A DNA stretch of 64,000 nt, from positions 64,001 through 128,000 of IMG/VR virus record IMGVR_UViG_3300027917_001949. One strand, given 5' to 3'. Source of the stretch: a virus. Position 1 is the first letter of the stretch. Every line of letters starts with the position of its first letter. The translations under genes were made by a program, and so were the position numbers. The notes under the pieces were generated by a model, which did no database searches, was not told the DNA's origin, and worked only from the letters and a program-made list of their open reading frames with translations. Positions 1-64,000 of the stretch are shown here, piece by piece.

Positions 1-78
1 TAAGCCAACATGTTCGAAGAAATTGAAAGCAGGGGTTCACTGCCATGTTAAACCCGATAAGTGATTTCCTTAGCGAAT

Positions 79-154
79 GCTCCCGTAGCTGAATTGGAAC
101 AGCAACTCCCTTCTAAGGAGAAGTATAAGGGTTCGAGTCCCTTCGGGAGTACCA
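79..154 (+). tRNA. trnR: tRNA-Arg(TCT)
   Basis: Acceptor GCTCCCG/CGGGAGT, anticodon loop CT-TCT-AA, GTTCGAGTC T-loop, encoded CCA. Confidence 0.93.
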
Positions 155-376
155 ATGAATACTCAATTAACCGGAGTTCTGATTGAGCACACCAGTCACA
201 ATAACAACATTGACGAGGTTATTGCGGCAATGAAGGGTGTGCGACTTGATGAGTATCTTGGTTACGTTGCACCAAATTATGTGATAACATTTCGAATGGT
301 TTTGTTTCTTTGTAAACATGCTGGTACTAACTGTGATGACTGTGAACTACGTTTCAAATGTTGGACATTAAAATAA
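155..376 (+). CDS. Hypothetical protein with C-terminal Cys module (CDDCELRFKCWT)
   Basis: ATG directly follows tRNA CCA; recurrent motif. Confidence 0.75.
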   Translation: MNTQLTGVLIEHTSHNNNIDEVIAAMKGVRLDEYLGYVAPNYVITFRMVLFLCKHAGTNCDDCELRFKCWTLK

Positions 377-379
377 GAC

Positions 380-408
380 TTGACAAAGTCGAAAAAATAT
401 GATATAAT
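380..408 (+). promoter_or_regulatory. Sigma70-type promoter
   Basis: TTGACA-17 nt-TATAAT with extended -10 TG. Confidence 0.8.
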
Positions 409-419
409 AGAAGGAGAGC

Positions 420-530
420 ATGGAGAAGATTTTAGAAGTATTTTGTAGAGTTTTTGGTCATGACCATACATACAATCATGGTGAACAGATTTGTAGTGTA
501 TGCGGTAATGTCAAAGAAGACGACGAGTAG
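420..530 (+). CDS. Small Cys/His protein (MEKILEVFCRVFGHDH...CSVCG)
   Basis: AGAAGGAG SD upstream; 36 aa ORF read by hand. Confidence 0.55.
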   Translation: MEKILEVFCRVFGHDHTYNHGEQICSVCGNVKEDDE

Positions 531-539
531 TCGTCAAAT

Positions 540-620
540 CTCGCTGTAGTCGGGGGAGTTTCCTAAACTCTTAGCCGTAAGAGGTATCTGTAAATGAGGG
601 TTCAAGTCCCTCCAGCGAGT
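540..620 (+). ncRNA. Atypical tRNA-like RNA (acceptor and T arm, no normal D arm; CCT anticodon-like loop)
   Basis: CTCGCTG/CAGCGAG stem, GAGGG-TTCAAGT-CCCTC T arm, GAGT-TTCCTAA-ACTC hairpin. Confidence 0.6.
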
Positions 621-621
621 C

Positions 622-696
622 GGGGACGAGTACAGCCGATGAAAAGGTATTCAAAGGTAATTGCTGTATGACTTGCAATACTGGTACTCCCCAACA
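622..696 (+). ncRNA. 75-nt GGGGA...TCCCCAACA structured RNA candidate (copy A)
   Basis: Terminal stem GGGG(ACG)AGTAC/GTACTCCCC; same length and termini as 7174-7248. Confidence 0.45.
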
Positions 697-697
697 T

Positions 698-774
698 GCG
701 GGTATGATGCAATTGGCAGACATGCTACGCTTAGAACGTAGATTTTGCAGGTTCGAGTCCTGCTACCCGCACCA
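698..774 (+). tRNA. trnL: tRNA-Leu(TAG), short variable loop
   Basis: GCGGGTA/TACCCGC, CTACG-CTTAGAA-CGTAG, CCA. Confidence 0.92.
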
Positions 775-890
775 TACTAATATACTGAGGGAATCTGAAA
801 AAGATGAGACTGGAAGTTGATGGTTACTATCCCAGTCATGGGTGTCCGAGAAGCGGCAATGGTGGAGCGTCCATAGTAGGTGTATTAGTA
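775..890 (+). ncRNA. Structured intergenic RNA candidate
   Basis: 12-bp closing stem TACTAATATACT/GGTGTATTAGTA, internal GACTGG/CCAGTC hairpin; fills the gap between two tRNAs. Confidence 0.4.
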
Positions 891-894
891 CTAC

Positions 895-970
895 GGTGCA
901 TTGGTGTTAATGGTGAGCATACTACCCTGTCAAGGTTGAGGGAGGGGTTCGTGTCCCCTATGCACCGCCA
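895..970 (+). tRNA. trnD: tRNA-Asp(GTC)
   Basis: GGTGCAT/ATGCACC, loop CT-GTC-AA, CCA. Confidence 0.88.
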
Positions 971-1246
971 ATGAATAAGATTGTCCGTTATCGGATTCTT
1001 TTCAGTGATGAGTTTAAAGAAGGTGTGATACAATGTAGCACTACGCTATGCGGTGACTGTCCGGTCAGGTTTAAATGCTGGACAAGTCGTGTGGTCAGTG
1101 ACTACTTTTCTATCGCTTTCGAGGTAACACCGTATGAGCTTTTCTCGCTACAGTGGTTTAAGTTTGGAGAAAAGTTTAACGGAATGAAATATGAAACGGA
1201 CACTAAAAAACGATTGGTAGAGTGGCGACGTAGCCAAGAGGTTTAA
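971..1246 (+). CDS. Hypothetical Cys-module protein (CGDCPVRFKCWT)
   Basis: ATG right after CCA; 3' end overlaps tRNA-Cys. Confidence 0.75.
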   Translation: MNKIVRYRILFSDEFKEGVIQCSTTLCGDCPVRFKCWTSRVVSDYFSIAFEVTPYELFSLQWFKFGEKFNGMKYETDTKKRLVEWRRSQEV

Positions 1247-1297
1247 GGCGGCTGTCTGCAAAACAGCTTTTCATGGGTTCGAATCCCATCGTCGCCT
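1224..1297 (+). tRNA. trnC: tRNA-Cys(GCA), CCA not encoded
   Basis: GGCGACG/CGTCGCC, U73, GCTGT-CTGCAAA-ACAGC. Confidence 0.93.
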
Positions 1298-1299
1298 CA

Positions 1300-1647
1300 A
1301 TGAGTCCTAACGAATTATGTTTGGAGATTGCGAAAGCAATCCACGTACCATCAAGGTATATAGAGTTTGATACGAGTAAATATATCTATAAGTGTACGTG
1401 CGGTCTCTGTGACGAAGCTTGGACACATGAGATAGTGCGTGAAGCATTTGTTGCAGAAGATGAGGTTGAACAAAGACGGCTTCAAGGTTTGATGTGGTAT
1501 TACCACCGAACTAGAATTGGGGGTAACATATTCATTTTAAGTAATATGATGTGTTATGAACTTGGTCGCAGGTCTGGTTTACTGCAAGCATGTAACGACT
1601 GTACTCATAGGTACAAATGTATCACTAATAGTTTTATTCTGGTGTAG
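1300..1647 (+). CDS. Hypothetical Cys-module protein (CNDCTHRYKCIT)
   Basis: Start reassigned to ATG 1300 just after tRNA-Cys. Confidence 0.7.
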   Translation: MSPNELCLEIAKAIHVPSRYIEFDTSKYIYKCTCGLCDEAWTHEIVREAFVAEDEVEQRRLQGLMWYYHRTRIGGNIFILSNMMCYELGRRSGLLQACNDCTHRYKCITNSFILV

Positions 1648-1712
1648 TACAAAGGTAGTGCACTCGGCTGTTAACCGAGGATATAGTGGTTCGAGTCCAC
1701 TCACCAGAGCCA
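1638..1712 (+). tRNA. trnN: tRNA-Asn(GTT)
   Basis: TCTGGTG/CACCAGA, CTCGG-CTGTTAA-CCGAG, CCA. Confidence 0.93.
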
Positions 1713-1994
1713 ATGTTAATATTTGAAGTAGTACGAGATAGAGAGTTAAAGGTAGCATACGTTAACAGACTTGATTGCGGTGCTCGTGATTGTAATCAAT
1801 GTATCGGACGCTTCATTTGTTTTACCCAAAAAACTGGGTATTTCATGGGTGAGAAAGGTCTTATAATGGAGGAAGAACAGGCTAGACGATTAAGACACCA
1901 TCCATCTATCGAAGTAAACATGTTTTACGATGGGCAGAGACACGCAGTGGGTAAGAAATGGGACGGGGATAACTATGTCCCAGAGTTTGAATAA
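1713..1994 (+). CDS. Hypothetical Cys-module protein (CNQCIGRFICFT)
   Basis: ATG directly after CCA; stop directly before tRNA-Glu. Confidence 0.72.
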   Translation: MLIFEVVRDRELKVAYVNRLDCGARDCNQCIGRFICFTQKTGYFMGEKGLIMEEEQARRLRHHPSIEVNMFYDGQRHAVGKKWDGDNYVPEFE

Positions 1995-2072
1995 GGCAGC
2001 ATGGACTAATCTGGTTATGTCACCACTCTTTCAAAGTGGAGATTACGGGTTCAAATCCCGTTGCTGCTACCA
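1995..2072 (+). tRNA. trnE: tRNA-Glu(TTC)
   Basis: GGCAGCA/TGCTGCT, CCACT-CTTTCAA-AGTGG, CCA. Confidence 0.93.
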
Positions 2073-2081
2073 TGATAGTAT

Positions 2082-2157
2082 AGCGGGGTGGAGCAGTGGT
2101 TAGCTCGACTGGCTCATAACCAGTAGGTCGAGGGTTCAAATCCCTCCCCCGCCACCA
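2082..2157 (+). tRNA. trnM: tRNA-Met(CAT), initiator-like
   Basis: AGCGGGG/CCCCGCC with 1:72 mismatch, loop CT-CAT-AA, CCA. Confidence 0.9.
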
Positions 2158-2532
2158 ATGGAATATTGCACTTATAATAGGATATGTGCTAATAAGATAA
2201 GTTGTTTGGAGTGGACCGATGTCGGTACTTGTGATTATTATGGTCACTACCGACGGGTAACACCACCAGAGAAAACGGTTTATCACATGCGGAGTCAGGA
2301 TTGTCAACACCTTACTCGTACCATCACTCCAGAGCATCAGAAGTTATGCGAAGATTGTGACCATAGATTTTACTGTTGGACTTCTGAATACTGGGGTAAT
2401 GATATGTATGAGCAACATAAGCATTATATCTATGTTAAGAGTACTGCAATAGCACGAGCACGTAATATCGCTCGTCAAGAGAAGGAAGCACGGTTGCTTA
2501 GTATTGAAACATATGGATTGACAAGTGCGTAA
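2158..2532 (+). CDS. Hypothetical Cys-module protein (CEDCDHRFYCWT)
   Basis: ATG directly after CCA. Confidence 0.72.
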   Translation: MEYCTYNRICANKISCLEWTDVGTCDYYGHYRRVTPPEKTVYHMRSQDCQHLTRTITPEHQKLCEDCDHRFYCWTSEYWGNDMYEQHKHYIYVKSTAIARARNIARQEKEARLLSIETYGLTSA

Positions 2533-2827
2533 AGGTATCAAGATACCGAAATTAAGTGTACGTTTATGTAATAACTGCGGCTTAATCATGGTCGTCCAGG
2601 GTGACAGTCAATGGCTTTCGTGTCGTAGATGTCGTTCGAAACACCTGAAATTCTTGTGTTCCACTGAAGAGAATGATATTACAACAGGTATGATGGAAGA
2701 GTGTAATACCTGTAAGCATCGATTTAGATGTATTACTCAACGGTCACGTGCATATGTATACACTCCTATTTATCGAAACTCCGAGGGTGTGAGACGGAAA
2801 ATTGGACAACGTTCAAGACCACGATGA
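2525..2827 (+). CDS. Zn-ribbon plus Cys-module protein (CNTCKHRFRCIT)
   Basis: CNNC/CRRC pairs plus recurrent motif. Confidence 0.65.
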   Translation: MRKGIKIPKLSVRLCNNCGLIMVVQGDSQWLSCRRCRSKHLKFLCSTEENDITTGMMEECNTCKHRFRCITQRSRAYVYTPIYRNSEGVRRKIGQRSRPR

Positions 2828-2833
2828 TTTTAT

Positions 2834-2905
2834 TTCCCCGTAGTCTAATTGGTATGACTGCTGGCTCTGAACCAGTCAATTCAGGTTCGAATCCTGACGG
2901 GGGAA
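2834..2905 (+). tRNA. trnQ: tRNA-Gln(CTG), CCA not encoded
   Basis: TTCCCCG/CGGGGGA, GCTGG-CTCTGAA-CCAGT. Confidence 0.9.
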
Positions 2906-2908
2906 CAG

Positions 2909-3181
2909 ATGAAGCGAGTATTTAAGCTAAATAAAAGCGGTAATAATACTTACATATGTATGGGTGGTGGATGTGATAGATGTTGTATGAGATTTAAGTG
3001 CTTTTCTGTTAGTAAGTATGAGTATTTTGTCGTTGACTGGCATCTGATACACACCAATGAAAGCCCGACAAAATACTTGGAACGGCAGACTCATAGCAGA
3101 GTGTACGTGAAAGGAAGTAAACGATATAACAAAGCATTGTTAGACATGGGAATATCACCATTGTTGTTTACAACCTATTAG
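2909..3181 (+). CDS. Hypothetical Cys-module protein (CDRCCMRFKCFS)
   Basis: Starts 3 nt after tRNA; last base of TAG is base 1 of the next tRNA. Confidence 0.7.
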   Translation: MKRVFKLNKSGNNTYICMGGGCDRCCMRFKCFSVSKYEYFVVDWHLIHTNESPTKYLERQTHSRVYVKGSKRYNKALLDMGISPLLFTTY

Positions 3182-3255
3182 GCGTTGTAACCCAACCAGG
3201 CAGAGGTAACTGGCTAAGAACCAGTGAAGTGCAGGTTCGAATCCTGTCAACGCCA
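3181..3255 (+). tRNA. trnL: tRNA-Leu(AAG), short variable loop, CCA not encoded
   Basis: GGCGTTG/CAACGCC, ACTGG-CTAAGAA-CCAGT, A73. Confidence 0.88.
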
Positions 3256-3256
3256 C

Positions 3257-3487
3257 ATGAGGAATCCAGATAGAATACCTTTAATATTGGAAACCATATA
3301 TGAGATATGGATAGAAAACCCAGATTTAAGGTTGATGCAACTTTTAGGTAATTGTTTTTCTCCGGCAGATAATTACCACCGTGAGGATGACGTATTACTT
3401 GAACGATTGCGACAAGTATATGGTAAGTCGAGTGAACGCTCTACGAGAGAGGAAAGTCCGAACACCGCAGAGCAGGATGCAGGGTAA
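3257..3487 (+). CDS. Conserved phage-type protein (MRNPDRI...NPDLRLMQL; DUF1040/YihD-like)
   Basis: Recognisable N-terminal pattern; 3' end overlaps rnpB. Confidence 0.65.
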   Translation: MRNPDRIPLILETIYEIWIENPDLRLMQLLGNCFSPADNYHREDDVLLERLRQVYGKSSERSTREESPNTAEQDAG

Positions 3488-3820
3488 CACCCTGGCAGAG
3501 TAATCTGACGACTAGTGCAACAGAGACGAGTCAGTAGTTCGAGGTATGGGGTATTGGTAGCTCATATCCCTGTGGAATAGTATGGTTGTTTCTCTATATA
3601 GACACGTCATCGTACTGTGGAGGATGGCTACTTTCAGTAGGACTTACTGGGTGAAACGGGTAAACTCCATCCGGTGCAACCCCAAGCAGAAAGCAAATCG
3701 GCGATTCCGTTTAAGACCTGCTCGGTCAAGCTTTCGGGTCGGGGGCAAGGAGTTTAATGGTAACATTAAACCAAGATAAATGTTCACATAGTACAGAATT
3801 CGGCTTATAGATTTACCATA
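3419..3820 (+). ncRNA. rnpB: RNase P RNA (bacterial type A-like)
   Basis: 11-bp P1 TATGGTAAGTC/GATTTACCATA, GAGGAAAGTCC (3449), AGTGCAACAGAGA, GGGTGAAACGGGTAAACTCC..GGTGCAA, ACAGAATTCGGCTTA (3793). Confidence 0.95.
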
Positions 3821-3824
3821 TTAA

Positions 3825-3900
3825 GTGTCCGAAGTGTAACGGTTGTGCACGGGAGATTGTGGCTCTCTCTGAGTGGGTTCGATTCCCACCGGACACTCCA
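3825..3900 (+). tRNA. trnH: tRNA-His(GTG)
   Basis: GTGTCCG/CGGACAC, loop TT-GTG-GC, CCA. Confidence 0.9.
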
Positions 3901-4124
3901 TGTACCTTATCGCAAATAACTATCGATATTCCTACAGTAGAGAATATCCATACTTTAACGGTGACCTTGTCGTATGTTGGCAAGATATACCATGTGAGGA
4001 ATGTAAAGATAGGTTTTATTGCTTTACCCATGTAACTCACGTAAACAGTCCTTATTTTAGTTTAAGTGATGAACTTAGAAGGAGACCGAGTAGTGCAGAC
4101 TTATCTCAGAAGCAAGATACGTAA
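3900..4124 (+). CDS. Hypothetical Cys-module protein (CEECKDRFYCFT)
   Basis: ATG uses the terminal A of the tRNA-His CCA. Confidence 0.65.
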   Translation: MYLIANNYRYSYSREYPYFNGDLVVCWQDIPCEECKDRFYCFTHVTHVNSPYFSLSDELRRRPSSADLSQKQDT

Positions 4125-4440
4125 TTTAGTAGTTACTGATGTTAACGTCAGTTACGATGGAAGTATTAGTTTAGACCCAGAATTAATGGAAATGGCTGGC
4201 ATTTCCCCGTTCGAACAAGTTCATGTGCTTAATGTTACGAATGGTGAACGGTTCATAACATATGCAATTAAGGGTGAAAAGGATGAGGTTTGTGTGAATG
4301 GTGCGGCAGCTCATTTGGTGGAGTTTAACGATGTATTAATGGTTCTTACCTATGAGATTGTTGACCATGGTGTGGTAAGACATTACGCTAATCACCCAAC
4401 TATAGTCGATGCCGAAGCACGGCACAAGTATTTGATATAA
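4093..4440 (+). CDS. panD: Aspartate 1-decarboxylase (pyruvoyl-dependent)
   Basis: SKI, YDGSIS self-cleavage site, NGERFITYAI, NGAAAH motifs; AAGGAG SD before GTG. Confidence 0.9.
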   Translation: MQTYLRSKIRNLVVTDVNVSYDGSISLDPELMEMAGISPFEQVHVLNVTNGERFITYAIKGEKDEVCVNGAAAHLVEFNDVLMVLTYEIVDHGVVRHYANHPTIVDAEARHKYLI

Positions 4441-4442
4441 TT

Positions 4443-4518
4443 GCGGATGAAATTCATTTGGTTGAATGCTGCGTTGCCAACGCAGATGTAGCGGGTTCGA
4501 ATCCCGCCATCCGCTCCA
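4443..4518 (+). tRNA. trnG: tRNA-Gly(GCC)
   Basis: GCGGATG/CATCCGC, U73, CTGCG-TTGCCAA-CGCAG. Confidence 0.93.
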
Positions 4519-4519
4519 C

Positions 4520-4593
4520 GCTAGAGTGATGCAACTGGCAGACATGTCCGTCTCAAAAACGGGATTTTGAGGGTTCGAATCCCTCCTCTAGCA
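4520..4593 (+). tRNA. trnL: tRNA-Leu(CAA), short variable loop, CCA not encoded
   Basis: GCTAGAG/CTCTAGC, loop CT-CAA-AA. Confidence 0.9.
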
Positions 4594-4665
4594 CATGAAA
4601 ACAAATCGATTAGATTTCGTTTTATTGATATTTTTTATAGCTATGTTTGTAGCATTGGCATTTTT

Positions 4666-4740
4666 GGGAGTGTCGGTTAATGGATAAACCAACGGATTCC
4701 AAACCCGTGACTGAGAGTTCGAATCTTTCCACTCCCGCCA
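4666..4740 (+). tRNA. trnW: tRNA-Trp(CCA)
   Basis: GGGAGTG/CACTCCC, G73, loop TT-CCA-AA. Confidence 0.9.
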
Positions 4741-4748
4741 AATCTATC

Positions 4749-4940
4749 GTGGTAGATACTGGTATACTTGGAATGGTAGGGAACATTGGCAGTTTCACAG
4801 TTAGATGTTTCGGTGACAACTGTGAGGAATGTTTTTTGCGGTTTAAATGCTATACTACTCGTTCTGATGAGATACATATTCATATGGATGAGTGGTTTAA
4901 AGTGAAACCGAAAATCGTTTATACACGAGTAGAGGTATGA
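4749..4940 (+). CDS. Hypothetical Cys-module protein (CEECFLRFKCYT)
   Basis: Recurrent motif; start uncertain, placed after tRNA-Trp. Confidence 0.6.
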   Translation: MVDTGILGMVGNIGSFTVRCFGDNCEECFLRFKCYTTRSDEIHIHMDEWFKVKPKIVYTRVEV

Positions 4941-5245
4941 TGCGTGGTAAAAGATTACGTGATGCGACTATAAAAGCTGAACATACTTTCGAGAAATATC
5001 AGGGCTATAATCCACGGGATGAGAAGCTATTAACGGCTCGTTGGATACCTTGGACAGAGGACGAAATAGCACGTACCGTAGGAATTTTTAGAAAAACTAA
5101 AGTACCATGTTCATGTGTAATGTGTGGTAATCCAAGAAGATACTTTGGAGAATTGACATTCGGAGAGATAAGACAACATTTAGATGCTGATGCACAATGT
5201 GAAGAAGTAGATTGGTATCATAAAAAAGTAAGATGGTCGGTGTAG
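4937..5245 (+). CDS. Conserved phage-type protein (PCSCxMCGNPRR)
   Basis: ATGA-coupled; Cys motif; overlaps tRNA-Leu(TAA) 5' end. Confidence 0.7.
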   Translation: MMRGKRLRDATIKAEHTFEKYQGYNPRDEKLLTARWIPWTEDEIARTVGIFRKTKVPCSCVMCGNPRRYFGELTFGEIRQHLDADAQCEEVDWYHKKVRWSV

Positions 5246-5312
5246 CCCAACTGGCAGAGGTGATAGGCTTAAACCCTATTCAGTGTGAGTTCGAATCTCA
5301 CCACCGACACCA
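5236..5312 (+). tRNA. trnL: tRNA-Leu(TAA), short variable loop
   Basis: GTCGGTG/CACCGAC, ATAGG-CTTAAAC-CCTAT, CCA. Confidence 0.92.
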
Positions 5313-5328
5313 AGCCATATACTGGGTA

Positions 5329-5357
5329 TTGACAAATTGCAGTAACTGTGGTATAAT
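5329..5357 (+). promoter_or_regulatory. Perfect sigma70-type promoter
   Basis: TTGACA-17-TATAAT with TG extension. Confidence 0.85.
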
Positions 5358-5363
5358 GGTATT

Positions 5364-5505
5364 GTAACCTGATGAGGGAGATGCCTAACTAGCCGTAGTG
5401 AAGGGCAGATGCGGGAAAATCTAACCGGTGGTTCTAGGGGATTAGCACCCATGCTAGATAGTTAAAAGTCCATCGTGGAAGGTAGACACCCTGACTCAGG
5501 TTCGC
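5364..5505 (+). ncRNA. Rod-shaped RNA candidate, possibly 6S-like
   Basis: Begins at predicted TSS; AACCTGA/TCAGGTT, AGGG/CCCT, TGCCT/AGGTA, ATCTA/TAGAT, GGTG/CACC nested pairings. Confidence 0.45.
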
Positions 5506-5507
5506 AA

Positions 5508-5584
5508 GCTGACTTAGCTCATTCTGGTAGAGCGACAGGTTGAAGCCCTGTGCGTAGGTGGTTCGATTCCGCCAGTCAGCACCA
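5508..5584 (+). tRNA. trnF: tRNA-Phe(GAA)
   Basis: GCTGACT/AGTCAGC, ACAGG-TTGAAGC-CCTGT, CCA. Confidence 0.93.
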
Positions 5585-5745
5585 TGGAAATTAATTGTTA
5601 TGAATGTCCCTTAACTCATGCGTGTAGTGTAAGAGCACGTAAGGAAGTGGGACGAGTGTGGGATGGTATAATTGAATCTTGGGAACTTAATGATTGTCCA
5701 CTCTACAGATTACTTCAAATAATGGAAGCAATTAAGTATCTTTAA
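5584..5745 (+). CDS. 53-aa Cys protein (CYECPLTHAC)
   Basis: Hand-translated; ATG overlaps CCA; stop 1 nt before tRNA-Tyr. Confidence 0.55.
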   Translation: MEINCYECPLTHACSVRARKEVGRVWDGIIESWELNDCPLYRLLQIMEAIKYL

Positions 5746-5746
5746 T

Positions 5747-5833
5747 GGCGTAGCGGCAACGTGGGAGAGTTGCCCTGGTCTGTAAAACCAGTGTCCTTGG
5801 GCTTAGTAGGTTCGAATCCTATCTGCGCCACCA
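5747..5833 (+). tRNA. trnY: tRNA-Tyr(GTA)
   Basis: GGCGTAG/CTGCGCC, loop CT-GTA-AA, long variable arm, CCA. Confidence 0.92.
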
Positions 5834-5834
5834 A

Positions 5835-6074
5835 ATGTTAAAAGAATTACGTCAAGCTAAAAAATTATACTGTTATCATTGTGATGCATTGTATGAACCA
5901 GTATCATTTTTAACGTGTCCGTCATGCGGTACACCACTTGTTACGTGTTGGTGGGGATTGATTTACGGAATGAATAAGGACGAAATTCATAAATTATGTC
6001 CTGATTGTAAGAATAGATTCTGGTGTTGGACACAGCGACCAGAACTACCCACAATGAGTGGGACATACATGTAA
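5835..6074 (+). CDS. Zn-ribbon plus Cys-module protein (CPDCKNRFWCWT)
   Basis: CYHC..CPSC plus motif; starts 1 nt after CCA. Confidence 0.72.
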   Translation: MLKELRQAKKLYCYHCDALYEPVSFLTCPSCGTPLVTCWWGLIYGMNKDEIHKLCPDCKNRFWCWTQRPELPTMSGTYM

Positions 6075-6077
6075 AAT

Positions 6078-6151
6078 GGGGGTTTAGTTCAGTGGGAGAA
6101 CACTTCCCTTGCAAGGAAGGAAGACGAGTTCGAGTCTCGTAACCTCCACCA
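6078..6151 (+). tRNA. trnA: tRNA-Ala(TGC)
   Basis: GGGGGTT/AACCTCC with G3:U70, loop CT-TGC-AA. Confidence 0.93.
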
Positions 6152-6153
6152 AG

Positions 6154-6648
6154 ATGATTAAACCAAAACTTGGTGAAATTAGAACTGGTAAAGAACTTGG
6201 ATATATATCAAGGAACAAGCATATTGGTCATGCTTGTGAAATATGCGGCAAATTACGTTGGGTTCGTTTGATAGGTGGTAAACCACAGCGAACAAAATGC
6301 GAAGCACATAACGGTGGTAACTATGTAGATAGCAGTGGTAATGCTGCTGGTAATTTTAAACATGGTTTTCGTAATACTAGATTGTATCGAGTATGGAAAG
6401 GGATGAAACAGCGGTGTTATTTACCAACATTTGATTCGTATAAAACGTATGGTGCTCGTGGTATTAAAGTTTGTGACGAGTGGCATGAATTTATTCCATT
6501 CAAAGATTGGGCATTATCACACGGATATTCAGATGACCTATGTATAGACAGAATTGATAATGATGGGAATTATGAGCCGGATAACTGTCAATTTCTTACT
6601 CGAAGTGAAAATAGTCGTAAACAAAAATTAGATAGACTCGGTGTGTAG
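6154..6648 (+). CDS. HNH-family (putative homing) endonuclease
   Basis: RLYRVWKGMKQRC, YGARGIKVCDEW, IDRIDNDGNYEPDNC motifs. Confidence 0.85.
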   Translation: MIKPKLGEIRTGKELGYISRNKHIGHACEICGKLRWVRLIGGKPQRTKCEAHNGGNYVDSSGNAAGNFKHGFRNTRLYRVWKGMKQRCYLPTFDSYKTYGARGIKVCDEWHEFIPFKDWALSHGYSDDLCIDRIDNDGNYEPDNCQFLTRSENSRKQKLDRLGV

Positions 6649-6715
6649 CACAGCTTGGTAGTGCGCCTGATTTGGGGTCAGGAAGTCGTAGGTTCAAATC
6701 CTATCACACCGACCA
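6639..6715 (+). tRNA. trnP: tRNA-Pro(TGG)
   Basis: CGGTGTG/CACACCG, CCTGA-TTTGGGG-TCAGG, CCA. Confidence 0.93.
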
Positions 6716-6811
6716 ATACATATCATCTTGGAAGGATATTGTATTCATTTGGAGTATAAGCTTCAAGATTATATTTAGATACGATGGACGATACCAAGAT
6801 ATTGTCCTCGG

Positions 6812-6888
6812 CAGGGTGTACGTCAGCGGACAAGACTACCTGTTTTGGATACAGGAGGACGGTGGTTCGAATCCACCCACCCTGACCA
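6812..6888 (+). tRNA. trnP: tRNA-Pro(TGG), second divergent copy
   Basis: CAGGGTG/CACCCTG, CCTGT-TTTGGAT-ACAGG, CCA. Confidence 0.85.
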
Positions 6889-6898
6889 GAGGTGAGGA

Positions 6899-7117
6899 AT
6901 GATAAAGCATAGTATTAGTAACGAGATTATTCCAGAAGAGCAGTGGGGTGACATTGGTGGTTATTATACTCTCACTAATGATGAATTAGAAGAGTGGAGA
7001 CATAATCAAACACGTGAACAACGTAAACTTGCGTACTGGGTAAAAACAGTCGCACGTGGAAAACCGCTACTTACACTTGGTACTAATCCCGTTTTAAATG
7101 CCACTGAAGCTCATTAG
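6899..7117 (+). CDS. Hypothetical protein
   Basis: GAGGTGAGG SD; overlaps tRNA-Thr 5' end. Confidence 0.6.
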   Translation: MIKHSISNEIIPEEQWGDIGGYYTLTNDELEEWRHNQTREQRKLAYWVKTVARGKPLLTLGTNPVLNATEAH

Positions 7118-7172
7118 GATGAGCGGTGGTTTTGTAAACCACAGGTAACGGGTTCGAATCCTGTCAGTGGCT
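7100..7172 (+). tRNA. trnT: tRNA-Thr(TGT), CCA not encoded
   Basis: GCCACTG/CAGTGGC, GTGGT-TTTGTAA-ACCAC. Confidence 0.92.
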
Positions 7173-7173
7173 C

Positions 7174-7248
7174 GGGGAGAAAGAGTTATGAAGCATGAGC
7201 GATGCTGTAGCTCATTTTGGCATCATAACTAACAGCCGTTCCCCAACA
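7174..7248 (+). ncRNA. 75-nt GGGGA...TCCCCAACA structured RNA candidate (copy B)
   Basis: GGGGA/TCCCC ends; AGTTATGA/TCATAACT and ATGAGC/GCTCAT nested stems. Confidence 0.45.
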
Positions 7249-7249
7249 T

Positions 7250-7321
7250 GCTACCGAAGCTCAAAGGTTGAGCATCCGCTTCGTAAGCGGGAGATTGTGA
7301 GTTCGAGTCTCACCGGTAGCT
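7250..7321 (+). tRNA. trnT: tRNA-Thr(CGT), CCA not encoded
   Basis: GCTACCG/CGGTAGC, loop TT-CGT-AA. Confidence 0.92.
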
Positions 7322-7322
7322 C

Positions 7323-7769
7323 ATGAAGATACATGAAATAAAAGATAACTATAGTGGTTGGGATGATGTGGCGACCGTCGGTGTCTTTTATTATGATGGG
7401 ACATTCGATAATCTGAAAGACAAGACTCTTGTTATAACTACATTCGGTGAGTTATCGAGTCTCCGATATTATGGATTACCATGTAAAGCAATCTTACGAA
7501 TACGGCACGCACCGAAGCAACCATTTGAAACAACCTTTATTTTAGAAAGTGATAAGGTGGGTAAGGAAATGGCAAGAGACCAAGTTAAATTCGAAACGGA
7601 TTTAGAAACTTTGAAGTCGTTAGCTGACATAGCTGTTGACATCGAAAAGATACAACATGGTGATGTCGAGAACGTAACAGAAGCTGGTTTTGTTAGGGGT
7701 GAAGTTTACGTCAAGTGGACTCGTGGTGATACGGTAGAAATAGCATTACCCGCAAAACCACATGGCTAA
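7323..7769 (+). CDS. Hypothetical protein
   Basis: 148-aa ORF starting 1 nt after tRNA discriminator. Confidence 0.75.
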   Translation: MKIHEIKDNYSGWDDVATVGVFYYDGTFDNLKDKTLVITTFGELSSLRYYGLPCKAILRIRHAPKQPFETTFILESDKVGKEMARDQVKFETDLETLKSLADIAVDIEKIQHGDVENVTEAGFVRGEVYVKWTRGDTVEIALPAKPHG

Positions 7770-7780
7770 ATTTTTATAAT

Positions 7781-7866
7781 GGAAGGTGTCCGGCTGGACG
7801 AGGAAGCTGTCCTGAAAACAGTGGGGCTGTAAAGTCTTAGGGGTTCGAGTCCTCTACCTTCCGCCA
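7781..7866 (+). tRNA. trnS: tRNA-Ser(TGA)
   Basis: GGAAGGT/ACCTTCC, G73, long variable arm, loop CC-TGA-AA. Confidence 0.9.
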
Positions 7867-8082
7867 ATGAGATACGTTGTTACAAGACACGGTAATGTAC
7901 TTGAAGCATTCTGGTGTTATTACACTAAATGTGAGACATGTCCTAGTAGATTTAAGTGTCTCACGAGTGCTATCGCTATAGTTGATGACTGCATAAATTT
8001 AACAGGTAGCGAAGTGCGAAAGAAAATAAATGATATTATAGAGAAGCACGGTTTACATGTTGAACATCTTGCAGAAATGTAA
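7867..8082 (+). CDS. Hypothetical Cys-module protein (CETCPSRFKCLT)
   Basis: Exactly fills the gap between two tRNAs. Confidence 0.75.
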   Translation: MRYVVTRHGNVLEAFWCYYTKCETCPSRFKCLTSAIAIVDDCINLTGSEVRKKINDIIEKHGLHVEHLAEM

Positions 8083-8160
8083 TGCCGAGTAGTCTAAAAC
8101 GGTTTGGACGACTGGCTTTGACCCAGTAGGCTGAAGGTTCGACTCCTTCCTCGGCAACCA
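8083..8160 (+). tRNA. trnQ: tRNA-Gln(TTG)
   Basis: TGCCGAG/CTCGGCA, ACTGG-CTTTGAC-CCAGT, CCA. Confidence 0.93.
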
Positions 8161-8168
8161 GGCAGAAT

Positions 8169-8197
8169 TAACCCCACGCTTTCACGTGGGGTTTTTT
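8169..8197 (+). terminator. Rho-independent terminator at the convergence of the two gene blocks
   Basis: AACCCCACG-CTTTCA-CGTGGGGTT followed by T-run. Confidence 0.85.
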
Positions 8198-8217
8198 AGT
8201 GCCTATTTTTTTTTCAG

Positions 8218-9141
8218 TTATTCAAGAACTACAGCATTATCAATTACGTCAGTAAATGAACCAACGTATACCCAGTTTGCACCGTACCATTCACCGTAGA
8301 TGTCCATATACATCGGACCATCTGCTTGATATACTTCAACAGGATTACTGAAAGTCATCTGCGTAAAGGTAGCATCTAGGTTCATACCATCGATGTTCTT
8401 GATATAAAGTCCGAATGGTCGTGACCCATCAGTCTTGTTGACCGTCGTTCCCTCTGGAATGACAAACTTGTACTTGACACCGTCAACCGTGCCGATTGCC
8501 ACTAATTCCTTGTTCATCCCAGTCTTTCCCCATAGACCGTACTCTACAATACCACAACCGAACGGTATATCAAGTCTGAAATATAGTTCTGGATGGTGTG
8601 CTTGAACATAGAATTCTGTTGTTGCTTCCGCATACACATCACCACTACCGTCAACATCGTCAACCCAGAACCATACCATATCTATGAATGAATATGCCCA
8701 ATAACCGTGTGCATATTGGTTGATAGTATACACACCCTCATCTGTAGGGTTGATTGTATATTCCCAATCGTATGTTAGTGTTACATCTGCGTCAACTGGA
8801 CCAATTAAAGCGGAGTCGCAATCTTCGTCAACTATGTCAACATCTATGACGGCTGCACCGTTAGGATTCAATACCGTTACACCAGCTTCTGCTCCCGCTA
8901 GTGCATTGGCAAACAGAAAGATGTCAAACCAATTGTCAGGGTATACCCCTGCCGATGCTTCGATAATTATTGTTCCGGTTAATGTTACGTCCTCACCTAC
9001 CCAAGGGTCTTCCGATACAACAACTTCACCAATTGTTGCGGTAGCGTCACCCGTTCCTGTTGCTGCCATTGCTGTACCAGCCGGAACAAGTAGCACTATT
9101 GCTGCCAACACCGTGGCAAGAAAGATTTTTACTTTGTTCAT
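8218..9141 (-). CDS. Secreted/surface acidic beta-rich protein
   Basis: Signal peptide MNKVKIFLATVLAAIVLLVPAGTAMA; SD GAGGT. Confidence 0.8.
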   Translation of the reverse strand: MNKVKIFLATVLAAIVLLVPAGTAMAATGTGDATATIGEVVVSEDPWVGEDVTLTGTIIIEASAGVYPDNWFDIFLFANALAGAEAGVTVLNPNGAAVIDVDIVDEDCDSALIGPVDADVTLTYDWEYTINPTDEGVYTINQYAHGYWAYSFIDMVWFWVDDVDGSGDVYAEATTEFYVQAHHPELYFRLDIPFGCGIVEYGLWGKTGMNKELVAIGTVDGVKYKFVIPEGTTVNKTDGSRPFGLYIKNIDGMNLDATFTQMTFSNPVEVYQADGPMYMDIYGEWYGANWVYVGSFTDVIDNAVVLE

Positions 9142-9467
9142 TTTTTACCTCATTTTATTTGATTTATATTAAGGGTTTTCACCTCGTTATACCTTACACT
9201 TCATTATCTACCCCACTTTGATTTCCTATTTTTCTCTGCAATGATTGTACCAAGAATTATTATCACAAGTATTACTATTAGAACTGTCATTCAGCATTGT
9301 CTTCCTTCTCTTCGTCTAACCCAAAATACCGCACATTCCATGCTCGTTCCTGTGCCATCAACAGTTTGACACCGGTTTCAGTTTTTGCTAATTTAATGTT
9401 TCCTCTCAAGGCAAGGAGTCTATCGAGAGCCATGTCAACATAACCCTCGATAAACTCATCTTTCAAC

Positions 9468-10826
9468 TTATCCAACTCGTTCACGTAGATACTCCCTCGC
9501 TTTCGCAAATGCACCTTGTCTGTCGTCTTTATCCAGCTTGCCATCAATCACGAGGTTGGTCAGGTAGTTCTTTATATTACCAACAACTTCTCCAGGTTTT
9601 AGACCAAACTCTTTCATGATTTCGTTACCATCAATTGGAGAGGTCATGGTGTCTGGTTGTTCCGCTAGGCATTCGGTAACCATTCTGGTAAGAACGTTCA
9701 TGAATTTGTAACGTGGATTCTTTGATGAACGGATGTCACATTTTACTAAGTCCATCAGTAGTCCAATGTTGTTCTCACCAACCTTGCGAACCAGACGCAT
9801 GATGATTCTCTTTTTGATTTTACCACGTACCACTTCTTTTTGAAGTACGATAGGAGTCATGTGGTACTTAATCAGATGACATACACTGTTGATGACCTCG
9901 TTGTTAAAGCGAAGTCTACGCAGTATCTTTCTTGCCTTTCGTGCACCAACGTTGTGGTGTGAGTAGAAGTGGACACCATCATCGTCCTCGACCTTAGTTT
10001 CCGGTTTACCAATATCGTGTAAGATACAGGCAAGACGGAATATCAGGTTTCGGTTACCGTGGTCAACTTTAGTACCTTTGTATAGGACAAGTAGTGAGTG
10101 CTCGTAGGCATCCTTAATGTGGTTCTTTCCCTGTTGGATGTTACGCAGTTGCATAAATTCTGGTGAGATGTAGTCCATCAGACCAGTTTGGCACAGCTTT
10201 CTCCAACCGAAAGAAGCTCTACGTGATAGCAGGATTCGACTTACCTCGTCACGTACTCTTTCTCTAGAGATAACTTGCAGTCGTTCTGGATGTTGAATAG
10301 TGACGTCGAACTTGAAGTTCAGTTCGCAGGCAAAACGGACTGCACGAAGCATTCGTAGAGGGTCTTCGTCGAATCTGTCTTCACTACCTACAACTCTGAT
10401 ACGTTTGGCATTGAGGTCTTCAACACCACCAAATGGGTCGATAATTGCACCAGTCAGCGGGTTGCGTGCCAGAGCGTTGATGGTGAAGTCTCTACGAGCT
10501 AGGTCGTTCTCAAGTGAGTAACCGAACATGACAGTTGGTTTACGTGAGTTTGAACGGTATACTTCGCTTCTGTAAGTAGTTATCTCAACGGTATGACCGT
10601 TGGCATTGAGACCTATAGTACCAAATTCCTCACCCATAGTGTATAGAGAACCGAAGTCATTTATGATTTCTTTTATCTCGTCAGGGCGGGCATTAGTAGC
10701 TAGGTCAATGTCATGTGATTCTCTACCAAGTAGTGAGTCACGCACACGACCACCGACTTCGAAAAGTTCAAAACCTTTCTCGTTGAACTTCACTGCTATT
10801 CTGTTGATTAGAGTTTCCTCGTTCAT
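9468..10826 (-). CDS. cca: CCA-adding enzyme (class II tRNA nucleotidyltransferase) with HD domain
   Basis: VGGRVRD, DIDLAT, RRDFTINALA, EDPLRMLRAVRF, LHDIGKP. Confidence 0.93.
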   Translation of the reverse strand: MNEETLINRIAVKFNEKGFELFEVGGRVRDSLLGRESHDIDLATNARPDEIKEIINDFGSLYTMGEEFGTIGLNANGHTVEITTYRSEVYRSNSRKPTVMFGYSLENDLARRDFTINALARNPLTGAIIDPFGGVEDLNAKRIRVVGSEDRFDEDPLRMLRAVRFACELNFKFDVTIQHPERLQVISRERVRDEVSRILLSRRASFGWRKLCQTGLMDYISPEFMQLRNIQQGKNHIKDAYEHSLLVLYKGTKVDHGNRNLIFRLACILHDIGKPETKVEDDDGVHFYSHHNVGARKARKILRRLRFNNEVINSVCHLIKYHMTPIVLQKEVVRGKIKKRIIMRLVRKVGENNIGLLMDLVKCDIRSSKNPRYKFMNVLTRMVTECLAEQPDTMTSPIDGNEIMKEFGLKPGEVVGNIKNYLTNLVIDGKLDKDDRQGAFAKAREYLRERVG

Positions 10827-11041
10827 GTCGTTTCCTTTTTATTTTAATAAATAGACATATATTATATTATCACGTGTAACTACTTCCGTGTCATCGTTAC
10901 AATATAAATCATAAAAGTGCTCTTCTGACAGCAGTTCACCCTGTCTTTCAAATCTATTCTTTATAACAAGAATAAACCCAGAGTCTTGAATTAGTCCAAC
11001 CACCACTGCTAGATTTACGTCTTCTTTTATTTTGTTAATAG

Positions 11042-11446
11042 TCATGTAACCTCCAATTCACGAGTTTTTTCGTCGTATTCTATCGTCAGAATACCTTCTT
11101 TCTTCGCTCGTTTTACGGTGTCTGCCGTCCCTCGTGATGTGCTTTTATCAGTATAAAAAGCATACACAATATCTGGGTTCATGAATTTTATCATCCAACC
11201 ATTTCGCATCACACCGGCAGGTTTACCATAATAAGTCCAATTTGCTGAGAATTCGGCGACGGCAAATCCATCGAGCCTAGCTAGGCTTCCAGCAATAGAA
11301 TCTGCACCACGAGCCGTGCCCTCAATGATACACACCTCACTACGTCTAAATTCGCTTAATAAGTTACTAAAGACTAGTGAACCTATTAAATCTCTGTCAG
11401 CAAACTCCACACTTCCACATATTAAGACTTTGATTGGTATAGCCAT
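11042..11446 (-). CDS. SLOG-family protein (DUF2493/YspA-like)
   Basis: VLICGS, IIEGTARGAD, AGVMRN, SRGTADT. Confidence 0.8.
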   Translation of the reverse strand: MAIPIKVLICGSVEFADRDLIGSLVFSNLLSEFRRSEVCIIEGTARGADSIAGSLARLDGFAVAEFSANWTYYGKPAGVMRNGWMIKFMNPDIVYAFYTDKSTSRGTADTVKRAKKEGILTIEYDEKTRELEVT

Positions 11447-11916
11447 CCTTTAATATAATCTATCGTGACCGGTCTGAATCCAGTAACGTCACATGAAACA
11501 TTGATTCGGTTACCTGAACACTGGGGGGTGTAGTGATGTGTATGCCCGTGGACTATCCACTCCCCATGGTAATCAGGTACAAGGAGTGCTTCTTTCGGGT
11601 TATGAACTAGGAGTACCTTTTCACCGGATATGTCGAGCCAGTAGTATCCCTCAGCGTCTATCCCCTCGTCATGACTTCCCTTAATATAGGTGATGTCACC
11701 GTTCAATAGTCCAAGCCAATATTCGGGTTTGCGAGACCCACGTCCGAATGACATATCACCAAGAAAATAGACAATGTCATCAGGTTTCACTCTCATATTA
11801 TACTGTTTCAATAGATGCTCGTTCATGATGTCCTTACTCAAAAACGGTCTATTGCAATACGCTATGATGTTTTCGTGGTCAAAGTGGGGGTCACTATAAA
11901 ACCATGTTTTACTCAT
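11422..11916 (-). CDS. Calcineurin-like metallophosphoesterase
   Basis: SDPHF, FLGD, GSHD, HGHTH. Confidence 0.88.
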   Translation of the reverse strand: MSKTWFYSDPHFDHENIIAYCNRPFLSKDIMNEHLLKQYNMRVKPDDIVYFLGDMSFGRGSRKPEYWLGLLNGDITYIKGSHDEGIDAEGYYWLDISGEKVLLVHNPKEALLVPDYHGEWIVHGHTHHYTPQCSGNRINVSCDVTGFRPVTIDYIKGWLYQSKS

Positions 11917-12589
11917 CAATACACTTCCTTGCAACTAATGTACCAAATACAAGAGGTGACATGTGCAACTGTTTGTTTTCATCTATCACCTCTTGTGCAA
12001 TTTTCTTGACATCTATATGGTCGAGTTGAGATATAATTCCCCTCATTGTTAGGATAAGGCAATCAGGTTCATGTACTATTCCCTTATTACCATATCTTCC
12101 GCTTCCACAGAAAATACAGAGCTTATCTTCTGTACCATTCTCTGCGTTGAAGTCGTCCAATCGTTTTTCGATTGCTTTTATCTGTTCCTTAAGATTCATT
12201 TTTCTTCATGAACATGTCAAACTCTTCGTCGTCAGTAATTATCTCGTTACATTTAGGACAACGATTAATATAACCATCTTCATCGTTTCCGCTACCGTTG
12301 AGGTAGTCAATTTCTTTTCCACATCTTGGACATACTGCCATGTATTTACCAACCTCCCATAAATTCCCACCAGTATCCAGTTTCATTTTGAAACAACGTT
12401 GCCCACGCTTTTATGTGCCCCCGAAATCGTTTCCAGTTAGGACACCTGTATTCCGTTGCAACGTGGTATTCTTTATTTCCCGTATACCGATTAAAGTCGT
12501 GCGGGGTTATATGTATTTCCCCGTGTTCCAACTTTGACCCACACTTGCTACAGTAAAATAAATCATCTGGATAATGACTAGGTATTTTT

Positions 12590-13135
12590 TCAATCATCTA
12601 CTGGTCTCCTGATACCAAATGACAAGCAACCAAACCTGATGTCGTCGTCTGTTCTAGCGTGGTCGAAAACCTCAGTCTGACCAAAGATGTCAGTAAACTC
12701 GTAACCATTTGGCAATATATCAAACCATTCTCCAGGGATAAGCCAAATGTCCTCATCAGGGTCGAGAAGCTCTGTCGGGACATCAAACTTCTTGCCGACA
12801 TCTACAACCAAATTACCGTTTGGATAATTTGGTCGTTCTTCGTCTGGAATCGCCTCAGCATTGATAATAGGGACATTGATTTTCTTATCAACAGGTTTGG
12901 TCATGTTTTCCTGTATGATGTTGTTCATCGTATCCCACTTGCGAAACCCCATCCCAAACAAAACATTGGGTGGTGCATGATTAATCACGTGCTCAAACTC
13001 TGCTTTGTTACTCGGTCTCCACTCATACTCTAGAGGTTCTTGCCGATAGTGCATCGATGTTCCGACAATCTCAATACCTTCGACCTCGAAGTTACCTTTA
13101 AAGTTGTTATTTATCCATTCTATTACCTCGTCCAT
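12590..13135 (-). CDS. Hypothetical phage protein
   Basis: 181-aa ORF in coupled operon. Confidence 0.65.
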   Translation of the reverse strand: MDEVIEWINNNFKGNFEVEGIEIVGTSMHYRQEPLEYEWRPSNKAEFEHVINHAPPNVLFGMGFRKWDTMNNIIQENMTKPVDKKINVPIINAEAIPDEERPNYPNGNLVVDVGKKFDVPTELLDPDEDIWLIPGEWFDILPNGYEFTDIFGQTEVFDHARTDDDIRFGCLSFGIRRPVDD

Positions 13136-13279
13136 GCCAAAAACCTCTTTACTATTTTATCTTTTGGGTTATATTTGTGTATCCAAGATGAGACTCTATC
13201 ACCGTGGCAAGCGGGACATTTACCATCTATCTTTTCTATCCACGCTATCTGGTCTTCGTCATAAGTGATATAACCACAC

Positions 13280-13699
13280 TTAGGACACCGAAATCTCCTG
13301 ACTGTCTCTATCATTTTTAAACCTCTGTAATTGTGTTCTCAAGCATTGTAAGCTTGTCCACCCATCTTCTGGTATCCACCAAAAATCTGGGAAACCGGTA
13401 TGACTCCATATGATGTGCTCTATTTCCTCGTCACTTGCATCAGGGAAGTATTCTTTAGCTATGTCAAAAGCGTTGAACGATGGTTTGTCATCTACCTTAT
13501 CTGGGTCATCACAGTAACCGTCCATCAATACTTCTCTCGCTTCGGTATCAGTCTCGATTAATGTGCAGAACCATAAACCATTACGATTATCTAAAGCCGG
13601 ACATACGTCCCCCATGTGTGAATCGAACTTTACTCGTGCGAATACACAGGGTAACATGAGACAACACTTTCCACAATGTTTACATTCAAATTTATCCAC
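13280..13699 (-). CDS. YkgJ-like CxxCxxCC cysteine-cluster protein
   Basis: FECKHCGKCC...CPAL...C. Confidence 0.65.
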   Translation of the reverse strand: MDKFECKHCGKCCLMLPCVFARVKFDSHMGDVCPALDNRNGLWFCTLIETDTEAREVLMDGYCDDPDKVDDKPSFNAFDIAKEYFPDASDEEIEHIIWSHTGFPDFWWIPEDGWTSLQCLRTQLQRFKNDRDSQEISVS

Positions 13700-13931
13700 G
13701 TTTCTTCACCGCTATGTACAATAAAAACCACCACATTGCTGCTGTTAATGCACCTGAAATAAAACCTAGCCATAGTTCGAGTGAAAAATATACCGCAAGA
13801 TAGCTGGTAAGTATTACTGCCGTTATTAGCGGAGTCAGTATCGGCATTGGTGTTTTCTTAATCACACTCGGAAGAAGAGCTAGACTAAAACCGAATCCTC
13901 CGCACATAAGAACCATGTCTTCCCATATCAT
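13692..13931 (-). CDS. Small membrane protein (PQ-loop-like)
   Basis: Three hydrophobic segments. Confidence 0.6.
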   Translation of the reverse strand: MIWEDMVLMCGGFGFSLALLPSVIKKTPMPILTPLITAVILTSYLAVYFSLELWLGFISGALTAAMWWFLLYIAVKKRG

Positions 13932-14395
13932 TTACGTTTCATTCTCTCTTTTATCTTGTGCATCCTTTGGAACTCCTGTCATGTAGAAATTACCTATCTT
14001 ATACGGTGCATTACGGGTCACCAAATCATTGTTAATAGTGCTTACACCCTCATATTTAAACAACTTATAGAGGGCTTTAAACTGCTTCATCGCTTCACCA
14101 CAATTAGGACACACTGGATATGCCCAGTGTGGATAACCGGCATCATCATCAAACTCTGTAATGTCGTGTTTGGTGCAATGCCACGTCCCGCATTTATCGT
14201 GCTTGATGAAGAGTTGTTTGGACATACACTTCCAACAAAACTTCCAATGACTCACAGCGTCACGATATTTTTGCTGTGTTTCTTCGTCTACCACAGTTTC
14301 CATACTTTACCTAACTTTACTATCCCTATTACACCGAGTGCAACACCTAATGCACCGAGCATAATGAGAATGAATGTGACTGCATCTTCCATATC

Positions 14396-14710
14396 TTACC
14401 TCGTTGTAAAGCATGTAAATCTGTATCGACATCCGTCACACACAGTCTCACACGCTAGTTTTATTTCAGATTCAAATGCTATAAACCCGTTCGGACTAAT
14501 ACGATATACTGTTTCAGTATGATATGTATGGCTAGCATCGGATATTTCCTGTATCCTCCGTAACCCGTCGAACCACATTCGTTCGTGAGGACGAGTAGAT
14601 ACAACTGGGTCACCAACTTTTAATGGTCGGTGCTGTGTATAGAATAGTTTAACCTTATCCACTATCTCCATTATATCACATCTTACCACTTTTGTCAAGT
14701 CTACGTGCAA
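14396..14710 (-). CDS. Hypothetical Cys-module protein (CDGCRYRFTCFT)
   Basis: C-terminal motif; start uncertain. Confidence 0.65.
   Translation of the reverse strand: MHVDLTKVVRCDIMEIVDKVKLFYTQHRPLKVGDPVVSTRPHERMWFDGLRRIQEISDASHTYHTETVYRISPNGFIAFESEIKLACETVCDGCRYRFTCFTTR
14670..14698 (-). promoter_or_regulatory. Sigma70-type promoter
   Basis: TTGACA-17-TATAAT on minus strand. Confidence 0.7.
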
Positions 14711-15389
14711 ATATATGTTTCTGAGTACCTTTACCCCATTCCTTGTTTAACCATTTAGCATGGTCACCCGAACGTCTACAGGTAACTCCCTGTGTCAATC
14801 CGAGGTAATCCCAGTTATCTGCTTTGTATAATGCCCCGTCTCTTGGTGGTTCGACAAAAGTCACCAACCCAATCAACGGGAAGTTATACTTACGTTCATA
14901 ATCTTGCTGTACCGTCTGCCGGAATAGTTTAAGTACTCTCGTACCAAGATTCTTTTCGTGAAGTATCAGATTGAAGACATTATTGTTCATCCAGTTATCT
15001 TCGGTGTAGCCTTCAAAGTATTCATTAAACTTCTTGTAGTTTATCGGTGGACTGTTAGCTCCAACAATACCTGCCACTTCTCCTCGTAACCATATCAGGT
15101 AGTGACACTGCCTACCAACTACACCCTTACTTTGTGGATAATGCGTAAGAAATAAATTTGCGTATACTTTGTGACCCTTTGGAACAGCTTCAAGTTCTAG
15201 GTCATTATCCCACGTATCACGGTGAGGCATTTCTAGGTCTGGGGTAAATACCATTCCACCGTGCCCTTTTCCTGGACGTTTTGGTTTGGCATCCCAACAA
15301 GCACGGCAATAGAACTTTCCCCACGTTTCGATTACTTTACCACGTGTACCGCATACGCCACAGACTTCGTTTTGAAATACTTTACCCAT
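14676..15389 (-). CDS. DUF4338/DruA-like (Mom-like GNAT-related) protein with N-terminal Zn finger
   Basis: GRQCHYL, NNNVF, LVTFVE, GALYKADNWDYLGLTQG. Confidence 0.7.
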   Translation of the reverse strand: MGKVFQNEVCGVCGTRGKVIETWGKFYCRACWDAKPKRPGKGHGGMVFTPDLEMPHRDTWDNDLELEAVPKGHKVYANLFLTHYPQSKGVVGRQCHYLIWLRGEVAGIVGANSPPINYKKFNEYFEGYTEDNWMNNNVFNLILHEKNLGTRVLKLFRQTVQQDYERKYNFPLIGLVTFVEPPRDGALYKADNWDYLGLTQGVTCRRSGDHAKWLNKEWGKGTQKHIFARRLDKSGKM

Positions 15390-15600
15390 TTATAATGTGT
15401 CTTCCAAAACTTATTTTATTCCAGATTCGTTCAAACCCGTAATGCAATAAAAAGCATATAACTTCAAAGGAGATAGCTAAACCTATCGCTATGTGTGGTT
15501 CGACGAAAAAGGAGAGAATACCGAAGTCAACTCCTATTTCAATGAGTCTAAAGGAGATAGCTTTTATAAGTGACCTTGTGTGTGTTTCATTTATCCGCAT
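15382..15600 (-). CDS. DUF2061 small membrane protein
   Basis: ETHTRSLIKAISFR...HYGFERIWNKI. Confidence 0.8.
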   Translation of the reverse strand: MRINETHTRSLIKAISFRLIEIGVDFGILSFFVEPHIAIGLAISFEVICFLLHYGFERIWNKISFGRHIING

Positions 15601-15731
15601 TTATTAAATACTCCACAACACCCTAGAATTGAGATAATCACCAAAACTATTAAAGCTATCGTGATAAACCTATCCATTCCCTTGGGTACTTTCTGATTTG
15701 TACTTCCGCTACCTATTGCTGGCATATTGCT

Positions 15732-16217
15732 TTATCCAAACGCTACTTTACCTTTTTCTTCTGCTGTTGTTTTACCTCGGTACGTTCCCTTCTCGTCGAT
15801 TAGAATACCGTCAAGATGGTCTACCTCATGTTCAACCACACTTGTTTCATGGACATCACGACACCTGAACTTTAGTGGTCTACCGTGAATGTCTTCACCG
15901 TACAGGGTAAGTCGTTGTGGTCGCTTAACTTCATATACTTTGTTACCTAAGCTCAGGCAACTTTCATGTACTTTAATCGAACCTTTTCGATGTTTGATAT
16001 GCGGGTTAATAATAGTATGCTCTCTGCCACGCAGCATTACAGTGATAATTCGCAACAACTCACCTACTTGTGGCGCAGCAAGACCGACACCATTATGCTC
16101 TTGACGTACTCGTGACATTTCCTCTGCTACCTCACGAGCATGTTCCATAGCTTCTTCCTCTTCTTCGACAGGAAGAGCTTTTTGTCGTAGAGTTGGGTCT
16201 GGGTCTTTTATTAACAT
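15732..16217 (-). CDS. def: Peptide deformylase
   Basis: GVGLAAPQVG, ESCLS, HEVDHLDG. Confidence 0.93.
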   Translation of the reverse strand: MLIKDPDPTLRQKALPVEEEEEAMEHAREVAEEMSRVRQEHNGVGLAAPQVGELLRIITVMLRGREHTIINPHIKHRKGSIKVHESCLSLGNKVYEVKRPQRLTLYGEDIHGRPLKFRCRDVHETSVVEHEVDHLDGILIDEKGTYRGKTTAEEKGKVAFG

Positions 16218-16370
16218 TATTCCTCCCTCACTAGGTCTACAGTTTCTTCCAATACCCACCGCAAGGTTTCAATTTCTCGGTGAATACCGGATGCCTCGAT
16301 GAGTGATGCATACTTTAACATCTCAGTTAGATTTCGAATTCTTGCTCGAATTTCCTCTTCTGTTTTCATC

Positions 16371-16934
16371 TTACCCCCATTGCTCTGCCCATGCTTCCGC
16401 TATGCCCGTGTATGTTACACTTCGTTTCTTCCACCTATCTTCTGATGGTGATTCATGGTGTACTCGTGGTACTCGACCATCAACAAGATTAGTCGGTTCA
16501 AGTAATGGCAGGTTCTTTAACCATAAGCACGTTGCTTTAGTTTCCCCATGACCGAATTGATATGGTTGTATCTTTTGGTCATAAGTTCTACCAATAATTT
16601 CAACAGCGTATTTATGCGGGATGGGATTCTCCACGGCTATCTTATCGATTGGTGCTTCAAGCAAATCTCTAAAGAATATTGCACCATCCATCATGTCATC
16701 CCATCTACCATCCACTTCATACAACCACCGTACTCCGCTGTTGCAAAGGTACGTACAAGGTGGGTGAGCAATCATCATGTCCCAACCATCGTCTAACCAG
16801 TCAAAGATGTTGCCCTGAATATGTTTTCCAGGGATGTCAGTTGGCAATAAATCGCAACTCCAGGCATCATGACCCTTACGGGCAAATGCTTCTCTCACGA
16901 CACCGCTAAACTCACATGCTATTATAATTCGCAA
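16371..16934 (-). CDS. Phage DNA-cytosine methyltransferase-like protein
   Basis: IIIACEFSG, AHPPCTYL, AVENP, IQPYQFG, KATCLWL; TTG start. Confidence 0.8.
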   Translation of the reverse strand: MRIIIACEFSGVVREAFARKGHDAWSCDLLPTDIPGKHIQGNIFDWLDDGWDMMIAHPPCTYLCNSGVRWLYEVDGRWDDMMDGAIFFRDLLEAPIDKIAVENPIPHKYAVEIIGRTYDQKIQPYQFGHGETKATCLWLKNLPLLEPTNLVDGRVPRVHHESPSEDRWKKRSVTYTGIAEAWAEQWG

Positions 16935-17201
16935 GCTATAGCCTCTTTCAATACATTGAATACGAAGGGTATAGTATTTATCTCGTGGTCTACGATTTCG
17001 TACAGTTGTTCCCAACCATCCCAACTAAGTTGGTATCCAGCACCATAGACAGCTTGGAAGTTTAATCCATAGTGTTGTCTTGAGAACCGACCCGCATACC
17101 ATCTACCATGAATCTTGGCAAGATAATACCATTCCAGACTTATGTCTGGATGTTCGCATCCATTTATTTTCTCTAAATCTATTGGTTTCAACTTAACCAT
17201 T

Positions 17202-17651
17202 TTACCAATTTCCTCGCTCGGTAAAACATTTAAACCGAGCTTCGCAATTCCTGCATATCTCCTCTGGTAATTCTTCGTATGACCAGCATACTTTTAACGT
17301 GGTGTCACATTCTTTACAAGTAGGAAAGTAATGTATTGGCGACGTATAGGTAGTATCTATGATGGTTTTGCACGTCGTACAATACCAACGTGTAACTTTA
17401 CTTTCCCCGACGTTCTCTTTTACTCCAATATAATCTAATCCGAAAGGAGTGTGATTAAACCACAATCCACAGCGTGGATTGGCACATTTGATATTGATTG
17501 ACATACCACCACTTGGACCTTCGTACCACTGGTTGCCACCACAGTTTGGACATACTACCGATTTTGGTTGTTCATCAGGTTCGACCACTAACTCACCGTG
17601 ATTTGTCGGATACCGCATGATAATTCTTTTTAGTGTGTCAAGCATTTTCAT
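17202..17651 (-). CDS. Multi Zn-ribbon plus Cys-module protein (CRNCEARFKCFT)
   Basis: CPNC/CTTC/CKEC plus motif. Confidence 0.7.
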   Translation of the reverse strand: MKMLDTLKRIIMRYPTNHGELVVEPDEQPKSVVCPNCGGNQWYEGPSGGMSINIKCANPRCGLWFNHTPFGLDYIGVKENVGESKVTRWYCTTCKTIIDTTYTSPIHYFPTCKECDTTLKVCWSYEELPEEICRNCEARFKCFTERGNW

Positions 17652-17874
17652 TTATATGCTCCATATCGATGATACCATATTTGTCATAGTAAGCCCAATA
17701 CATCGCACTTTTTATCGGTCTACTAGCTGTCCAACATTTGAACCGCAAGTCACACTCAGAACACAAGTGTAGGCTGTTCTCTCGTTTTAACCATTCTTGA
17801 CATTTGCTAAAATTATAGTCGTTCACTTGAAAATCACTTATGTGTATGTCACCAGCTAGGTATACGTCTATCAT
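17638..17874 (-). CDS. Hypothetical Cys-module protein (CSECDLRFKCWT)
   Basis: Recurrent motif. Confidence 0.7.
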   Translation of the reverse strand: MIDVYLAGDIHISDFQVNDYNFSKCQEWLKRENSLHLCSECDLRFKCWTASRPIKSAMYWAYYDKYGIIDMEHINENA

Positions 17875-18069
17875 CCAACTAACTCGTCAATACAATTATT
17901 ATGCCTCGCAGCAATCTGACGGGAAAGTGACTCGGCTTTTTCTACCGTCTTCGGGTCGGAAGAGTTATACGGTAGACACGCAATCTCCCCAACACCTGCT
18001 TGCCAGATGATGTATCCAGATTTCTGGGGTTCTTTGTTTGTAATCCATTTATAATTTTCCATAATCTTT

Positions 18070-18131
18070 TGGAGTAACTACAGGGTTCGAACCTGTACAA
18101 CGTATGCTACAACGAACTTCACGCAGTTACC
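18070..18131 (-). ncRNA. Isolated truncated tRNA-like element
   Basis: GGTAACT/AGTTACT stem, ACAGG-TTCGAAC-CCTGT T arm, 3' CCA; only about 62 nt. Confidence 0.45.
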
Positions 18132-18747
18132 GGTTTACCTCCACAGCTATTAACGACCATTCATCAATTGACTTAACCATGTTAAGCAGTTCGTTCCTTT
18201 TTAGGAGTGCCACCAGCGTGTCTACCTCATTTCACCAAGCTACTCACAACTCCTTCTTTTCCTATAAGGATGATGTCATCACTTATGGGTTTTAAACGTT
18301 CTAATGGTGCACCGACGTACATCCACTTTCTGCCATCAGCATCAGTACAAAGGACTTCGAACCCATACATCATACTACCATTAACCTGAATGTCAGAGAT
18401 TATTCCTATGACGGGGTCTTCGTGTTTTGTAGTGTATGGGTAATCCGTAACGATTACTTCGTCACCAATATTAAGGTTACCGAACAGTTTATTAATTGCC
18501 TCGTCTCTAGTCATCCTCATCCTTCCAAAACGCTTCTTTTGGGGGGAACATGCATGTAGAATACATTGCTCTATGTTCAAACTCGGCACGAGTTATTAGT
18601 TCCTCGTACCAGCTATACTGAAAGTTCTTTCTATCCCAACCATCAGGGTCATAGATAGTTACATTACTTTCCTTCTGCCATTCCTCAGAAGTTTTCACGT
18701 CTTCTTCGTGCAACCACTCGATAAGCTCTTCGGCTGAATCGAAGGTT

Positions 18748-19023
18748 CTATTCTCCATCTTCTACCTTTTTCAACATTATCTCAGCTATCTCACGAGCCA
18801 CGGACGGTTTGATTATAATGTTCTGCCCTTTTCCAGGAAATTTCTCACCGTTCTGTCGTTCTTTCCAGACTCGCAATTGGATAAACTCGTGACCGTAGCA
18901 ACGTACCTTCGATACACGTACAGTCGAGTACTTGTTCTTGGTTACTTCACCAAGTTCCTCAAGTAATCTGTATTTCTCTTTCTCATCAAATTCTTTATCT
19001 ACTTCACCAAATGACATAATCAA
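18748..19023 (-). CDS. PC4/YdbC-like ssDNA-binding protein
   Basis: VRVS...FIQLRVW...PGKG. Confidence 0.65.
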   Translation of the reverse strand: MIMSFGEVDKEFDEKEKYRLLEELGEVTKNKYSTVRVSKVRCYGHEFIQLRVWKERQNGEKFPGKGQNIIIKPSVAREIAEIMLKKVEDGE

Positions 19024-19402
19024 CTCCGGTGGCTCATAATTTCGCTTATCAATTCTCCGGTGGAGACGTAGTAAGCTTCATCATCCTCAAACTCTAATAC
19101 CAATCCAAGAATTAGATGGTCAGACTCAGTATCTACAAGAAGAGATAAAACGCACTTCTCTCCGCTTGTCTCATTATCACCACGAGCCATCGGTATTCGT
19201 TGAGCATCAGTATTTGAATCAAACTTCTCTATCTTCATGAGTTAAAAACTCTCCCACACTCTGTTACCAACCCGATAATCGCAAGTATAACGATGGAACA
19301 TAAGAAAAGTAATAACACCAATTCCTGTTTTGTCATTTTACTTCCAATTTCCAAATAATAGATATGCAAGAGCAAGCACTAAACACACTATCTGTACCGT
19401 AT

Positions 19403-19612
19403 TCATGCTTTCGGTTTCCTCCCTCGACCAGACCACTTACCGGTTGTCTCATGTTCCTGCATCCACTTAAGTATGCTAGTCGCTAAAAAGACTCGCTTAT
19501 TACCTAAGCGAACCACTGGAAAGTCATTATCACGAATCAATCTTGCCAGTTGATTCTGGTCAATATTCAGGAGTTCAAGGAGTCTATCCTCACTCCATAT
19601 TTCTGATTCCAT
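19403..19612 (-). CDS. Excisionase-like HTH protein (HTH_17)
   Basis: LLNI..LARLIR..FPVVRLG..RVF..SILKW. Confidence 0.75.
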   Translation of the reverse strand: MESEIWSEDRLLELLNIDQNQLARLIRDNDFPVVRLGNKRVFLATSILKWMQEHETTGKWSGRGRKPKA

Positions 19613-20199
19613 ATAATTATATAGTCTGTAACAATTTCAGGCAGGATTTTGATTTGAGGCAATTCAAACCCGATTTTTGAGCGTGAACTATTACCTTTTC
19701 TAACTTACTTTTTGAAGTCCGTGGGAAGTAGAGGTCCACTGCCACCGTACGGACTGAACGTTCGCTTTTCCCCCAGACTTCGTACGGGATTTCTTTAATC
19801 GCTTTTTCTTTGAGGATTTCTCTGAGGTCTTGACTCGTCGTGTAGAGGACGACTGTTTGGTTGTCCCCGAATTCCCTGATTTCCGTGACCTCTTGAGTCC
19901 TATCAGTTTCGCTTTTATTGGATGTTTCTTGTACTCTTCCCATTGCTCTTCACTTAAGGCACAGGGATATGCTTCCGATGTGCCGTCCTTTCCTGCTTTG
20001 AATAAAGTAATCCAATAGAGTTTGCCATCAAAAAAGATGTCACCCTGTTCACCCCACACGTCATCAACCCACCTGCTGGTAGGATTTCGTGGGGTACTGA
20101 CTCCCTTACTTTTCTTTCGCTTCTTCTTAGGCTTTCCATTTAATACCTGTTCTCTAGCCTTCTTCTCCGCTTTCTGTATTTTCTTACGTATATTGGTTC

Positions 20200-20541
20200 T
20201 CAATATCCACCCCGACATGTTAATCGCAGAATCTTGTGCTCATCACCCTGCTCTACCACAGTCTCGATAACTACTCCCCAAAACAAATCCATTTCATTAT
20301 ACCTTACCATTAATCGCTGCCCCATCAGACAGTCTACCGAGGTGGTCGATGGTATAATTGCTTTAACATAAGCTTCCGGCAACCCAGTGATGCGCTGTGA
20401 AATGTCATATTGAAGCCAGTACATCACCTCAAATTTACGGGTTGTCCAGCACTTAAATCGATTATTACAACTATCACACTTTGAGGCATCCAAATGTACC
20501 ATGGTGATACTAATATCGATACTATTAATTTGATTTCGCAC
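20200..20541 (-). CDS. Hypothetical Cys-module protein (CDSCNNRFKCWT)
   Basis: Recurrent motif. Confidence 0.65.
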   Translation of the reverse strand: MRNQINSIDISITMVHLDASKCDSCNNRFKCWTTRKFEVMYWLQYDISQRITGLPEAYVKAIIPSTTSVDCLMGQRLMVRYNEMDLFWGVVIETVVEQGDEHKILRLTCRGGY

Positions 20542-20743
20542 CTAGTTCTTCTATCACTTTCAATAAATCACTGAGCTTGGTTTGCGTTTCTAGTCCGACA
20601 CGCATATCAATGTCATCCCCACCGTCTCGTTCAGTGTAACATCGGAATCGCTTATTACAAGTCTTACACTCGTCCGGTGCGGTTTGCATTTTAGTGCATC
20701 TGGTTATAATTAGTGCATCATCTTCCCAGTCAAATACTATCAT
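20525..20743 (-). CDS. Hypothetical Cys-module protein (CKTCNKRFRCYT)
   Basis: Recurrent motif. Confidence 0.7.
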   Translation of the reverse strand: MIVFDWEDDALIITRCTKMQTAPDECKTCNKRFRCYTERDGGDDIDMRVGLETQTKLSDLLKVIEELGAKSN

Positions 20744-20978
20744 ATCAGATAATTCTTCCCGTCATCCAGACCGTTTTGAATACGTATGGCAAACTGACGA
20801 ATCTCCATGATGGTTTCATCGTCTTGCTTCCATTTACTGGTGATGTCTTCTGGCATGTCACTCCAGGCAATGGTCATTTCCTCGGCAAATCTTAAGACCC
20901 GAAGCAACGTCCAGTAATCGTCATCTTCGAACAGGACTTTATACTGACACTCAGTCTCGTTCTTCACTGTCATATCTT

Positions 20979-21007
20979 ATTATACCACGTGTTGAGCTAT
21001 TTGTCAA
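20979..21007 (-). promoter_or_regulatory. Sigma70-type promoter, probably leaderless transcript
   Basis: TTGACA-17-TATAAT; ATG (20973) only 5 nt downstream. Confidence 0.75.
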
Positions 21008-21392
21008 GTGCTTTGACCATCTCTCGATAGTCGGTATACTTTTCTCGTATCTCTGCTAACACTTCTTCCTTTGAGAGTCCGAATTTATCCAGTAGGTAGT
21101 TTCGCATGTCGAAGTCACGAATATATTCGAACTGACATAAAGGACAATATTTTGATGGAAGCTCGTACCTCAAGTCGTAGAGGTCATCGCTTTCCTCGTC
21201 CTCACCGGCAAACTTTGCGTCAAGCTCACCTTTATTGAGTACATATTCTTCAAGGAAAGTGTGCCCCATTTCACACTGGTACATCTCAGCTTCGTCGAGA
21301 CTCATGTCCCAACCGGATGCTTCCTCGCCGGTAATATCACAGATATAACTACTAGAACTAGAGTTACTTACGAATCCTCGTCTTATTCTCAT
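20997..21392 (-). CDS. FVSNSSS-leader family protein 8
   Basis: MRIRRGFVSNSSSSSY. Confidence 0.85.
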   Translation of the reverse strand: MRIRRGFVSNSSSSSYICDITGEEASGWDMSLDEAEMYQCEMGHTFLEEYVLNKGELDAKFAGEDEESDDLYDLRYELPSKYCPLCQFEYIRDFDMRNYLLDKFGLSKEEVLAEIREKYTDYREMVKALDK

Positions 21393-21399
21393 TACTCAC

Positions 21400-21648
21400 C
21401 TACCAATCAAATTCACAAGGTATGTTGTTGTCCCTGAGATATTTGTGTATTATCTCGTCGTGAATACTCACCTGACCATGAAAGTGCTTCTCACTCTCAT
21501 AAACATCAGTATCACCACTACTATCGAAGTCCTCCGCTTCACGAATCGCTTCACGGAATCCCTCTATCTGTTCCTCTGTCATGTCGCACTTATCGAGCAC
21601 GAATGAAGAGGAACTGGAATTACTTACAAAACCATCTCTAATCTTCAT
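21400..21648 (-). CDS. FVSNSSS-leader family protein 7
   Basis: MKIRDGFVSNSSSSSF. Confidence 0.85.
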   Translation of the reverse strand: MKIRDGFVSNSSSSSFVLDKCDMTEEQIEGFREAIREAEDFDSSGDTDVYESEKHFHGQVSIHDEIIHKYLRDNNIPCEFDW

Positions 21649-22022
21649 TAGTCCGAACTCGTCTCCCCGTAGTCTAGGTCAACTTCGTTCTTAGTAAAGG
21701 TGACACCGTACCCTGCCGCAATCTTAATGAATTCTTTCTTGAGGTCATCAAGTGACTGACCAGCACGAAAACCACTTTCAGCTTCGACCCCTACAGCATA
21801 CGGGCTATAGTCCTGCATAAGTTGACCATCGTCAGCAGTCTCGTAGTCAGCCTCGTTACCAATGAATACCAATCGTTTACCCTCATTGAGACCACCCCAT
21901 CCCCACTTAGCTTCATCCTTTTCGGCTAACTCTCGGAGTCTCGGGTCACCGTAGTTGGCAACACCGACAATCATGTAGCTACTTGAACTACTATTACTTA
22001 CAAACCCTGCTCTTACTTTCAT
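21648..22022 (-). CDS. FVSNSSS-leader family protein 6
   Basis: MKVRAGFVSNSSSSSY. Confidence 0.85.
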   Translation of the reverse strand: MKVRAGFVSNSSSSSYMIVGVANYGDPRLRELAEKDEAKWGWGGLNEGKRLVFIGNEADYETADDGQLMQDYSPYAVGVEAESGFRAGQSLDDLKKEFIKIAAGYGVTFTKNEVDLDYGETSSD

Positions 22023-22398
22023 TTTACCTTACCTTTCCGCAAGTCGGACAAATTTTCAACGACCAATACTTGTCTTGCCACTCTTTCAAGATACCTGAAT
22101 CGGTTTTCATATGCTTCACGGTGGCATATCTCAGGTCATCCATTTCGTCCACACTTTTAGCGTTATTAATTAACTGTCGTAATTCTGCGACTGTATCTAT
22201 TTGTCTCGCAACCATCCCTTTTCCCCTAGCTGTTTCCACGCATCATCATAATTTCGTGCATTAACAAGTTCGACATCATCTATATCAGCCGTACCGTCTT
22301 GTCTGATGTCTTCAAGAACGTCATTGACACTTTGTATGTCATTTGCGTTATAGATGACGACTCCACTTATTTTGTACGCTATAAATTTACCCATTTTA

Positions 22399-22758
22399 TC
22401 ACCCCATATGTACTCGTGTGGCGTCATATGCTTCTTCGATTATTTCAAATAATGCATACGGTATAGTATTGTCGCTATGGCTGTAGATAATCACCTTACC
22501 CACCAAATCGTCGTTCTCTTGTAGTTTTGACGTCCTATAATATCCTAAATAATTTCTCAAAGTATCTGTGTTAGTGTTTTTATCAATTTTAATAGGTGTG
22601 TCAAATACTGCGTGAAACGCATACTCATGTCCGGTCATGACGTTGTAAAGCATTAGTAACCACCTGAGTTCGGTCTCTATTTGTTCTGGTTCTCTGTCCG
22701 TTTCACAAATAAACGCTTCACTAGAACTATTGCTTACGAACCCTATTCTAATCTTCAT
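22399..22758 (-). CDS. FVSNSSS-leader family protein 5
   Basis: MKIRIGFVSNSSSEAF. Confidence 0.85.
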   Translation of the reverse strand: MKIRIGFVSNSSSEAFICETDREPEQIETELRWLLMLYNVMTGHEYAFHAVFDTPIKIDKNTNTDTLRNYLGYYRTSKLQENDDLVGKVIIYSHSDNTIPYALFEIIEEAYDATRVHMG

Positions 22759-22979
22759 TCTACTGCTACTACTGCGGTAACTTCGGGAATTTCGTGCTGT
22801 AGTATCCTCTCAATCCCTATTTTTAGAGTTAGGGATGCCATGGCACACCCATCACACGCACCTTTGAGCCTGACCGACACTATACCATCATCAGTAACAT
22901 CGACAAGCTCAACATCGCCGCCATCACGGATTAACATCGGTCTTATGTATTCTAGTATTTCTTCTACTTTCTCTCTCAT
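22755..22979 (-). CDS. NifU/Nfu-type Fe-S cluster carrier (C-terminal domain)
   Basis: IRPMLIRDGGDVELV...LKGACDGC...TLKIGIE. Confidence 0.93.
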   Translation of the reverse strand: MREKVEEILEYIRPMLIRDGGDVELVDVTDDGIVSVRLKGACDGCAMASLTLKIGIERILQHEIPEVTAVVAVE

Positions 22980-23302
22980 AACAATTCCTTTATTCTTTCC
23001 CTATTAACCAAGTAGATAGCTCCCTCTTCAGGTCCGGCTAATATCTCAACACCAACATCATACTCATTGAGTACCTCGCTCAGAACGATGATAGAATCAT
23101 TATCATCTTCCTCATACAACACCCCTTTATCAATAAGTTTCTTGAAGCTGTGTTGAACGTCCTCGACTGTTACTTCAAGCTCGTAGGGGTAGTTCTCGAT
23201 AGCTTTCTCGATGTCACCATCCGATAATGTAAAGTTATCCGGTAGCAATACCATGAACGAACTACTTGAACTGTTGGATACAAAACCATTTCTTATTTTC
23301 AT
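22976..23302 (-). CDS. FVSNSSS-leader family protein 4
   Basis: MKIRNGFVSNSSSSSF. Confidence 0.85.
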   Translation of the reverse strand: MKIRNGFVSNSSSSSFMVLLPDNFTLSDGDIEKAIENYPYELEVTVEDVQHSFKKLIDKGVLYEEDDNDSIIVLSEVLNEYDVGVEILAGPEEGAIYLVNRERIKELL

Positions 23303-23450
23303 CTTCTCAATTCCTTTATTAACGCACTACAACGTTTATAGTACTTACATTTTTTACCAGTGCAATCGAAGTATCTACTCAGTCCACTCATAGTACTAAG
23401 ACTACGTTCCAGACAAGCTACTAAATCTTTAGCCTCGGTTAGACTGAGCA

Positions 23451-23813
23451 TTAAAACCCTTCCTCGCTATGAATTATGTCGATTCCTGGCGTTTCTGGTA
23501 TACCGTGGTTACATAAGAATGCTGCCAAGTCATCCCCATCATCTGTATAGAAGTTACCGACAAGTATTTTATTACCCTCATTCAATGATGCTATACACCG
23601 GTCATACTCGTTCTGTACGTACTCGTCACGTTCACCGTACTGCCAGTATATTTCTTCAAAGTATGCGTCTAAAGCTTCTTTACTTTCGATTACTTCATTT
23701 GCATATTGCGACAAGTCAACCCGTATATGTAGAACAATCTCTGTCGCATCCTGTACTCCGATAATAAAACTGGTCGAGCTTGAATTACTAACAAACCCGC
23801 TTCTCGTTTTCAT
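23451..23813 (-). CDS. FVSNSSS-leader family protein 3
   Basis: MKTRSGFVSNSSSTSF, GGAGG SD. Confidence 0.85.
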   Translation of the reverse strand: MKTRSGFVSNSSSTSFIIGVQDATEIVLHIRVDLSQYANEVIESKEALDAYFEEIYWQYGERDEYVQNEYDRCIASLNEGNKILVGNFYTDDGDDLAAFLCNHGIPETPGIDIIHSEEGF

Positions 23814-24148
23814 AGTCCCTCCTGACTTTTGCACAAATTTCTATGATGTTCTCTTGTGCCGTTATTAAACCATTGATAAGTTTAAGTTCTTTCTCCAATT
23901 GGTCACGTACACCGATTAAATCTTTTTGAAGTAACTCAAACTCAAAGGCTGCTTTATTTATTTTAGCTATAAATTCTTCATTCATTCTATTGGATACTCA
24001 TAGAAATACAGTTTCCACGGTTTCTCCTTATTCGATGCTTTAAACCGTAATGTGCAATAAAACGGTGCAGGGTTACCCTCATCGTTCCAAAACCATTGTT
24101 CTTCTAGTGCGTGCTTTCTATACTTGAATGTTTTCGTCGCACAGTACT

Positions 24149-24697
24149 TCATAGATGACCTCGTTCTAAAAATTCTTTCCTGCTGATTCGTTCTATGCTT
24201 GGTTGTTTCAAGTGATATTTAACCATAACGTCATCAACACCATACATCTCCATCCATAACCCATAATTTTGAGCAATAACCATTTTATGATTACCACCTT
24301 TCCAGAAGACATGCTGGTGTCCGTAGTTTATCGTGGCTAAGAATGGTATCCTGTTTTCGAGCAACCATGTAATCACCTCACCCTGATTACACATTATGTA
24401 ATATCCGTAATTAAGTTCAAACTTAAAATACTGGTCTACCTCAATAATAAAATCATCCTCATCAACTCTTGGTTCTGGTGGTATATTACTCTTATAGTCT
24501 GCGTCTCGACGAATTCCAAGTTCTAATTCACTCGGTGAGTCGTGATTAATGGCAAAGAAACCGTAGTCCTTGAGTAGCTTGATTTGCTTGTCCGACAAAC
24601 GTGGTTTTATGCCATGAATTTCATCTAGGATTAACCTGTGCCGAACTACAAAACTACTAGAACTACTGTTACTGACGAAACCGTGCCTGATTTTCAT
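24149..24697 (-). CDS. FVSNSSS-leader family protein 2
   Basis: MKIRHGFVSNSSSSSF, ATGA-coupled. Confidence 0.85.
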   Translation of the reverse strand: MKIRHGFVSNSSSSSFVVRHRLILDEIHGIKPRLSDKQIKLLKDYGFFAINHDSPSELELGIRRDADYKSNIPPEPRVDEDDFIIEVDQYFKFELNYGYYIMCNQGEVITWLLENRIPFLATINYGHQHVFWKGGNHKMVIAQNYGLWMEMYGVDDVMVKYHLKQPSIERISRKEFLERGHL

Positions 24698-25203
24698 TGC
24701 CATTCCTCGTGGTACATGTTACGACACCACCTACCATCACGCATTTCAGCTTCAACATCACCTGAGCAACCCTCACCATAGTCACCGATACGGAAGCAAT
24801 AAACGACTTTCCCAGGAAAATTTACCAGGAGTCTTTCGGCTCTCTCGATACACTTTTCCATGTATTCGCTATCCCATTCCCACTCATAATCCCACTTGTA
24901 GGCATCTGCTTCGGTTTCGTCATCGTAACGCCAACCACCTGTACGTATCAGTCTGGCTAATTCACTCCTTTTTCCATTGCCGGTGAAGCACTTAAACCTT
25001 TCTTTGCACGAGTCGCACTCTGGTTGCGGTGGGTTGCAAAGTAATATTCCTTTCTGTCGTTTCATCCACGTAAGTAATAACTCAGCTTCTTCAAGACTTG
25101 CACCTTTGGACATAAGTTCAATAGGCAGAGTCGGTCTCTTATCCAATACGATAAGAAAACTAGCCGAACTGCTATTACTTACGAAACCACTACGAATTTT
25201 CAT
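24694..25203 (-). CDS. FVSNSSS-leader family protein 1, with Cys module (CDSCKERFKCFT)
   Basis: Carries both recurrent motifs. Confidence 0.85.
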   Translation of the reverse strand: MKIRSGFVSNSSSASFLIVLDKRPTLPIELMSKGASLEEAELLLTWMKRQKGILLCNPPQPECDSCKERFKCFTGNGKRSELARLIRTGGWRYDDETEADAYKWDYEWEWDSEYMEKCIERAERLLVNFPGKVVYCFRIGDYGEGCSGDVEAEMRDGRWCRNMYHEEWQ

Positions 25204-25405
25204 GCTTTATCCATTGACTTGTCCAGCATGTGAATCTAAACTCACACCCACCACAAGCTTCGTTCTTCTCCATCCACGTTGCACTATTTTCACTTGCTTT
25301 AAATGTCACCGCTCGACATCTGTCCATGTATGACTGCATTGTATATGAATTTTCAGTGCCGAACGGTGACAATAATACATTGATATATCTAGTCTTACGT
25401 GTCAT
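25190..25405 (-). CDS. Hypothetical Cys-module protein (CGGCEFRFTCWT)
   Basis: Recurrent motif. Confidence 0.65.
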   Translation of the reverse strand: MTRKTRYINVLLSPFGTENSYTMQSYMDRCRAVTFKASENSATWMEKNEACGGCEFRFTCWTSQWIKHENS

Positions 25406-27261
25406 CGCAATAGACTTATAAACGTATCCTTTTCAATGGTCTCAGGAGACAGGTCAATGTCGGCATCATCTGGTGAATCAACCATTTCCGCACCTGCATC
25501 AGATAGAACCTCAGCTAGGTCAATCGGATTCTTGTAGTAGTTGATTAACCACTGCCTGCTATGCTCTGAATAGTCATTTGAGCGTGACGTTATTGACCTA
25601 CCAAGATTTGTCTCGGCAAAGTAGAATCTCGTCATCTCAGAACCAGTAACCAATAACCCCAACATTTTTTGTTTGTCGGTTTGCGTAGAGTTTGTGATAA
25701 CCTCGACGTTATTAGGGTCAACGGTACGCTTGTTCCATAATCTTTCCTTGTTTGATGCTACTAATATCTTGAATGGTACAGGAACGCTCGCATTGTAATT
25801 GAAGTAGTTCAAGTACATTAGATACGCTTTTTCCTCTTTCTGCTTCTTCACGTAGTACAACTCTGTCGCACCATTACGTGCATCAGTAAGGTCACCTGAG
25901 AATAGAACCCTATCCTCGTAACGGTATGAGGCATCCCATCCAAATTTCGTGTTCAGTTCAACTAACGAAAGGTCAAGGTCGATTCTGTGACCATCGACAT
26001 TCTTCCAGTAGACACCGGCAACCATGTTCGTTGGTAACTCTACATAACTTCCAGATGGTAAGTTACCAGTAAACTGCTTCTCTGTAGCAGGAAGAGCATA
26101 GTGTATGGTATCAGGTATGTATACTTTCTTACCCTCTACATTACCTGCTATATCCTCAACGATTGAATACATCACATCATCAAGAACTGATGTAACTTCG
26201 TCCTGCTTAATAAAGCTGAATGACTTCGCATAACCACGCCCATTACGTATCCTATAAAGGATTGATGGTGACTCGCTCAACCTGAACTTAAGAGCATATG
26301 CAAGTCTAATCTTTCTGAATACATTTACGTCATTAATTGCATTAGCAAATGTTTCGTGGTCAAATGTACCCTGAGCTATCTTTGCTGTAACAAGATTAAG
26401 GTAGTCCTCCGGTAGTGGTGTGTGATGTTTAGGGGCAAGACGACGTACCTTGTTAACCAATGTCTTTAGTCTCTGATTAGTTCTGAATGCTAAGAACAGC
26501 GGTTTGAACCTGTAGAATATCTTTGCCAATTCCTGTAATCCATACTGCTTCTCGTAATCGGTGAATATTTTGGTTACATGAAGATTGTCTGTTGATTTGA
26601 TTTCCTGTATTACAGCACGGCTCTTGATTAGAAGAGTCTTACCGGTTGCCTTGTAGATGGCATAACGTAATAGCTCAGTCGGATTCTTTGGAATTAGACC
26701 GGCATATTCATATAGCATTATTTTGACTTCTTTATTCTTCACCTTTTCGAAGTCAGTGAAGTCAACAAACAGAGCAACCTCTACCACCGCTTTGATGGTG
26801 TCGGTATGTAATGCAATACCAGATTCAAGCATTGCTATCAGCTTCTCAGTTAGTTCCTCTTTCGTATACCCCTTGATGACAGTCAGCTTTATTTTATCCA
26901 ACTTCACCTTGGGAACGTTTAGAGCTTCATCCGGTATATACACATAGTCGCTGTCAATACCAAAAGCTTCGAAACCATAGGTAGTAAAGTAGTGCATGAT
27001 TTGCTCAATAACAAGTTGCTCGATACTGGCATCACGAACTTTTGCCCAGGATTTGTGGAAGGTGCTGTTCATTTGCTCGCCAGAAAGACCAACGGTCTTG
27101 GTGACCAGTTCGACTAACTCGTTATAGTTGGTATAATTAGCAATAACCTCCGGTGCAAAAACGAATCCGAGTGGTATCGTTCGTTTCATCAATGCTTCAT
27201 CGGTCTTTGTCTCCCTCTTGTTTATAGGTAATGCTCTGAATAATTTAATTGTTGCTTCCAT
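25402..27261 (-). CDS. Large conserved phage protein with TerD-like C-terminal region
   Basis: About 619 aa; VYW...RIDLDLS...GWD...FSGDLTDA pattern resembles TerD-like domains. Confidence 0.65.
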   Translation of the reverse strand: MEATIKLFRALPINKRETKTDEALMKRTIPLGFVFAPEVIANYTNYNELVELVTKTVGLSGEQMNSTFHKSWAKVRDASIEQLVIEQIMHYFTTYGFEAFGIDSDYVYIPDEALNVPKVKLDKIKLTVIKGYTKEELTEKLIAMLESGIALHTDTIKAVVEVALFVDFTDFEKVKNKEVKIMLYEYAGLIPKNPTELLRYAIYKATGKTLLIKSRAVIQEIKSTDNLHVTKIFTDYEKQYGLQELAKIFYRFKPLFLAFRTNQRLKTLVNKVRRLAPKHHTPLPEDYLNLVTAKIAQGTFDHETFANAINDVNVFRKIRLAYALKFRLSESPSILYRIRNGRGYAKSFSFIKQDEVTSVLDDVMYSIVEDIAGNVEGKKVYIPDTIHYALPATEKQFTGNLPSGSYVELPTNMVAGVYWKNVDGHRIDLDLSLVELNTKFGWDASYRYEDRVLFSGDLTDARNGATELYYVKKQKEEKAYLMYLNYFNYNASVPVPFKILVASNKERLWNKRTVDPNNVEVITNSTQTDKQKMLGLLVTGSEMTRFYFAETNLGRSITSRSNDYSEHSRQWLINYYKNPIDLAEVLSDAGAEMVDSPDDADIDLSPETIEKDTFISLLR

Positions 27262-27276
27262 TCTTCTCCCTCTGCC

Positions 27277-27496
27277 GGAAAGGGTGGTCATATTCACGGT
27301 ATTTCCGATTGTGGAACTAATCCACTCAGCCTGACCACCCTTCCGAACTAATGCGGCGAGCAGTATAAAAATGCAAAGTTTATTTTATAGGAACTGCTTC
27401 TGCCGTTATTTACCTGAGCGAGTAGTAAATATCGCACAGCCATCCCACCCGTAGGTAGGTAGGCTGTAAGTCAGAAATAGGAACTACTTATGCTCA
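27277..27496 (-). ncRNA. Three tandem RNA hairpins; two share a covarying motif
   Basis: GCA(T/G)AAG(T/C)AGTTCCTAT...TACT(A/G)CTCGC in two units (27353-27406, 27415-27496); third hairpin GGAAGGGTGGTCA/TGACCACCCTTTCC. Confidence 0.55.
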
Positions 27497-28497
27497 TATT
27501 CCAAACTGAGATTATACACTGGACAACTTCTACAATTACTTAATACTCGTGTACGGAACATCTTTGTTTCCTCAGCATTCCACACATCTCGTACAAAATC
27601 CTCACATCCCAGTACATCCACACCGGAGAACTCGGGTTCACCCTCAGAAAAACTGCATGGGTATCCTATTCCATCGACATTAATGTAGTAGGAAAACAGT
27701 GTACTCTCACACGGTTCGGACATTGTTTTGTATAGTTCGTAATTCTTATCGTCCTTAACAGCTTCCAAGAAATTGTTAGCCGTACAACTATCGAATCCGA
27801 ACTTACCACCGACCTTGACCGCAAGGTCTATCAACTCTTTGAATTTCTCCATAGAGTCCAGTTGTTTTAGAGTATTCCTTTCCCCTTTCGGTTTTAACCA
27901 CAAGAACACTACAGCGTTTAATTTCGCTAGACGGGGGTCTGCAATCCGGTCACGCAGCACGTTGCAGCATTTTTCATAGGTTAGTTTTGAAAGGAGACAG
28001 TGTATGTTAACCTGTTCCATGCCTTTGTCTGTTAAATTCTTAACAGCATTGTAACAGGTATCCTTGTCGTAGAGACTGACGGCGACTGCACCGCAGGTTT
28101 TCACCAGTCGGTCATACCGCTCGTCAGTCATCCGTTCACCGTTTATGGTGACATTGGGGATAACGTTGTTATCACGACAGTAATCCATTATCTTCCACAT
28201 ATCGGGATTGCCGTCAATGTCCCCGATTCCGAAAGCAATTTGTGTGAGGTGTTTGGGGAATTTATCGAACATTGTCTTAAATGTTTCAAATTCCATGTAG
28301 TCACCGTACTTAATGTTAGATTTGTAACACCATAGACATTGTCTACTACATACAGTGCTAATTTCTATGTCCATTATCTCCGGTCCAAATGGCGACCAAT
28401 CAGGGTCATCATCTTCAGTCTTACCCCAACGAGCAAAGAACCCGTTAGTTGTGTTGAATACAAAATTATAATCCGGTGATTTGAATTCTTTAAACAA
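27484..28497 (-). CDS. Radical SAM protein with C-terminal SPASM/Twitch-like Cys
   Basis: CSRQCLWC (CX3CX2C); CES..YINVDG..YPCSF; CRSCP. Confidence 0.9.
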   Translation of the reverse strand: MFKEFKSPDYNFVFNTTNGFFARWGKTEDDDPDWSPFGPEIMDIEISTVCSRQCLWCYKSNIKYGDYMEFETFKTMFDKFPKHLTQIAFGIGDIDGNPDMWKIMDYCRDNNVIPNVTINGERMTDERYDRLVKTCGAVAVSLYDKDTCYNAVKNLTDKGMEQVNIHCLLSKLTYEKCCNVLRDRIADPRLAKLNAVVFLWLKPKGERNTLKQLDSMEKFKELIDLAVKVGGKFGFDSCTANNFLEAVKDDKNYELYKTMSEPCESTLFSYYINVDGIGYPCSFSEGEPEFSGVDVLGCEDFVRDVWNAEETKMFRTRVLSNCRSCPVYNLSLEYEHK

Positions 28498-29576
28498 CTG
28501 CTTTCTCCAATATCGACATTAAGTGGTCGATATTATCTTTAATTTTGTCTGGTTCGATGTAGAAATATTTACCGTTAGTATAATCACCCCTGACAGCTAA
28601 TACCGACCGCCATAATTCCTCATCATCTCGGTCTGTGTCCAAGTTTAAGTGGAAAAAACAGCTACCACACGTCCAACCATTATGTTGGATACCACAGCCT
28701 GTTTTGTCCAACAGTAACCTCTTAAGTTTACCAAGTTTATAATTGCTGATAATCATTTATACTCCAATTTTCTCTGCAAAGTTTGCTACGTTGAGCATCT
28801 CGTCGATTAAATTATGTAGTCCGTTCGATAATTCTATGTAAACTTCTAATGGTATTGTTGGTTTCTCAATACGATTATCCCTAGTAAATGTCCTACTCCA
28901 ATTATCTGCCGCTGACCATCGTGACTTTTTCTGCTTTCTGGTTTGTCGTTGGTAATGGTCAAGATATAGTCGTGATTGCGACATGTCCACACTCATGTAG
29001 AACGTATATACTTCTCGCTCTAGGTCATTGACGTTATGTGTTATTTCGAATCTCATTTAATCCGTACCCATTTGTGCTTCTTCATATTCTCGAACAATAT
29101 CCCATCTCAGAATCAGTAGGAAGTATAATTCCTCAGCCGCTTCTTTGAGACGTAAACTTACGTCGAGTAGTTCGTCCATCGCTTTGGCTCGTTTCTTTGC
29201 TGCCCATCGTATCATTAACCAAGAGCAAACTCCGACGAACGCTGGAAGAGCAATACCAACCACCACTGCACCAGTTGTATTAATCATAGTGAAATGCTCT
29301 CTTTTCTGCCAGTTGTTTTTCGATGTCCATGCTTAATGAGTAAACTTCCATGATTCTCTGCATGTTTACATCATCATATTCAGCTTCGACTTCACGAACA
29401 TCTTGGTCTCTCGTCACAAATACCGGATAATCTTCCCAACTAAAGGTGTCGCACACAACAATCATATGCGTTAAGTCATCCGGTGAGTAACCATGCATAC
29501 GACAATAAAACTCTCGGTATTCGTTGCTTAACCACTCTTTTATTTCAGCAGTTGTCATATCTTCTCCAGTATCTTT

Positions 29577-29605
29577 ATTATAACATGTGCCAGGAGATTT
29601 GTCAA
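29577..29605 (-). promoter_or_regulatory. Sigma70-type promoter
   Basis: TTGACA-17-TATAAT with TG extension. Confidence 0.75.
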
Positions 29606-29618
29606 GACTGGGTAACGG

Positions 29619-30188
29619 CTATTCATAATCCTTTGATTGGAGTAACTTAATTGCATTAAGGAATTCATCAGCGTCCGGTAAGTCATCTAAGGCAAACACC
29701 GCCACAGGTTTAACGGTGTCGTAATCACCATCAGTATCGTAGTCATCAAACCTACCAATAATAGTAATATCTTCCCTATCGTTCTTATCTCGGTCTATTT
29801 TCATACCACCTTCAAACACTTCAAACGTGTTCTCGTCAAGGTCAATCACATATGCCCACTCGCAAAATAAACTGTCACCGGCGAAATCAATGTTGTTGAC
29901 CAGCTTCAATTTTCTCTTGCTGTTTTGAATCATTGGCAATAGCTTGGCACTGGTATCACGGCTAAATTCTGCACGGTCTGCCAGTGTCTTCTGTGGTATT
30001 TTATCGTATTCTGCACCGGTTATCCATGTTAATTTGTCTACCTGTTTCTCAAACTTCGGTCTGTCCCACGTATGCAAGAACTGTAAAATGTCAATCCCCT
30101 GACCGCTAGGATAACCATCCCATTGTCCGTATTGAGCAACCTTGTACTCACCACCTTTATACACACAAATTAAATGTCTCGTTCCCAC
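29619..30188 (-). CDS. Conserved phage protein (GTRHL...QYGQWDGYP...EWAYVIDLD)
   Basis: Family-like motifs; GGAGG SD before GTG. Confidence 0.75.
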   Translation of the reverse strand: MGTRHLICVYKGGEYKVAQYGQWDGYPSGQGIDILQFLHTWDRPKFEKQVDKLTWITGAEYDKIPQKTLADRAEFSRDTSAKLLPMIQNSKRKLKLVNNIDFAGDSLFCEWAYVIDLDENTFEVFEGGMKIDRDKNDREDITIIGRFDDYDTDGDYDTVKPVAVFALDDLPDADEFLNAIKLLQSKDYE

Positions 30189-30583
30189 TATAGTCCTCCC
30201 GTATGACGAAATTCTTTTTCGGTATAACAACGAAACCTATCGTAACAGTCATCACATGACTTCACTGTAAAGGTTTCTTTAAGAAACTCCATACTATCGG
30301 TGTCACCATCCTCTGCCTTTTTCCTGATAAACTCAATCATCTTTGGTGATGCACAGATTATGTCAGCATTGGCTTTGTCTTCTACCTCACAATTCAAACC
30401 ATGCGTGAACCCTATGCTTCTTCCTTCTTGATGGAGTGTGGCAATTTCCATGACCGCTTCTCCGGTAAGCTCTCGCAAGCATTTCGAAGCTTTTTTACGG
30501 ACACAAATATCCTTGCATCCGTTGTCATCAGACGGATACCACTCGCCTTGTGTATAGTTAGGTAACTTAATTCTAACTGCCAT
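30188..30583 (-). CDS. Hypothetical Cys-module protein (CDDCYDRFRCYT)
   Basis: TQGEW...ANADII pattern plus C-terminal motif. Confidence 0.65.
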   Translation of the reverse strand: MAVRIKLPNYTQGEWYPSDDNGCKDICVRKKASKCLRELTGEAVMEIATLHQEGRSIGFTHGLNCEVEDKANADIICASPKMIEFIRKKAEDGDTDSMEFLKETFTVKSCDDCYDRFRCYTEKEFRHTGGL

Positions 30584-31283
30584 AACTGCTACGTGTTCCT
30601 TCGATGTATGTCCTACCCTCAATAATGAAGTCATCCAGTTCTTCTTCGTTGAGCCATTCCTTAATCTTGATGACTCGACCATTCCTAGTCGTCTCTCGTA
30701 TGACCTTTATTTGATTTGGCATCTCTTTTGCAAGCATTTCAAAGTTGTTGCGAACCACTCCAAGATAGTTAAAGTTTCTTTCGCACCACTTCACAGTACC
30801 TTCTTCCTGCCAACGTTCCTCAATTCGCTCAATGTTCCACTCTAATGGGGGAAGGAGAACGATGAACTTCTCCGGTTTTGGTGTGTTTGATATTTCATAT
30901 TGAAAATCAGCATTAATAAGAATCTTCTCAGCGTAATGAGCCGGTAACCACCCCATCTCCACACATGTACGCACATATGCGGTGTCATCAAGAAAACACC
31001 TGTCGCCAATCACAACTGACTTAGGTGGTTGTGTCATCGCATAGTTAAGGTTCTCCCTATGTTCAATACAGTGTAGTGCGTTTCTCCAAAGTTGGCGGCT
31101 GACATTATCTGTCAATCCCTCCATATGAGCTATTTGCTCTTTAACCCGACCAGTATCAAATTGTTTTAAGTCATCTATCAGCGTTGATTTGCCGACCCCA
31201 TGTGGACCACACAGATACACGATTTGTCTGTTGACCCTCGTATCAAACTCGAATACTGGTGGTGGTGTTATTTCACAAGTCAT
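30573..31283 (-). CDS. P-loop nucleoside/nucleotide kinase (dNK/thymidylate kinase-like)
   Basis: GPHGVGKST Walker A, IGDR motif. Confidence 0.8.
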   Translation of the reverse strand: MTCEITPPPVFEFDTRVNRQIVYLCGPHGVGKSTLIDDLKQFDTGRVKEQIAHMEGLTDNVSRQLWRNALHCIEHRENLNYAMTQPPKSVVIGDRCFLDDTAYVRTCVEMGWLPAHYAEKILINADFQYEISNTPKPEKFIVLLPPLEWNIERIEERWQEEGTVKWCERNFNYLGVVRNNFEMLAKEMPNQIKVIRETTRNGRVIKIKEWLNEEELDDFIIEGRTYIEGTRSSYGS

Positions 31284-31696
31284 TCTTCGTCCTCCACAGT
31301 TACTTGAATGTGCCCAAATTCCGCAGGTACTTTAACGTGCCGTAACTCATCAGTATAAACCACGTCATTCTTTAATTCTGGTGTGGCTATTTTCTTAACT
31401 AAGTCACGGGCGGTCACATCTCGTAGTGACTTAACTCCCTTAAATGATGACAATGGTATCTCAATAGGTTCATTACGGTCTGTAAAACACTGAAATCGCA
31501 GACTACATTGCCCGCACAACGTATCAATGCTTCGCTCTCGCCCGTAACAATGATACTCCTTATATCTCTCGTTATCATAATTATGATTCTTGTCATCAAA
31601 TACTATTCGTATTACCTGACCATGGTCTCTACTCATAACAGTAAAACCTCTGTTTACATGATTTACATTTATTATCTCCCGTCCACCACTTCTCAC
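31280..31696 (-). CDS. Hypothetical Cys-module protein (CGQCSLRFQCFT)
   Basis: Recurrent motif; start uncertain. Confidence 0.65.
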   Translation of the reverse strand: MRSGGREIINVNHVNRGFTVMSRDHGQVIRIVFDDKNHNYDNERYKEYHCYGRERSIDTLCGQCSLRFQCFTDRNEPIEIPLSSFKGVKSLRDVTARDLVKKIATPELKNDVVYTDELRHVKVPAEFGHIQVTVEDEE

Positions 31697-32357
31697 ACGT
31701 GTCTCGGAATGCGTTCATTTCGGCAATAATAGGTTTTGCATTAATGTCCTTGCTGAGTGGTGAATCAACTAGACGGAATTGCTTATCGACATGCTGATGT
31801 TGCATAGCATATTCGACAGCCTCTTTTATCTTAGTCCTTATATCTCTACCACGTTCGCTATTCTTTCCCCCACTATGAGCTATTGCCGCAGGATGGTATG
31901 ACACGATTACATCATAATTTCTCCAATCAAAGGTAGTGCAGACAATCTCTTTCATTGGTATCTTACCATTCCCACCAAGAGCTACGTACGGTACTTTACC
32001 CATACAAACAATGACTTCTGGTAATAGATTATCTATCTCCGCTATCATCCGTTCGTTGCACCACGTAATTTCTGCGTCGTTGGGGGTGCGATTATAGATT
32101 CGTCCGTCATTTACCTTTGTAGGTCTACATGTGACAGCGTTAACATAACTCGCATCTTCACGCCTGCCACCACACTCCTCTATAATATCCATCAAGTCTC
32201 TGCCAGCAATCCCCACTAGAGGACGACCTTCTTGTGTCTCATTGAATCCTGGAGCTTCGGCAAGATAAAGTATCTTAGTGTCGTTTATCTCTGACGGCAC
32301 AAGAACTGCTTGTTTTAGCGTACATTCGTCGCACTTACCCTTTGGTGCTTTTTCCAT
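31629..32357 (-). CDS. udg: Uracil-DNA glycosylase family 4 with appended Cys module
   Basis: CxxC, AEAPG..E, GRPLVG.AG, NAVTCRP, YHPAA; tail CKSCKQRFYCY. Confidence 0.9.
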   Translation of the reverse strand: MEKAPKGKCDECTLKQAVLVPSEINDTKILYLAEAPGFNETQEGRPLVGIAGRDLMDIIEECGGRREDASYVNAVTCRPTKVNDGRIYNRTPNDAEITWCNERMIAEIDNLLPEVIVCMGKVPYVALGGNGKIPMKEIVCTTFDWRNYDVIVSYHPAAIAHSGGKNSERGRDIRTKIKEAVEYAMQHQHVDKQFRLVDSPLSKDINAKPIIAEMNAFRDTCEKWWTGDNKCKSCKQRFYCYE

Positions 32358-32799
32358 TTATCCTTGTCGTTCTCCCATTTATAACTGCCCATGCACTTCC
32401 GCCTTGGTCAACTGCCAGTCCACAATTAGGACATGCAACAATAGTCATCGCTATCTCAGGTTCATTCTCCCATACAAATTCATGCCCACAGCTACTACAC
32501 GTTATCTTGTCCATCATCCCATCCATTAAAAGGTTTGAAACATCTACCAGTTTTTAGGAAGTCATCTTCGGTCTCCATTATTGCTGGTTCTCTGTCAGGA
32601 CAATAATGAAACCCTCTTTTAAGCATTTCTGCCTCGACAGTTTTTACCAACCTATCTAGAAATTGCTTATAAGTTTCAGATGATTCTCTAAGATAGATAA
32701 ACTCATGGTCACATACACCGGACATTGGCAATATATGTCTACCCTTAAACTTTTGGTCTTGCCAACCGTCTACGAATATCCAACCGTCTTTATATCGTG

Positions 32800-33132
32800 T
32801 CATTCTAAATTCTCTGGATAGTTTTTATCGCTCTTATCGACCTTTACCACATCTTTACCGGTTGCCACATAAGAGTCATGTTTGCTCATCGTATAGTTTA
32901 TTCTTCCCTCACCAAACATATACTCCGCCAACCCCTTTAAGTCCTTTATTCCGTGTTCAAGTGCCATCTCCTGAGAAATGAACACCTCATTCCGTTCCGA
33001 TAGACATTTGAATCTCAATCGACAACCCACACACAGATATTTCTCTCTGCCACGACAATCAAATCTCTCTGTTGTCGTTATTATATCATGGTTGTGAGTT
33101 ACCTTTGGTAATTCAAGCTTAATTGTTACCAT
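32800..33132 (-). CDS. Hypothetical Cys-module protein (CVGCRLRFKCLS)
   Basis: Recurrent motif. Confidence 0.65.
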   Translation of the reverse strand: MVTIKLELPKVTHNHDIITTTERFDCRGREKYLCVGCRLRFKCLSERNEVFISQEMALEHGIKDLKGLAEYMFGEGRINYTMSKHDSYVATGKDVVKVDKSDKNYPENLE

Positions 33133-34112
33133 ATTTCCACTGGTTGTCTGTCTCCCAAGATTCTTCCTCTTGATGTGCGTTGCACAAATCCATGTGTAAG
33201 GAGATAAGGCTCAACCGTCTCTTCCAATGTTGCTCGGTCAAGTCCGGTCATTGCCGATAAATTCTGAAGACCTATTGGTTTATCGGACAAACACTTCAGA
33301 TATGCTCGGTCAGCGTTGTCCAACCCATCTGGGTCAATCTCCATGTCATCAAACCATTGCTTCAGTAACTCTGGGGTTACTTGTTTGTCATTAAGGATTA
33401 TCCGGTCATAGATTCGTTTGAAGAGGAAGAGTGCAATTCTCGCAACCGTCTTACCTCGACGAGCTACCTCGTAGCTCACATAGTCTGGACAATCATACTT
33501 CAAGTTACGTGCCGCACCTGTTACCATCTTCTGTAATTCACCTACTGAGTAGGGTTGTAACACCAACGATACGAAACGAGAACGAAGAGGACCACTCAGA
33601 CTACCTGCCGTAGTTGTTGCAGCGAGTACTGTTTGTGTCCCCTTATCCATGACAGTCAATAACCATTCCTCGTCTCGAATTGTGTGTACCTCATCTACGA
33701 CCACAACTTGAGAGGTCGGAAAGTCATCAATGTCACGTAAGTTGACAGCAGTAACATAATCATTACGACCTATCATGTCAGCAAATATCCTTGCCAAGGT
33801 GGTTTTACCGAGACCGAAACTGCCGCTAAATAATACGTGCTGTACCGGAATTCCATGCACCTTTGTTGCTTTAAGTATTGTGTCAAGTTCATCCTTAATG
33901 ACCTCTTGACCTATAAAACTCTTAAAATCAGTTGGTGTAATCAGGTCATTCCAGGCACGTTTAGAACCCTTACTCCTTCGTCTTGGCTTATCCTGTTTCT
34001 TTATACATTCCTTACATATATATCGACCATCATCAAGCGGAGTTAATTTACTATTATTTCTACCGCAGATATAACATTTATCATATATATCAAAGAATTT
34101 AAAGATGTTCAA
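33126..34112 (-). CDS. ruvB: RuvB-like Holliday junction branch-migration ATPase with N-terminal Zn finger
   Basis: FIGQE, HVLFSGSFGLGKTTLA, DEVH, ATT.AGSL..PLRSRF, EPYLL..G...RTSRGR. Confidence 0.9.
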   Translation of the reverse strand: MNIFKFFDIYDKCYICGRNNSKLTPLDDGRYICKECIKKQDKPRRRSKGSKRAWNDLITPTDFKSFIGQEVIKDELDTILKATKVHGIPVQHVLFSGSFGLGKTTLARIFADMIGRNDYVTAVNLRDIDDFPTSQVVVVDEVHTIRDEEWLLTVMDKGTQTVLAATTTAGSLSGPLRSRFVSLVLQPYSVGELQKMVTGAARNLKYDCPDYVSYEVARRGKTVARIALFLFKRIYDRIILNDKQVTPELLKQWFDDMEIDPDGLDNADRAYLKCLSDKPIGLQNLSAMTGLDRATLEETVEPYLLTHGFVQRTSRGRILGDRQPVEIW

Positions 34113-34132
34113 ATTTTCCTCACCCGTTTATT

Positions 34133-34170
34133 TGTTGGGGGATACCAGTTTAGTAGGGTTAGTATCCCCC
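34133..34170 (-). ncRNA. Hairpin GGGGGATAC...GTATCCCCC-AACA
   Basis: Inverted repeat with the same 3' end as the 75-nt elements. Confidence 0.35.
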
Positions 34171-34390
34171 ACCACCTAAATCAACTTTCTTTTCATCCTC
34201 ATTTACTCAAGTTAAGTATTATAACAAATCCTACAAAATTTCTGGTGACTGACACCAGTCCTCAAAATAACCTCTCATCGTATTGGCGACTCGTTCACCA
34301 AGGTCAGTTAAATCTTTACATGCCAATTTATCAGACCAAAACTTGAAACTCACCTCCGAACATATTTGGGTTCTATTACCCCACATATCT

Positions 34391-34419
34391 ATTATACCAC
34401 ACAACTGTTCTCATGTCAA
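34391..34419 (-). promoter_or_regulatory. Sigma70-type promoter
   Basis: TTGACA-17-TATAAT with TG extension. Confidence 0.75.
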
Positions 34420-34422
34420 CCC

Positions 34423-34986
34423 CTAGTAATGGGCATCTGCTGGTACTGCATATATATTGAGGTCGGCATATTCTTTTCTTGGTGACCCGTCATTGAGTAC
34501 ACTCCACTTCGATAAAACATTTTTTAGATGTTCCTCGTTACGAATACCCTCACCGTCTTGGTCGTATAGTTTTATAGTATAACCAGCATACCTGCCACAA
34601 TTATAACACCAATGTCTGAATTGACCATCATCCATTAATTCATCATCCGTTTTAATGTTTATGTCATTTCTGATGTACCTGATGTTCTCTATAAAATGTT
34701 CCTTCGTATACCCCATCGCCTCGTCAAGAATACTATTAATTTTTCCGGTGAAGCAACGAAATCTTTCACTACAAAAATCACACTTAACAGACCCAAATTC
34801 ACCACATATCTTCGTAGCCACGGGAAGCTCACCCCACCGTGCAGTGGCATATGTTTCTTTAAAGGTACTGTAGTAATCGAATGGGAAATGTGATTCACCA
34901 CAAAGGTCATCAAAGATACTCTCTGCCTGTGCTAGAGCATCTTCCTCATCCTCAGCGTAGACTAACGCATATATAACTGTGTGCAT
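34423..34986 (-). CDS. Hypothetical protein with internal Cys module (CDFCSERFRCFT)
   Basis: 187 aa; MH...DAHY termini. Confidence 0.75.
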   Translation of the reverse strand: MHTVIYALVYAEDEEDALAQAESIFDDLCGESHFPFDYYSTFKETYATARWGELPVATKICGEFGSVKCDFCSERFRCFTGKINSILDEAMGYTKEHFIENIRYIRNDINIKTDDELMDDGQFRHWCYNCGRYAGYTIKLYDQDGEGIRNEEHLKNVLSKWSVLNDGSPRKEYADLNIYAVPADAHY

Positions 34987-35486
34987 TATTCTTCACCCCA
35001 TCCAAGTTTGTCTAAACCAAATTCTCGTACAATCTTATTCGCAGTTTTCTCACCCCACCCCGATGCTACCGACCTCAATGAAAGGGTGATTATGTTGTGA
35101 GAGTATTCTTTCACATCAACGTATGGTAGCTCATTCAGAATCAAGTTCTTCCACTGTAGTAACGTCCTACCTGTTCCGTTCGTTGTATCAACTTGCTTCC
35201 ACTCCTCTGCCGTCAGGATAAGGTCATCACGATGCGTCCAGCACTTGAAACGAGCAGGGCATCGATTACATGTCATACGTGGACATTTCTCCGTAACAAT
35301 TTCATTCCATCCGTTTTCTGGGTTCAAGTATTCAACACGAATCTGACGAACTTTCCTACGTACTCGTCGCTTCTTTGGTTCTTGTGATGCCAGTACTCGG
35401 TAGCGTTTATTCCACGCTTCTTCTACCTTGTTCATACCGGTTATCTCTCCGTAAAACATTTGAATCGATGTAAACAAGTATTGCAA
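34986..35486 (-). CDS. Hypothetical Cys-module protein (CNRCPARFKCWT)
   Basis: Recurrent motif; start probably 35435. Confidence 0.7.
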   Translation of the reverse strand: MQYLFTSIQMFYGEITGMNKVEEAWNKRYRVLASQEPKKRRVRRKVRQIRVEYLNPENGWNEIVTEKCPRMTCNRCPARFKCWTHRDDLILTAEEWKQVDTTNGTGRTLLQWKNLILNELPYVDVKEYSHNIITLSLRSVASGWGEKTANKIVREFGLDKLGWGEE

Positions 35487-35902
35487 TTGTTACCTAACTC
35501 CATGTTTACCTGTGACCCCGCATCGTTTAATAACGAAGCAAGCTGGATGAGTTGCCCTTTTGTAAAGTCATTGGCAGTAAAGATACGTGGTACGGTCTCT
35601 TGAACAGCTTCGACCCAATCTTTACTTTCCTTTAACCCCCAATATGTGACTTCACGTACCGCACGAATTACCGCAATCTTATTCATCCCAATATCGGTAA
35701 TCTTCATGGTACACATGTTAGGTTGATACGCTGTTCTACGATACTCGGTATCACATGTTAGGCATTTGATTATCATTTCAGCTTCGTTAGTGTCGGTGTT
35801 GACTAACCGGATATAAAATGCTTCTTGCCCACAGCGTTCGCATGTAGCGTGTTCGAGTACGGTGTCTCCTATCAGCATTTTATTGGGTGGTGGTGGTTTC
35901 AT
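35441..35902 (-). CDS. Zn ribbon + ribosomal L7/L12 C-terminal-like domain + Cys module
   Basis: KIAVIRAVREVT..GLKESKDWVE..P...L..AG; CNTCLHRFKCFT. Confidence 0.75.
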   Translation of the reverse strand: MKPPPPNKMLIGDTVLEHATCERCGQEAFYIRLVNTDTNEAEMIIKCLTCDTEYRRTAYQPNMCTMKITDIGMNKIAVIRAVREVTYWGLKESKDWVEAVQETVPRIFTANDFTKGQLIQLASLLNDAGSQVNMELGNNCNTCLHRFKCFTER

Positions 35903-36715
35903 GTAAGTACTCGTCCTTAATCTCTATAGTCAAATCAAACACGTTAGGCATCTCCATACCTATATAGTCACCAAAGGTCTCTATCAGATTCCACATCTGC
36001 CACTCACTCCATCCGTCCTCATCCTCTTGGATTAATGGTCGGTTATACCATAGTGAATCAGGAGTACGTGAAGTTAGCGGAGTATGTGGCAATTGGCACA
36101 TTAGTTCGTCACGTTTTTGTTGCAACACCTTTCGTCCATGTTCTGTTAATCTGACTCTTACATTGTCGTTAATGTTGAACATCATACGATAATCACCCAA
36201 TCATCGTTTTTACCGACAAGGATAACACCAGTTCCGTTGCCCTCTTTTACTTCTTCGTCACCGGTAGGAATTTCTACACCATATTTCTCAAACTCGTACC
36301 AACTGGCAAGACCGTACGAAATATAACTACCCTGCATTAGCTCATATATCTCGTCCCCACTATACTCACTGGTATCAGGGTCTCGTAATACTAATAATGT
36401 TATTGCCGATTCCTCATTACTCCACCCACGTAATTCCATACCATGTTCACGAGCGTAGTCTCGAATGATATTGACTTTACCCACCGTCCAACTGTATTTG
36501 TTGTTACCGAACGCATGGTACGCATACTGTGCCGGAGGATACCCTCTCATTTTTCTCATTTCCTCAAGGTATCCATCAATATCGTCACTGGTAAACCTAG
36601 CTTCTAACTCTGCCAGACCCGTCTTTTCAATCTTAATATCCAGAGTCGGTGGTATAGGAGACTCTGCAAGCACAATATTATCATTGTGTAGTAGTTTTAT
36701 TTTATCGACTGCCAT

Positions 36716-37222
36716 CTATATTGCTTCCTTCATATCTTTTAACTCATTATATGAGTCCACAACAATATCTGTATCGTTCGCCCACTGCCAATTACCGGTG
36801 GTACATTTCACACCGTATGGGTATCCATTACACTCAAGGTTGCTTATCAGGATACCATACTCACGCTCATTATTCAATGCCTTCAACTGGTCAACAGTCC
36901 ATCTCTCACCGAACAGTATCTCTGGTGACTCATTCTTTTTCTTACCCCTAATTTCCTCTGTCTTGTGAGATGTAGCACACTTAAATCTCTGACCACAGTC
37001 TTGGCACACATCTTCCAACCCCAACCGGTCAGCTTTGAACTCAATATCCTCGTCACATAGGACGTTTTGTGCTGAAATTACTTCTTGGTCGTAGAAGTAC
37101 AAACCATATGTACCTCTTGGTATGTCGTCTAAGTTGGCAGGTATGCGAGTAGTCACCTCTCGTGTTTCGCTCTCTGCCACAAAAGCTCCTGGTTGATAAA
37201 AAGTTACGTAATGTTTTAACAT
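36716..37222 (-). CDS. Phage protein with internal Cys module (CQDCGQRFKCAT)
   Basis: Motif in mid-protein. Confidence 0.7.
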   Translation of the reverse strand: MLKHYVTFYQPGAFVAESETREVTTRIPANLDDIPRGTYGLYFYDQEVISAQNVLCDEDIEFKADRLGLEDVCQDCGQRFKCATSHKTEEIRGKKKNESPEILFGERWTVDQLKALNNEREYGILISNLECNGYPYGVKCTTGNWQWANDTDIVVDSYNELKDMKEAI

Positions 37223-37476
37223 CGAATCACTCTCTCCACTAATTTCACTTGGTACGTCCCACCATATTCTTCCCTTACGACTCTGCCGCTTCGTACCAAG
37301 CTTTTAATTACTGACTCTGGTAGTGCTTTATATTTATGCTTCTCGTCAAACCTTGTCGCAAAACACGGAAATCTTGCCGGACAATCATCACACTGGTCAT
37401 CACAGGTAAGAATGCACATATCGTCAAGTAGACACTCTTCCTGACACTCGCTTCCACAATCAATTGATATTTTCAT
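37216..37476 (-). CDS. Cys-rich module protein (CDDCPARFPCFA)
   Basis: Recurrent motif. Confidence 0.65.
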   Translation of the reverse strand: MKISIDCGSECQEECLLDDMCILTCDDQCDDCPARFPCFATRFDEKHKYKALPESVIKSLVRSGRVVREEYGGTYQVKLVERVIRC

Positions 37477-37759
37477 TCTATTGGTGTACCAACTCCCTCT
37501 CTATCTACTGCAAAGCAGTCCTCGAAACCACGTCGTTTTTTGTACTCAGTCAACTCGGTTTCATCGTCGTATGCAACCACTTCGAGAAGAGTGTTGCTGT
37601 CTAGGAGTGCCAAGTTTTCATGTTCAGGGTATACATTATACATAACTTTCGTAAGATGTAACCCTAAAAACAATGACTCAGTGAACACAGGACGAATCCC
37701 GTATTGCTGACACACAAATATAAGTTCCGGTAAGTTGGTCGCTGCCTTGATTGTTCGTA

Positions 37760-38059
37760 TCATCCTGTCCTCATAAAAGTTATTTCTAGTTGCTGTTCTC
37801 CCCGCACATTCAACACTTGTTGCACGTTCATGATAGTCCATTGACCATGTGATACGTTGTGATTATAATCATATTTTAACATACCTTGACACGATATGTC
37901 AAATCTTGTCGGAACAATTGCCTTAGTCTTTAATATTGACGACACGGGATGACTATACACCACATGCCTTGCTCGTGTCATGCACTTGAACCTGTTCTCA
38001 CAATCGTCACAATAGTCACCGATTATGTCTTTGGTAGATAATGATAAAGCCATTTTCAT
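37760..38059 (-). CDS. Hypothetical Cys-module protein (CDDCENRFKCMT)
   Basis: Recurrent motif. Confidence 0.6.
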   Translation of the reverse strand: MKMALSLSTKDIIGDYCDDCENRFKCMTRARHVVYSHPVSSILKTKAIVPTRFDISCQGMLKYDYNHNVSHGQWTIMNVQQVLNVRGEQQLEITFMRTG

Positions 38060-38317
38060 TGTATTGCTCGGTTACGGATGTAGTACATGACGTACCCCAA
38101 ATCAGGGGAACGAAATGTATATCCCATATCTTCCTCAGTATCATTCTCGTCCTCGTAGTCATACCGCAACCACTCAATCTCGTGTTCGTAGTCACTCTCT
38201 GCCACTCGCTTTGCTTCATCAATATCATGATAAAGACCCATCGAATGTTCGGTAGTATACTCTGTTCCCATCGGTCCGCCAAGATGAGTTAAGTCCTCGT
38301 AGATGAGTTCGTACACA

Positions 38318-38686
38318 CTATCGGTCACGATACACCCCCGCTTGCCGGAGCTTGTTCAAGTCAAACTCGGCTTCTCTGTTCGTCCAGCAGATGAATCTCA
38401 TGTTACATTCGGTACACTGGTCGGGGTAGTTCTTACATAGTATTGGTACTTTCTGACCCCAATGTGATGCGTCCACACCCATGATTAATCTGCCCTGACC
38501 GTCCACAGTCAATCCGTCACGACGTAACGCATCGATGTGTTTACATGTACGGTTACCACGCTGGTTGTATATCCAGCTTGGGCAGTTACAGGAGAATAAG
38601 CCATTTTGGTCTACCTTGATGGTGTAGTTTCGTCTGCCACTAGACGATGGTACTTCTGCAAAAAAGTTATATTTCATTAATCCCAC
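38318..38686 (-). CDS. SWIM Zn-finger protein with Cys module (CTECNMRFICWT)
   Basis: SCNCP...CKHI. Confidence 0.75.
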   Translation of the reverse strand: MGLMKYNFFAEVPSSSGRRNYTIKVDQNGLFSCNCPSWIYNQRGNRTCKHIDALRRDGLTVDGQGRLIMGVDASHWGQKVPILCKNYPDQCTECNMRFICWTNREAEFDLNKLRQAGVYRDR

Positions 38687-38900
38687 TCCAGATTAATAGT
38701 ATCACATTCTTCCATAATTGGACACAGTGTGCCCTGTTTCTGAGAAATCGAACATCCTTTACACTTACTGAAGTCAACGATTCTCGTTTCTTCTTCAGTA
38801 TAGTCGTAATCGTTGAGGGATGTCATCATCGCAGCTTGTGATGCCTCATCGATGTCACTAACATCAATATCATAAAATCCCTTGAGCTTCTTGTATATTC

Positions 38901-39254
38901 TTATTTCCATACTGCACTTCCTACCCAACTCGGATTGCCAATTAATACTCCCCGTTCATCTATTTGGCGTGAACCATGATTAAATTTACGACAATAATGA
39001 CACATGAATTTCAAGTTATAGTTGTACTGATGTTCGTTTATCGCAAATATACGGTTACAATACGGACATTGCATAAGATAGTAACCCTGTAGTTCTGCCC
39101 CGATTACGATGGTTTTCGTTGGTTCAATATTCTCCAACACCAACCACCGGTCTGTTCTCGTAGTGTAACATTTAAACCGCCACGGACACTCGTCGCAGTT
39201 TCCCTCACATTCACCCCAAATTGCAGTATTACCAAAGTGTGTTATTATCTTCAT
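38901..39254 (-). CDS. Cys module plus Zn-ribbon protein (CDECPWRFKCYT)
   Basis: Motif plus CPYC/CHYC. Confidence 0.7.
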   Translation of the reverse strand: MKIITHFGNTAIWGECEGNCDECPWRFKCYTTRTDRWLVLENIEPTKTIVIGAELQGYYLMQCPYCNRIFAINEHQYNYNLKFMCHYCRKFNHGSRQIDERGVLIGNPSWVGSAVWK

Positions 39255-39275
39255 CTAATCATCTGCCACGATATT

Positions 39276-40265
39276 TCACCCACCCAAACTCTGGTACAAC
39301 ACGTATGTACCTAAGTCTTTCTCTTTGACGGCTATCATACATTCTTCGGAAGGGTTACCGTATGGTATTATCTCGGTATCGTACATACAATCTCGTCTAA
39401 ACTCATTTACCTGTGATGTAAAAGATACTATTTTATCTCGTCTGTTCTTAGGTTTAGCCAGAGTGACAACTATCAATGAATTAGGGAATTGCTCTTTCAG
39501 TCTGTTAATATATGCTGCCTTCTGGAATATTCCATACCCATCAACAATAATGACAGTTCGTTCCTGACTTCTCGTGAGCAAGTCTGCCGCATCTTTGCAG
39601 ATAGCTCTGACTTCTATTCCTTTTAGCTCTCCATATCGCACGACCTGATTTAGCTGGTGCAAGTCTATTGAGTTGGCTAAAACATAATTAATCTTCACGT
39701 CCGAACAGTAGTCGATAAATTTTGCAGTATTCAGATACGCTCTTTTATATTTACCCTTGATGAATCCCTCAATTGCACCACAGCAAACAAAGATTCCATT
39801 CTTAGCTTTATATTTCGATGTGTGTAAATATTGGTACAACTTTTTAGCCTTATCAACCTCTCCCTCTCCGGTTAAAAAAGGGTGACTCAGTATATTTTTA
39901 GATGTTTGTAAGAAGTTAACAAGGTAGAAGTCACTTATTTTGCTCATGACCGTATTAAAGTCATCGATTGCTGGTAACATAGTTACTGTTTCTTCTAGGT
40001 CTTTTGCCGGATTTAATACTAACTTAGAAACAGCCCCATTAAATTTTGACTTCCCTTTCTTACCATACATTCCAGAACCTTTACGAATAGTATTCATTCC
40101 TTTAGTAAATACATCTATGGTTACTAACCAAGATTCTGGATATTTGTATACTATCTGCTCTGCCATGGCTACTTTGTCCATGTCTTTATCCAACATAGAA
40201 AGTCCGGTATTTGGTATGCACTTTCGATTAAAAGCGTCCGTTATAATCTCAGTAAAGTTTATCAT
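39276..40265 (-). CDS. Hypothetical protein (329 aa)
   Basis: Long ORF, coupled to upstream gene. Confidence 0.75.
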   Translation of the reverse strand: MINFTEIITDAFNRKCIPNTGLSMLDKDMDKVAMAEQIVYKYPESWLVTIDVFTKGMNTIRKGSGMYGKKGKSKFNGAVSKLVLNPAKDLEETVTMLPAIDDFNTVMSKISDFYLVNFLQTSKNILSHPFLTGEGEVDKAKKLYQYLHTSKYKAKNGIFVCCGAIEGFIKGKYKRAYLNTAKFIDYCSDVKINYVLANSIDLHQLNQVVRYGELKGIEVRAICKDAADLLTRSQERTVIIVDGYGIFQKAAYINRLKEQFPNSLIVVTLAKPKNRRDKIVSFTSQVNEFRRDCMYDTEIIPYGNPSEECMIAVKEKDLGTYVLYQSLGG

Positions 40266-41134
40266 AGTCCAATCTCACTTAGGAATATCGTTGCTAATCT
40301 ATCAATGTTTTGTTTATAGGCATCGTCTACGACGTATTCCGTCAGATTTGCATTATTCTTATCCAACACATAGTGAAGCTGTGCCCCTAACCACGTCCTA
40401 TTGCTAGGAGTTACCATAGTTGTCTGTGTGGCAATTTTTGATGTATACATGTCATCCATAAACTTCTGAACAATGGGTGAAGTTATACTTGGTGTCATTG
40501 AAGGATTACTCGCATAATTACACATGATGTTAAATTGCTCGACGATGTATTCCTCGTTGGTGGGATTCTCCCATAGTTGAAGCACCACCGCTTTTAATGA
40601 ATGAGCTTGCCGATAAACTGGTGCGTTACTGTCACAAAGCTTTGACAGGTAATGCTTCATCTTATCATGAGCTTTTATTAGTTCATCTACAGATGCTTTA
40701 GCCCTCGTATGACCGCTACTTAAAAGTGCGTTAAGTGTACTCTGTTCATTTTTAACCAACCTGTCATTAACATAGCTGTTAAAAATAGCCGTAGTTGTTC
40801 GTGGAAGTCCCCTATCCATGTGGATTATCAGTTCTTTCGGTACATGACGAGCAATAAAGAATGTTATACTTGCATCAGGAAATTTTGTAGTGTATTTCTT
40901 AGTCGCTTCCATACGATGTTGCCCATTCATCATTTCTTCTGTTCCATCATCGGCATCACAGAATACGATTGGGTCAAGTATTCCAGAAGTCCAGTTACCG
41001 TTCTCCATGTCTCTGGCATAGGAGTCCGCTGTAGCCTGATTTATATTTCTAATATTGTTTCCCTTAGCCAAATATTCAACTGCTATTGCGTGGGTAACTT
41101 CAACCATTTCCAGTGTATATGGAAGTCCTTTCAT
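40262..41134 (-). CDS. ParB/Srx-like N-terminal domain protein
   Basis: N.RNI....YARDM..G.W...NGQHR. Confidence 0.65.
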   Translation of the reverse strand: MKGLPYTLEMVEVTHAIAVEYLAKGNNIRNINQATADSYARDMENGNWTSGILDPIVFCDADDGTEEMMNGQHRMEATKKYTTKFPDASITFFIARHVPKELIIHMDRGLPRTTTAIFNSYVNDRLVKNEQSTLNALLSSGHTRAKASVDELIKAHDKMKHYLSKLCDSNAPVYRQAHSLKAVVLQLWENPTNEEYIVEQFNIMCNYASNPSMTPSITSPIVQKFMDDMYTSKIATQTTMVTPSNRTWLGAQLHYVLDKNNANLTEYVVDDAYKQNIDRLATIFLSEIGL

Positions 41135-41139
41135 TATTT

Positions 41140-41349
41140 TTATCCTCCTTTATCTGCCACAATTCTCCAGGTGTCGATGCCAGGAATTAGCGATAATGTC
41201 CTACCATTATCCCAGTGCATCAGTAAGTGTCCCAGTCCGTCTACATCGTAGCATGTACCAACAGTACCGGCAGGCACTGGGTTGGGGTCGTACGGCATGG
41301 AGATTAGTTCTATTCGTTTGCCGATGTACTCGTTACTCATCTCCCTCAC
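41140..41349 (-). CDS. DUF4314 family protein
   Basis: GKRIELISM.DP.PVPAGT.G...VD..G...WDNG.TL.L.PG.D. Confidence 0.85.
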   Translation of the reverse strand: MREMSNEYIGKRIELISMPYDPNPVPAGTVGTCYDVDGLGHLLMHWDNGRTLSLIPGIDTWRIVADKGG

Positions 41350-41710
41350 CCCTAAGTTCGTTAAGTATCGCTCCCAAGAATGCCACCGCTACCATCGGGA
41401 ACAATGTTCCGACAAACCAGAGAATCAACCACATCTGCCAATATCCGATGTGTGGTACATTAAATATCTCAGTAATCGGACCATTCCATACCAACATGGC
41501 GATAAGTGCTTCTACAAATGAACCAACAAATAACGAACCAAACCATAGTCTGGTTGATAATTTCAAATTAAAGTACCTCTAGTTTAGCTTCAAGTTCTGC
41601 CAACCGTTCTCTATCCGCAGCAGACATGCCTATTGTCCCAATCTGCTCTGCTACAGTCAAGTATTTCTTGTATATTGTTACCATTTCCTGTAATATTGTT
41701 TCTCGTTCTG

Positions 41711-42193
41711 TCATCGCCAAAACCTCTTTGTTGTTCTCGTGTTCCGTTGCATTTTTTGTGGGTCTTGTGAGAATACCTTACTATCACGAGGTTCTTCGTG
41801 TTGTGTTGTATAACATTTGAACCTATCCTGACAAGTGGTGCATATCTCACGTATCTCCTTATTTAATAACTGCCGAATCTCGGAGTGTGGTCTGTTCTTA
41901 CACTCTCGACATAGCGGTATGACAAAGTTACATGTGCTGTTCGTGTTAAATTGTAGCCGTTCAACTGTGGTGGGGAACAGGTTTTCACCTTTTACCAATC
42001 CACACAACGTGCAATACACCATGCGACTACGCTGACGTTCTTCCTTCCGGCACTTATCACAGATAGGTTTAATGACGGTAACTCCGTCCTCTACCATCGT
42101 GTATGCCCGTACATTTTCATGTACGAAACCACAATTAACACACCAACCTATACGATGTTTTGTGTTACTCATAATTTTTTCTGTGCTGAACAA
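41711..42193 (-). CDS. Multi-CxxC protein with Cys module (CTTCQDRFKCYT)
   Basis: Several CxxC pairs plus motif. Confidence 0.7.
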   Translation of the reverse strand: MFSTEKIMSNTKHRIGWCVNCGFVHENVRAYTMVEDGVTVIKPICDKCRKEERQRSRMVYCTLCGLVKGENLFPTTVERLQFNTNSTCNFVIPLCRECKNRPHSEIRQLLNKEIREICTTCQDRFKCYTTQHEEPRDSKVFSQDPQKMQRNTRTTKRFWR

Positions 42194-42396
42194 TTGCGGA
42201 TAATCTATCTTCTCTGCTGAACAATTGCGGATAATCTAGTCGTACCTGCTTAAGCCGTTGCCAAACTTCCTCCGTAGGAGTGTCCAATTTCAGCATATCG
42301 ATTCCGCTGTCTGCCATCCGTACCACAGCTTCCGCAAATTGCGTGTCTGACATGTTAAGTAAATCTTGTGCCGTACAGTTTGAATAGTCCATTCTT

Positions 42397-42879
42397 TTAC
42401 CTCATCGTTGTGAGACACTTAAATCTATCTGGACAAGTGCCACAATTCTCACCTTCTCCTAGTGGTAACTCCTCGATAGTTATTCGTAAAAATTTATTGA
42501 GATTCTTCGTGAGTATATCAGTCACGTCTTTCAATGCTGAATATCGAACCGGACGGTGATTATAGTGCCATGCCCTTTTGGTTGCGGTGTTATCTCTGAA
42601 ATCTGGACAACCTAGATAGTGATAGATTAGATAACGAGTACCGTCCTCAAGTCGTTCCACCGCATCCTCTTCCTCTTTGAGAAAGCCTTCCATCACCGCA
42701 GGTTGTCTTGCCGCTTTAGATTCTCTTACCAGAAGTTCCTTTCGAGCATCCTGAACTTTGTCAATCAGATTATCAGCTTCGAAATGAAACTCTTGTGGTA
42801 TAACTGACAAACGTTTCATTAGGGCAGCAAGTTGTTCACGTATCTCATCGAATTCTTTAGCCGCTTCCGTTCTGTTCAA
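42397..42879 (-). CDS. Hypothetical protein with C-terminal Cys module (CGTCPDRFKCLT)
   Basis: Recurrent motif at extreme C-terminus. Confidence 0.7.
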   Translation of the reverse strand: MNRTEAAKEFDEIREQLAALMKRLSVIPQEFHFEADNLIDKVQDARKELLVRESKAARQPAVMEGFLKEEEDAVERLEDGTRYLIYHYLGCPDFRDNTATKRAWHYNHRPVRYSALKDVTDILTKNLNKFLRITIEELPLGEGENCGTCPDRFKCLTTMR

Positions 42880-43211
42880 CAGTCACTTCCGACACTTTCT
42901 TTATACACTGTGGGCACTCGCTTCGACGTGGGGTATGTTCCCACATTCTGCCACACTCTTTGCATACCTGCATCAATACTTTAATACATGCTACCATTTT
43001 ATTTTCCAAACTTTCTCATAATATCAAAACCGCTTAACCCGATTTTTGGCTAAGAAAATTTTTCAAACTTCGCCCTGTTCTGCTGGTGGTTCATTTCTTT
43101 TTCACCACTATCAATATTAGAAAGAGTAACCAAATAATACCCATAACAACAATTGCCCACCCTGCATAGGTTGGGTTATGCCAAAGGTTGATGTACCAGT
43201 TACCAATTGTC

Positions 43212-44960
43212 TCAATCATCTTCCATCACAATTATCTTGCCCAAACTTGGATTCCATCCGTTTGTATAGTTATTGGGAGTCATTACCCATATTGTAGGAC
43301 AAGTTATTTTGCTAGGATAAGAACCTGCCCCATCAGTACAGTAGATAACACCATCGACCTTCTTCTTGAGATGGAATGTTTCGCCATTATTATTGGTGTA
43401 TACCCTTTTTTCGACCAGTTCAAATACCGGTCTAAAATCAGTACCACCATAACCATATCTTTTTATGCCCTCACCCTTCGGTGGTTTGCGTTTATAATCC
43501 TGAACGTGAGTTATATCCGCATCACATTCGACATGGGTAATACCAATCCCTGCCTTAAACATAGCTCCTATTTCTTTCCAGAACATAGCAAATTCTTTGT
43601 CATCTACACTGCCGGAGCTATCTGTTGCTACCACGAAGTGAGCTTTACGTTTCACTCGATAGCCTGGAAATGTTATCGGGAAACGTCGATTCAGCCGTTT
43701 ACGAGTCGATACCCAACTAGCAAATTCTCTGAATCCATAGAATCTCTTTAACTCTGATTTCCAAGTGATAGTCTTGTGGTACAGACATTCATCGATTAAA
43801 CCCTTTAACCAAGCAGGCATCGTACCCTGAGACTTGTTCGCTGATTTATGTACCGCTTTCTTGACCATCTCTTTAATTTTCTCGTGAGCTAATTCACGGT
43901 TATCGCTACCCGCTGCCCATGCTGAATGATTATCCATCGGCATCGGTATCTTTGTACCGTTTACATCAACGTTACAACCACTTCCAGTATGCGGAACGCT
44001 GCCGTCACCCTGATTTCCACTGCCGTTTCCGCTGTCCTGTTTCTGTTGATATTCACCTTTTCCTTGTCCTTGACCATTGCCGGTTTGCTGATTCTGGTCT
44101 TGACCTTGACTCTGTCCATCCTTACCACCACCTTGTCCACTGCCTTGTTGTCCCTGACCTTGACCATCACCACCCTGACCCTGACCTTGACCACTGTCTT
44201 GTTCCTGCCCCTCACCCTGACCAGCACCTTGCTGTTGCTGTTGACCGTCACCCTGCTGACCTTGCCCCTGTCCTTCACCCATTTGCTGACGAGCCGCAGA
44301 CTCTTGTTGAGAAGTAACAGATGTACCAATTTCTACATACTGCTTCGGCATCTTATTCCAGATTATGTCGTAGTATATCTCAGATGCCTTATTTTCTTCA
44401 AGCGGTATTTTCTCGTCACCGATAAAGAACGATTTCAAATTCAAGGTTTCAAATTTGTGCGTATCTGGGTTAAGTGGCATGTCACATACTGGACATTCCT
44501 TACGATTTGCACCGGACGAGGTTTTACGAACAAAGATGTTACACTCTGGACACATCAGTCCGCTTGGTAGCCCTTTGATGAACTGGTTTATTGCAACATC
44601 ATTTGCCAAATTCCACACATAGTGATTTCTATTCTCTGCTCTGATAAGATGTTTGTTGAGTATGTGCAAAATTTCATGCTCAAGACAAGCTATTTTTTCT
44701 TCTTGAGTCAACCCCCAAGATTGGGCACTTGGATTGCTTTTATTATAGTCACCACTGTTGTAAAAATCGGTATTAATAAACAGATGAGGCTGTAACTCAC
44801 TACTAATCATTACTGCCATAGTAGTGATTACCCGACCACCGATGTTCAAAGGAGAGTTTTTGTTTACAGTGTGTCTACGAAACTGCTGTAACAAATGCCC
44901 ATAGAAGTGCTTTTGCTCAAGTAGTAATTCAATTACTTCCGGTTCGATTAATTCTTTCAT
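43212..44960 (-). CDS. DUF2201-type putative metallopeptidase plus VWA-like protein
   Basis: HEILH, WNLANDVAIN, DSSGS MIDAS, GGTDFRP, TDG. Confidence 0.88.
   Translation of the reverse strand: MKELIEPEVIELLLEQKHFYGHLLQQFRRHTVNKNSPLNIGGRVITTMAVMISSELQPHLFINTDFYNSGDYNKSNPSAQSWGLTQEEKIACLEHEILHILNKHLIRAENRNHYVWNLANDVAINQFIKGLPSGLMCPECNIFVRKTSSGANRKECPVCDMPLNPDTHKFETLNLKSFFIGDEKIPLEENKASEIYYDIIWNKMPKQYVEIGTSVTSQQESAARQQMGEGQGQGQQGDGQQQQQGAGQGEGQEQDSGQGQGQGGDGQGQGQQGSGQGGGKDGQSQGQDQNQQTGNGQGQGKGEYQQKQDSGNGSGNQGDGSVPHTGSGCNVDVNGTKIPMPMDNHSAWAAGSDNRELAHEKIKEMVKKAVHKSANKSQGTMPAWLKGLIDECLYHKTITWKSELKRFYGFREFASWVSTRKRLNRRFPITFPGYRVKRKAHFVVATDSSGSVDDKEFAMFWKEIGAMFKAGIGITHVECDADITHVQDYKRKPPKGEGIKRYGYGGTDFRPVFELVEKRVYTNNNGETFHLKKKVDGVIYCTDGAGSYPSKITCPTIWVMTPNNYTNGWNPSLGKIIVMEDD
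44010..44290 (-). repeat. Gly/Gln-rich low-complexity coding repeat (GQGQG..)
   Basis: Imperfect GGTCAG/GGACAA-type repeats encoding a GQ linker. Confidence 0.8.
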
Positions 44961-44962
44961 AT

Positions 44963-46153
44963 TTACCCAATGTCATTCTTTCTGGCGTCTCTTAGGATAG
45001 CAAACAAGTCGTCACGTGCGAGAAGGAGACGTTCGTTTATGTCGTTATTATTTGACAGTTCCTTGAGAACATCAAATGCCAAGTCTTGAGGTAACATGAC
45101 AAAGAAGTCCGCAGCATTGTTAAGCTGTTTATCATTATAGTCATGTGATGTTTCTTCGCTTAAGCATTGCCCGATTTCATCAAGAGTAATACGAAGTAGG
45201 TCAAACCTAGTTGTACCATCACCTGCCTCGACCTGCTCAAGTATCCGGTCTTTAACTTTATCGAAACCATCAAATATCTCACGAGCTTTAATTGGTTTAT
45301 CGATTTCAGTCTTAAGCGACTGCCAGAAGCTTGTCGCTGCCGCAGAACCTATGACCATTTCTGCAACGTCCAACCAGTGTTTGCGTGGGATAGGTGTGCC
45401 TTTCTTAACCTTGTCGCTTATTAACAAGCTAAGAAATTCATAACCACGTGGAGTAGGAAGAATTTCAATCGGAATGTCGATTGACTCATTGCCGAGGAAT
45501 GATTCCTCTATCGCAATAAAGTCTACAATATTCTGGTCAATCCCATGTTTACGTGCCCACTTCAACCAGTTATCTGTTGATGTTACGTACTTAATATGTA
45601 CGAATCTGTTCATTAATGCAGGGTCAAGTTCTGTAACATTGTAATCCTGACCAGTGCCCGCATCACTTGACGGTGGATTACCGGCACATATTATCGGACA
45701 ATCATCCGGTATTTCATGGGTATGGATACGTCGGTCAAGTACAATCTGAAACGCTGCCTGTTGAACGTCCTCTCGACCACGATTGAACTCATCGAAGAAG
45801 AGAGCAACTTTTTCACCTGGCTGAGGAAACCAACTGGGTGGTAACCAAACCATTTTGCCAGCAATCGGTATGGTTGCACCGTCCTGTTCGCACATCGGAC
45901 AATTGGTGAACCGTGCCGCAAACCCATATTCCGTACCACATTTTGGACAATAATACAGTGAAGCAGGATGCCCAATAAGGTCACCAACTTCCATCTGACC
46001 GAGACGCAAGTCTCGTACTTTGTAGCCAAGAGCTTCATATACTGCTCTGGTAATCTGACTTTTACCGATTCCATGTTTGCCCCACAGGAACGGTGTCAGA
46101 CCGACTTCGCCACACCTTTTAAGAACCAATTCGATAAGTGCTATATCCTGCAT
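44963..46153 (-). CDS. MoxR-like AAA+ ATPase with Zn-ribbon insertion
   Basis: GKHGIGKS, FFDEFNR, AGNP, LDPALMNRF; CPKC..CPMC insert. Confidence 0.9.
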   Translation of the reverse strand: MQDIALIELVLKRCGEVGLTPFLWGKHGIGKSQITRAVYEALGYKVRDLRLGQMEVGDLIGHPASLYYCPKCGTEYGFAARFTNCPMCEQDGATIPIAGKMVWLPPSWFPQPGEKVALFFDEFNRGREDVQQAAFQIVLDRRIHTHEIPDDCPIICAGNPPSSDAGTGQDYNVTELDPALMNRFVHIKYVTSTDNWLKWARKHGIDQNIVDFIAIEESFLGNESIDIPIEILPTPRGYEFLSLLISDKVKKGTPIPRKHWLDVAEMVIGSAAATSFWQSLKTEIDKPIKAREIFDGFDKVKDRILEQVEAGDGTTRFDLLRITLDEIGQCLSEETSHDYNDKQLNNAADFFVMLPQDLAFDVLKELSNNNDINERLLLARDDLFAILRDARKNDIG

Positions 46154-46173
46154 ATATATCCCCCACTGTAATT

Positions 46174-46203
46174 ATTATACCATAAAGCCCTAGTCACTGT
46201 CAA
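46174..46203 (-). promoter_or_regulatory. Sigma70-type promoter
   Basis: TTGACA-18-TATAAT with TG extension. Confidence 0.7.
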
Positions 46204-47545
46204 CATCCTCTTTAGGCACGATTTGAAACCAACCGTCGAACGTCTCGTCGGTTAGCTTCGGTACTTGCGCCAATTTGTTGACCTGCCGTTTTGCGATGTT
46301 TCGCATTGCTCTCATCTGCCCAAATGAAAGTGGTCTACTGCTACTTTTGAACATTACATCATTTACAAACGTAAACGCATTGCCGAGATTAAGTTCAAGC
46401 AACCGGTATCCGAGTTTGCGTGCTTCTTGTTGTTCCTCTATCTTATCATCTGAGGTCATACAGGCATCAAGATAGAGTTTAGTAGCAAGACTCCTTTGTT
46501 TATCGGATAGTTCACCCTTAACAATTATCTGACTTTGGAGACTGTCAACCAAAGAACGTAGCCACGGTAATCTAGCCCTCGTCTCTTCTAGTCTGTCCCA
46601 CAAAGTGGCATTACCAGGAAGTTTTGCCCTGAACTCTTCCAGAGCTTTCTCCCTGTCAGCCATGGTAAAGCTGTCTTGGGGTATCTCCCTCCAATCGAGC
46701 TTATGACTAGTCACTGATTGAAATATGTTACGCTTTCTTCGATTCGCCATCATCAAGCTTATCCAGTCCTTTCAATCCGTCCGTACCAAACCATTTTGAC
46801 ATTGTGTCTGAAAATTCACTATCTGTCACACTACTGCCAATTCCGAGGTTAATCACACCAAGAATAAGCATATACTCCAATGCTATCGACACAGCAATAG
46901 ATTGTGGGTCACTTACAGCCAGTGCTCCCATCGCAAACTTATTTGCCCTGTCCGTGAGGAACTTGTACAAAGTAGGGTTCGTGGTCTGTAATGCTGTAAG
47001 CTGTTCGTCCAGCCACTGTTGAACCTGCCCCTGTGTTATGCTTTGGTTCAACGCTTTGAACTGCTCTCTTATATGTTTATCTGTGATTACTGGCAGATTT
47101 TCCATATTTTCTCCCTACATTTCGATGAGTATAATAACACCGAGTCGGGCAGGTGACGAATTAACTCCTCTGGTCAACTCGCCCCCTGCACCGCAACTCC
47201 CTTACTGAAAGTGTCTGCGGTAACCGAAGTTAACTGGTTCGCCACCGGTCTTTGGTTTCCTTCGTGATGTTATTACAGTTGACCATAGCATTGTCCATAC
47301 CTTGCCAACACGCAGTACAATAACTATCGCATATACCAATAAGACGCTCTGTAACGCAGTAAGCCAATCGATAGATGCAACGGTTGGTAGTAGCGATGGT
47401 ACAACATAATTCCACAACACCATGACAAGCAATGCCACCGCACATGCGGTAGCCCCTGCTGTAATTGCAAGGACTAACGCACTAGCGATTATGCCGATGA
47501 GAAAACCAACACCGACAGCAAACAATGATAGCGGATTTAATTTCA

Positions 47546-48304
47546 TTATTCACTCTCCGCCAACGCTTTGAGTGCGTCCTCAATATTCTGCTGTGGTACT
47601 TCCGGTTGACTGGTAATCACAATGTCCTTACCAGCAAGTTTATCTTCCGCCATCTTGTTGAGTGCATCCATGTAGTTATCTGAGTAATCATCATGACGGA
47701 ATGGTTTTGAAAACTTGCCGATAACCTGAGTTATCAGGTCAACCTGAACATCTGATACCTCTGATGCAGGTACTGCCGGTGATTCCTTCATCTCACCTGA
47801 CCAATAAAGGGTTGACAACACCAGACTCTTACCGGTGGGGCGAATAACACAGAGGTTTTCCCTCCGACTTATTGCCACCTTACCCACAGCAACCTTACCA
47901 GTTTTCTTCAATCCTTCAAACAGAAGGTTGAAGGCTGTGACCCCGACTTCGTCCGGTGAAATATGGTATGTCTTATCGGTCAGTAAAGGATTAACATCAC
48001 CTGCCTGAACGAACCGGTCAATCTCGATGTTCTTTGTGGTACTTAATGGTAGGCTATCGAGTTCCTCTTTCGTAAAGGTAACCACCTGCCCTTTACTTAT
48101 CTCGATACCTTTGATAATGTCAGCCTCAGTCAAATCCGCATTACATTTCTTACAGATTTTCTTTCTGCCACCATTACCCATATCATCTTTGTGGTACTCG
48201 TGCAGGTTGCTCTTAGCTTCCGTTGCTACCCCGCCAAGTCGTACTGGTATGAGGAATGTACCACCAATGGAAATTGTCATTTTCCATCCTCTACTTTGTG
48301 CCAT
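47546..48304 (-). CDS. ku: Ku DNA end-binding protein
   Basis: W...ISIG..LIPV.L, DIIKGIE, IEIDRFV, Y.D.Y..AL. Confidence 0.92.
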   Translation of the reverse strand: MAQSRGWKMTISIGGTFLIPVRLGGVATEAKSNLHEYHKDDMGNGGRKKICKKCNADLTEADIIKGIEISKGQVVTFTKEELDSLPLSTTKNIEIDRFVQAGDVNPLLTDKTYHISPDEVGVTAFNLLFEGLKKTGKVAVGKVAISRRENLCVIRPTGKSLVLSTLYWSGEMKESPAVPASEVSDVQVDLITQVIGKFSKPFRHDDYSDNYMDALNKMAEDKLAGKDIVITSQPEVPQQNIEDALKALAESE

Positions 48305-48509
48305 TTTTCACCTCAATCCTGAAAATGTCTTATATTTCCGGTATCTGTAAATGCCGGTCTTACGCAGTCTCGTAGATGTTTCAATCCAGAGGTAGGTTTG
48401 TTACTGTATTCGGCATCTTGTATTTCCGCATCAATAACGTCGGCTATCCTCTGACGTGCTTTTTCATCTGATATTTCTTCTTTAAAACCCATGCACTTCC
48501 CCCATTATA

Positions 48510-48538
48510 ATTATAGCAGATGCCAACGATAATGTCAA
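48510..48538 (-). promoter_or_regulatory. Sigma70-type promoter
   Basis: TTGACA-17-TATAAT with TG extension. Confidence 0.7.
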
Positions 48539-49209
48539 CTGTTAGACTTATTCGCCAGGATTTCCGAGTTGAGCAATATCATTGCCACTTTTGGATTAAT
48601 TTTCCGTTTTTCAAGCGTATTACGTATCATCATAGTTTTATCGGTATCCCACAGTAATTTAAGTATTGATAGTAAATCATCTTTAGTTAGTTTCCACTTT
48701 GTGCCACCAAACTGAGCATACCATAAACCATTTTCGCACCGGAAACTCAGACCTATGTTGCCACACTCCTTCCGTAGTTTGTTAAGATTCACAACTCTAT
48801 CAAGCTCTTTCTTCTTTTCAACATGTGCCTTCGCTTTCTCTACCCTCTCTTCATATGTCGGCTCTACCGGTACATTGTATGTACCATCATCAACATTGCC
48901 CGTCCAACAGTTGAAGAAGCTCTTACAAGTTTTGTCACACTCACACGACAATCCTTTAGCACTTGTCACACTACCCCACACATGAGGTCGGCATTGTGGG
49001 TGAAGTATTATTGGTGGGATATTGACATCTGTAACCTCTTGGCTAAACGGATTCCACCTACCACCACTCTTATATCCTGCGTTGGTAGCGTGACAGTGTG
49101 GGCATTCCATTTTGTTTAATTGGACACCATGAATGGCACGCTTCTTCGCCTTATCTCTAATCGATAATGTAGTGAAATCGTTACCACATATATTACAGTG
49201 AAACTTCAT
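48535..49209 (-). CDS. Zn-ribbon protein with variant Cys module (CDKTCKSFFNCWT)
   Basis: CNIC/CPHC plus variant motif. Confidence 0.7.
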   Translation of the reverse strand: MKFHCNICGNDFTTLSIRDKAKKRAIHGVQLNKMECPHCHATNAGYKSGGRWNPFSQEVTDVNIPPIILHPQCRPHVWGSVTSAKGLSCECDKTCKSFFNCWTGNVDDGTYNVPVEPTYEERVEKAKAHVEKKKELDRVVNLNKLRKECGNIGLSFRCENGLWYAQFGGTKWKLTKDDLLSILKLLWDTDKTMMIRNTLEKRKINPKVAMILLNSEILANKSNS

Positions 49210-49303
49210 TTATACAGTGCCAAAGCATAGTCCATATACTGCTAACGCTACCACCAAACCAACGACTATGATGTATATAGCCTTGAGTGCGTTTTCAGTT
49301 ATG

Positions 49304-49669
49304 TCAATTTTGATGATTTTCATCTACTTCCCCATCCTCTATTATTTTAGCACGAGCCGCAATTTTTTGCAAGTCCACTCCATTCATTGCCAAGAACCTA
49401 TCTATCAACTCATGAATGGTTGGCTCTTGCATACCATTGAACGGTACTTTGGTCAAGTCTTTATCGACATTAATATTCAAGGCATCACCGGAGTAGCATT
49501 TGAATTTTAATTTGCAATCCTTACATATATGGTCGTAATCGAGCTTGCCAAGACACCGCTTGTCGGTGAGTAGTTTGTATTTCTTGTTATCAAAGGTAAG
49601 GTAAATCGGTTTGCCAGGAGCTTCCTTTAGCTCCTTAATTTCAGCCGTAAATACAACAGTATCATCCAT
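49304..49669 (-). CDS. Hypothetical Cys-module protein (CKDCKLKFKCYS)
   Basis: Recurrent motif. Confidence 0.7.
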   Translation of the reverse strand: MDDTVVFTAEIKELKEAPGKPIYLTFDNKKYKLLTDKRCLGKLDYDHICKDCKLKFKCYSGDALNINVDKDLTKVPFNGMQEPTIHELIDRFLAMNGVDLQKIAARAKIIEDGEVDENHQN

Positions 49670-50009
49670 TATTAACCTCTTTCTTTTTTAGATATGCTAC
49701 CCAATAATCGGCAGCGTCCACTCTAACATCCCTACGACCACGACCTGCACCACGACCACGCCACCGTATACCCCACCGTTGATGAACAAGAAATTTACTA
49801 CACAAACGTCTGAACTCCTGCCCCTCTTTATCATTAGGTACTTCGAATGTGTAATTTACGTCAATAGATACAGAATTTAATTGTCTACTTGTGACACAAG
49901 CAAACTTGTCATGACAACTAAGACATGGTTCATCATCATAATTAGGAGTGCCAATCTCTTGTCTACACCTTGCTATTCTTCTATCTACCGGTTTCATCGA
50001 CTGGTACAT
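49662..50009 (-). CDS. Hypothetical Cys-module protein (CLSCHDKFACVT)
   Basis: Recurrent motif. Confidence 0.65.
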   Translation of the reverse strand: MYQSMKPVDRRIARCRQEIGTPNYDDEPCLSCHDKFACVTSRQLNSVSIDVNYTFEVPNDKEGQEFRRLCSKFLVHQRWGIRWRGRGAGRGRRDVRVDAADYWVAYLKKKEVNNG

Positions 50010-50316
50010 CTAATCCCTCTTTCTTTAGGGTATAACATTTGAATCTATCCTCACATACCCCACAAGCATCCAGTGCCCTGAACGTATGACAATCTCTAAC
50101 GTCTACGAAGTCTTTCATTTGAGATGTATTTAGTATCCAAGAATTACCGTCCTCGAACGCTAGCCAGAAGCTGTCTTTACCTACCTTATGCCCGATGTAT
50201 CTAATCCAACCAAACTTTCCGAGAAACGTCTCTTCTCCGATTCTGCCGGTTTCCTTGACATAGACTCTATCACCGACATGGTATGTATTAGTCTCTAACC
50301 GTAATGATTTACTCAA
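49981..50316 (-). CDS. SH3-like protein with Cys module (CGVCEDRFKCYT)
   Basis: VGDRVYV pattern plus motif. Confidence 0.65.
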   Translation of the reverse strand: MSKSLRLETNTYHVGDRVYVKETGRIGEETFLGKFGWIRYIGHKVGKDSFWLAFEDGNSWILNTSQMKDFVDVRDCHTFRALDACGVCEDRFKCYTLKKEGLDVPVDETGR

Positions 50317-51241
50317 TGGTATCTATCTGCTCAACAGTTTTATCAAGTCTGATACCCCTGAACTGAGGATGCCGTATCGAACTAACACTACCATCAATAT
50401 TGCGTATAATACCATAATGTTTGACCGTAACAACAATCTCCGGTATCACTGTATACACGTCACCTTGCTTGCCGGTAGTAATTAGCTGTAGTTTCTTGAG
50501 CATATCCTCTTTCGTCATGGTCTTTGAGCCAAATCCACCACCAACTCTTGTGAGTCTTTCTACCTTACCATCAACCATATGCCCTACGACCACCGTCAAA
50601 TTTTTTGCCCTCTTTGTACCGGTCTCGTATCCCATAATCACAAGGTCAGCATCTGCCACATACTTACGCTTTGCCCATCTCCCTGTCATACCATCGATGT
50701 ATCTGGATAGGGGGTCTTTCACTACTACACCCTCAAACCCCGCACTAACCACCTTATTAAAGAAGGCATCAAGCTCTGCCTGGTTGTTGCATATTGCCAT
50801 CGGTACGAGTCCAACCTTCTTGTTGTAGAACGTTTGACGTTGTAGTAATTTCCTGATTTCTATATGGTTAGATGTTTTCCACACTTCCTCGCCATCATAC
50901 TTCAAACAACCGAACACTCCCAAGTTTAGGTCATCATCCAACTTGTGACGTGCGAAGTCATAGAAGTTATTCCCGCCACCATATACCAACTCAGCTAAGA
51001 ACACGCTATCATCTGGTATATCTATTTGAGTCACCGGCATGTCAGTGCGTATCCTACCATGCTCTGGTTTGTTTGCGAGATAAATGTCTCCCTGTTTCTT
51101 TATCAGATATTGAAACTCACCGTCCAGTTTAACCTCGGCAATGTTAGGAAATGAAATGTAATCACCCTCTATTTCCATGAAAGGTAATCCCTGATAAAGT
51201 GGGCTATTCTTATCTTGATATGTTTTCATAATGTCCAACAC
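50309..51241 (-). CDS. lig: ATP-dependent DNA ligase
   Basis: EVKLDGE (motif I), FEGVVVK, W.KRK, GGGF, SIRHPQF..R.DK. Confidence 0.92.
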   Translation of the reverse strand: MLDIMKTYQDKNSPLYQGLPFMEIEGDYISFPNIAEVKLDGEFQYLIKKQGDIYLANKPEHGRIRTDMPVTQIDIPDDSVFLAELVYGGGNNFYDFARHKLDDDLNLGVFGCLKYDGEEVWKTSNHIEIRKLLQRQTFYNKKVGLVPMAICNNQAELDAFFNKVVSAGFEGVVVKDPLSRYIDGMTGRWAKRKYVADADLVIMGYETGTKRAKNLTVVVGHMVDGKVERLTRVGGGFGSKTMTKEDMLKKLQLITTGKQGDVYTVIPEIVVTVKHYGIIRNIDGSVSSIRHPQFRGIRLDKTVEQIDTIE

Positions 51242-51459
51242 CTGAATCTATATTTGCAACCTCGACATGCCTTGTCTCGTGTTAGGTATTTAGGATTTCT
51301 TAGGCTACCAAGTCTGGTTATTCCTTGACACTCGCTGAGGTCATGGTCAAATACGTTTCCGTCTGGATAATTCATACTATACTTTTTACGCATTGACTCA
51401 CATACATCTATGTACCGCTTCCTCACTTCGTACTCCAACACGCAAATCGTGCCTTGCAC
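51226..51459 (-). CDS. Hypothetical Cys-module protein (CRGCKYRFRCWT)
   Basis: Recurrent motif. Confidence 0.6.
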   Translation of the reverse strand: MQGTICVLEYEVRKRYIDVCESMRKKYSMNYPDGNVFDHDLSECQGITRLGSLRNPKYLTRDKACRGCKYRFRCWTL

Positions 51460-51755
51460 TCGCTACAATCATCTGGTGTAAGTGCCGTACGCCTACAAAA
51501 GGCAAAGATTGTAATATCGGATATACTCTCCCTTTCACGTGTTTCCACAACCAACTCTGCTTTTAGTTTTCGCCATGCCTTGACAAATGCTTCTGTATAC
51601 GCTACCGGTGTATTTGCTATTAACCTTGCGACTGCCGCAGCCGACTTCTCCATCTCCTGTCTACCGGCTGCACGGGTGACAGGAACAGATGTTATGTCAT
51701 ATAAGTCACTATCAGCGTCACCTGCCAACATAATCTTTGGTTCGTTAGCTTCCAC
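51423..51755 (-). CDS. Hypothetical Cys-module protein (CSECKARFACWS)
   Basis: Recurrent motif. Confidence 0.65.
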   Translation of the reverse strand: MEANEPKIMLAGDADSDLYDITSVPVTRAAGRQEMEKSAAAVARLIANTPVAYTEAFVKAWRKLKAELVVETRERESISDITIFAFCRRTALTPDDCSECKARFACWSTK

Positions 51756-52341
51756 CTACTATTATCCTTTTATTCTTTGGGTCTGTTATCCAGTGCCATC
51801 CAATATGACATTCCTCGCAATATACAACCACATCTAACCAATATCGACTACAATGATGAACTGTTAGATGTGTCACCACACCGCAATTCTCACAGTGACC
51901 TACCCACTCTCTGATGTGCCGTAATATTCTAGTTTTGAGTATACCGACACGAGCTTTTTCCTCGTCCCATACGATGAGTGCCGTCATTCGGTTAGTAAGT
52001 ATCCTATTGCATTTTCAACCCGTAGTGCTTCCAGAAACCACTCACTCATACTCGTATTGTATGCCTCGTAACGGTCAACCAACTTCGGATTAAATTGACG
52101 TACCAAGTGCAACCCACAGTCATACTTATCTAATTCTTCCTCGCAATCACAGAAGTTTAAGTATGCCGCTTTCAAGTTTTTATTTGCGTGTTTAAGTAAC
52201 TTTTCCAGTCCTTTTAGTTGTTTGTCCCGCCTCATTTTGTCCTCTTTAATAATAGCGATAACCAACCCAGAACGCAACCCAAGAGAAATCCTCCGATGGC
52301 ACAGAGACAGATGAGTCCTGTCCATTCAAAGATAGTATCCA

Positions 52342-53520
52342 TTAGTCACCGCCTGCCTTAAAGTTGTATACTGGTTTCATCATAAACTCAATATCAACGG
52401 TCTCACCGATAGCATCGACTATCATGTCTTTATCCTTGTACGCCATCGGTGACTCGTCGATTGTATCCAGTGTTGCGGTAGTAGTATAAATACCGTCCAT
52501 CTGAGCCGTAAACTCATCCATTGATAGGGTTGCTTTTGCTTTCTTTCTCGATAGGATTCTTCCAGCCCCATGCGGTGCGGAGTAATTCCATTTCTGATTG
52601 CCCTTACCAATACATACCGCAACACCGTCACGCATATTGAATGGTATAACTAACCGTTCACCATCATGTGCCGCAACTGCACCCTTACGGATGATTTTAT
52701 CTTTGAAATTGATGTAATTGTGAACTGTATCGAAGGCATTGTCCGGTGATATAATCTTACCACCTGTCTGAGAAGTCGCTACACCGAAATAATTGAGTAT
52801 AATCTCAAGCATGATACCACGATTTAGTGTGGCGTAGTGTTGTGCTATTCGCATTGCCTGTAGATATTGATAACCACCATGTTCCATTGGTAAATACTCA
52901 AGATTATGATAAGCTGATGCCCCTACGAACATTTCTTTCAATAATTCTTTAGCTTTATTTTGGTAGTAATTTGCAATCTTTAACCCGAAATTTCTGCTAC
53001 CGGAATGAACCAGAAGCCAGTACGTACCATCCTCTGCTTCGTCAATCTCGATGAAATGGTTACCACCACCAAGAGTGCCAAGCGAACCTTTAACCCTGCT
53101 TGACTCTTGTTTTGTCTCATTTGCATAGTACATAATCTCACTATCATCCGGTATGTATGAATCTGGTCGATAGCCGTTTATCATTCGCTGTGAATAATTT
53201 CTTATACTGAATCCACTTGGTATATTAGCCTTGATAAAGTTGTCAAGTTCCTCGAAATCGATTGAGTGAACTGGTAACGGACATGACAACACACCACAGC
53301 CAATATCTACTCCTACTACGTTCGGTATAACATAGTTATTCATCTTTGCTGTGAAACCAATGACCGCACCAGCACCAGCATGACAGTCTGGCATGATTGC
53401 TATGTACGTTTTAGCAAATGCCGGATGATTCAAGAATGAGTATATTTGTTTTACCGTTTCCTCATCTATCTCATCAATCATGACATTTGCCGAGTTGTAT
53501 TTACCCTTGTATGTTATCAT
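52342..53520 (-). CDS. rtcB: RtcB RNA ligase
   Basis: MPDCHAG, VGVDIGCG, GTLGGGNHFIE, HSGSR, HNY, RKGA, PHGAGR, DESP.AYK. Confidence 0.96.
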   Translation of the reverse strand: MITYKGKYNSANVMIDEIDEETVKQIYSFLNHPAFAKTYIAIMPDCHAGAGAVIGFTAKMNNYVIPNVVGVDIGCGVLSCPLPVHSIDFEELDNFIKANIPSGFSIRNYSQRMINGYRPDSYIPDDSEIMYYANETKQESSRVKGSLGTLGGGNHFIEIDEAEDGTYWLLVHSGSRNFGLKIANYYQNKAKELLKEMFVGASAYHNLEYLPMEHGGYQYLQAMRIAQHYATLNRGIMLEIILNYFGVATSQTGGKIISPDNAFDTVHNYINFKDKIIRKGAVAAHDGERLVIPFNMRDGVAVCIGKGNQKWNYSAPHGAGRILSRKKAKATLSMDEFTAQMDGIYTTTATLDTIDESPMAYKDKDMIVDAIGETVDIEFMMKPVYNFKAGGD

Positions 53521-55035
53521 CCTCTACCTCTACTGTCACTGTCACTTTCTTGCCAATAAGTTTGTCAAAGTCAACGTGGTCTTTGTACTCGTCCCAACTC
53601 TGTAGCCGAACGAACATTCCCTCATCCTTATCATCGTTCGGTACGAACTGGTACATCTTTGCCATTCCACCATCTTCCACCGCAATCCAATCCTCATCGA
53701 CAATCTCTGTAACCTGAAAAACTATAGATTTTTTATCCATTTTTATTGCCTTTTATTAACTGTTTTAACATAAATTTCTGTTATTTTATGCTATTTTATT
53801 GCCGTTTTTTAACCGTTATTTTCGTCATTTTTTACTGATTTAGCTTCAGATTTTCCGGTTTCACTGGAGATTTCCGGCTTATTTCTAAAATTACGCACTT
53901 CTGAACCGCATAAAACACACTTTAGATAGTGCTGTTCCACACCTTTTACCCAATCCTTTTCCCATGCCATCGTTCCGTTCGCACACCTAGTACATGGGTA
54001 TGCCCAGAAGTCACCATCGAATGTCTTGACCACCTTAGTTCTTGGTTTCATACTCTGCCTCTTCCTTCCGGTGTCTACATGATGGACACAGGCTTTCAAG
54101 AATGTCGTTATCGCTCGTTGATATTATGTCTAGGTATGCCTCTACCATCGAACCTTCGATAATTTCCTCAAACAATTCTCCACAGTTGATGCACTTAAAC
54201 TTGAATGCTTGTCTCATACCCAACTGACTAAGAGCCTGATTATGAATCAGTTGCTTGATATTTCCAGGCAAATCGATAAAGTCCATCCCATATTCTTCTT
54301 TGGCTATCTTATCTTCCAATGTCTCTGTACTATGAACCATCATCCCCTTCCCTCAGAGCATCGAACTTTAGTGCCGCTTCGATGCTTAATTCTTCAAGTT
54401 TTCTCCTCGCTTCTTTCATTTCCTGCCAGACTTCCATTCCTCGTTCTGTTCTTATCTCATCGATAAGCCTTTGCTGTTCTTCCTCATCAATGTTCATTTG
54501 CCTGCCCCTCATATTGCTCTCGTTCTCTATTAAGAGCCACTTTTACTTGGTTGCGTAATATATATGCTGTTAGGTTAGTATCCAAAGTGAGATAGTACGT
54601 TAATGCCCTCAGTTCAAGAACGGATAACCCGTCAAGCATTGGTTCAATTTTTCGCCAATACTCTCTATTAGCTTCCCAGAATCCTTCTGGGGCTACGAGA
54701 TTACCATGTTCATTGAAATGAATTTTAGTTGGGTCGCTGTTCTGCATTATTAATGTTTCTCCATAACCACTTGTGCAGGGCATTACTATATCCACCACTA
54801 CAAAATTTCTTATGGATACAAGTGATGCAAACTCCTGCCGAACACGCTGTTCTAATCTTTATCATTTAATTTCTCTATTATCTTATCTAGTGCCGCTTTT
54901 AGTTCTGGTGACATGATTGACTCCTCTGTTGGTTCAGGTGGCTGTCTATATGGGTTTGTTTCCCACAGCCGTGACCAGTCAATGATAAATGGATACTCTG
55001 TATACTTGTCGCTATCCATACACTCTCCCATCATT

Positions 55036-55065
55036 ATTATACCATATAGCCACGCTATCAGTCAA
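55036..55065 (-). promoter_or_regulatory. Sigma70-type promoter
   Basis: TTGACT-18-TATAAT with TG extension. Confidence 0.6.
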
Positions 55066-55519
55066 CCGGATGAAAGATGCCGTCCACCATCTCCTCCACG
55101 AAATATTCGTCCTCTGTATCATCACCATGCTCACCTTCGAACAGGCTAGTCCAGTCACCTAACGTATCTTTCGCTTCATCGTCCGTCTCTCCATATACAA
55201 AATAGGTTGTATAACTGGTATATGTCTGAGTAATACGGAATTTTCTAGCTTTGATACTTAAACATTTGAAACGGTAACCACACTTGTCACACATGTCACT
55301 GCCACCATGTACAACCTGGCATGCAAGCATTTTCTGCCGATACTCAACTTTCTTCCCTCGACATTCCCTACATTCACCCTCATGTGATTGATTCTTACCA
55401 CAGTGAGGACACCTATACCATGTCAGTTTCCTGCCGGTGCGTACGTAATGACAGTCCTTGCAGTAACCATGATATGTTGGTACACCTTTCTTACCACAGC
55501 CGACACATGTGTTAATCAT
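55058..55519 (-). CDS. Multi-CxxC protein with Cys module (CDKCGYRFKCLS)
   Basis: Paralogous with 55726-56103. Confidence 0.7.
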   Translation of the reverse strand: MINTCVGCGKKGVPTYHGYCKDCHYVRTGRKLTWYRCPHCGKNQSHEGECRECRGKKVEYRQKMLACQVVHGGSDMCDKCGYRFKCLSIKARKFRITQTYTSYTTYFVYGETDDEAKDTLGDWTSLFEGEHGDDTEDEYFVEEMVDGIFHPVD

Positions 55520-55725
55520 CGTCGTTCCAATAATCCAGTGTTAGTGTGTCTCCATCTGGGCAATGTAAGTAAATACCATATCCATGTTCTATCCAGTATC
55601 CATCAGCTTCGAGTTCTGCCAATAGAGCTTCGTATCCCTTACGATAGTGTGCCACAGCAGACTTATTTGCCCATCTCTCTCGATGGACATAGTAGTATAG
55701 TTCTACTAATGTATATCTACGAAAA

Positions 55726-56103
55726 TCATTTTGGTCTGACATAATAATTCTGGTCTAATTCCTCAACGTCTGTATCGTCGCCCCACGAGTTACTATTACC
55801 TTCCTCGTATACGTCTCTACCATTATCCCACACCAGTTCCCGTGCCTCATCCTTGTTCGTTGCATAGACGATACAACTATCGTAGCCGGAATAATACTCC
55901 ATCACATGGTATCGTTTCATTTTAACAGTATGACACTTGAATCGAAAGTCACAACACTGACACGCATCGATAGGTGTGCCAATAATATATCCACATTTAA
56001 GTATTTCCTGCCGGAGTTTTTCACCACGCATTTCACAATACCAACATGAATCATATTGGTTATGTATTCGCCCACATTCAGGACATTTCCAAGTATTAGC
56101 CAT
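55726..56103 (-). CDS. CxxC protein with Cys module (CQCCDFRFKCHT)
   Basis: Paralogous with 55058-55519. Confidence 0.7.
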   Translation of the reverse strand: MANTWKCPECGRIHNQYDSCWYCEMRGEKLRQEILKCGYIIGTPIDACQCCDFRFKCHTVKMKRYHVMEYYSGYDSCIVYATNKDEARELVWDNGRDVYEEGNSNSWGDDTDVEELDQNYYVRPK

Positions 56104-56586
56104 CGCTCACCGAGGATTCCTTTGCCGGACACCCATCAAGTTTTTTCGTGGTTCGTTCTCCGGTGTATTCAATTTCCGCATTAAGATAATTACAGTACAG
56201 GTCATATTCGTAGCCAGCACCATTATCAAACAGTGGGCATTCTTCGCAGTACTCACCTTTCGGTATCCTGACCTTAACCTCGACGTATTTATCTGCCTCG
56301 ATTAATGTCTCAAAAAATTCAATGGTAGACCTGACGAAATATGCTGCCGTGGATAACCGTTCCGCTGATTTGGCATGAGTATGCATCGCACACCCATCAA
56401 CCCGCCACTCATTACCGTTGCTGTCCGGTGGGTTTAGTGGTATTAAACTCACACTGAGTTTATCTCTCTTGCCGTTAGAAAATTTAACCCAACAGTGAAA
56501 TGTCTCACTACCGTCACGATGAGTGACAACCGCCACCTCCACCGGATATACACCGCAATCGGTTTTTAATTCTATTTTATGCTTTT

Positions 56587-56871
56587 TCATTTTGCCAACT
56601 TCTTTGGTACTCTCCCTGTACCGTTACACTTGAGACAAGTCCAGTTAGTAGTCGGTGAGCGATGCCCTGACGAACATACACCTGTACCCTTACACTCAGG
56701 GCACTGCTCGTAGAACTTAACTTCCATAGCTATCAAGTTAAGTTTCAGGTCGGTGTATGCAAATGCCAGTTCTTTGAAGCGAGGGTTCAAATAGAACCAG
56801 TCCTCATCAACCCCCGCTTCTCTGGCAAGTTCGTGAGTACAATCCATTAGGTATTCTTTCATAGCACCCAT
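56587..56871 (-). CDS. Protein with DnaJ-type CxxCxGxG Zn finger
   Basis: CPECKGTG...CLKCNGTG. Confidence 0.7.
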   Translation of the reverse strand: MGAMKEYLMDCTHELAREAGVDEDWFYLNPRFKELAFAYTDLKLNLIAMEVKFYEQCPECKGTGVCSSGHRSPTTNWTCLKCNGTGRVPKKLAK

Positions 56872-57659
56872 TATAATTCACCCCAAATATTTTCGTAATG
56901 CGATATTACCGTGCCAACCATAAGTTCGGTCTTGGTTCGTATGGTTGACTCGAAGTCACGTCCTTTACCGGTTGCCCATGATTCACCACCAATCGTAACT
57001 TCATAGCTCGGTAGTTCAATGCTTTCCCTGATGCGTGCCCTTATCTTTCCTTCCTTTGTGATAAAGACTTCAACCTTTGGGAAGTGCTTCTGTGTATTTT
57101 CTGCCTCTATCACTCGGTCAATTATCGGTTTACACTCATGGTCAAGCATGTAGTGAGGACTGTCATAAAAGCCCCAACAACTGTCCACGTGTTCACCATC
57201 AGCGTCCTCGATAACGTAGCCGTACACCTGACCGGTGAGGTATTTATCATATGTTTCTACTTCACCCTCTAGTAACTTGATAGCCTTCTGCTCAACTGCT
57301 TTGCTAATCCGTTGCTTGCCGTACTCTTTTCTTAACGTGTCCTTTTCTACGTAGATGAATCCTACCTGCCCCCAATCCCATCCTTGTGGGTCGCAGTGCC
57401 TGAATCCACCGGTGTTCATGCTGATACCGGAATGGTCAATCAGAAATAGCGGTAATGCCACAACATCATCCTGCTCTACGAATTCAATCAAGTCGTGAGC
57501 ATCACCGAAGTCGTGACTATCACCCAAGTCATAGCGTCTGTGAAAACATGCCATTGTCCCGAGATTATCCCAATCTCTAGGACTGCCAGGGTCTATGTCC
57601 TGATAGATTTTAATTTTGTAACCCCTGTATTCCTCGTCCAGTGCCAAATATTCGTCCAT
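56871..57659 (-). CDS. Conserved phage protein (SPRDWDNLG...DHSG...DSCWGFY)
   Basis: Family-like motifs. Confidence 0.75.
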   Translation of the reverse strand: MDEYLALDEEYRGYKIKIYQDIDPGSPRDWDNLGTMACFHRRYDLGDSHDFGDAHDLIEFVEQDDVVALPLFLIDHSGISMNTGGFRHCDPQGWDWGQVGFIYVEKDTLRKEYGKQRISKAVEQKAIKLLEGEVETYDKYLTGQVYGYVIEDADGEHVDSCWGFYDSPHYMLDHECKPIIDRVIEAENTQKHFPKVEVFITKEGKIRARIRESIELPSYEVTIGGESWATGKGRDFESTIRTKTELMVGTVISHYENIWGEL

Positions 57660-58079
57660 TTTTCTTCCTTCTGAGGCTTAGCCCCATACTTTATTTTACC
57701 AACAGACTGTGATTAGATAATCTCCCGCTTCAATGATGCCCTTCCAGACAAGGTAACATAAGATGCCACCTGCTCGGTACATCAACTTACCTGATTCTAT
57801 ATCACTCACATCAAAGTCTGTCATGTAATCAACCTTTGCCACGTATGTTTTCGCTATATCGTTCGGTAATTCTTCGTACGCAACAAACTCATATGTGCCG
57901 TTTGCTGATGGTATATTGTCGTTTACGAGCCGGTCAAATTCCTGATAGTCCATAACATTATAAGTCAATTTTTTCATGCCATCCACACCTATAACAGAAA
58001 AAGAATCGATATTTCCAACCCTTTACATTACGGTCAACGTAATGAGTCTCATGTCTTTGTAGGAAGTGCCGTAGATTTA

Positions 58080-58553
58080 TCATAAGTCCTTTTTCCTTTT
58101 CACATCGAAGCAACGAACCAGATATTTCTGCCGGTTTTCCATCTGGTCATGTCTGAACTTACCTCTGGCATCCCACCTGTTTCGTGATTCAAGCGTGGTT
58201 TGATATTCATTTGGTTGACCGGCATTAACAGTGATAAGTTCATCGGTTTTTTCATACGGAAACATACCCCATTCAGCAAGTATGTCAAAAGCCGTCTCGA
58301 TATACTGTTCACCGTAACCGTAAGTAAATGGTACTCTACCTATCAACTCATTATTTACATAAACATTTACGCTATGGTACGTGTTGCCATTTGTTCGTTC
58401 AAACCATCTCTTTGCTTCAATCATCACGATACAATTGCCAGCACGATTTCCGGTCAAACATTTGAATCGATTATTGCATTGTTCACATACATTATCCATT
58501 GCCGTCTCCTTCATCCGGTATGACATTATCGAATGCCGTACTTCGTTTCTCAA
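58080..58553 (-). CDS. Phage protein with N-terminal Cys module (CEQCNNRFKCLT)
   Basis: RWF...GNTYHS...YGYG plus motif. Confidence 0.7.
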   Translation of the reverse strand: MRNEVRHSIMSYRMKETAMDNVCEQCNNRFKCLTGNRAGNCIVMIEAKRWFERTNGNTYHSVNVYVNNELIGRVPFTYGYGEQYIETAFDILAEWGMFPYEKTDELITVNAGQPNEYQTTLESRNRWDARGKFRHDQMENRQKYLVRCFDVKRKKDL

Positions 58554-60016
58554 GGTTTATTTCGTATACCGTACACGTACAATCGATTGTTGTCATTGTA
58601 ACATCATATACGTCACCCAATGTATGTAGTAGCCAAGTTAATTCGTTCAGGTCAAGTTCCATGTTTTGTGGTGTGTGTAGGTGTAGTTTAATTTTAGTGC
58701 CCATTAATCCCACCTTACCGAATTGAACAGGAAGTATTTATACTCGCCACCAGACTTCGGAAACTGCTTGTTGAAATCCTGTGCCAGTTTGTTCACCGCT
58801 TCCTTCATCCAGTCGAACTTAGCTTTCCTATCGTCAAGCCGTTGCTGTTCTTCCTGTTCTGTCATTGGTTTCGCATGTCTCATGTTGCTACCCCACTCTG
58901 GCGCCATTGTTCACCTCGCTGTTCTATGCCCTACGACCACCTTATAGTCTCGCAAGTTCACTATGATTATCTCGTTGTGCATCAGTTCCCGTGCCGTATC
59001 TATCGGTATACCCAACTCTGCCAGGATTTTCGCTGTTCCATTCGGACCTTCGCCACCATAACCACAGGTACAACCAGACAGCAGAATATCATCTTGTGTG
59101 CCAATAATCATGACGTTCCACTCAAGAGGATATGACATACCATCATCCTCTACCATTTCATGATAAACGCCATCCTTACGAGCGTACACTGATAGAGGTT
59201 CACCGAGTCTACTTTTGTTCTCTTGCCAGAACTCAAGACTCCTTCGTGTAATTCCGTGCCCTTCGTCTTTAAGAATCATCTGACACCCCCAATTACTTTT
59301 AGCTTCTTGAATCGTTCCGCCACACGAGTCTGTGGTACGGTTATATGACCGGATTTAACGCCATCCATAAAAGCAAATAATGTTTCGACATATTTATCTC
59401 TACGGTGGTCACAAACAATCCGATACTTATCTTTCTTATTAACTCCCTTTGCCAGTGACATTATCTTACCCCCAACTTTCGCTGTGCAACAACGAGCGAT
59501 GCTTGTATGTTCTGCCTTTGCGATAGCTTTGTGATAACCTCACGTTCGACCTTGCCATCTTTTATCTGCTTTATCAGTTCTACCAGAACATCAGCAACTC
59601 GATTGATGCCACTGTGGACACCATCACCCGACTGGTATCGTTCAGCATCCCTGACCTTCTGTAGCCAATAATTGACTACTCCATTCTCATCAGAATTACT
59701 TGCTCGATTTTCTGTTGACCGGTGTGTGCCAAGTTCTCGCTTACGTTCTTTCTGTTTACTCATGGATGCAACTCCCAACTAAAATTATGCCAGTACCCGC
59801 ACTTCATGCACTCGAATGCGGCGTATACATTATCCGGTTCAATGTGTCCATTTTCATCGTAACTATGCCACGTATCCAAACTAAGTTGTATGTTCCTATG
59901 TGCCACTGTGTTCTTAACCGGACACACGTAACTCAGTTTGAGTTCAAAGCCATTAATAGTCATACTATTATGTATCATTTTGCCGTGAAATAGATTGCAT
60001 CTATCCTCTCATTATT

Positions 60017-60045
60017 ATTATACACCCTGCCGCTTAATTAATCAA
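60017..60045 (-). promoter_or_regulatory. Sigma70-type promoter
   Basis: TTGATT-17-TATAAT. Confidence 0.5.
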
Positions 60046-61005
60046 GTCTCGGTGTGATGTGTCTCGGAGTTATCTGACAGCGTATGCCAAATATCACCTG
60101 TTCAACATCTCTCACGTCATTTAAAAAGCCGTCCGCTTCCTCTACCGTATCAAATTCGTGGGTATGTATCTCTTCTCGGTAGTCCTCATACATTTGCCCG
60201 TTGTTTGACTTGACGAGTAATAAATACTTTGAGTGTTCTAGCAGTTTCAATGCATCTTCTGCCACCGCTAGTGCTTCGTTGAAACTGTTCGCTTCCTCTA
60301 AACCAGTATCGTCTGCCATTCCTACTCCCCTGTGTAGTATTTCTCGTGCCGTTTTGTAGTTCATTATTTCACTATCTCCAATGCTAGATAATGGTAGTCA
60401 AATTGCCGACAGTAGTCAAACCACTGTTTACGTGTCATAAATATCGGATGCTCACAACCATTGGCATCAATCTCTATTGCGTGGGTAAATGTTACGCTAC
60501 CACATTTAGGGCATGACCATCGAACCAACTCTTGCATTGTAGTTATACTATAACAATGACTTGATTCAATGACGCCAGACCCACATTCACAAAATTCACT
60601 CATAGCCATACATACCTATTAAACCGTAATTCACCGAATAACCCACCGGACGCATACAGACGATAGCCAACTGTTCTACCATCATGAGTCACCGGTTCTC
60701 GGTAATGTGTGAATATCCAGTTCAAGCCGTACTCCTTTCGTTGTTCCTCTGTTAATTGTTCTTTAGCCATGTTGTTCTCCTTTTATTCTAATGGATATAA
60801 CTCTGACCATGTTCTAAACCTGTCGCCATCTTTCAACGGTTGCTTGAATTTAACTCCAAGCCAATCCTCATATATTCCGTATGTATCACCTTTCATAACA
60901 TAGTCTATGTCGGCTTCATATCTGTTCAATAACTCTTTGAGTTCTTTCTTAAATTCTACTAACTTCTGCTTGTCGTCCATTTTAGCCATGACACTCCTCT
61001 CTGTT

Positions 61006-61317
61006 CTATACCACCAATAGAAATGTATTCCATGCCACCACCATTACCATCATTAGATTGAACACTCCAAACGATACCAGACCAATTCGCTTGTGGCGTT
61101 TGCACACAATGACCATCATCATCGCTGCCAGGATTGTACCGACTATCTTTAATAGCCAGAAGTCAACTGAACTACCGGATAACAACCCATCCACGAATAC
61201 GTTCCCTTCCATGCCATACTCGTGTGTGAGTAGATACTGGGTCAGCAGAGCGTCAGCCACACCAAGCATGACTAACGCTCCTGCCATTCCCCGCACCGAG
61301 AACATTTCTGCCCTCAT
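61006..61317 (-). CDS. DUF5658-like membrane protein
   Basis: DALLT..L..G.EGN..LK...N hydrophobic pattern. Confidence 0.7.
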   Translation of the reverse strand: MRAEMFSVRGMAGALVMLGVADALLTQYLLTHEYGMEGNVFVDGLLSGSSVDFWLLKIVGTILAAMMMVIVCKRHKRIGLVSFGVFNLMMVMVVAWNTFLLVV

Positions 61318-62216
61318 TAGTCTACCCTTCCATCAGCCGACCACGAACCGATTGCTCGATTCTCATATGCCTTGAAGATGAGTGGGTGGTCACTGTTGGA
61401 TAATTTCAGCATCGGATGTTCCTGACGACTGTGCCGAATGTGTCCTGATACATACGTGTCACCGTTTAACATGATACCCCTTGTGGCGATGTGCGAACTT
61501 CCACCGGTATCACGATTCGGCAAGACAAACTTGTTTTCCATTGTTTTGTACATAAGTTTATTCAACTTATCTACTGGTATCGGATTGCCGTCCTTCAATA
61601 CTTCCATCGGTGCTTCTGTCTGGACGAAGAACCATTCACCCTGCCGGAGAAAGTCGTTGGTGGTCACTTCTTTCGGTTTCAGAAGTTCAAACGCATCCTC
61701 TACCGTTTCAGCCGGTTCAGGTAGTTCACAGATAAAATACTGTTGACCATCCATAGAAGATAGGAAGTATCTGCCATCCTGCTCTATCACTGCCGATTCT
61801 GGTCTACGTTCCTCGTTAGGAAACCAGCCATCCTGAGCTAGTCCACTCAATGCCTCATACTCTGCAACCGTAATGTGGATGGTTTTATCCATCGAATCCC
61901 TTTTCGAATAGCCAACCAAATCCCACCGCTGTTGTTCATGGTCAACTAAGTTAAACAGCATGTAGTCTATCTTTGCCTGTCTCAAAGTAGTGAATGGTAA
62001 CTGGATGGTGGCGTGTCGGAAACACTTCGACTGGTGTGCCGACGTTGAACTGGAGTATTTGTCTGCGTTTAGTACGAAGCCCCAGTCTCTCCGTACCAGT
62101 AGAGGGAAGTGTCTGCCGTAGGAGTACAACACGTCACCCCCGATAAACATGTGACTTGCTTCTCCGTAGACTGCCCCCTCTACAAACTCATCGATAAGTA
62201 CACTATGCCTTTTCAT
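61317..62216 (-). CDS. Conserved phage protein (YSYGRHFP...RQGEWFF)
   Basis: 299-aa ORF. Confidence 0.75.
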   Translation of the reverse strand: MKRHSVLIDEFVEGAVYGEASHMFIGGDVLYSYGRHFPLLVRRDWGFVLNADKYSSSTSAHQSKCFRHATIQLPFTTLRQAKIDYMLFNLVDHEQQRWDLVGYSKRDSMDKTIHITVAEYEALSGLAQDGWFPNEERRPESAVIEQDGRYFLSSMDGQQYFICELPEPAETVEDAFELLKPKEVTTNDFLRQGEWFFVQTEAPMEVLKDGNPIPVDKLNKLMYKTMENKFVLPNRDTGGSSHIATRGIMLNGDTYVSGHIRHSRQEHPMLKLSNSDHPLIFKAYENRAIGSWSADGRVD

Positions 62217-63610
62217 TAACTGTCCCTCTCTTTCAATAGATTCATATTTAACCCACCGTATGGGATTCGTGCCTTTTCTTTATTCAGGACTATCGTTAGC
62301 CCTAAGTCAGCGATAATATCAGTCAAGTCATTCTCAAATGCACGAGTGTTATCGGTGTGCCTGCCGTTCATATGTGCGTACTCATGTATCGCTGTGCCTA
62401 TGAAACGTCGATAGTCTTGTTCCTGAATTATGCTGTATGATACAGCTATGATACCTGCCGCATGGTCAGCGTAACCCTCATCTTCAAATATTTTTATACC
62501 ATCAATAGGTGGGTTGCTGAATATCTTTATTGGGTAAGTGTTAAGACAGGCTTCCGAAGCAATCATGGTTGCGAGACTAGATGCTCTTTCAAAGAACCTC
62601 TTCTCTCCTGCCTTTAACTTTGACAGTGGTATCGGTTTCTTAATATCTTTATTGATTACATCGGTTGAGTACTCGATGAATCTGCCAAGTGACCTGAGTA
62701 ATCCCCAAGGCAACATCAGTACCACCCAGTTCCTTTCTAACGCTGCCAAATCAACGCTTGGGTCACCGCAAGATAAACATACACGTTTGCCATATAGCTT
62801 GTGTATCACCGTTCTCCACTCTTGGCTTGGACTGAACATTACATCGTATTCTATCGGTATTTTACCACCACCACTTTGCTCAAACTCGATGCCCTCTGTC
62901 AACAGAGTTTCCATGATTTCCTTTGTCTTTGTGCAGGTCAAAGCGGTAGCAATTGCCTCTCGTATCGATGATTGGTTGATTGCCGACCTGTCTCGGTTTA
63001 CCAAGTCTTTATCAAAGAAATTGTAACCATAGACTGAGTCAACTTCAGTTACTTTCAGACCATTCACCCAGACAGTGCCAGGAGCATCCATTATCTGGTA
63101 TCGGTAATATTCGCCATCACGTATCCTACTTTCAATGATGGTAGCAGGTGAGAACTTCAAGAATAGATTGCGTGCCTCTTCCAGTTCCTCATCCGAACAT
63201 TGTAGATAAATCTGAGTACCACTACGTGTTTCGCCGCTGTCGGTTATATCGATGGTCAGTAGCTCTGATTGCCACCTCTCATCGAACTGTAGCGAAAATA
63301 CGTAATTCTTACCGAGAGATTGAATATGGACTTGCCGTCCCTCACGTGCAAATACAAGGCATCCAATCTTCATCCCCTCACCGAACTGCCCGATTGCGTC
63401 AGTATCACGTTTTGATGTTTTACCGAGAATAAAATCAGATAGGTGGACACCGATGCCATTGTCGCATATAACCTGAAAGTCACCGCTTTCCTCGAATGTC
63501 AGGTCAGTGCCGGTATCGATAGCGTTCTGGATTATCTCTCGGATGGCGTCTCTGACCGTCCAATTCTCACAATAATTACGTTCAATGGTTAGTACTTGTT
63601 TATTTGCCAC
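62216..63610 (-). CDS. GHKL (Hsp90/HATPase-like) ATPase with C-terminal HExxH
   Basis: IREIIQNAID, DNG.G, IGQFGEGMK, GT; HEYAH. Confidence 0.85.
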   Translation of the reverse strand: MANKQVLTIERNYCENWTVRDAIREIIQNAIDTGTDLTFEESGDFQVICDNGIGVHLSDFILGKTSKRDTDAIGQFGEGMKIGCLVFAREGRQVHIQSLGKNYVFSLQFDERWQSELLTIDITDSGETRSGTQIYLQCSDEELEEARNLFLKFSPATIIESRIRDGEYYRYQIMDAPGTVWVNGLKVTEVDSVYGYNFFDKDLVNRDRSAINQSSIREAIATALTCTKTKEIMETLLTEGIEFEQSGGGKIPIEYDVMFSPSQEWRTVIHKLYGKRVCLSCGDPSVDLAALERNWVVLMLPWGLLRSLGRFIEYSTDVINKDIKKPIPLSKLKAGEKRFFERASSLATMIASEACLNTYPIKIFSNPPIDGIKIFEDEGYADHAAGIIAVSYSIIQEQDYRRFIGTAIHEYAHMNGRHTDNTRAFENDLTDIIADLGLTIVLNKEKARIPYGGLNMNLLKERDS

Positions 63611-63851
63611 TGTCTGTCTCCTTTGTTTTTTCGCCTTTGACTGTTCGTATCTGGTTAGTCAGAATGCCTCGTGACCGTTTCAACCTTGTCTGCTCTGCCA
63701 CCAGATTCTTTATATCAGACTTGTTTTTTATAATCTGATACTTGACATGGTTAAGCTCATGTTCGAGGATACCAGCTACCATGTCAAATGCCTCTTGTCT
63801 AGCTTTGGTCATTTTCATTGCCACTCCTTTCAAAATATTTCCCACTAACCT

Positions 63852-63881
63852 ATTGTACCACATAGCCTGAATTTTGGTCAA
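63852..63881 (-). promoter_or_regulatory. Sigma70-type promoter
   Basis: TTGACC-18-TACAAT with TG extension. Confidence 0.55.
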
Positions 63882-64000
63882 GTGTCTGTTCTTCCTGCCA
63901 GTCTATCAATCACCTGTCCTATGTCATACTCTAACCATGCGAGTGCCGCTTCCTTTTTGTCACCACCATGAGATTTACAACCTGCGCCGTTCTCACTAGG

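Follow-up and report, generated by a model that had tools for sequence, protein, structure and literature searches.

The window analysed here is a 64,000-nucleotide stretch of the genome of an uncultured phage (153 kb, 41.5% GC), and its first 8 kb carry part of a long tRNA array in which small ORFs are interleaved with the tRNA genes (Table 1). The full array comprises 34 tRNAs between genome positions 55405 and 72160 and reaches upstream of the window, and all 34 tRNAs and the interleaved ORFs lie on the + strand. The tRNAs were placed with ARAGORN and Rfam, and the tRNA-ORF junctions were verified by script. Two tRNA genes were overlooked by ARAGORN, tRNA-Ser(tga) at 7781-7866 and tRNA-Gln(ttg) at 8083-8160.

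Table 1. Features of the tRNA array and its surroundings in window coordinates. Offsets (+n) give the position of the ATG relative to the tRNA discriminator.
Coordinates	Strand	Feature	Remarks
79..8160	+	Window part of array: 23 tRNA genes and small ORFs	ARAGORN, Rfam, junction table
155..376	+	Junction ORF, 73 aa, Cys module	ATG directly after CCA of tRNA-Arg(tct) 79-154
380..408	+	Consensus sigma-70-type promoter	12/12 matches, TG extension
420-530	+	SD-led 36-aa ORF	After first promoter
971..1246	+	Junction ORF, 91 aa, Cys module	ATG directly after tRNA-Asp CCA; stop 23 nt inside tRNA-Cys
1300..1647	+	Junction ORF, 115 aa, Cys module	+3 of CCA-less tRNA-Cys; stop is U8-A9-G10 of tRNA-Asn
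1713..1994	+	Junction ORF, 93 aa, Cys module	ATG directly after tRNA-Asn CCA; stop abuts tRNA-Glu base 1
2158..2532	+	Junction ORF, 124 aa, Cys module	ATG directly after tRNA-Met CCA
2909..3181	+	Junction ORF, 90 aa, Cys module	+4 of CCA-less tRNA-Gln(ctg); final G of TAG stop (3179-3181) is base 1 of tRNA-Leu(aag); orthologue behind same tRNA in G001
3257..3487	+	Junction ORF, 76 aa	+2 of tRNA-Leu(aag); weak DUF1040 likeness only; final 68 nt overlap RNase P RNA
3420..3823	+	Bacterial class A RNase P RNA gene inside array	Rfam RF00010, 196 bits, E 1e-62; P4 core and GGU motif kept; ends 1 nt before tRNA-His
3900..4124	+	Junction ORF, 74 aa, Cys module	ATG shares A76 of tRNA-His
4093..4440	+	Aspartate 1-decarboxylase (PanD)-like gene	GTG start, normal SD GAAGGAG; Pfam PF02261, E 1e-33
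4595..4687	+	Junction ORF, 30 aa, hydrophobic, doubtful	+2 of tRNA-Leu(caa); 22-nt overlap with tRNA-Trp
5329..5357	+	Second consensus promoter	12/12 matches, TG extension; precedes unassigned 150-nt stretch and tRNA-Phe
5584..5745	+	Junction ORF, 53 aa	ATG shares A76 of tRNA-Phe; stop 1 nt before tRNA-Tyr
5835..6074	+	Junction ORF, 79 aa, Cys module	+5 of tRNA-Tyr; G003 orthologue after tRNA-Tyr at +3
6154..6648	+	Junction ORF, 164 aa, HNH homing-endonuclease-like	+6 of tRNA-Ala; PHROG 374, E 1e-41; stop is U8-A9-G10 of tRNA-Pro
6899..7117	+	72-aa ORF after tRNA-Pro, SD-led exception	Own SD GAGGTGAGGA in 10-nt spacer
7323..7769	+	Junction ORF, 148 aa	+2 of CCA-less tRNA-Thr(cgt); CATG junction same in G001, G003
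7867..8082	+	Junction ORF, 71 aa, Cys module	ATG directly after tRNA-Ser(tga) CCA; stop abuts tRNA-Gln(ttg)
8170..8200	+	Intrinsic terminator	Closes array
9468..10826	-	CCA-adding enzyme gene with HD domain	Pfam PF01743, PF01966, PF12627; adjoins array

All 14 junctions listed in the preliminary description of this DNA, in which an ATG sits flush against a tRNA 3′ end, were found by script, with the ATG 2-6 nt past the discriminator. Thirteen of the 14 window junction ORFs encode 53-164 aa, and a further four are found upstream of the window. Besides the SD-led ORF behind tRNA-Pro, one further exception is a Cys-module ORF after tRNA-Trp that has no junction ATG, its first start being a GTG at 4749. 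The PanD-like gene provides an internal contrast to the junction genes.

Genome-wide, 17 of the 34 tRNAs are followed by a flush ATG (+1 to +6) that opens an ORF of at least 40 aa, compared with a chance rate of 4.1% at random positions, which is an approximately twelvefold excess (binomial P = 3e-15). At four tRNAs of the genome, CCA is followed by an ATG without a real ORF. Across the clade of this phage and six relatives the junction offsets range from +1 to +7, and the start codon is ATG at 65 of 66 junctions; leaderless initiation favours ATG. A Shine-Dalgarno sequence (SD), scored as an anti-SD duplex energy of -4.5 kcal/mol or stronger, precedes 12% of the 66 junction ORFs, equal to the 12% at random positions, as against 60% of the 162 other genes of the genome and 54% of the array ORFs that start at +8 to +30. 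The earlier observation that the junction ORFs have no SD is therefore borne out at the level of background. We also considered an SD hidden in the 3′ half of the tRNA and rejected it, as the tRNAs at junctions were no different in this respect from tRNA ends that no junction ORF follows (Mann-Whitney P = 0.22).

Among tRNAs with a downstream space of 150 nt or more, the junction type makes up 40-74% (8/20 to 16/22) in the six relatives, whose CCA-adding enzymes are 64-75% identical; in random IMG/VR contigs it accounts for 6 of 223, and in distant phages with a CCA-adding enzyme for 1 of 16. Phage T5 (NC_005859) likewise has about 24 tRNAs in a long array on a single strand, among which small ORFs, HNH endonucleases and stable RNAs are interspersed, and several of the ORF stops there lie inside the next tRNA; however, its ORFs start +17 to +38 past the discriminator, which leaves room for an SD, whereas half of the tRNAs here have an ORF at +1 to +7. 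In the genomes compared, the flush layout is conserved within the clade and rare in other phage tRNA arrays, and this comparison of distances refutes the suggestion, raised earlier, that the spacing is typical of any compact phage array. Megablast with the array matched only a tRNA-Met in Caulobacter phages, tblastn with a VWA/metallopeptidase protein and the DNA polymerase gave nothing above ~31% identity, and the 91-aa ORF, used as query in a word-based homologue search, retrieved no sequence but its own.

Comparisons of junction ORFs with their orthologues show that third-position differences dominate (dN/dS ~0.05-0.25) and that conservation begins at the junction Met. One junction protein carries a receiver domain that starts at residue 2 (N-terminus MKIFILDD). 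By these measures of sequence conservation, the junction ORFs are real genes under purifying selection. A natural swap is provided by a gene that lies at +1 of tRNA-Met without an SD in this phage and has SD-led orthologues with the same N-terminus in four relatives, with duplex energies of -7.7 to -9.7 in G001, G003 and G004. The spacers turn over quickly, and between phages the same tRNA is found with different ORFs and the same ORF behind different tRNAs. Pfam and PHROGs returned nothing on the function of the junction proteins except an HNH endonuclease and weak zinc-ribbon matches. It had been proposed that the junction genes are mostly Cys-module genes, but the module is carried by 29 of 72 clade junction ORFs and is not specific to them, with 47 copies genome-wide, 16 of these in the array.

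A consensus scan of the + strand from 1 to 8400 found two promoters and one terminator. No promoter-like site was found at any junction in this interval, and none is placed for transcription to start at the ATG; therefore, any 5′ end at the AUG must come from processing. The positions of the promoters and the terminator fit an array that is expressed as long tRNA-mRNA transcription units.

We next considered genes for tRNA processing. The CCA-adding enzyme gene adjoins the array in 6 of 6 relatives, which were themselves retrieved via this protein. A full RNase P RNA is present in three genomes (this phage, G001 and G003) and absent from the complete genome G004, and it is therefore not required for the flush layout. 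Neither RNase Z (Lactamase_B_2) nor the RNase P protein (RnpA) was found to be encoded by this phage or its relatives, so that a host enzyme would be needed in place of a phage RNase Z. A search of the literature turned up no account of leaderless genes flush with tRNAs, and none of a phage RNase P RNA.

From this arrangement we infer, with a modest leaning in its favour, that tRNA excision frees a leaderless message, the cut, its position, the leaderless translation and the CCA repair all being putative steps. The array would be transcribed as a few long tRNA-mRNA precursors, in which a putative host endonuclease, most likely of the RNase Z type, would cut at or just past the discriminator (N73 or C74). 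This would leave a downstream RNA that begins 0-5 nt before its AUG, and ribosomes would use the leaderless pathway, which needs no SD. Incomplete CCA ends would be completed by the CCA-adding enzyme encoded beside the array, and RNase P, with an RNA subunit that three of the phages encode, would cut at the next tRNA.

The position of the cut had initially been assigned to the tRNA 3′ end, and this needs correction. C74 is encoded by 151 of 153 tRNAs, and at 37 of 66 junctions (56%) the ATG lies at +1 to +3, so that the cut must fall inside or before the CCA and not after it, which fits the presence of a CCA-adding enzyme gene beside the array. Several points count against the proposed mechanism, among them the failure to find a phage RNase Z or RnpA and the lack of the RNase P RNA in G004. 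In the E. coli-type pathway, RNase E cuts downstream of the tRNA and exonucleases then trim the 3′ end, which would destroy the junction start codons. In addition, the offsets run from +1 to +7, so that cutting at one fixed site would give leaders of 0-6 nt, and additional 5′ bases reduce leaderless translation in E. coli.

At the other end of the ORFs, 17 of 65 stops lie inside the next tRNA, 11 lie 0-12 nt before it and 37 lie further upstream. Cleavage by RNase P would turn the transcripts of the first kind of ORF into non-stop messages, and translation must therefore precede or compete with the cut. Judged by these stops, clean two-sided punctuation in the mitochondrial style fails. The reading of the array as tRNA punctuation is thus retained for its layout, its real genes and their lack of SDs and promoters, but not as a clean mitochondrial arrangement.

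One alternative is that ribosomes initiate internally on the uncut precursor without an SD, recruited by an A-rich coding start or by protein S1; the 30S platform would simply accommodate the folded tRNA, and processing would be either irrelevant or competing. The stops inside the next tRNA (17/65) indicate that the 3′ side is translated before processing, offsets of +1 to +7 mean that one cut site could not produce an exact leaderless end at every junction, and second codons are often A-rich (AAT, AAA, AAG, GAA). We nonetheless regard internal initiation as unlikely, because the ATG lies 2-6 nt from a stable acceptor stem, where the 30S subunit must hold a single strand, and because the phage otherwise relies on SDs. 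Moreover, the same gene away from a tRNA has a strong SD or a stop-start overlap, suggesting that unaided initiation is insufficient.

Purifying selection on the junction ORFs, which requires translation, also makes it improbable that the flush junctions are a by-product of compaction and of the insertion and deletion of partly selfish cassettes (HNH, Cys-module) with weak or incidental expression. Such an origin would agree with the rapid spacer turnover and the ORF-tRNA pairings that differ between phages, with the HNH endonuclease in the array, as in T5, and with the genome-wide expansion of the Cys-module family to 47 copies. However, the equally compact T5 array retains its SD spacers, compaction leaves the ATG starts at 65 of 66 junctions unexplained, and ORFs that move independently of tRNAs yet end flush point to selection on the junction. 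We consider it very improbable that the junction ATGs are coincidental and that the true starts are internal codons with a cryptic SD: orthologues are conserved from residue 1, the receiver domain begins at residue 2, and the excess over chance is about twelvefold. The cases that would suit coincidence are the ORF at 4595, with only 30 aa, the ORF at 3257, which overlaps the RNase P RNA, and the four genome tRNAs at which the ATG after CCA opens no real ORF.

Returning to excision as the source of the messages, it is fairly plausible, though we put this forward a little more tentatively, that the clade has a mitochondria-like system in which excision, by a cut inside or before the encoded CCA, makes leaderless 5′ ends, the phages' own enzyme rebuilds the CCA and, in some members, an RNase P ribozyme speeds release. 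If excision does free the messages, tRNA output and a set of small early proteins would be mechanically coupled. Confirmation by RNA data would establish tRNA punctuation outside organelles and a processing-made class of bacterial leaderless mRNA, and it would explain both how dozens of small tRNA-array genes that have neither promoters nor ribosome-binding sites are expressed and why phages encode CCA-adding enzymes. The clade offers natural test cases, with the same gene tRNA-flush in one phage and SD-led in another. For annotation, such starts will be missed or misplaced by gene callers that look for an SD or do not let genes overlap tRNAs.

Transcripts of animal mitochondria are reportedly punctuated by tRNAs that are released by RNase P and RNase Z/ELAC2, as in the Ojala-Montoya-Attardi model. 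The involvement of ELAC2 in mitochondrial tRNA processing is documented (PMC11996679). As in mitochondria, protein genes in the phage array lie flush between tRNAs on one strand, their starts are at or near a tRNA 3′ end without an SD, and some stops abut or finish at the next tRNA, such as the TAG that shares its G with tRNA-Leu (3179-3181). In contrast to mitochondria, the setting is a virus of bacteria in which the remaining genes use SDs, no more than about half of the tRNAs take part, and in a quarter of the ORFs the stop lies in the next tRNA; furthermore, many of the phage ATGs overlap the CCA, whereas mitochondrial tRNA genes have no encoded CCA.

Leaderless mRNAs are common in mycobacteria (PMC4633059), and those of bacteria are treated in a review (PMC9031893). 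The junction genes resemble leaderless mRNAs such as lambda cI in having no SD, a strong preference for ATG and, as we infer here, an AUG that forms the 5′ end or lies close to it. In the known cases the start codon is where transcription itself begins, so that the mRNA is a primary transcript, whereas the 5′ end proposed here would be made by processing and would carry a 5′ monophosphate. In Streptomyces coelicolor, CCA-encoding tRNAs are cut endonucleolytically between C74 and C75, and repair by the CCA-adding enzyme is presumed (PMC4681348). A C74/C75 cut is of the kind that the CATG and CCATG junctions would need, but in S. coelicolor it is a host process of a high-GC actinomycete without a link to downstream genes, whereas the phage genome has a GC content of 41.5%.

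The IMG/VR phage record (152,753 bp, 41.5% GC, 99% complete by CheckV), of which the window covers 64001-128000, carries 34 tRNA genes on a single strand at genome positions 55405-72160, an array that extends upstream of the window; ARAGORN placed 21 of them on the + strand at 79-7322. The tRNA-Ser(tga) gave a weak, tRNA-Sec-like Rfam match under that family's gathering score. We set the discriminator (N73) of each tRNA by acceptor-stem pairing, and every tRNA-ATG junction listed in the preliminary description proved to be present. The ATG immediately follows CCA at 155, 971, 1713, 2158 and 7867, overlaps A76 at 3900 and 5584, and lies at discriminator +2 (3257, 4595, 7323), +3 (1300), +4 (2909), +5 (5835) or +6 (6154). 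Thirteen of these junctions open ORFs of 53-164 aa, while the ORF at 4595 is merely 30 aa and doubtful. Upstream of the window there are four further junction ORFs, which follow tRNA-Met (+1, 184 aa), tRNA-Val (+6), tRNA-Glu(ctc) (+3) and tRNA-Arg(acg) (+3). Genome-wide, an ATG at +1 to +6 opens at least 40 aa after 17 of the 34 tRNAs, against a chance rate of 4.1% at random positions in the same DNA (binomial P = 3e-15). We conclude that the junction observation holds up, and on firmer ground than in the preliminary description.

Features in and around the tRNA array (window positions)
Feature	Position	Strand	Basis and remarks
Perfect promoter	380-408	+	Scan of 1-8400
RNase P RNA, class A	3420-3823	+	Rfam, 196 bits, E 1e-62; within tRNA array
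Aspartate 1-decarboxylase (PanD)	4093-4440	+	Pfam E 1e-33; within tRNA array; SD, GTG start
Perfect promoter	5329-5357	+	Scan of 1-8400
tRNA-Ser(tga)	7781-7866	+	Rfam, sequence checked by eye; missed by ARAGORN
tRNA-Gln(ttg)	8083-8160	+	Rfam, sequence checked by eye; missed by ARAGORN
Terminator	8170-8193	+	Scan of 1-8400
CCA-adding enzyme with HD domain	9468-10826	-	Adjoins tRNA array
RtcB RNA ligase	52342-53520	-	Pfam E 3e-67; beyond CCA-adding enzyme gene

Calling a Shine-Dalgarno (SD) site where the sequence upstream of the start formed a duplex with the anti-SD at least as strong as -4.5 kcal/mol, we found one at 12% of 66 junction ORFs, which equals the rate at random positions (12%) and bears out the claim that these starts have no SD. 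The figure was 60% for the 162 other genes of the genome and 54% for array ORFs whose start lies 8-30 nt beyond a tRNA. In the same analysis the 3′ ends of tRNAs that precede a junction ORF did not differ from those of tRNAs that precede none. Textbook SDs do occur inside the window, at PanD (start 4093), a 36-aa ORF at 420 and an ORF at 6899. On the + strand of 1-8400 there was no promoter-like site at the junctions, and with two promoters and one terminator this places the junction genes inside long tRNA-mRNA units. About 150 nt (5358-5507, +) separate the second promoter from tRNA-Phe, with no ORF, no Rfam match and a fold no better than shuffles (z -0.6).

The best available explanation, which we hold with modest confidence, is that tRNA 3′ processing frees leaderless mRNAs, as originally proposed. 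Since no RNase Z-like or RnpA protein is encoded in the phages, host enzymes would cut the tRNA 3′ side, after N73, C74 or C75, and the CCA would then be completed, which the phage CCA-adding enzyme gene fits. Among 66 junctions in five non-redundant genomes (G000 and the related contigs G001, G003, G004 and G005), the offsets were +1 (1), +2 (8), +3 (28), +4 (6), +5 (9), +6 (13) and +7 (1). A cut after A76 would destroy the start codon in the 37/66 at +3 or less, so the cut has to lie at one of the three earlier positions, and the CCA would then need completing. This need fits the CCA-adding enzyme gene that adjoins every array, in contigs that were retrieved through that enzyme. In the same five genomes 151/153 tRNA genes have C right behind the discriminator, and 105/153 encode full CCA; apparently C74 is retained even by tRNA genes that have lost CA, and this too fits cutting and completion. 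In Streptomyces coelicolor tRNAs that encode CCA, a cut was mapped between C74 and C75, and repair is presumed to follow; in E. coli tRNA 3′ cuts fall a few nt downstream (PMC4681348). With one cut site the AUG would not form a perfect 5′ end throughout, as leaders would span 0-6 nt. Read from sequence and comparison, the layout in this clade would best be described as mitochondrial tRNA punctuation joined with leaderless translation, two known systems that would here be combined in a phage. Our literature searches turned up no description of such junctions in phages.

That the starts are wrongly assigned is very improbable, and that the junctions are a by-product of compaction or of gene cassettes is rather unlikely. 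In a comparison of 72 junction ORFs from six genomes, most differences between orthologues fall at third codon positions, and dN/dS is about 0.05-0.25 for the pairs whose dS can be measured. The proteins are conserved from residue 1 on, and we conclude that these ORFs are genes with the junction ATG as start. A receiver-domain family (N-terminus MKIFILDD) follows tRNA-Met (+3) in one phage and tRNA-Asn (+6) in another. One gene of this genome has its ATG at +1 of tRNA-Met, flush with it and with no SD, and its orthologues with the same N-terminus have strong SDs (-7.7 to -9.7 kcal/mol) in G001 (+21 from the tRNA), G003 and G004; other junction genes have orthologues elsewhere that begin by stop-start overlap. 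The flush ATG thus stands in for an ordinary initiation signal. Six related contigs retrieved with the CCA-adding enzyme (64-75% identity) have arrays laid out alike. Where a tRNA has at least 150 nt of downstream room, the junction type accounts for 16/22 in this genome, 15/28, 12/25, 8/20 and 13/19 in four relatives and 4/12 in a seventh contig. It makes up 6/223 in 80 viral contigs chosen solely by a generic T-arm-plus-CCA pattern, where 67/223 have starts at +8 to +35, and 1/16 in distant phages also encoding a CCA-adding enzyme; T5, whose tRNA-ORF array is the classic compact one, has its starts at +17 to +38, unlike the flush starts here. The spacing is therefore conserved in the clade and not typical of any compact phage array.

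SD-independent initiation on uncut precursors is the least remote alternative, though still unlikely. The stop codon of the junction ORFs lies within the next tRNA in 17/65, seven of which use its U8-A9-G10 as TAG, and 0-12 nt ahead of it in another 11/65; T5 has the same 3′ overlaps. Because an RNase P cut would remove a stop inside the next tRNA, translation must precede or compete with that cut, also if tRNA 3′ processing frees the mRNAs. Three window ORFs use the conserved U8-A9-G10 (1645-1647, 5243-5245, 6646-6648). At 3179-3181 the overlap is a single base, the G of the TAG being base 1 of tRNA-Leu(aag); cleavage by RNase P would leave UA behind, like the incomplete stops of mitochondria.

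The preliminary description called most of the junction products Cys-module proteins. The module, C-x2-C-x2-[RK]-[FY]-x-C-x-[TS], has no Pfam or PHROG family and occurs in many junction ORFs; window ORFs carrying it start at 155, 971, 1300, 1713, 2158, 2525, 2909, 3900, 4749, 5835 and 7867. Six-frame translation of the whole genome gave 47 copies (none in the reversed-sequence null), 16 of them in the array, so the junction mode is not bound to this protein family.

The RNase P RNA keeps the P4 core and GGU motif and ends 1 nt ahead of tRNA-His. It is full-length in three genomes (including G001 and G003), degenerate with a weak score in G005 and missing from G004, which is a complete genome; it is thus accessory. 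In G001 it sits between tRNA-Leu(aag) and tRNA-His, 3 nt from each, so that tRNA processing would release it. RtcB and the CCA-adding/HD enzyme amount to a tRNA repair kit for the phage, and PanD inside a tRNA array is an auxiliary gene unusual in a phage. Two ORF-free spacers (548-697 and 7174-7249, +) form closed folds (z -2.3 and -4.3) in which 5′ GGGGAG pairs with 3′ CUCCCC, the closing pair being followed by AACAU and at once by a tRNA; in the first there is a T-arm-like hairpin as well. Both spacers may encode stable small RNAs, tRNA-like or of another kind.

Follow-up and report, generated by a model that had tools for sequence, protein, structure and literature searches.

A complete, 153-kb tailed phage encodes, within its tRNA array, a structurally intact, full-length bacterial class A RNase P RNA; the family is a known one, whereas its setting here is new and its periphery unusual. 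RNase P is the RNA enzyme that trims new tRNAs at their 5' end, and the gene for its RNA counts as a housekeeping hallmark of cells and organelles. Phage tRNA precursors (e.g., those of T4) depend on RNase P and, to our knowledge, classical phages obtain this enzyme wholly from the host. The RNA described here is probably a working RNase P RNA that, together with the host protein RnpA, matures the tRNAs of the phage and so also cuts the tRNA-punctuated transcript.

The virus record

The window, i.e., the whole stretch of 64,000 nucleotides that was analysed, comprises bases 64001-128000 of the 152,753-bp IMG/VR virus record IMGVR_UViG_3300027917_001949; coordinates refer to the window unless stated otherwise. 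CheckV places the completeness of the record at 99% and, in a record classed as "linear, no end repeats", a 193-bp terminal direct repeat was found (genome 1-193 versus 152561-152753; 191 of 193 positions identical). PHROG profiles run against the whole record identified a tape-measure protein, tail proteins, and a portal as well as a family A DNA polymerase, a DnaB-type helicase, clamp-loader-like and ligase proteins, and a ribonucleotide reductase; the terminase large subunit gave a weak match only. The record contains exactly one copy of rnpB. A preliminary description, made from the letters of the window, had considered that the contig might be a cellular chromosome with this as its sole rnpB; the terminal repeat, the tape-measure, tail, portal, DNA polymerase, and helicase genes, and the CheckV estimate instead identify the record as a virus with phage genes.

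That the locus is an artefact, be it through a contig of cellular origin, a chimera made in assembly, or host DNA at the edge of a provirus, is hardly credible. Many of the virus-database contigs that match a generic RNase P RNA pattern do look cellular, and the matches in GenBank "phage" entries are unverified scaffolds without tRNA arrays (both described below); here, however, phage structural and replication genes lie on both sides of rnpB in a near-complete record with terminal repeats, and rnpB sits in mid-array with matching strand and skew. In addition, the rnpB locus was recovered as independent assemblies from at least three other samples, which argues against a chimeric assembly.

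An intact class A RNase P RNA core

The window contains a single match to RF00010 (RNaseP_bact_a), which scored 196.2 bits against a gathering threshold of 100 (E 5e-62; Infernal, Rfam 15) and spans model positions 1-367 untruncated. The match covers essentially the same interval as the ribozyme that had been proposed at 3419-3820, and class A, not class B (RF00011), was the best match within the clan (clan-resolved cmscan). The main features of the RNA core are as follows.

3420-3823 (+): rnpB, RNase P RNA of bacterial class A, 404 nt
3420-3429 (+): P1 5' strand, 10 bp, pairing with 3810-3819 (RNA 1-10 with 391-400)
3454-3462 (+): P4 5' strand, within GAGGAAAGUCCGAA; partner 3799-3806 in ACAGAAUUCGGCUUA (RNA 35-43 with 380-387)
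3470-3473 (+): P6 pseudoknot 5' strand GAGC; partner GCUC at 3720-3723, in the P17 loop
3514-3531 (+): P11 5' strand and J11/12 (AGUGCAACAGAGACGAGU), in which ACAGAGACGAG is invariant in the alignment
3737-3739 (+): L15 GGU, with CGGGU invariant in 7 homologues
3752-3771 (+): P18, 8 bp, with a GUAA tetraloop (CM match, pairing, covariation)

All 81 assigned pairs, which make up P1, P2, P3, P4, P5, P7-P11, the base of P12, and P15-P18, are standard, and the conserved blocks GAGGAAAGUCCG, ACAGAGA, GGGUGAAA, GCAA, CGGGU, AGAUAAAUG, and ACAGAAnnCGGCUUA are all intact; the universal motifs and the P1, P2, and P4 pairings that had been noticed by inspection are thus confirmed. P1 can be extended by two further pairs (3418-3419 with 3820-3821), the P4 helix formed by the GAGGAAAGUCC and ACAGAAnnCGGCUUA blocks shows standard pairing at 8 of 8 positions, and the loop of P9 is GUAA.

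Covariation was assessed in an alignment of seven sequences, i.e., the window RNA, four other rnpBs from virus records, and two betaproteobacterial rnpBs. In this alignment, 92.9% of cells are paired and compensatory changes occur at 59 of the 81 pairs, with none of 500 shuffles as high; as a control, sliding the partner columns by 1-3 positions reduced pairing to 32-42%. Compensatory changes were found in each of the helices P1, P2, P3, P5, P15, P16, P17, and P18, and the inner two pairs of P4 also covary among the seven homologues (GC/AU 4:3 and AU/GC 4:3). P4 shows a double compensation, with CCGAA/UUCGG in the window RNA versus CCGGG/CCCGG in other members (GG to AA matched by CC to UU), while the P6 pairing is GAGC/GCUC here versus GGGC/GCCC in L034, an rnpB from another virus contig. 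With regard to the specificity domain, the P7-P11 pairs are all standard and covarying, ACAGAGACGAG and GUGAAACG are conserved, and the base of P12 comprises 6 bp. The J11/12 region, a part of the module that reads the tRNA elbow, is accompanied by the L15 GGU, a motif known for its pairing with the 3'-CCA of tRNA, and by the J5/15 GCAA, which is invariant in the seven homologues and lies near the cleavage site.

In a FastTree phylogeny of 165 distinct rnpB cores (21 from virus contigs, with the cellular ones chosen for the window's own motifs), the window rnpB sits at the tip of a long branch (0.69 substitutions per site), and its best core identity to any of the 164 other sampled rnpBs is 64-69%. 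As the core and the helices are intact despite this long branch and low identity, the comparison indicates that the RNA has apparently been under purifying selection rather than in decay.

Peripheral departures

The window RNA differs from the E. coli pattern in three features, namely P3, P12, and P13/P14, and a further peripheral site varies between strains.

3439-3449 (+): P3, 4 bp, with an ACG triloop (CM match, pair check)
3532-3649 (+): enlarged P12, 118 nt, closed by CAGUAG/CUUACUG (RNA 113-118 with 225-230)
3649-3667 (+): J12/13 GGGUGAAA, then the P11 and P10 3' strands, with no room for P13/P14
3695-3713 (+): variable insert between P16 and P17, where sister strain L285 has 53 additional bases (L285:1335-1425)

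The enlargement of P12 that had been described from the sequence holds, as the element spans 118 nt compared to about 4-40 nt in aligned homologues; the segment of about 120 nt that had been delimited by AGTGCAACAGAGA (3514-3526) and GGGTGAAACGG (3649-3659) measures 122 nt (3527-3648). Its description as multi-hairpin holds in part: the minimum-free-energy fold does place three internal hairpins above the 6-bp base, but this fold was no more stable than that of shuffled sequence when the region was folded alone (z of 0.02 and -0.84), and the predicted interior is thus a prediction only, without statistical or comparative support. Within the genome the insert occurs only once, and it matched no additional family in Rfam.

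The sister strain L285 (ENA ERZ23486235), which was recovered through its identical 76-aa neighbouring protein, is ~94% identical to the window over 1.7 kb and carries a 457-nt rnpB that scores 187.3 bits against RF00010, above threshold. Compared to the window RNA, its core is nearly unchanged (5 substitutions, one of which converts a G-C to a G-U pair) although 53 bases are added between P16 and P17; the lineage thus tolerates insertions at two peripheral sites. P12 is identical at 117 of 118 bases in L285, and the sole change would break a predicted pair; this conservation says little about constraint, since neighbouring ORFs are equally conserved in L285. The neighbouring ORFs 2588-2827 and 3900-4124 differ by ~10% in L285, and the tRNAs are identical.

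P13 and P14 are absent from the window RNA, in which GGGUGAAA is followed by 2 nt and then by the P11 3' strand. These two helices are typical of class A but not universal, and the rnpB of L120, a betaproteobacterial metagenome-assembled genome, is arranged in the same way, a single nt standing there in place of the 43 model positions that span P13/P14; since a cellular betaproteobacterial member shows the same loss, the absence of P13/P14 does not exclude membership in class A. Loss of P13/P14 has also been called not unusual in work on CPR bacteria (PMC8172020). With a P3 of only 4 bp and without P13/P14, folding or protein binding of the phage RNA may be weakened, although cellular RNAs that lack P13/P14 exist.

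These same departures could be taken as signs that a captured cellular rnpB is riding in the tRNA array as a decaying passenger that no longer works; P3 is vestigial, P13/P14 are missing, the 5' end is overlapped by an ORF (see below), and there are large insertions without support, one within P12 and another, seen in the sister strain, between P16 and P17. We consider this quite improbable, as no core block and none of the 81 assigned helix pairs has been lost on a very long branch, P4 and P6 have kept their pairing through compensatory changes, the insertions are confined to peripheral sites, and many independent phage lineages retain such a gene.

Position within the tRNA array

The surroundings of rnpB in the window include the following features.

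79-8157 (+): portion of the tRNA array that falls in the window, its tRNAs interspersed with small ORFs, panD, and a gene for an HNH endonuclease; the whole array occupies genome 55.4-72.2 kb
380-408 (+): promoter-like site, 12/12 sigma-70 consensus with TG (consensus match only)
3181-3256 (+): tRNA-Leu(AAG), nearest upstream tRNA, 163 nt before rnpB
3257-3487 (+): 76-aa ORF, starting right after tRNA-Leu, its last 68 nt overlapping the rnpB 5' end
3825-3900 (+): tRNA-His(GUG), starting 1 base past the CM match and 5 nt past P1
5329-5357 (+): second promoter-like site, perfect sigma-70-type (consensus match only)
8170-8193 (+): strong terminator-like hairpin that closes the array, with a 9-bp stem and a T run (consensus match only)

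The Rfam scan and ARAGORN placed 21-22 tRNA genes in the window, all on the + strand, and genome-wide 32 tRNA genes are located between 55.4 and 71.3 kb, again all on the + strand; rnpB, which is co-oriented with them, does lie inside a phage tRNA array, as had been proposed. The 5' leader of tRNA-His is the 3' tail of rnpB. A consensus scan listed no promoter-like or terminator-like site directly flanking rnpB. Since the gene is co-oriented with the array, abuts tRNA-His, and has no such flanking sites, we infer that its RNA is cut from a polycistronic tRNA/ORF transcript.

The stop codon of the 76-aa ORF is a UAA in the P8 loop. This ORF was called as a gene in two other assemblies, is identical in L285, and gave a weak, below-threshold match to DUF1040. 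Because it overlaps the first 68 nt of rnpB, the 5' stretch of rnpB may serve two uses; excision of rnpB would deprive the mRNA of the 76-aa ORF of its stop codon.

Several further observations concern the composition of the array. Many small ORFs at 155-8082 (+) begin at or no more than 3 nt from a tRNA 3' end, with an ATG that directly follows the CCA of the tRNA or shares it. PanD, an aspartate 1-decarboxylase (4069-4440 (+); PF02261, 1.4e-33), and an HNH endonuclease (6154-6648 (+); phrog_374, 1e-41) are encoded among the tRNA genes. The last unit before the terminator-like hairpin is a tRNA at 8083-8157 (+) that scores 63 bits with Rfam and is absent from the ARAGORN calls. Finally, tRNA-His(GUG) has no encoded G at -1; an A is present at -1 and a U at 73, such that an A(-1):U73 pair is possible, while the usual extra pair of bacterial tRNA-His is G(-1):C73.

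The preliminary description had also suggested that the ribozyme may be tuned to atypical substrates. This idea finds no support, since nothing about the phage tRNAs appears unusual for substrates of bacterial RNase P: 22 of the 32 encode CCA, matching the L15 GGU, 19 of 32 have U at -1, and the acceptor stem of tRNA-His is an ordinary one of 7 bp. For the ten tRNAs without an encoded CCA, the CCA-adding enzyme of the phage can be considered a possible supplier. This enzyme and an RNA ligase are encoded on the opposite strand.

9468-10826 (-): CCA-adding tRNA nucleotidyltransferase (phrog_2244, 3.7e-70; PF01743, PF12627, and PF01966 over threshold)
52342-53520 (-): RtcB RNA ligase (phrog_1075, 7e-127; PF01139, 3e-67)

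Another translation-related gene, for a peptide deformylase of 161 aa (PF01327), is located at 15732-16259 (-); its Pfam match was obtained on the matching ENA contig.

Proposed protein partner and processing

A search with PF00825 for rnpA yielded no match at E<=1 in the window, where an rnpA-like gene had previously been reported as lacking, or in the whole 152,753-bp record; as a control, the same profile found rnpA in 10 of 14 named genomes. The combination of rnpB and rnpA in one genome that characterizes the bacterial holoenzyme is hence not found in the phage. As the record has no rnpA, the protein subunit of the host is the simplest partner for the RNA, and classic subunit-exchange work with E. 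coli and B. subtilis reportedly showed that bacterial P RNAs function with heterologous RnpA proteins.

From these features we infer how the RNA would be transcribed and processed, which host protein it would use, what it would cleave, and how the phage would benefit. In the scheme that we propose, rnpB would be transcribed within the long + strand tRNA/small-ORF transcript, rnpB itself having neither a promoter-like nor a terminator-like site. The 3' end of the RNA would be made by an RNase P cut at the 5' end of the abutting tRNA-His, at first by the host enzyme and later by the enzyme containing the phage RNA, and its 5' end by another nuclease. The released 404-nt RNA would then assemble with host RnpA, a step proposed because the phage is without rnpA, and the resulting enzyme would take the 5' leaders off the 32 phage tRNAs, such that the transcript would be cut at the 5' end of each tRNA. 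For the phage, the gain may be extra RNase P capacity, or capacity that is independent of transcription of the host rnpB, during infection; that this offers an advantage over using host RNase P alone is conjecture. Together, rnpB, the CCA-adding enzyme, the RtcB ligase, and the 32 tRNAs could act as a module for tRNA supply, maturation, and repair.

Three other readings take the same observations in different directions. One is based on mitochondrion-like "tRNA punctuation", in which the tRNAs mark the cuts that divide a long tRNA/small-ORF transcript into units; the embedded ribozyme would be the phage's own processor, would release itself at tRNA-His, and would use its expansions (i.e., the 118-nt P12 and the variable P16/17 insert) to dock a phage factor that replaces or supplements RnpA. 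We regard this form of the proposal as rather unlikely. Activity that dispenses with host RnpA altogether, either by the RNA alone or with an unrecognised phage protein bound to the P12 or P16/17 insertion, is unlikely as well. Such activity would agree with the lack of rnpA, with the lineage-specific peripheral expansions, and with the many small phage ORFs of no assigned function that are interleaved with the tRNAs; nevertheless, no candidate protein was identified, the interior of P12 is without structural support, and the regions generally regarded as RnpA contacts, around P2-P4 and P15, are retained apart from the short P3.

By the third reading, the RNA acts as a decoy: by sequestering host RnpA, or by competing with the host P RNA, it would cripple host tRNA maturation instead of maturing the tRNAs of the phage. 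A phage that encodes the RNA subunit without the protein subunit would be compatible with this, and the possibility of a decoy has been raised before, for an RNase P-like RNA of a poxvirus (PMC3001073). A decoy is very improbable here, as it would have no need for an intact active site (P4, J5/15 GCAA, L15 GGU) or for substrate-reading modules, all of which are conserved, and the phage's own 32 tRNAs require the same enzyme. Our preferred reading thus remains that of a working RNase P RNA that is completed by host RnpA.

Origin and recurrence in other viruses

In the tree of 165 cores, the window rnpB groups, with zero support, with two other phage forms that lack P13/P14 and with betaproteobacterial sequences. 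Genomes retrieved by a scan for ACAGAGACGAG...GTGAAACG were mostly those of Betaproteobacteria. No close cellular donor or host was identifiable by BLAST and FastTree among the 165 cores, the branch being long and unresolved. An Atlas look-up with the phage PanD for a hint as to the host gave mixed phyla. A search of IMG/VR with the DNA polymerase found no close kin of the phage, and the polymerase stretch that other rnpB-carrying records share with that of the window is at most 33% identical. The helices of rnpB are AT-rich (47% G+C versus 42% for the genome) and, together with the long branch, this fits either a long residence in phages or an unsampled donor.

A BLAST search of the window rnpB against 50,697 GenBank phage records gave no match. 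For two other phage rnpBs, the GenBank phage matches were rejected, as they consisted only of unverified faecal scaffolds without tRNA arrays and misfiled bacterial records. An exact-pattern scan of IMG/VR for the P13/P14-less junction of the window (GGUGAAA-n-GGGUAAACUCC) returned no contig. A metagenome scan for the P4-P5 variant of the window yielded 120 contigs, which were also set aside; all appear cellular (none with at least three tRNAs) and none has a large P12.

A generic P4-P5 pattern matched 34 of 2.9 million IMG/VR contigs; many of these are short contigs or proviruses without nearby tRNAs and look cellular. Loci tested from these matches all scored above the RF00010 threshold (14 of 14), and ten of the tested loci, which represent at least six distinct sequences with a G+C content of 0.40 to 0.70, lie in dense arrays of co-oriented tRNAs, often 0-6 nt from a tRNA; rnpB is hence found within a tRNA array in at least 10 IMG/VR contigs besides that of the window. 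No rnpA was found in any of five other virus records with array-type rnpBs, one of which is 100% complete at 162 kb.

Individual loci vary in form. The rnpB of L020, an IMG/VR provirus fragment, has only 269 nt (L020:5399-5667 (-), 136 bits), starts 1 nt from an upstream tRNA-Asp, overlaps a downstream tRNA-Ser call by 2 nt, and has only 4 nt between ACAGAGACGAG and GUGAAACG, i.e., essentially no P12. L013/L017 carry a 297-nt form. In L034, a 114-kb IMG/VR contig with an estimated completeness of 36%, a tmRNA (120 bits) is found ~450 nt from rnpB (203 bits; L034:636-1755); this contig is probably a fragment of a jumbo phage of about 300 kb.

Comparison with known systems

The window RNA has helices P1-P12 and P15-P18 and the P4 and P6 pseudoknots in common with M1 RNA, the class A RNA encoded by E. 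coli rnpB, and it resembles class A in its core blocks, its L15 GGU, and the GNRA loops on P9 and P18. With the betaproteobacterial L120 it further shares the J11/12 ACAGAGACGAG and a GGGUGAAA located directly before P11. Unlike cellular class A RNAs, it is encoded by a virus whose genome has no rnpA, is embedded in a tRNA array, and abuts a tRNA; its P12 is about four times the usual size and its P3 is cut to 4 bp.

A related arrangement is that of the other array-embedded rnpBs from virus records (L008/L027, L011, L013/L017, L015/L023, L019, L020, and L040), which are co-oriented with the tRNAs, often 0-6 nt from one, and above the RF00010 threshold, with no rnpA in the five records tested. 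The window has the same arrangement, with 32 co-oriented tRNAs, tRNA-His 1 nt downstream, phage hallmark genes, and no rnpA. These RNAs are not close kin of the window RNA (53-62% core identity), range from 269 to 415 nt in length, and keep P13/P14 where they are high in G+C; within the P13/P14-less set, the window RNA has the largest P12 and L020 almost none.

RNase P RNAs of organelles (i.e., yeast mitochondrial RPM1 and the rnpBs of jakobid mitochondria and plastids) offer a parallel in that the RNA is encoded in a small, dependent genome and the protein comes from another genome; RPM1 is, moreover, flanked by tRNA genes. Organellar RNAs are vertically inherited relics of endosymbionts and are often badly reduced, whereas the window RNA keeps a full bacterial core and is found in a lytic-type tailed phage. 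Organellar RNase P RNAs are described as matured from larger precursors, AT-rich, and variable in their periphery (PMC3790967; PMC3590771).

A full-text literature search, with most subscription journals outside its reach, found no paper on a phage-encoded RNase P RNA. The sole virus-encoded RNase P-like RNA found in the literature is that of camelpox virus and other orthopoxviruses, which loosely resembles RNase P RNA and did not process pre-tRNA in vitro (PMC3001073); by contrast, the phage RNA is a full, high-scoring member of class A. An artificial counterpart to the junction of ribozyme and tRNA is provided by engineered M1 RNA-pre-tRNA conjugates, in which the ribozyme can cleave the pre-tRNA to which it is covalently attached; in the phage, this junction is natural.

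Implications

Viruses are known to take over translation with tRNAs, tmRNA, synthetases, and ribosomal proteins; a bona fide and apparently selected phage copy of rnpB extends this take-over to the maturation of tRNA 5' ends, and viruses would thereby be seen to encode one of the largest ribozymes known. Such a copy would also provide a natural example in which an RNase P RNA depends on a protein subunit of foreign origin and is joined physically to its own substrate, and a set of natural variants for structure-function work, including P13/P14-less forms, a tiny P3, a giant P12, and a variable P16/17 insert. Finally, the presence of a CCA-adding enzyme, RtcB, 32 tRNAs, and rnpB in one phage suggests a self-contained module for tRNA supply and repair, which may possibly serve as a counter to host defences that target tRNAs.

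Follow-up and report, generated by a model that had tools for sequence, protein, structure and literature searches.

A serine-rich N-terminal tag shared by phage proteins is linked to a radical SAM enzyme in phages and in bacterial immune-type operons

Eight small acidic proteins of a 153-kb phage begin with the same 16-residue serine-rich tag and are encoded beside one radical SAM iron-sulfur enzyme. The tag-plus-enzyme pair recurs in many phages, including RB43, and in bacterial immune-type operons. We infer that the pair is probably an undescribed tag-directed protein-modification system, although our confidence in the covalent mechanism proposed below is no better than even. A literature search found no paper that describes the tag.

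RESULTS

Eight tagged proteins are encoded in one array. We analyzed a 64-kb window (positions 64,001 to 128,000 of IMG/VR record IMGVR_UViG_3300027917_001949). Eight minus-strand genes between 20997 and 25203 begin with M[KR]xRxGFVSNSSSxS[FY], and thus the original observation of eight clustered proteins with a common leader is confirmed. A six-frame motif scan found no other copy in the window or in the whole 152,753-bp genome, so eight copies within 4.2 kb are not due to chance. Moreover, serine codons (AGT/AGC/TCN) differ between copies, which points to selection on the protein rather than a DNA repeat.

The tagged proteins differ in length and in body. The gene at 24694-25203 encodes 169 aa (MKIRSGFVSNSSSASF...) and also carries the Cys module of the phage, CDSCKERFKCFT. 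The gene at 24149-24697 (182 aa; start MKIRHGFVSNSSSSSF) has a predicted alpha/beta body and full-length homologs in other phages; its start was corrected to the ATG at 24697, which overlaps the upstream stop as ATGA. The gene at 23451-23813 (120 aa; MKTRSGFVSNSSSTSF) was likewise corrected to start at the ATG at 23813, which has an AGGAGG 4 nt upstream. The genes at 22976-23302 (108 aa; MKIRNGFVSNSSSSSF) and 22399-22758 (119 aa; MKIRIGFVSNSSSEAF) follow, and the latter belongs to a widespread "SSSEAFICET" subfamily. The genes at 21648-22022 (124 aa; MKVRAGFVSNSSSSSY) and 21400-21648 (82 aa; MKIRDGFVSNSSSSSF) are next. Finally, the gene at 20997-21392 (131 aa; MRIRRGFVSNSSSSSY) has a Cys/His zinc-ribbon-like part followed by helices. 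It belongs to a large subfamily (178 of 663 tagged proteins) to which the bacterial tagged protein is distantly related (HMM link to the bacterial bodies, E = 1.4e-8).

The original prediction held that the bodies look unrelated, and this is mostly right. The eight proteins fall into seven BLAST clusters, with the 108- and 119-aa members in one loose single-linkage cluster. More broadly, the 663 tagged proteins split into 139 BLAST clusters, 108 of which are singletons.

The enzyme is a radical SAM protein with a twitch/SPASM-type C-terminal domain. The gene at 27484-28497 (337 aa) lies on the minus strand 2.3 kb upstream of the array. It matches PF04055 (E = 4e-8), PF13186 (SPASM; 21.9 bits against a cut-off of 21.5), and phrog_7293 (1e-79). 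The CxxxCxxC motif for the SAM-binding cluster (C50, C54, and C57) is invariant in an alignment of 13 phage homologs and in another of 7 phage plus bacterial homologs, and the auxiliary cysteines C238, C263, C281, and C325 are also invariant. The bacterial homologs keep the full CX2CX5CX3C SPASM motif, whereas the window enzyme keeps only C325-x2-C328 and thus is closer to twitch type. A family-specific N-terminal extension of about 43 residues is conserved from phage to bacterial homologs. No PqqD-like RRE domain was found in Pfam or NCBIfam, and NCBIfam returned only sub-threshold maturase hits. The nearest solved relatives by profile are BtrN (4m7t) and SkfB (6efn), each at an E value of about 4e-5.

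Two other genes at the locus are not part of the conserved module. The gene at 22755-22979 on the minus strand encodes a 74-aa NifU/Nfu C-terminal-domain protein (PF01106; E = 6e-28) and is translationally coupled to both neighbors by ATGA overlaps. Nfu had been proposed to belong to the system, but it appears in none of about 190 other loci, and we regard it as a local accessory rather than a conserved partner. The minus-strand gene at 25402-27297, between the enzyme and the array, encodes a 631-aa protein with no Pfam hit. A full-length homolog occurs in only one other contig (L056/L076), and L114 and L127, two others of the loci surveyed, give only weak partial matches of about 100 residues. 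Similarly, the Cys module was proposed to link two tag systems, and this was not supported. Only 5 of 663 tagged proteins have the module, all from this phage and its closest relatives, and the module occurs about 29 times in this window alone. The module on this one member is a lineage-specific graft.

The tag and the enzyme are linked in both directions. In a tag-anchored scan of IMG/VR, 41 of 74 viral loci have an enzyme homolog (39 to 78% identity) within 10 kb on the same strand. Of the remaining records, 5 of 5 that are at least 90% complete have the enzyme elsewhere, while five large incomplete records (40 to 88% complete) carry tags but no detected enzyme. In an enzyme-anchored scan, 71 of 80 loci have tagged ORFs, and 295 of 296 of these ORFs are on the strand of the enzyme. 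The nearest tagged ORF is within 1 kb in 50 loci and within 100 bp in 21. Among same-strand neighbors, only the enzyme (79 loci) and tagged proteins (73 loci) are widespread, and the next family is found in 17 loci. Thus, the link is not plain synteny, and no third gene family is conserved.

Complete cultured phages gave the same result. T4, RB69, RB49, and CC31 have neither part, whereas RB43, GAP161, and Vibrio phage D479 have both, and presence and absence agree in all six complete phages tested. One alternative is that the tag works independently of the enzyme, for example as a sorting, degradation, or assembly signal, and that the enzyme is simply a co-inherited neighbor in the same early-gene region. 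Indeed, T4 internal proteins share a short N-terminal capsid-targeting sequence on diverse bodies, and in GAP161 and RB43 the tagged genes are about 20 kb from the enzyme. The pair persists, however, while every flanking gene family changes. Moreover, a T4-type capsid-targeting sequence ends in a prohead-protease site (L/I-x-E) and is restricted to virion-packaged proteins, but the tag has no Glu and no such site, and it also occurs in bacterial chromosomal and plasmid operons where no virion exists. We consider independent function unlikely.

Bacteria encode the pair in a compact operon. In a scan of GTDB genomes, 24 of 36 tag loci have the enzyme. These include a tight four-gene operon in Acidobacteriota, Verrucomicrobiota, and Chloroflexota that encodes an Avs2-like NTPase, a small protein, a tagged protein, and the radical SAM enzyme. 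The same operon is found on Agrobacterium and Rhizobium plasmids. The NTPase has SMEK_N plus NACHT and matches PADLOC Avs2 at an E value of 2e-23 and NF041813 at 3e-15, the latter below its cut-off. The phage window has no such gene.

The tag is predicted to be a disordered tail. That the leader is just the first strand of a shared fold had been named in advance among the findings that would refute the original interpretation. Two members were modeled with AlphaFold2. In the 182-aa protein (pLDDT 80), residues 1-11 score below 50 and are coil, and the first strand is 14-21. In the 131-aa protein (pLDDT 88), the first ten residues average a pLDDT of 48, residues 1-12 are coil, and the first strand is 13-17. 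The two predicted folds differ, and neither has a PDB fold match. Residues 13-18 (SSSF-h-h) do form the first strand of the body in both models, and thus the leader might be only the first beta strand, plus a phosphate-binding-type loop, of one divergent family. Residues 1-11 are the most conserved part, however, and are modeled as disordered coil outside both folds. We conclude that the shared-strand reading is largely refuted and very unlikely.

Natural variants narrow the tag. The tag core is identical while the enzymes are only 30% identical, and thus the tag is more conserved than the enzyme. Lineage variants show that G6 and S9 are dispensable, and the constant core is FV(S)NSSSxSF. G6 is D in 115 of 118 proteobacterial members and S, Y, F, K, or A in phage lineages, and S9 is Ala in all four copies of L114 and in others. 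One might suppose that G6 is a glycyl-radical site, as R-x-G-F superficially resembles the RVxG[FWY] motif and the partner is a radical SAM enzyme that could be its activase. The variants at G6 refute this reading, which we consider highly improbable. Moreover, the Arg spacing differs, the enzyme is of the SPASM/twitch type rather than the PflA type, and the site lies on a predicted disordered tail rather than buried in a barrel. Tag variants are shared by all copies within a genome (all QSFVANSSS in L114 and all N[YF]FVSNSSS in L100, another of the loci), and bacterial tags are of R-x-G or K-h-D type. The concordance fits co-evolution with one genome-specific partner, but it could also come from paralogy.

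DISCUSSION

How the tag and the enzyme work together is best explained, in our view, by a two-component module. One radical SAM enzyme of the twitch/SPASM class would serve a set of client proteins that share a flexible N-terminal tag, M-K-h-[RK]-x-[GD]-F-V-S-N-S-S-S-x-S-F. Our analysis shows that tag and enzyme co-occur and sit next to each other across phages and bacteria, that the tag is more conserved than the enzyme, and that the tag is attached to different (predicted) folds; that the enzyme binds the tag and changes it chemically is inferred. Thus, the original interpretation, that the leader is a recognition and modification site for diverse cargo, is supported only in part. In this view, the enzyme binds the free tail directly, perhaps with its N-terminal extension in the absence of an RRE, and uses the 5'-deoxyadenosyl radical to make a covalent, probably oxidative, change inside the invariant FVSNSSS core, where N10, S11, and S12 are the only residues that never vary. 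Candidate chemistries are dehydrogenation of Ser to formylglycine (as in anSME and BtrN), an aromatic-to-C-beta crosslink at F7-V8-S9 (as in Fxs and Hxs), or epimerization. A covalent change is pure inference, and the variants at G6 and S9 remove two candidate sites. Moreover, the tag is far more conserved than an enzyme recognition site usually needs to be, and it may therefore have another function. If the model is correct, modification would activate, stabilize, or arm the diverse acidic bodies, which are probably host-takeover or anti-defense proteins. Nfu would be a private helper of this phage that supplies [4Fe-4S] clusters to the enzyme and/or to the many Cys-module proteins.

Alternatively, the tag might serve for docking only. 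The tag could tether each client to the radical SAM enzyme, or in bacteria to the Avs2-like complex, without being chemically changed, and the bodies could be adaptors that aim the enzyme at third-party substrates or decoys that tie up a host enzyme of the same family. Docking explains the same co-occurrence data, tag variants travel with enzyme lineage, and extreme conservation is typical of a peptide held in a conserved groove. In the published KpAvs2 operon, a small accessory protein binds Avs2, and a radical SAM accessory is needed only against some phages (PMC11564622). Twitch/SPASM enzymes that lack an RRE, however, normally take their peptide substrate into the active site, and adaptor-guided radical SAM enzymes are not known. 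Moreover, invariant small polar residues (N-S-S-S) are odd for a pure docking motif. A docking-only role is not excluded, but we consider it the less likely possibility.

Why phages and bacteria share the module may relate to conflict between them. We speculate, and consider it unlikely on present evidence, that the serine tag is a common currency of phage-bacterium conflict. Bacterial Avs2-like immune operons would use one tagged protein plus the enzyme as a regulatory or effector module. Large phages would have captured the enzyme and fused the tag to dozens of different acidic proteins, such that a new kind of radical modification of an Asn/Ser motif arms them as counter-defense or host-takeover factors, or lets them act as decoys for the enzyme of the host. 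The tag heads at least 21,749 protein clusters at the 50% identity level, and nearly all annotated ones are viral hypothetical proteins. Thus, a function established in one system, such as RB43, GAP161, or the Agrobacterium pAt cassette, could assign a biochemical context to a very large block of viral dark matter and could also reveal a new radical SAM protein modification. It may explain the unexplained radical SAM accessory of Avs2-type immune operons, and a short tag that directs an enzyme to any fused protein might be usable as a tool.

Known systems resemble the module in part. RiPP-type radical SAM/SPASM maturases of the sactipeptide, streptide, and triceptide classes are also encoded beside several substrates that have a conserved recognition segment and a variable rest. 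The clients here, however, are proteins of 60 to 282 aa (median, 131) with confident predicted folds rather than short peptides, the conserved segment is the very N terminus and is probably itself the site of modification, and there is no RRE and no conserved protease or transporter. The anaerobic sulfatase-maturating enzyme (anSME/AtsB) and BtrN are also radical SAM enzymes with auxiliary clusters and no RRE, acting on a Ser-containing motif of a whole protein. The tag lacks the (C/S)-x-(P/A)-x-R motif, however, and there is no sulfatase domain. TIGR03942 scored 29.7 bits against a cut-off of 349 for a bacterial homolog and did not hit the phage enzyme, and similarity to BtrN is weak.

Antiphage systems offer further parallels. 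The KpAvs2-Avap1-Avap2 operon of Klebsiella pneumoniae (Bechon et al. 2024, PMC11564622) encodes an Avs2 STAND NTPase, a radical SAM protein of unknown function (Avap1), and a small protein that binds Avs2 (Avap2). The bacterial operon found here encodes an Avs2-like STAND NTPase with a putative nuclease-type N terminus followed by small proteins and a radical SAM enzyme. The published operon has three genes and this one has four. Neither small protein matched DUF6375 (PF19902) by HMMER, and the Atlas showed no PF19902 in the clusters of the tagged protein. The phage module has no Avs2. In the HXS antiphage system (HxsA-D; PMC13128918), a radical SAM enzyme matures a protein effector at a Ser/His motif (SHRSS, +8 Da) in phage-bacterium conflict, which provides a precedent for radical SAM-dependent modification of a protein effector. 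F7-V8-S9 of the tag is an aromatic-x-Ser triplet and would fit the aromatic-x-X3 motif that is crosslinked in three-residue cyclophane systems (Fxs/Xye/Grr/Hxs), but S9 is Ala in all four copies of L114 and in others. HxsA, however, is a secreted basic protein with internal repeats, and the system has two radical SAM enzymes and HxsD. HxsC family models hit the phage enzymes only at 17 to 20 bits, against cut-offs of 268 to 500. Finally, FxSxx-COOH peptides are paired with a radical SAM-SPASM enzyme beside STAND/AP-ATPases in VMAP conflict systems (Kaur et al. 2020, PMC7159879). No FxsB family hit was found for the enzymes here, but in both cases a variable protein with a conserved F-x-S-x-x piece is paired with such an enzyme next to a STAND NTPase. 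Here the motif is N-terminal and no peptidase is conserved, whereas there the motif is C-terminal and is released by a peptidase.

Organization of the tagged gene array

Eight genes on the minus strand between 20997 and 25203 encode products that begin M[KR][IVT]RxGFVSNSSSxS[FY]. Two start codons were reassigned. The gene at 23451 starts at ATG 23813, which has an AGGAGG upstream, and the gene at 24149 starts at ATG 24697, which overlaps the preceding stop codon as ATGA. With these assignments all eight proteins carry the motif at residue 1, and thus the observation in the original prediction, that eight clustered proteins share an N-terminal leader, is confirmed. A six-frame scan found no further copy in the window or in the whole 152,753-bp phage record, which also holds only one large CxxxCxxC protein. 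A DNA-level repeat or gene conversion could have produced the shared leader, but serine codons differ between copies (AGT, AGC, and TCN), and the upstream DNA is unrelated. We conclude that the conservation is selected at the protein level. Interleaved with the tagged genes on the minus strand are five small, putative untagged ORFs of 50 to 76 aa (22024-22239, 22197-22427, 23299-23451, 23788-23985, and 23982-24152), none of which has a family hit.

The radical SAM gene (27484-28497) has PF04055 and a SPASM hit just over its cut-off and matches phrog_7293 at 1e-79. For the tagged proteins, Pfam and NCBIfam gave no significant hit, PADLOC gave none for the two proteins that were tested, and PHROGs gave only phrog_7397, a family of unknown function whose first 19-38 positions correspond to the tag. 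Moreover, megablast of the region and tblastn of the body of the 131-aa protein against GenBank phages gave no match.

Nfu and a cysteine module (described below) are peculiarities of this phage lineage. A 74-aa NifU-domain gene (22755-22979; PF01106, E 6e-28) overlaps both of its neighbors by ATGA, and the original prediction treated Nfu as a component of the system. NifU was found in none of the other loci, however, and we reject it as a system component. A 631-aa protein (25402-27297, minus strand) lies between the enzyme and the array and has no Pfam hit, although a weak partial hit points to an MXAN_6230/SCO0854 RING-domain family (E 1e-3). It too was rejected as a component, as a full-length homolog occurs in only one other contig, the related L056/L076, where it is 65% identical and sits in the same position. 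Finally, a cysteine motif, CxxCxxRFxC[WFY]T (the Cys module), occurs about 29 times in six-frame translation across the window (e.g., at 332, 1049, 2347, 14440, 17255, 20478, 20668, 25017, 25255, 30256, and 51467), on both the plus-strand block (1-8 kb) and the minus-strand block, and often at the C terminus of small ORFs. One tagged protein carries the module, and the original prediction proposed that it links two tag systems. That proposal was rejected, as the module is on 5 of 663 tagged proteins, all from this phage or close relatives.

Distribution of the tag

The tag is widespread. A 32-column profile of the tag, searched against 1.84 billion representative proteins, found 21,749 clusters at an E of ≤0.001, and among the 150 best hits listed the match almost always started at residue 1. 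In the 663 unique tagged proteins collected here, the residue frequencies are K2 98%, R4 99%, F7 99%, V8 96%, S13 90%, S15 93%, and F16 93%, while position 5 is free. The bodies have a median length of 131 aa, and 96% are net acidic, with a median charge of -11. They fall into 139 BLAST clusters, 108 of which are singletons, and their ESM Atlas neighbors are clusters of viral hypothetical proteins. Some predicted proteins in the database (P0121-P0129) contain two complete tagged proteins in one ORF, the second tag keeping its own Met, and these are either real fusions or read-through calls in phages with a recoded stop codon.

Association of the tag with the radical SAM enzyme

The tag and the enzyme are linked in both directions. 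Starting from the tag, 41 of 74 IMG/VR loci have a homolog of the window's enzyme (39-78% identity) within 10 kb on the same strand. Among the other records, 10 have it elsewhere, including 5 of 5 that are at least 90% complete. Starting from the enzyme, 71 of 80 loci have tagged ORFs, 1-13 per locus, and 295 of 296 of these are on the enzyme's strand. The nearest tagged ORF is within 1 kb in 50 loci and within 100 bp in 21. Simple synteny could account for such a link, but clustering of all same-strand neighbors showed that only the enzyme (79 loci) and tagged proteins (73 loci) are widespread, and the next family, which looks like a dUTPase, is in 17 loci. Thus, the pair persists while everything around it changes, which argues for function rather than synteny.

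Cultured phages also carry the pair. The enzyme is in 172 GenBank phage records, many of them named T4-like myoviruses (vB_..M_) of Klebsiella, Enterobacter, Cronobacter, and Escherichia coli. GAP161 has it together with two tagged proteins, GAP161_106 and GAP161_111. Among six further complete genomes, T4, RB69, RB49, and CC31 have neither part, RB43 has two tags and the enzyme, and Vibrio phage D479 has five tags and the enzyme. We note that the RB43 radical SAM gene (NC_007023.1, 92778-93789) matches in two pieces (model positions 3-302 and 299-332), which could be a frameshift, a sequencing error, or a split gene. In a few viral loci (L016 and L032; L015), the homolog matches in two separated pieces, which suggests an insertion, an intron or a homing endonuclease, inside the gene. 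In D479, a homing endonuclease gene abuts the enzyme gene.

Predicted structure and natural variation of the tag

The leader might be no more than the first strand of a shared fold, a condition that had been set beforehand as one that would refute the prediction. AlphaFold2 with family alignments gave confident bodies, with a pLDDT of 88 for the 131-aa protein and 80 for the 182-aa protein. In both models, however, the N-terminal tail is coil with low confidence: the first ten residues average a pLDDT of 48 in the 131-aa model, and residues 1-11 are below 50 in the 182-aa model. The first strand starts at residue 13 or 14. One body is predicted to be a Cys/His zinc-ribbon-like module followed by helices and the other an alpha/beta sheet domain, and Foldseek found no significant PDB match for either. 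Thus, the conserved M1-S12 segment is predicted to be a free tail on different folds, and only SSSF-h-h is predicted to be structural.

Natural variants narrow the residues that matter. In viral locus L114, all four copies read QSFVANSSS (G6S and S9A), in L100 all three have Y or F at position 6, and L080 has K, S, or A at position 6. One bacterial clade reads M[KR]IRxGFVSNSSSTSF, and another reads MKIK[LF]DFVSNSSSTSF. G6 and S9 are therefore dispensable, which excludes a glycyl radical at G6 and weakens an F7-S9 cross-link. F7, N10, S11, S12, S15, and F16 are universal or nearly so. Moreover, variants are shared within a genome (z = 6.3, 10.9, 3.4, and 3.2 at positions 3, 5, 6, and 9, respectively), which fits coevolution with one partner, although paralogy could contribute.

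Features of the radical SAM enzyme

C50, C54, and C57, as well as C238, C263, C281, and C325, are invariant from phage to bacteria. So is an N-terminal extension of about 43 residues (F14, G19, and P39) that other SPASM enzymes lack. Bacterial homologs keep the full CX2CX5CX3C motif, while the window enzyme keeps one pair of it. The nearest solved relatives by profile are BtrN and SkfB (E about 4e-5), and NCBIfam hits (mycofactocin, tungsten-enzyme, GeoRSP, and HxsC maturases) are all far below their cut-offs. No RRE domain is present.

A bacterial counterpart

Only 36 tag loci exist in 185,579 species genomes, mostly MAGs, and 24 of them have the enzyme. Ten or eleven of these, from Acidobacteriota, Verrucomicrobiota, and Oscillochloris on contigs up to 1.47 Mb, share a tight overlapping four-gene operon that encodes, in order, a SMEK_N + NACHT NTPase of about 945 aa whose center resembles Avs2 in PADLOC and, below the cut-off of the model, in NCBIfam, a 128-aa protein, a 137-aa tagged protein, and the radical SAM enzyme, 30% identical to the window's. 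The flanks of this operon are not conserved, and a literature search on the SMEK domain was uninformative. The bacterial tagged body is distantly related to the 131-aa phage subfamily (E 1.4e-8), but the 128-aa gene has no phage homolog among the loci collected here. The same cassette is on the pAt plasmid of Agrobacterium tumefaciens Ach5 (locus L198; NZ_CP011248.1, 20854-25306), and thus in a cultured, tractable bacterium, as a SMEK protein, a 121-aa protein, a tagged 131-aa protein (MKLKMDFVSNSSSTSF), and radical SAM. A (p)ppGpp synthetase gene and an integrase gene lie near it. Orthologs of its tagged protein occur in Brucella, Rhizobium, Proteus, Photobacterium, and Methylomonas.

Interpretation and comparison with known systems

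The interpretation in the original prediction, a protein modification system in which the leader is the recognition or modification site for diverse cargo, is only partly supported. The analysis establishes the tag itself and gives good support to a functional link between tag and enzyme. That the enzyme covalently modifies the tag is, by contrast, an inference, and while it is the best reading of the data, we consider it only about as likely as not. The main rival is that the tag serves for docking only.

Full-text literature searches for the tag motif (SNSSS and GFVSNSSS) and for a phage rSAM/SPASM system found no description, and none of the three related papers considered here describes this tag. 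A Klebsiella Avs2 operon was shown to need a small accessory protein, Avap2, which binds Avs2, and, against some phages, a radical SAM protein of unknown function, Avap1 (Bechon et al. 2024, PMC11564622). PF19902 does not hit either small protein of the bacterial operon found here. The HXS system shows that rSAM enzymes can covalently mature a protein effector at an SHRSS motif (PMC13128918), and rSAM-SPASM modification of FxSxx peptides has been predicted next to STAND NTPases (Kaur et al. 2020, PMC7159879).
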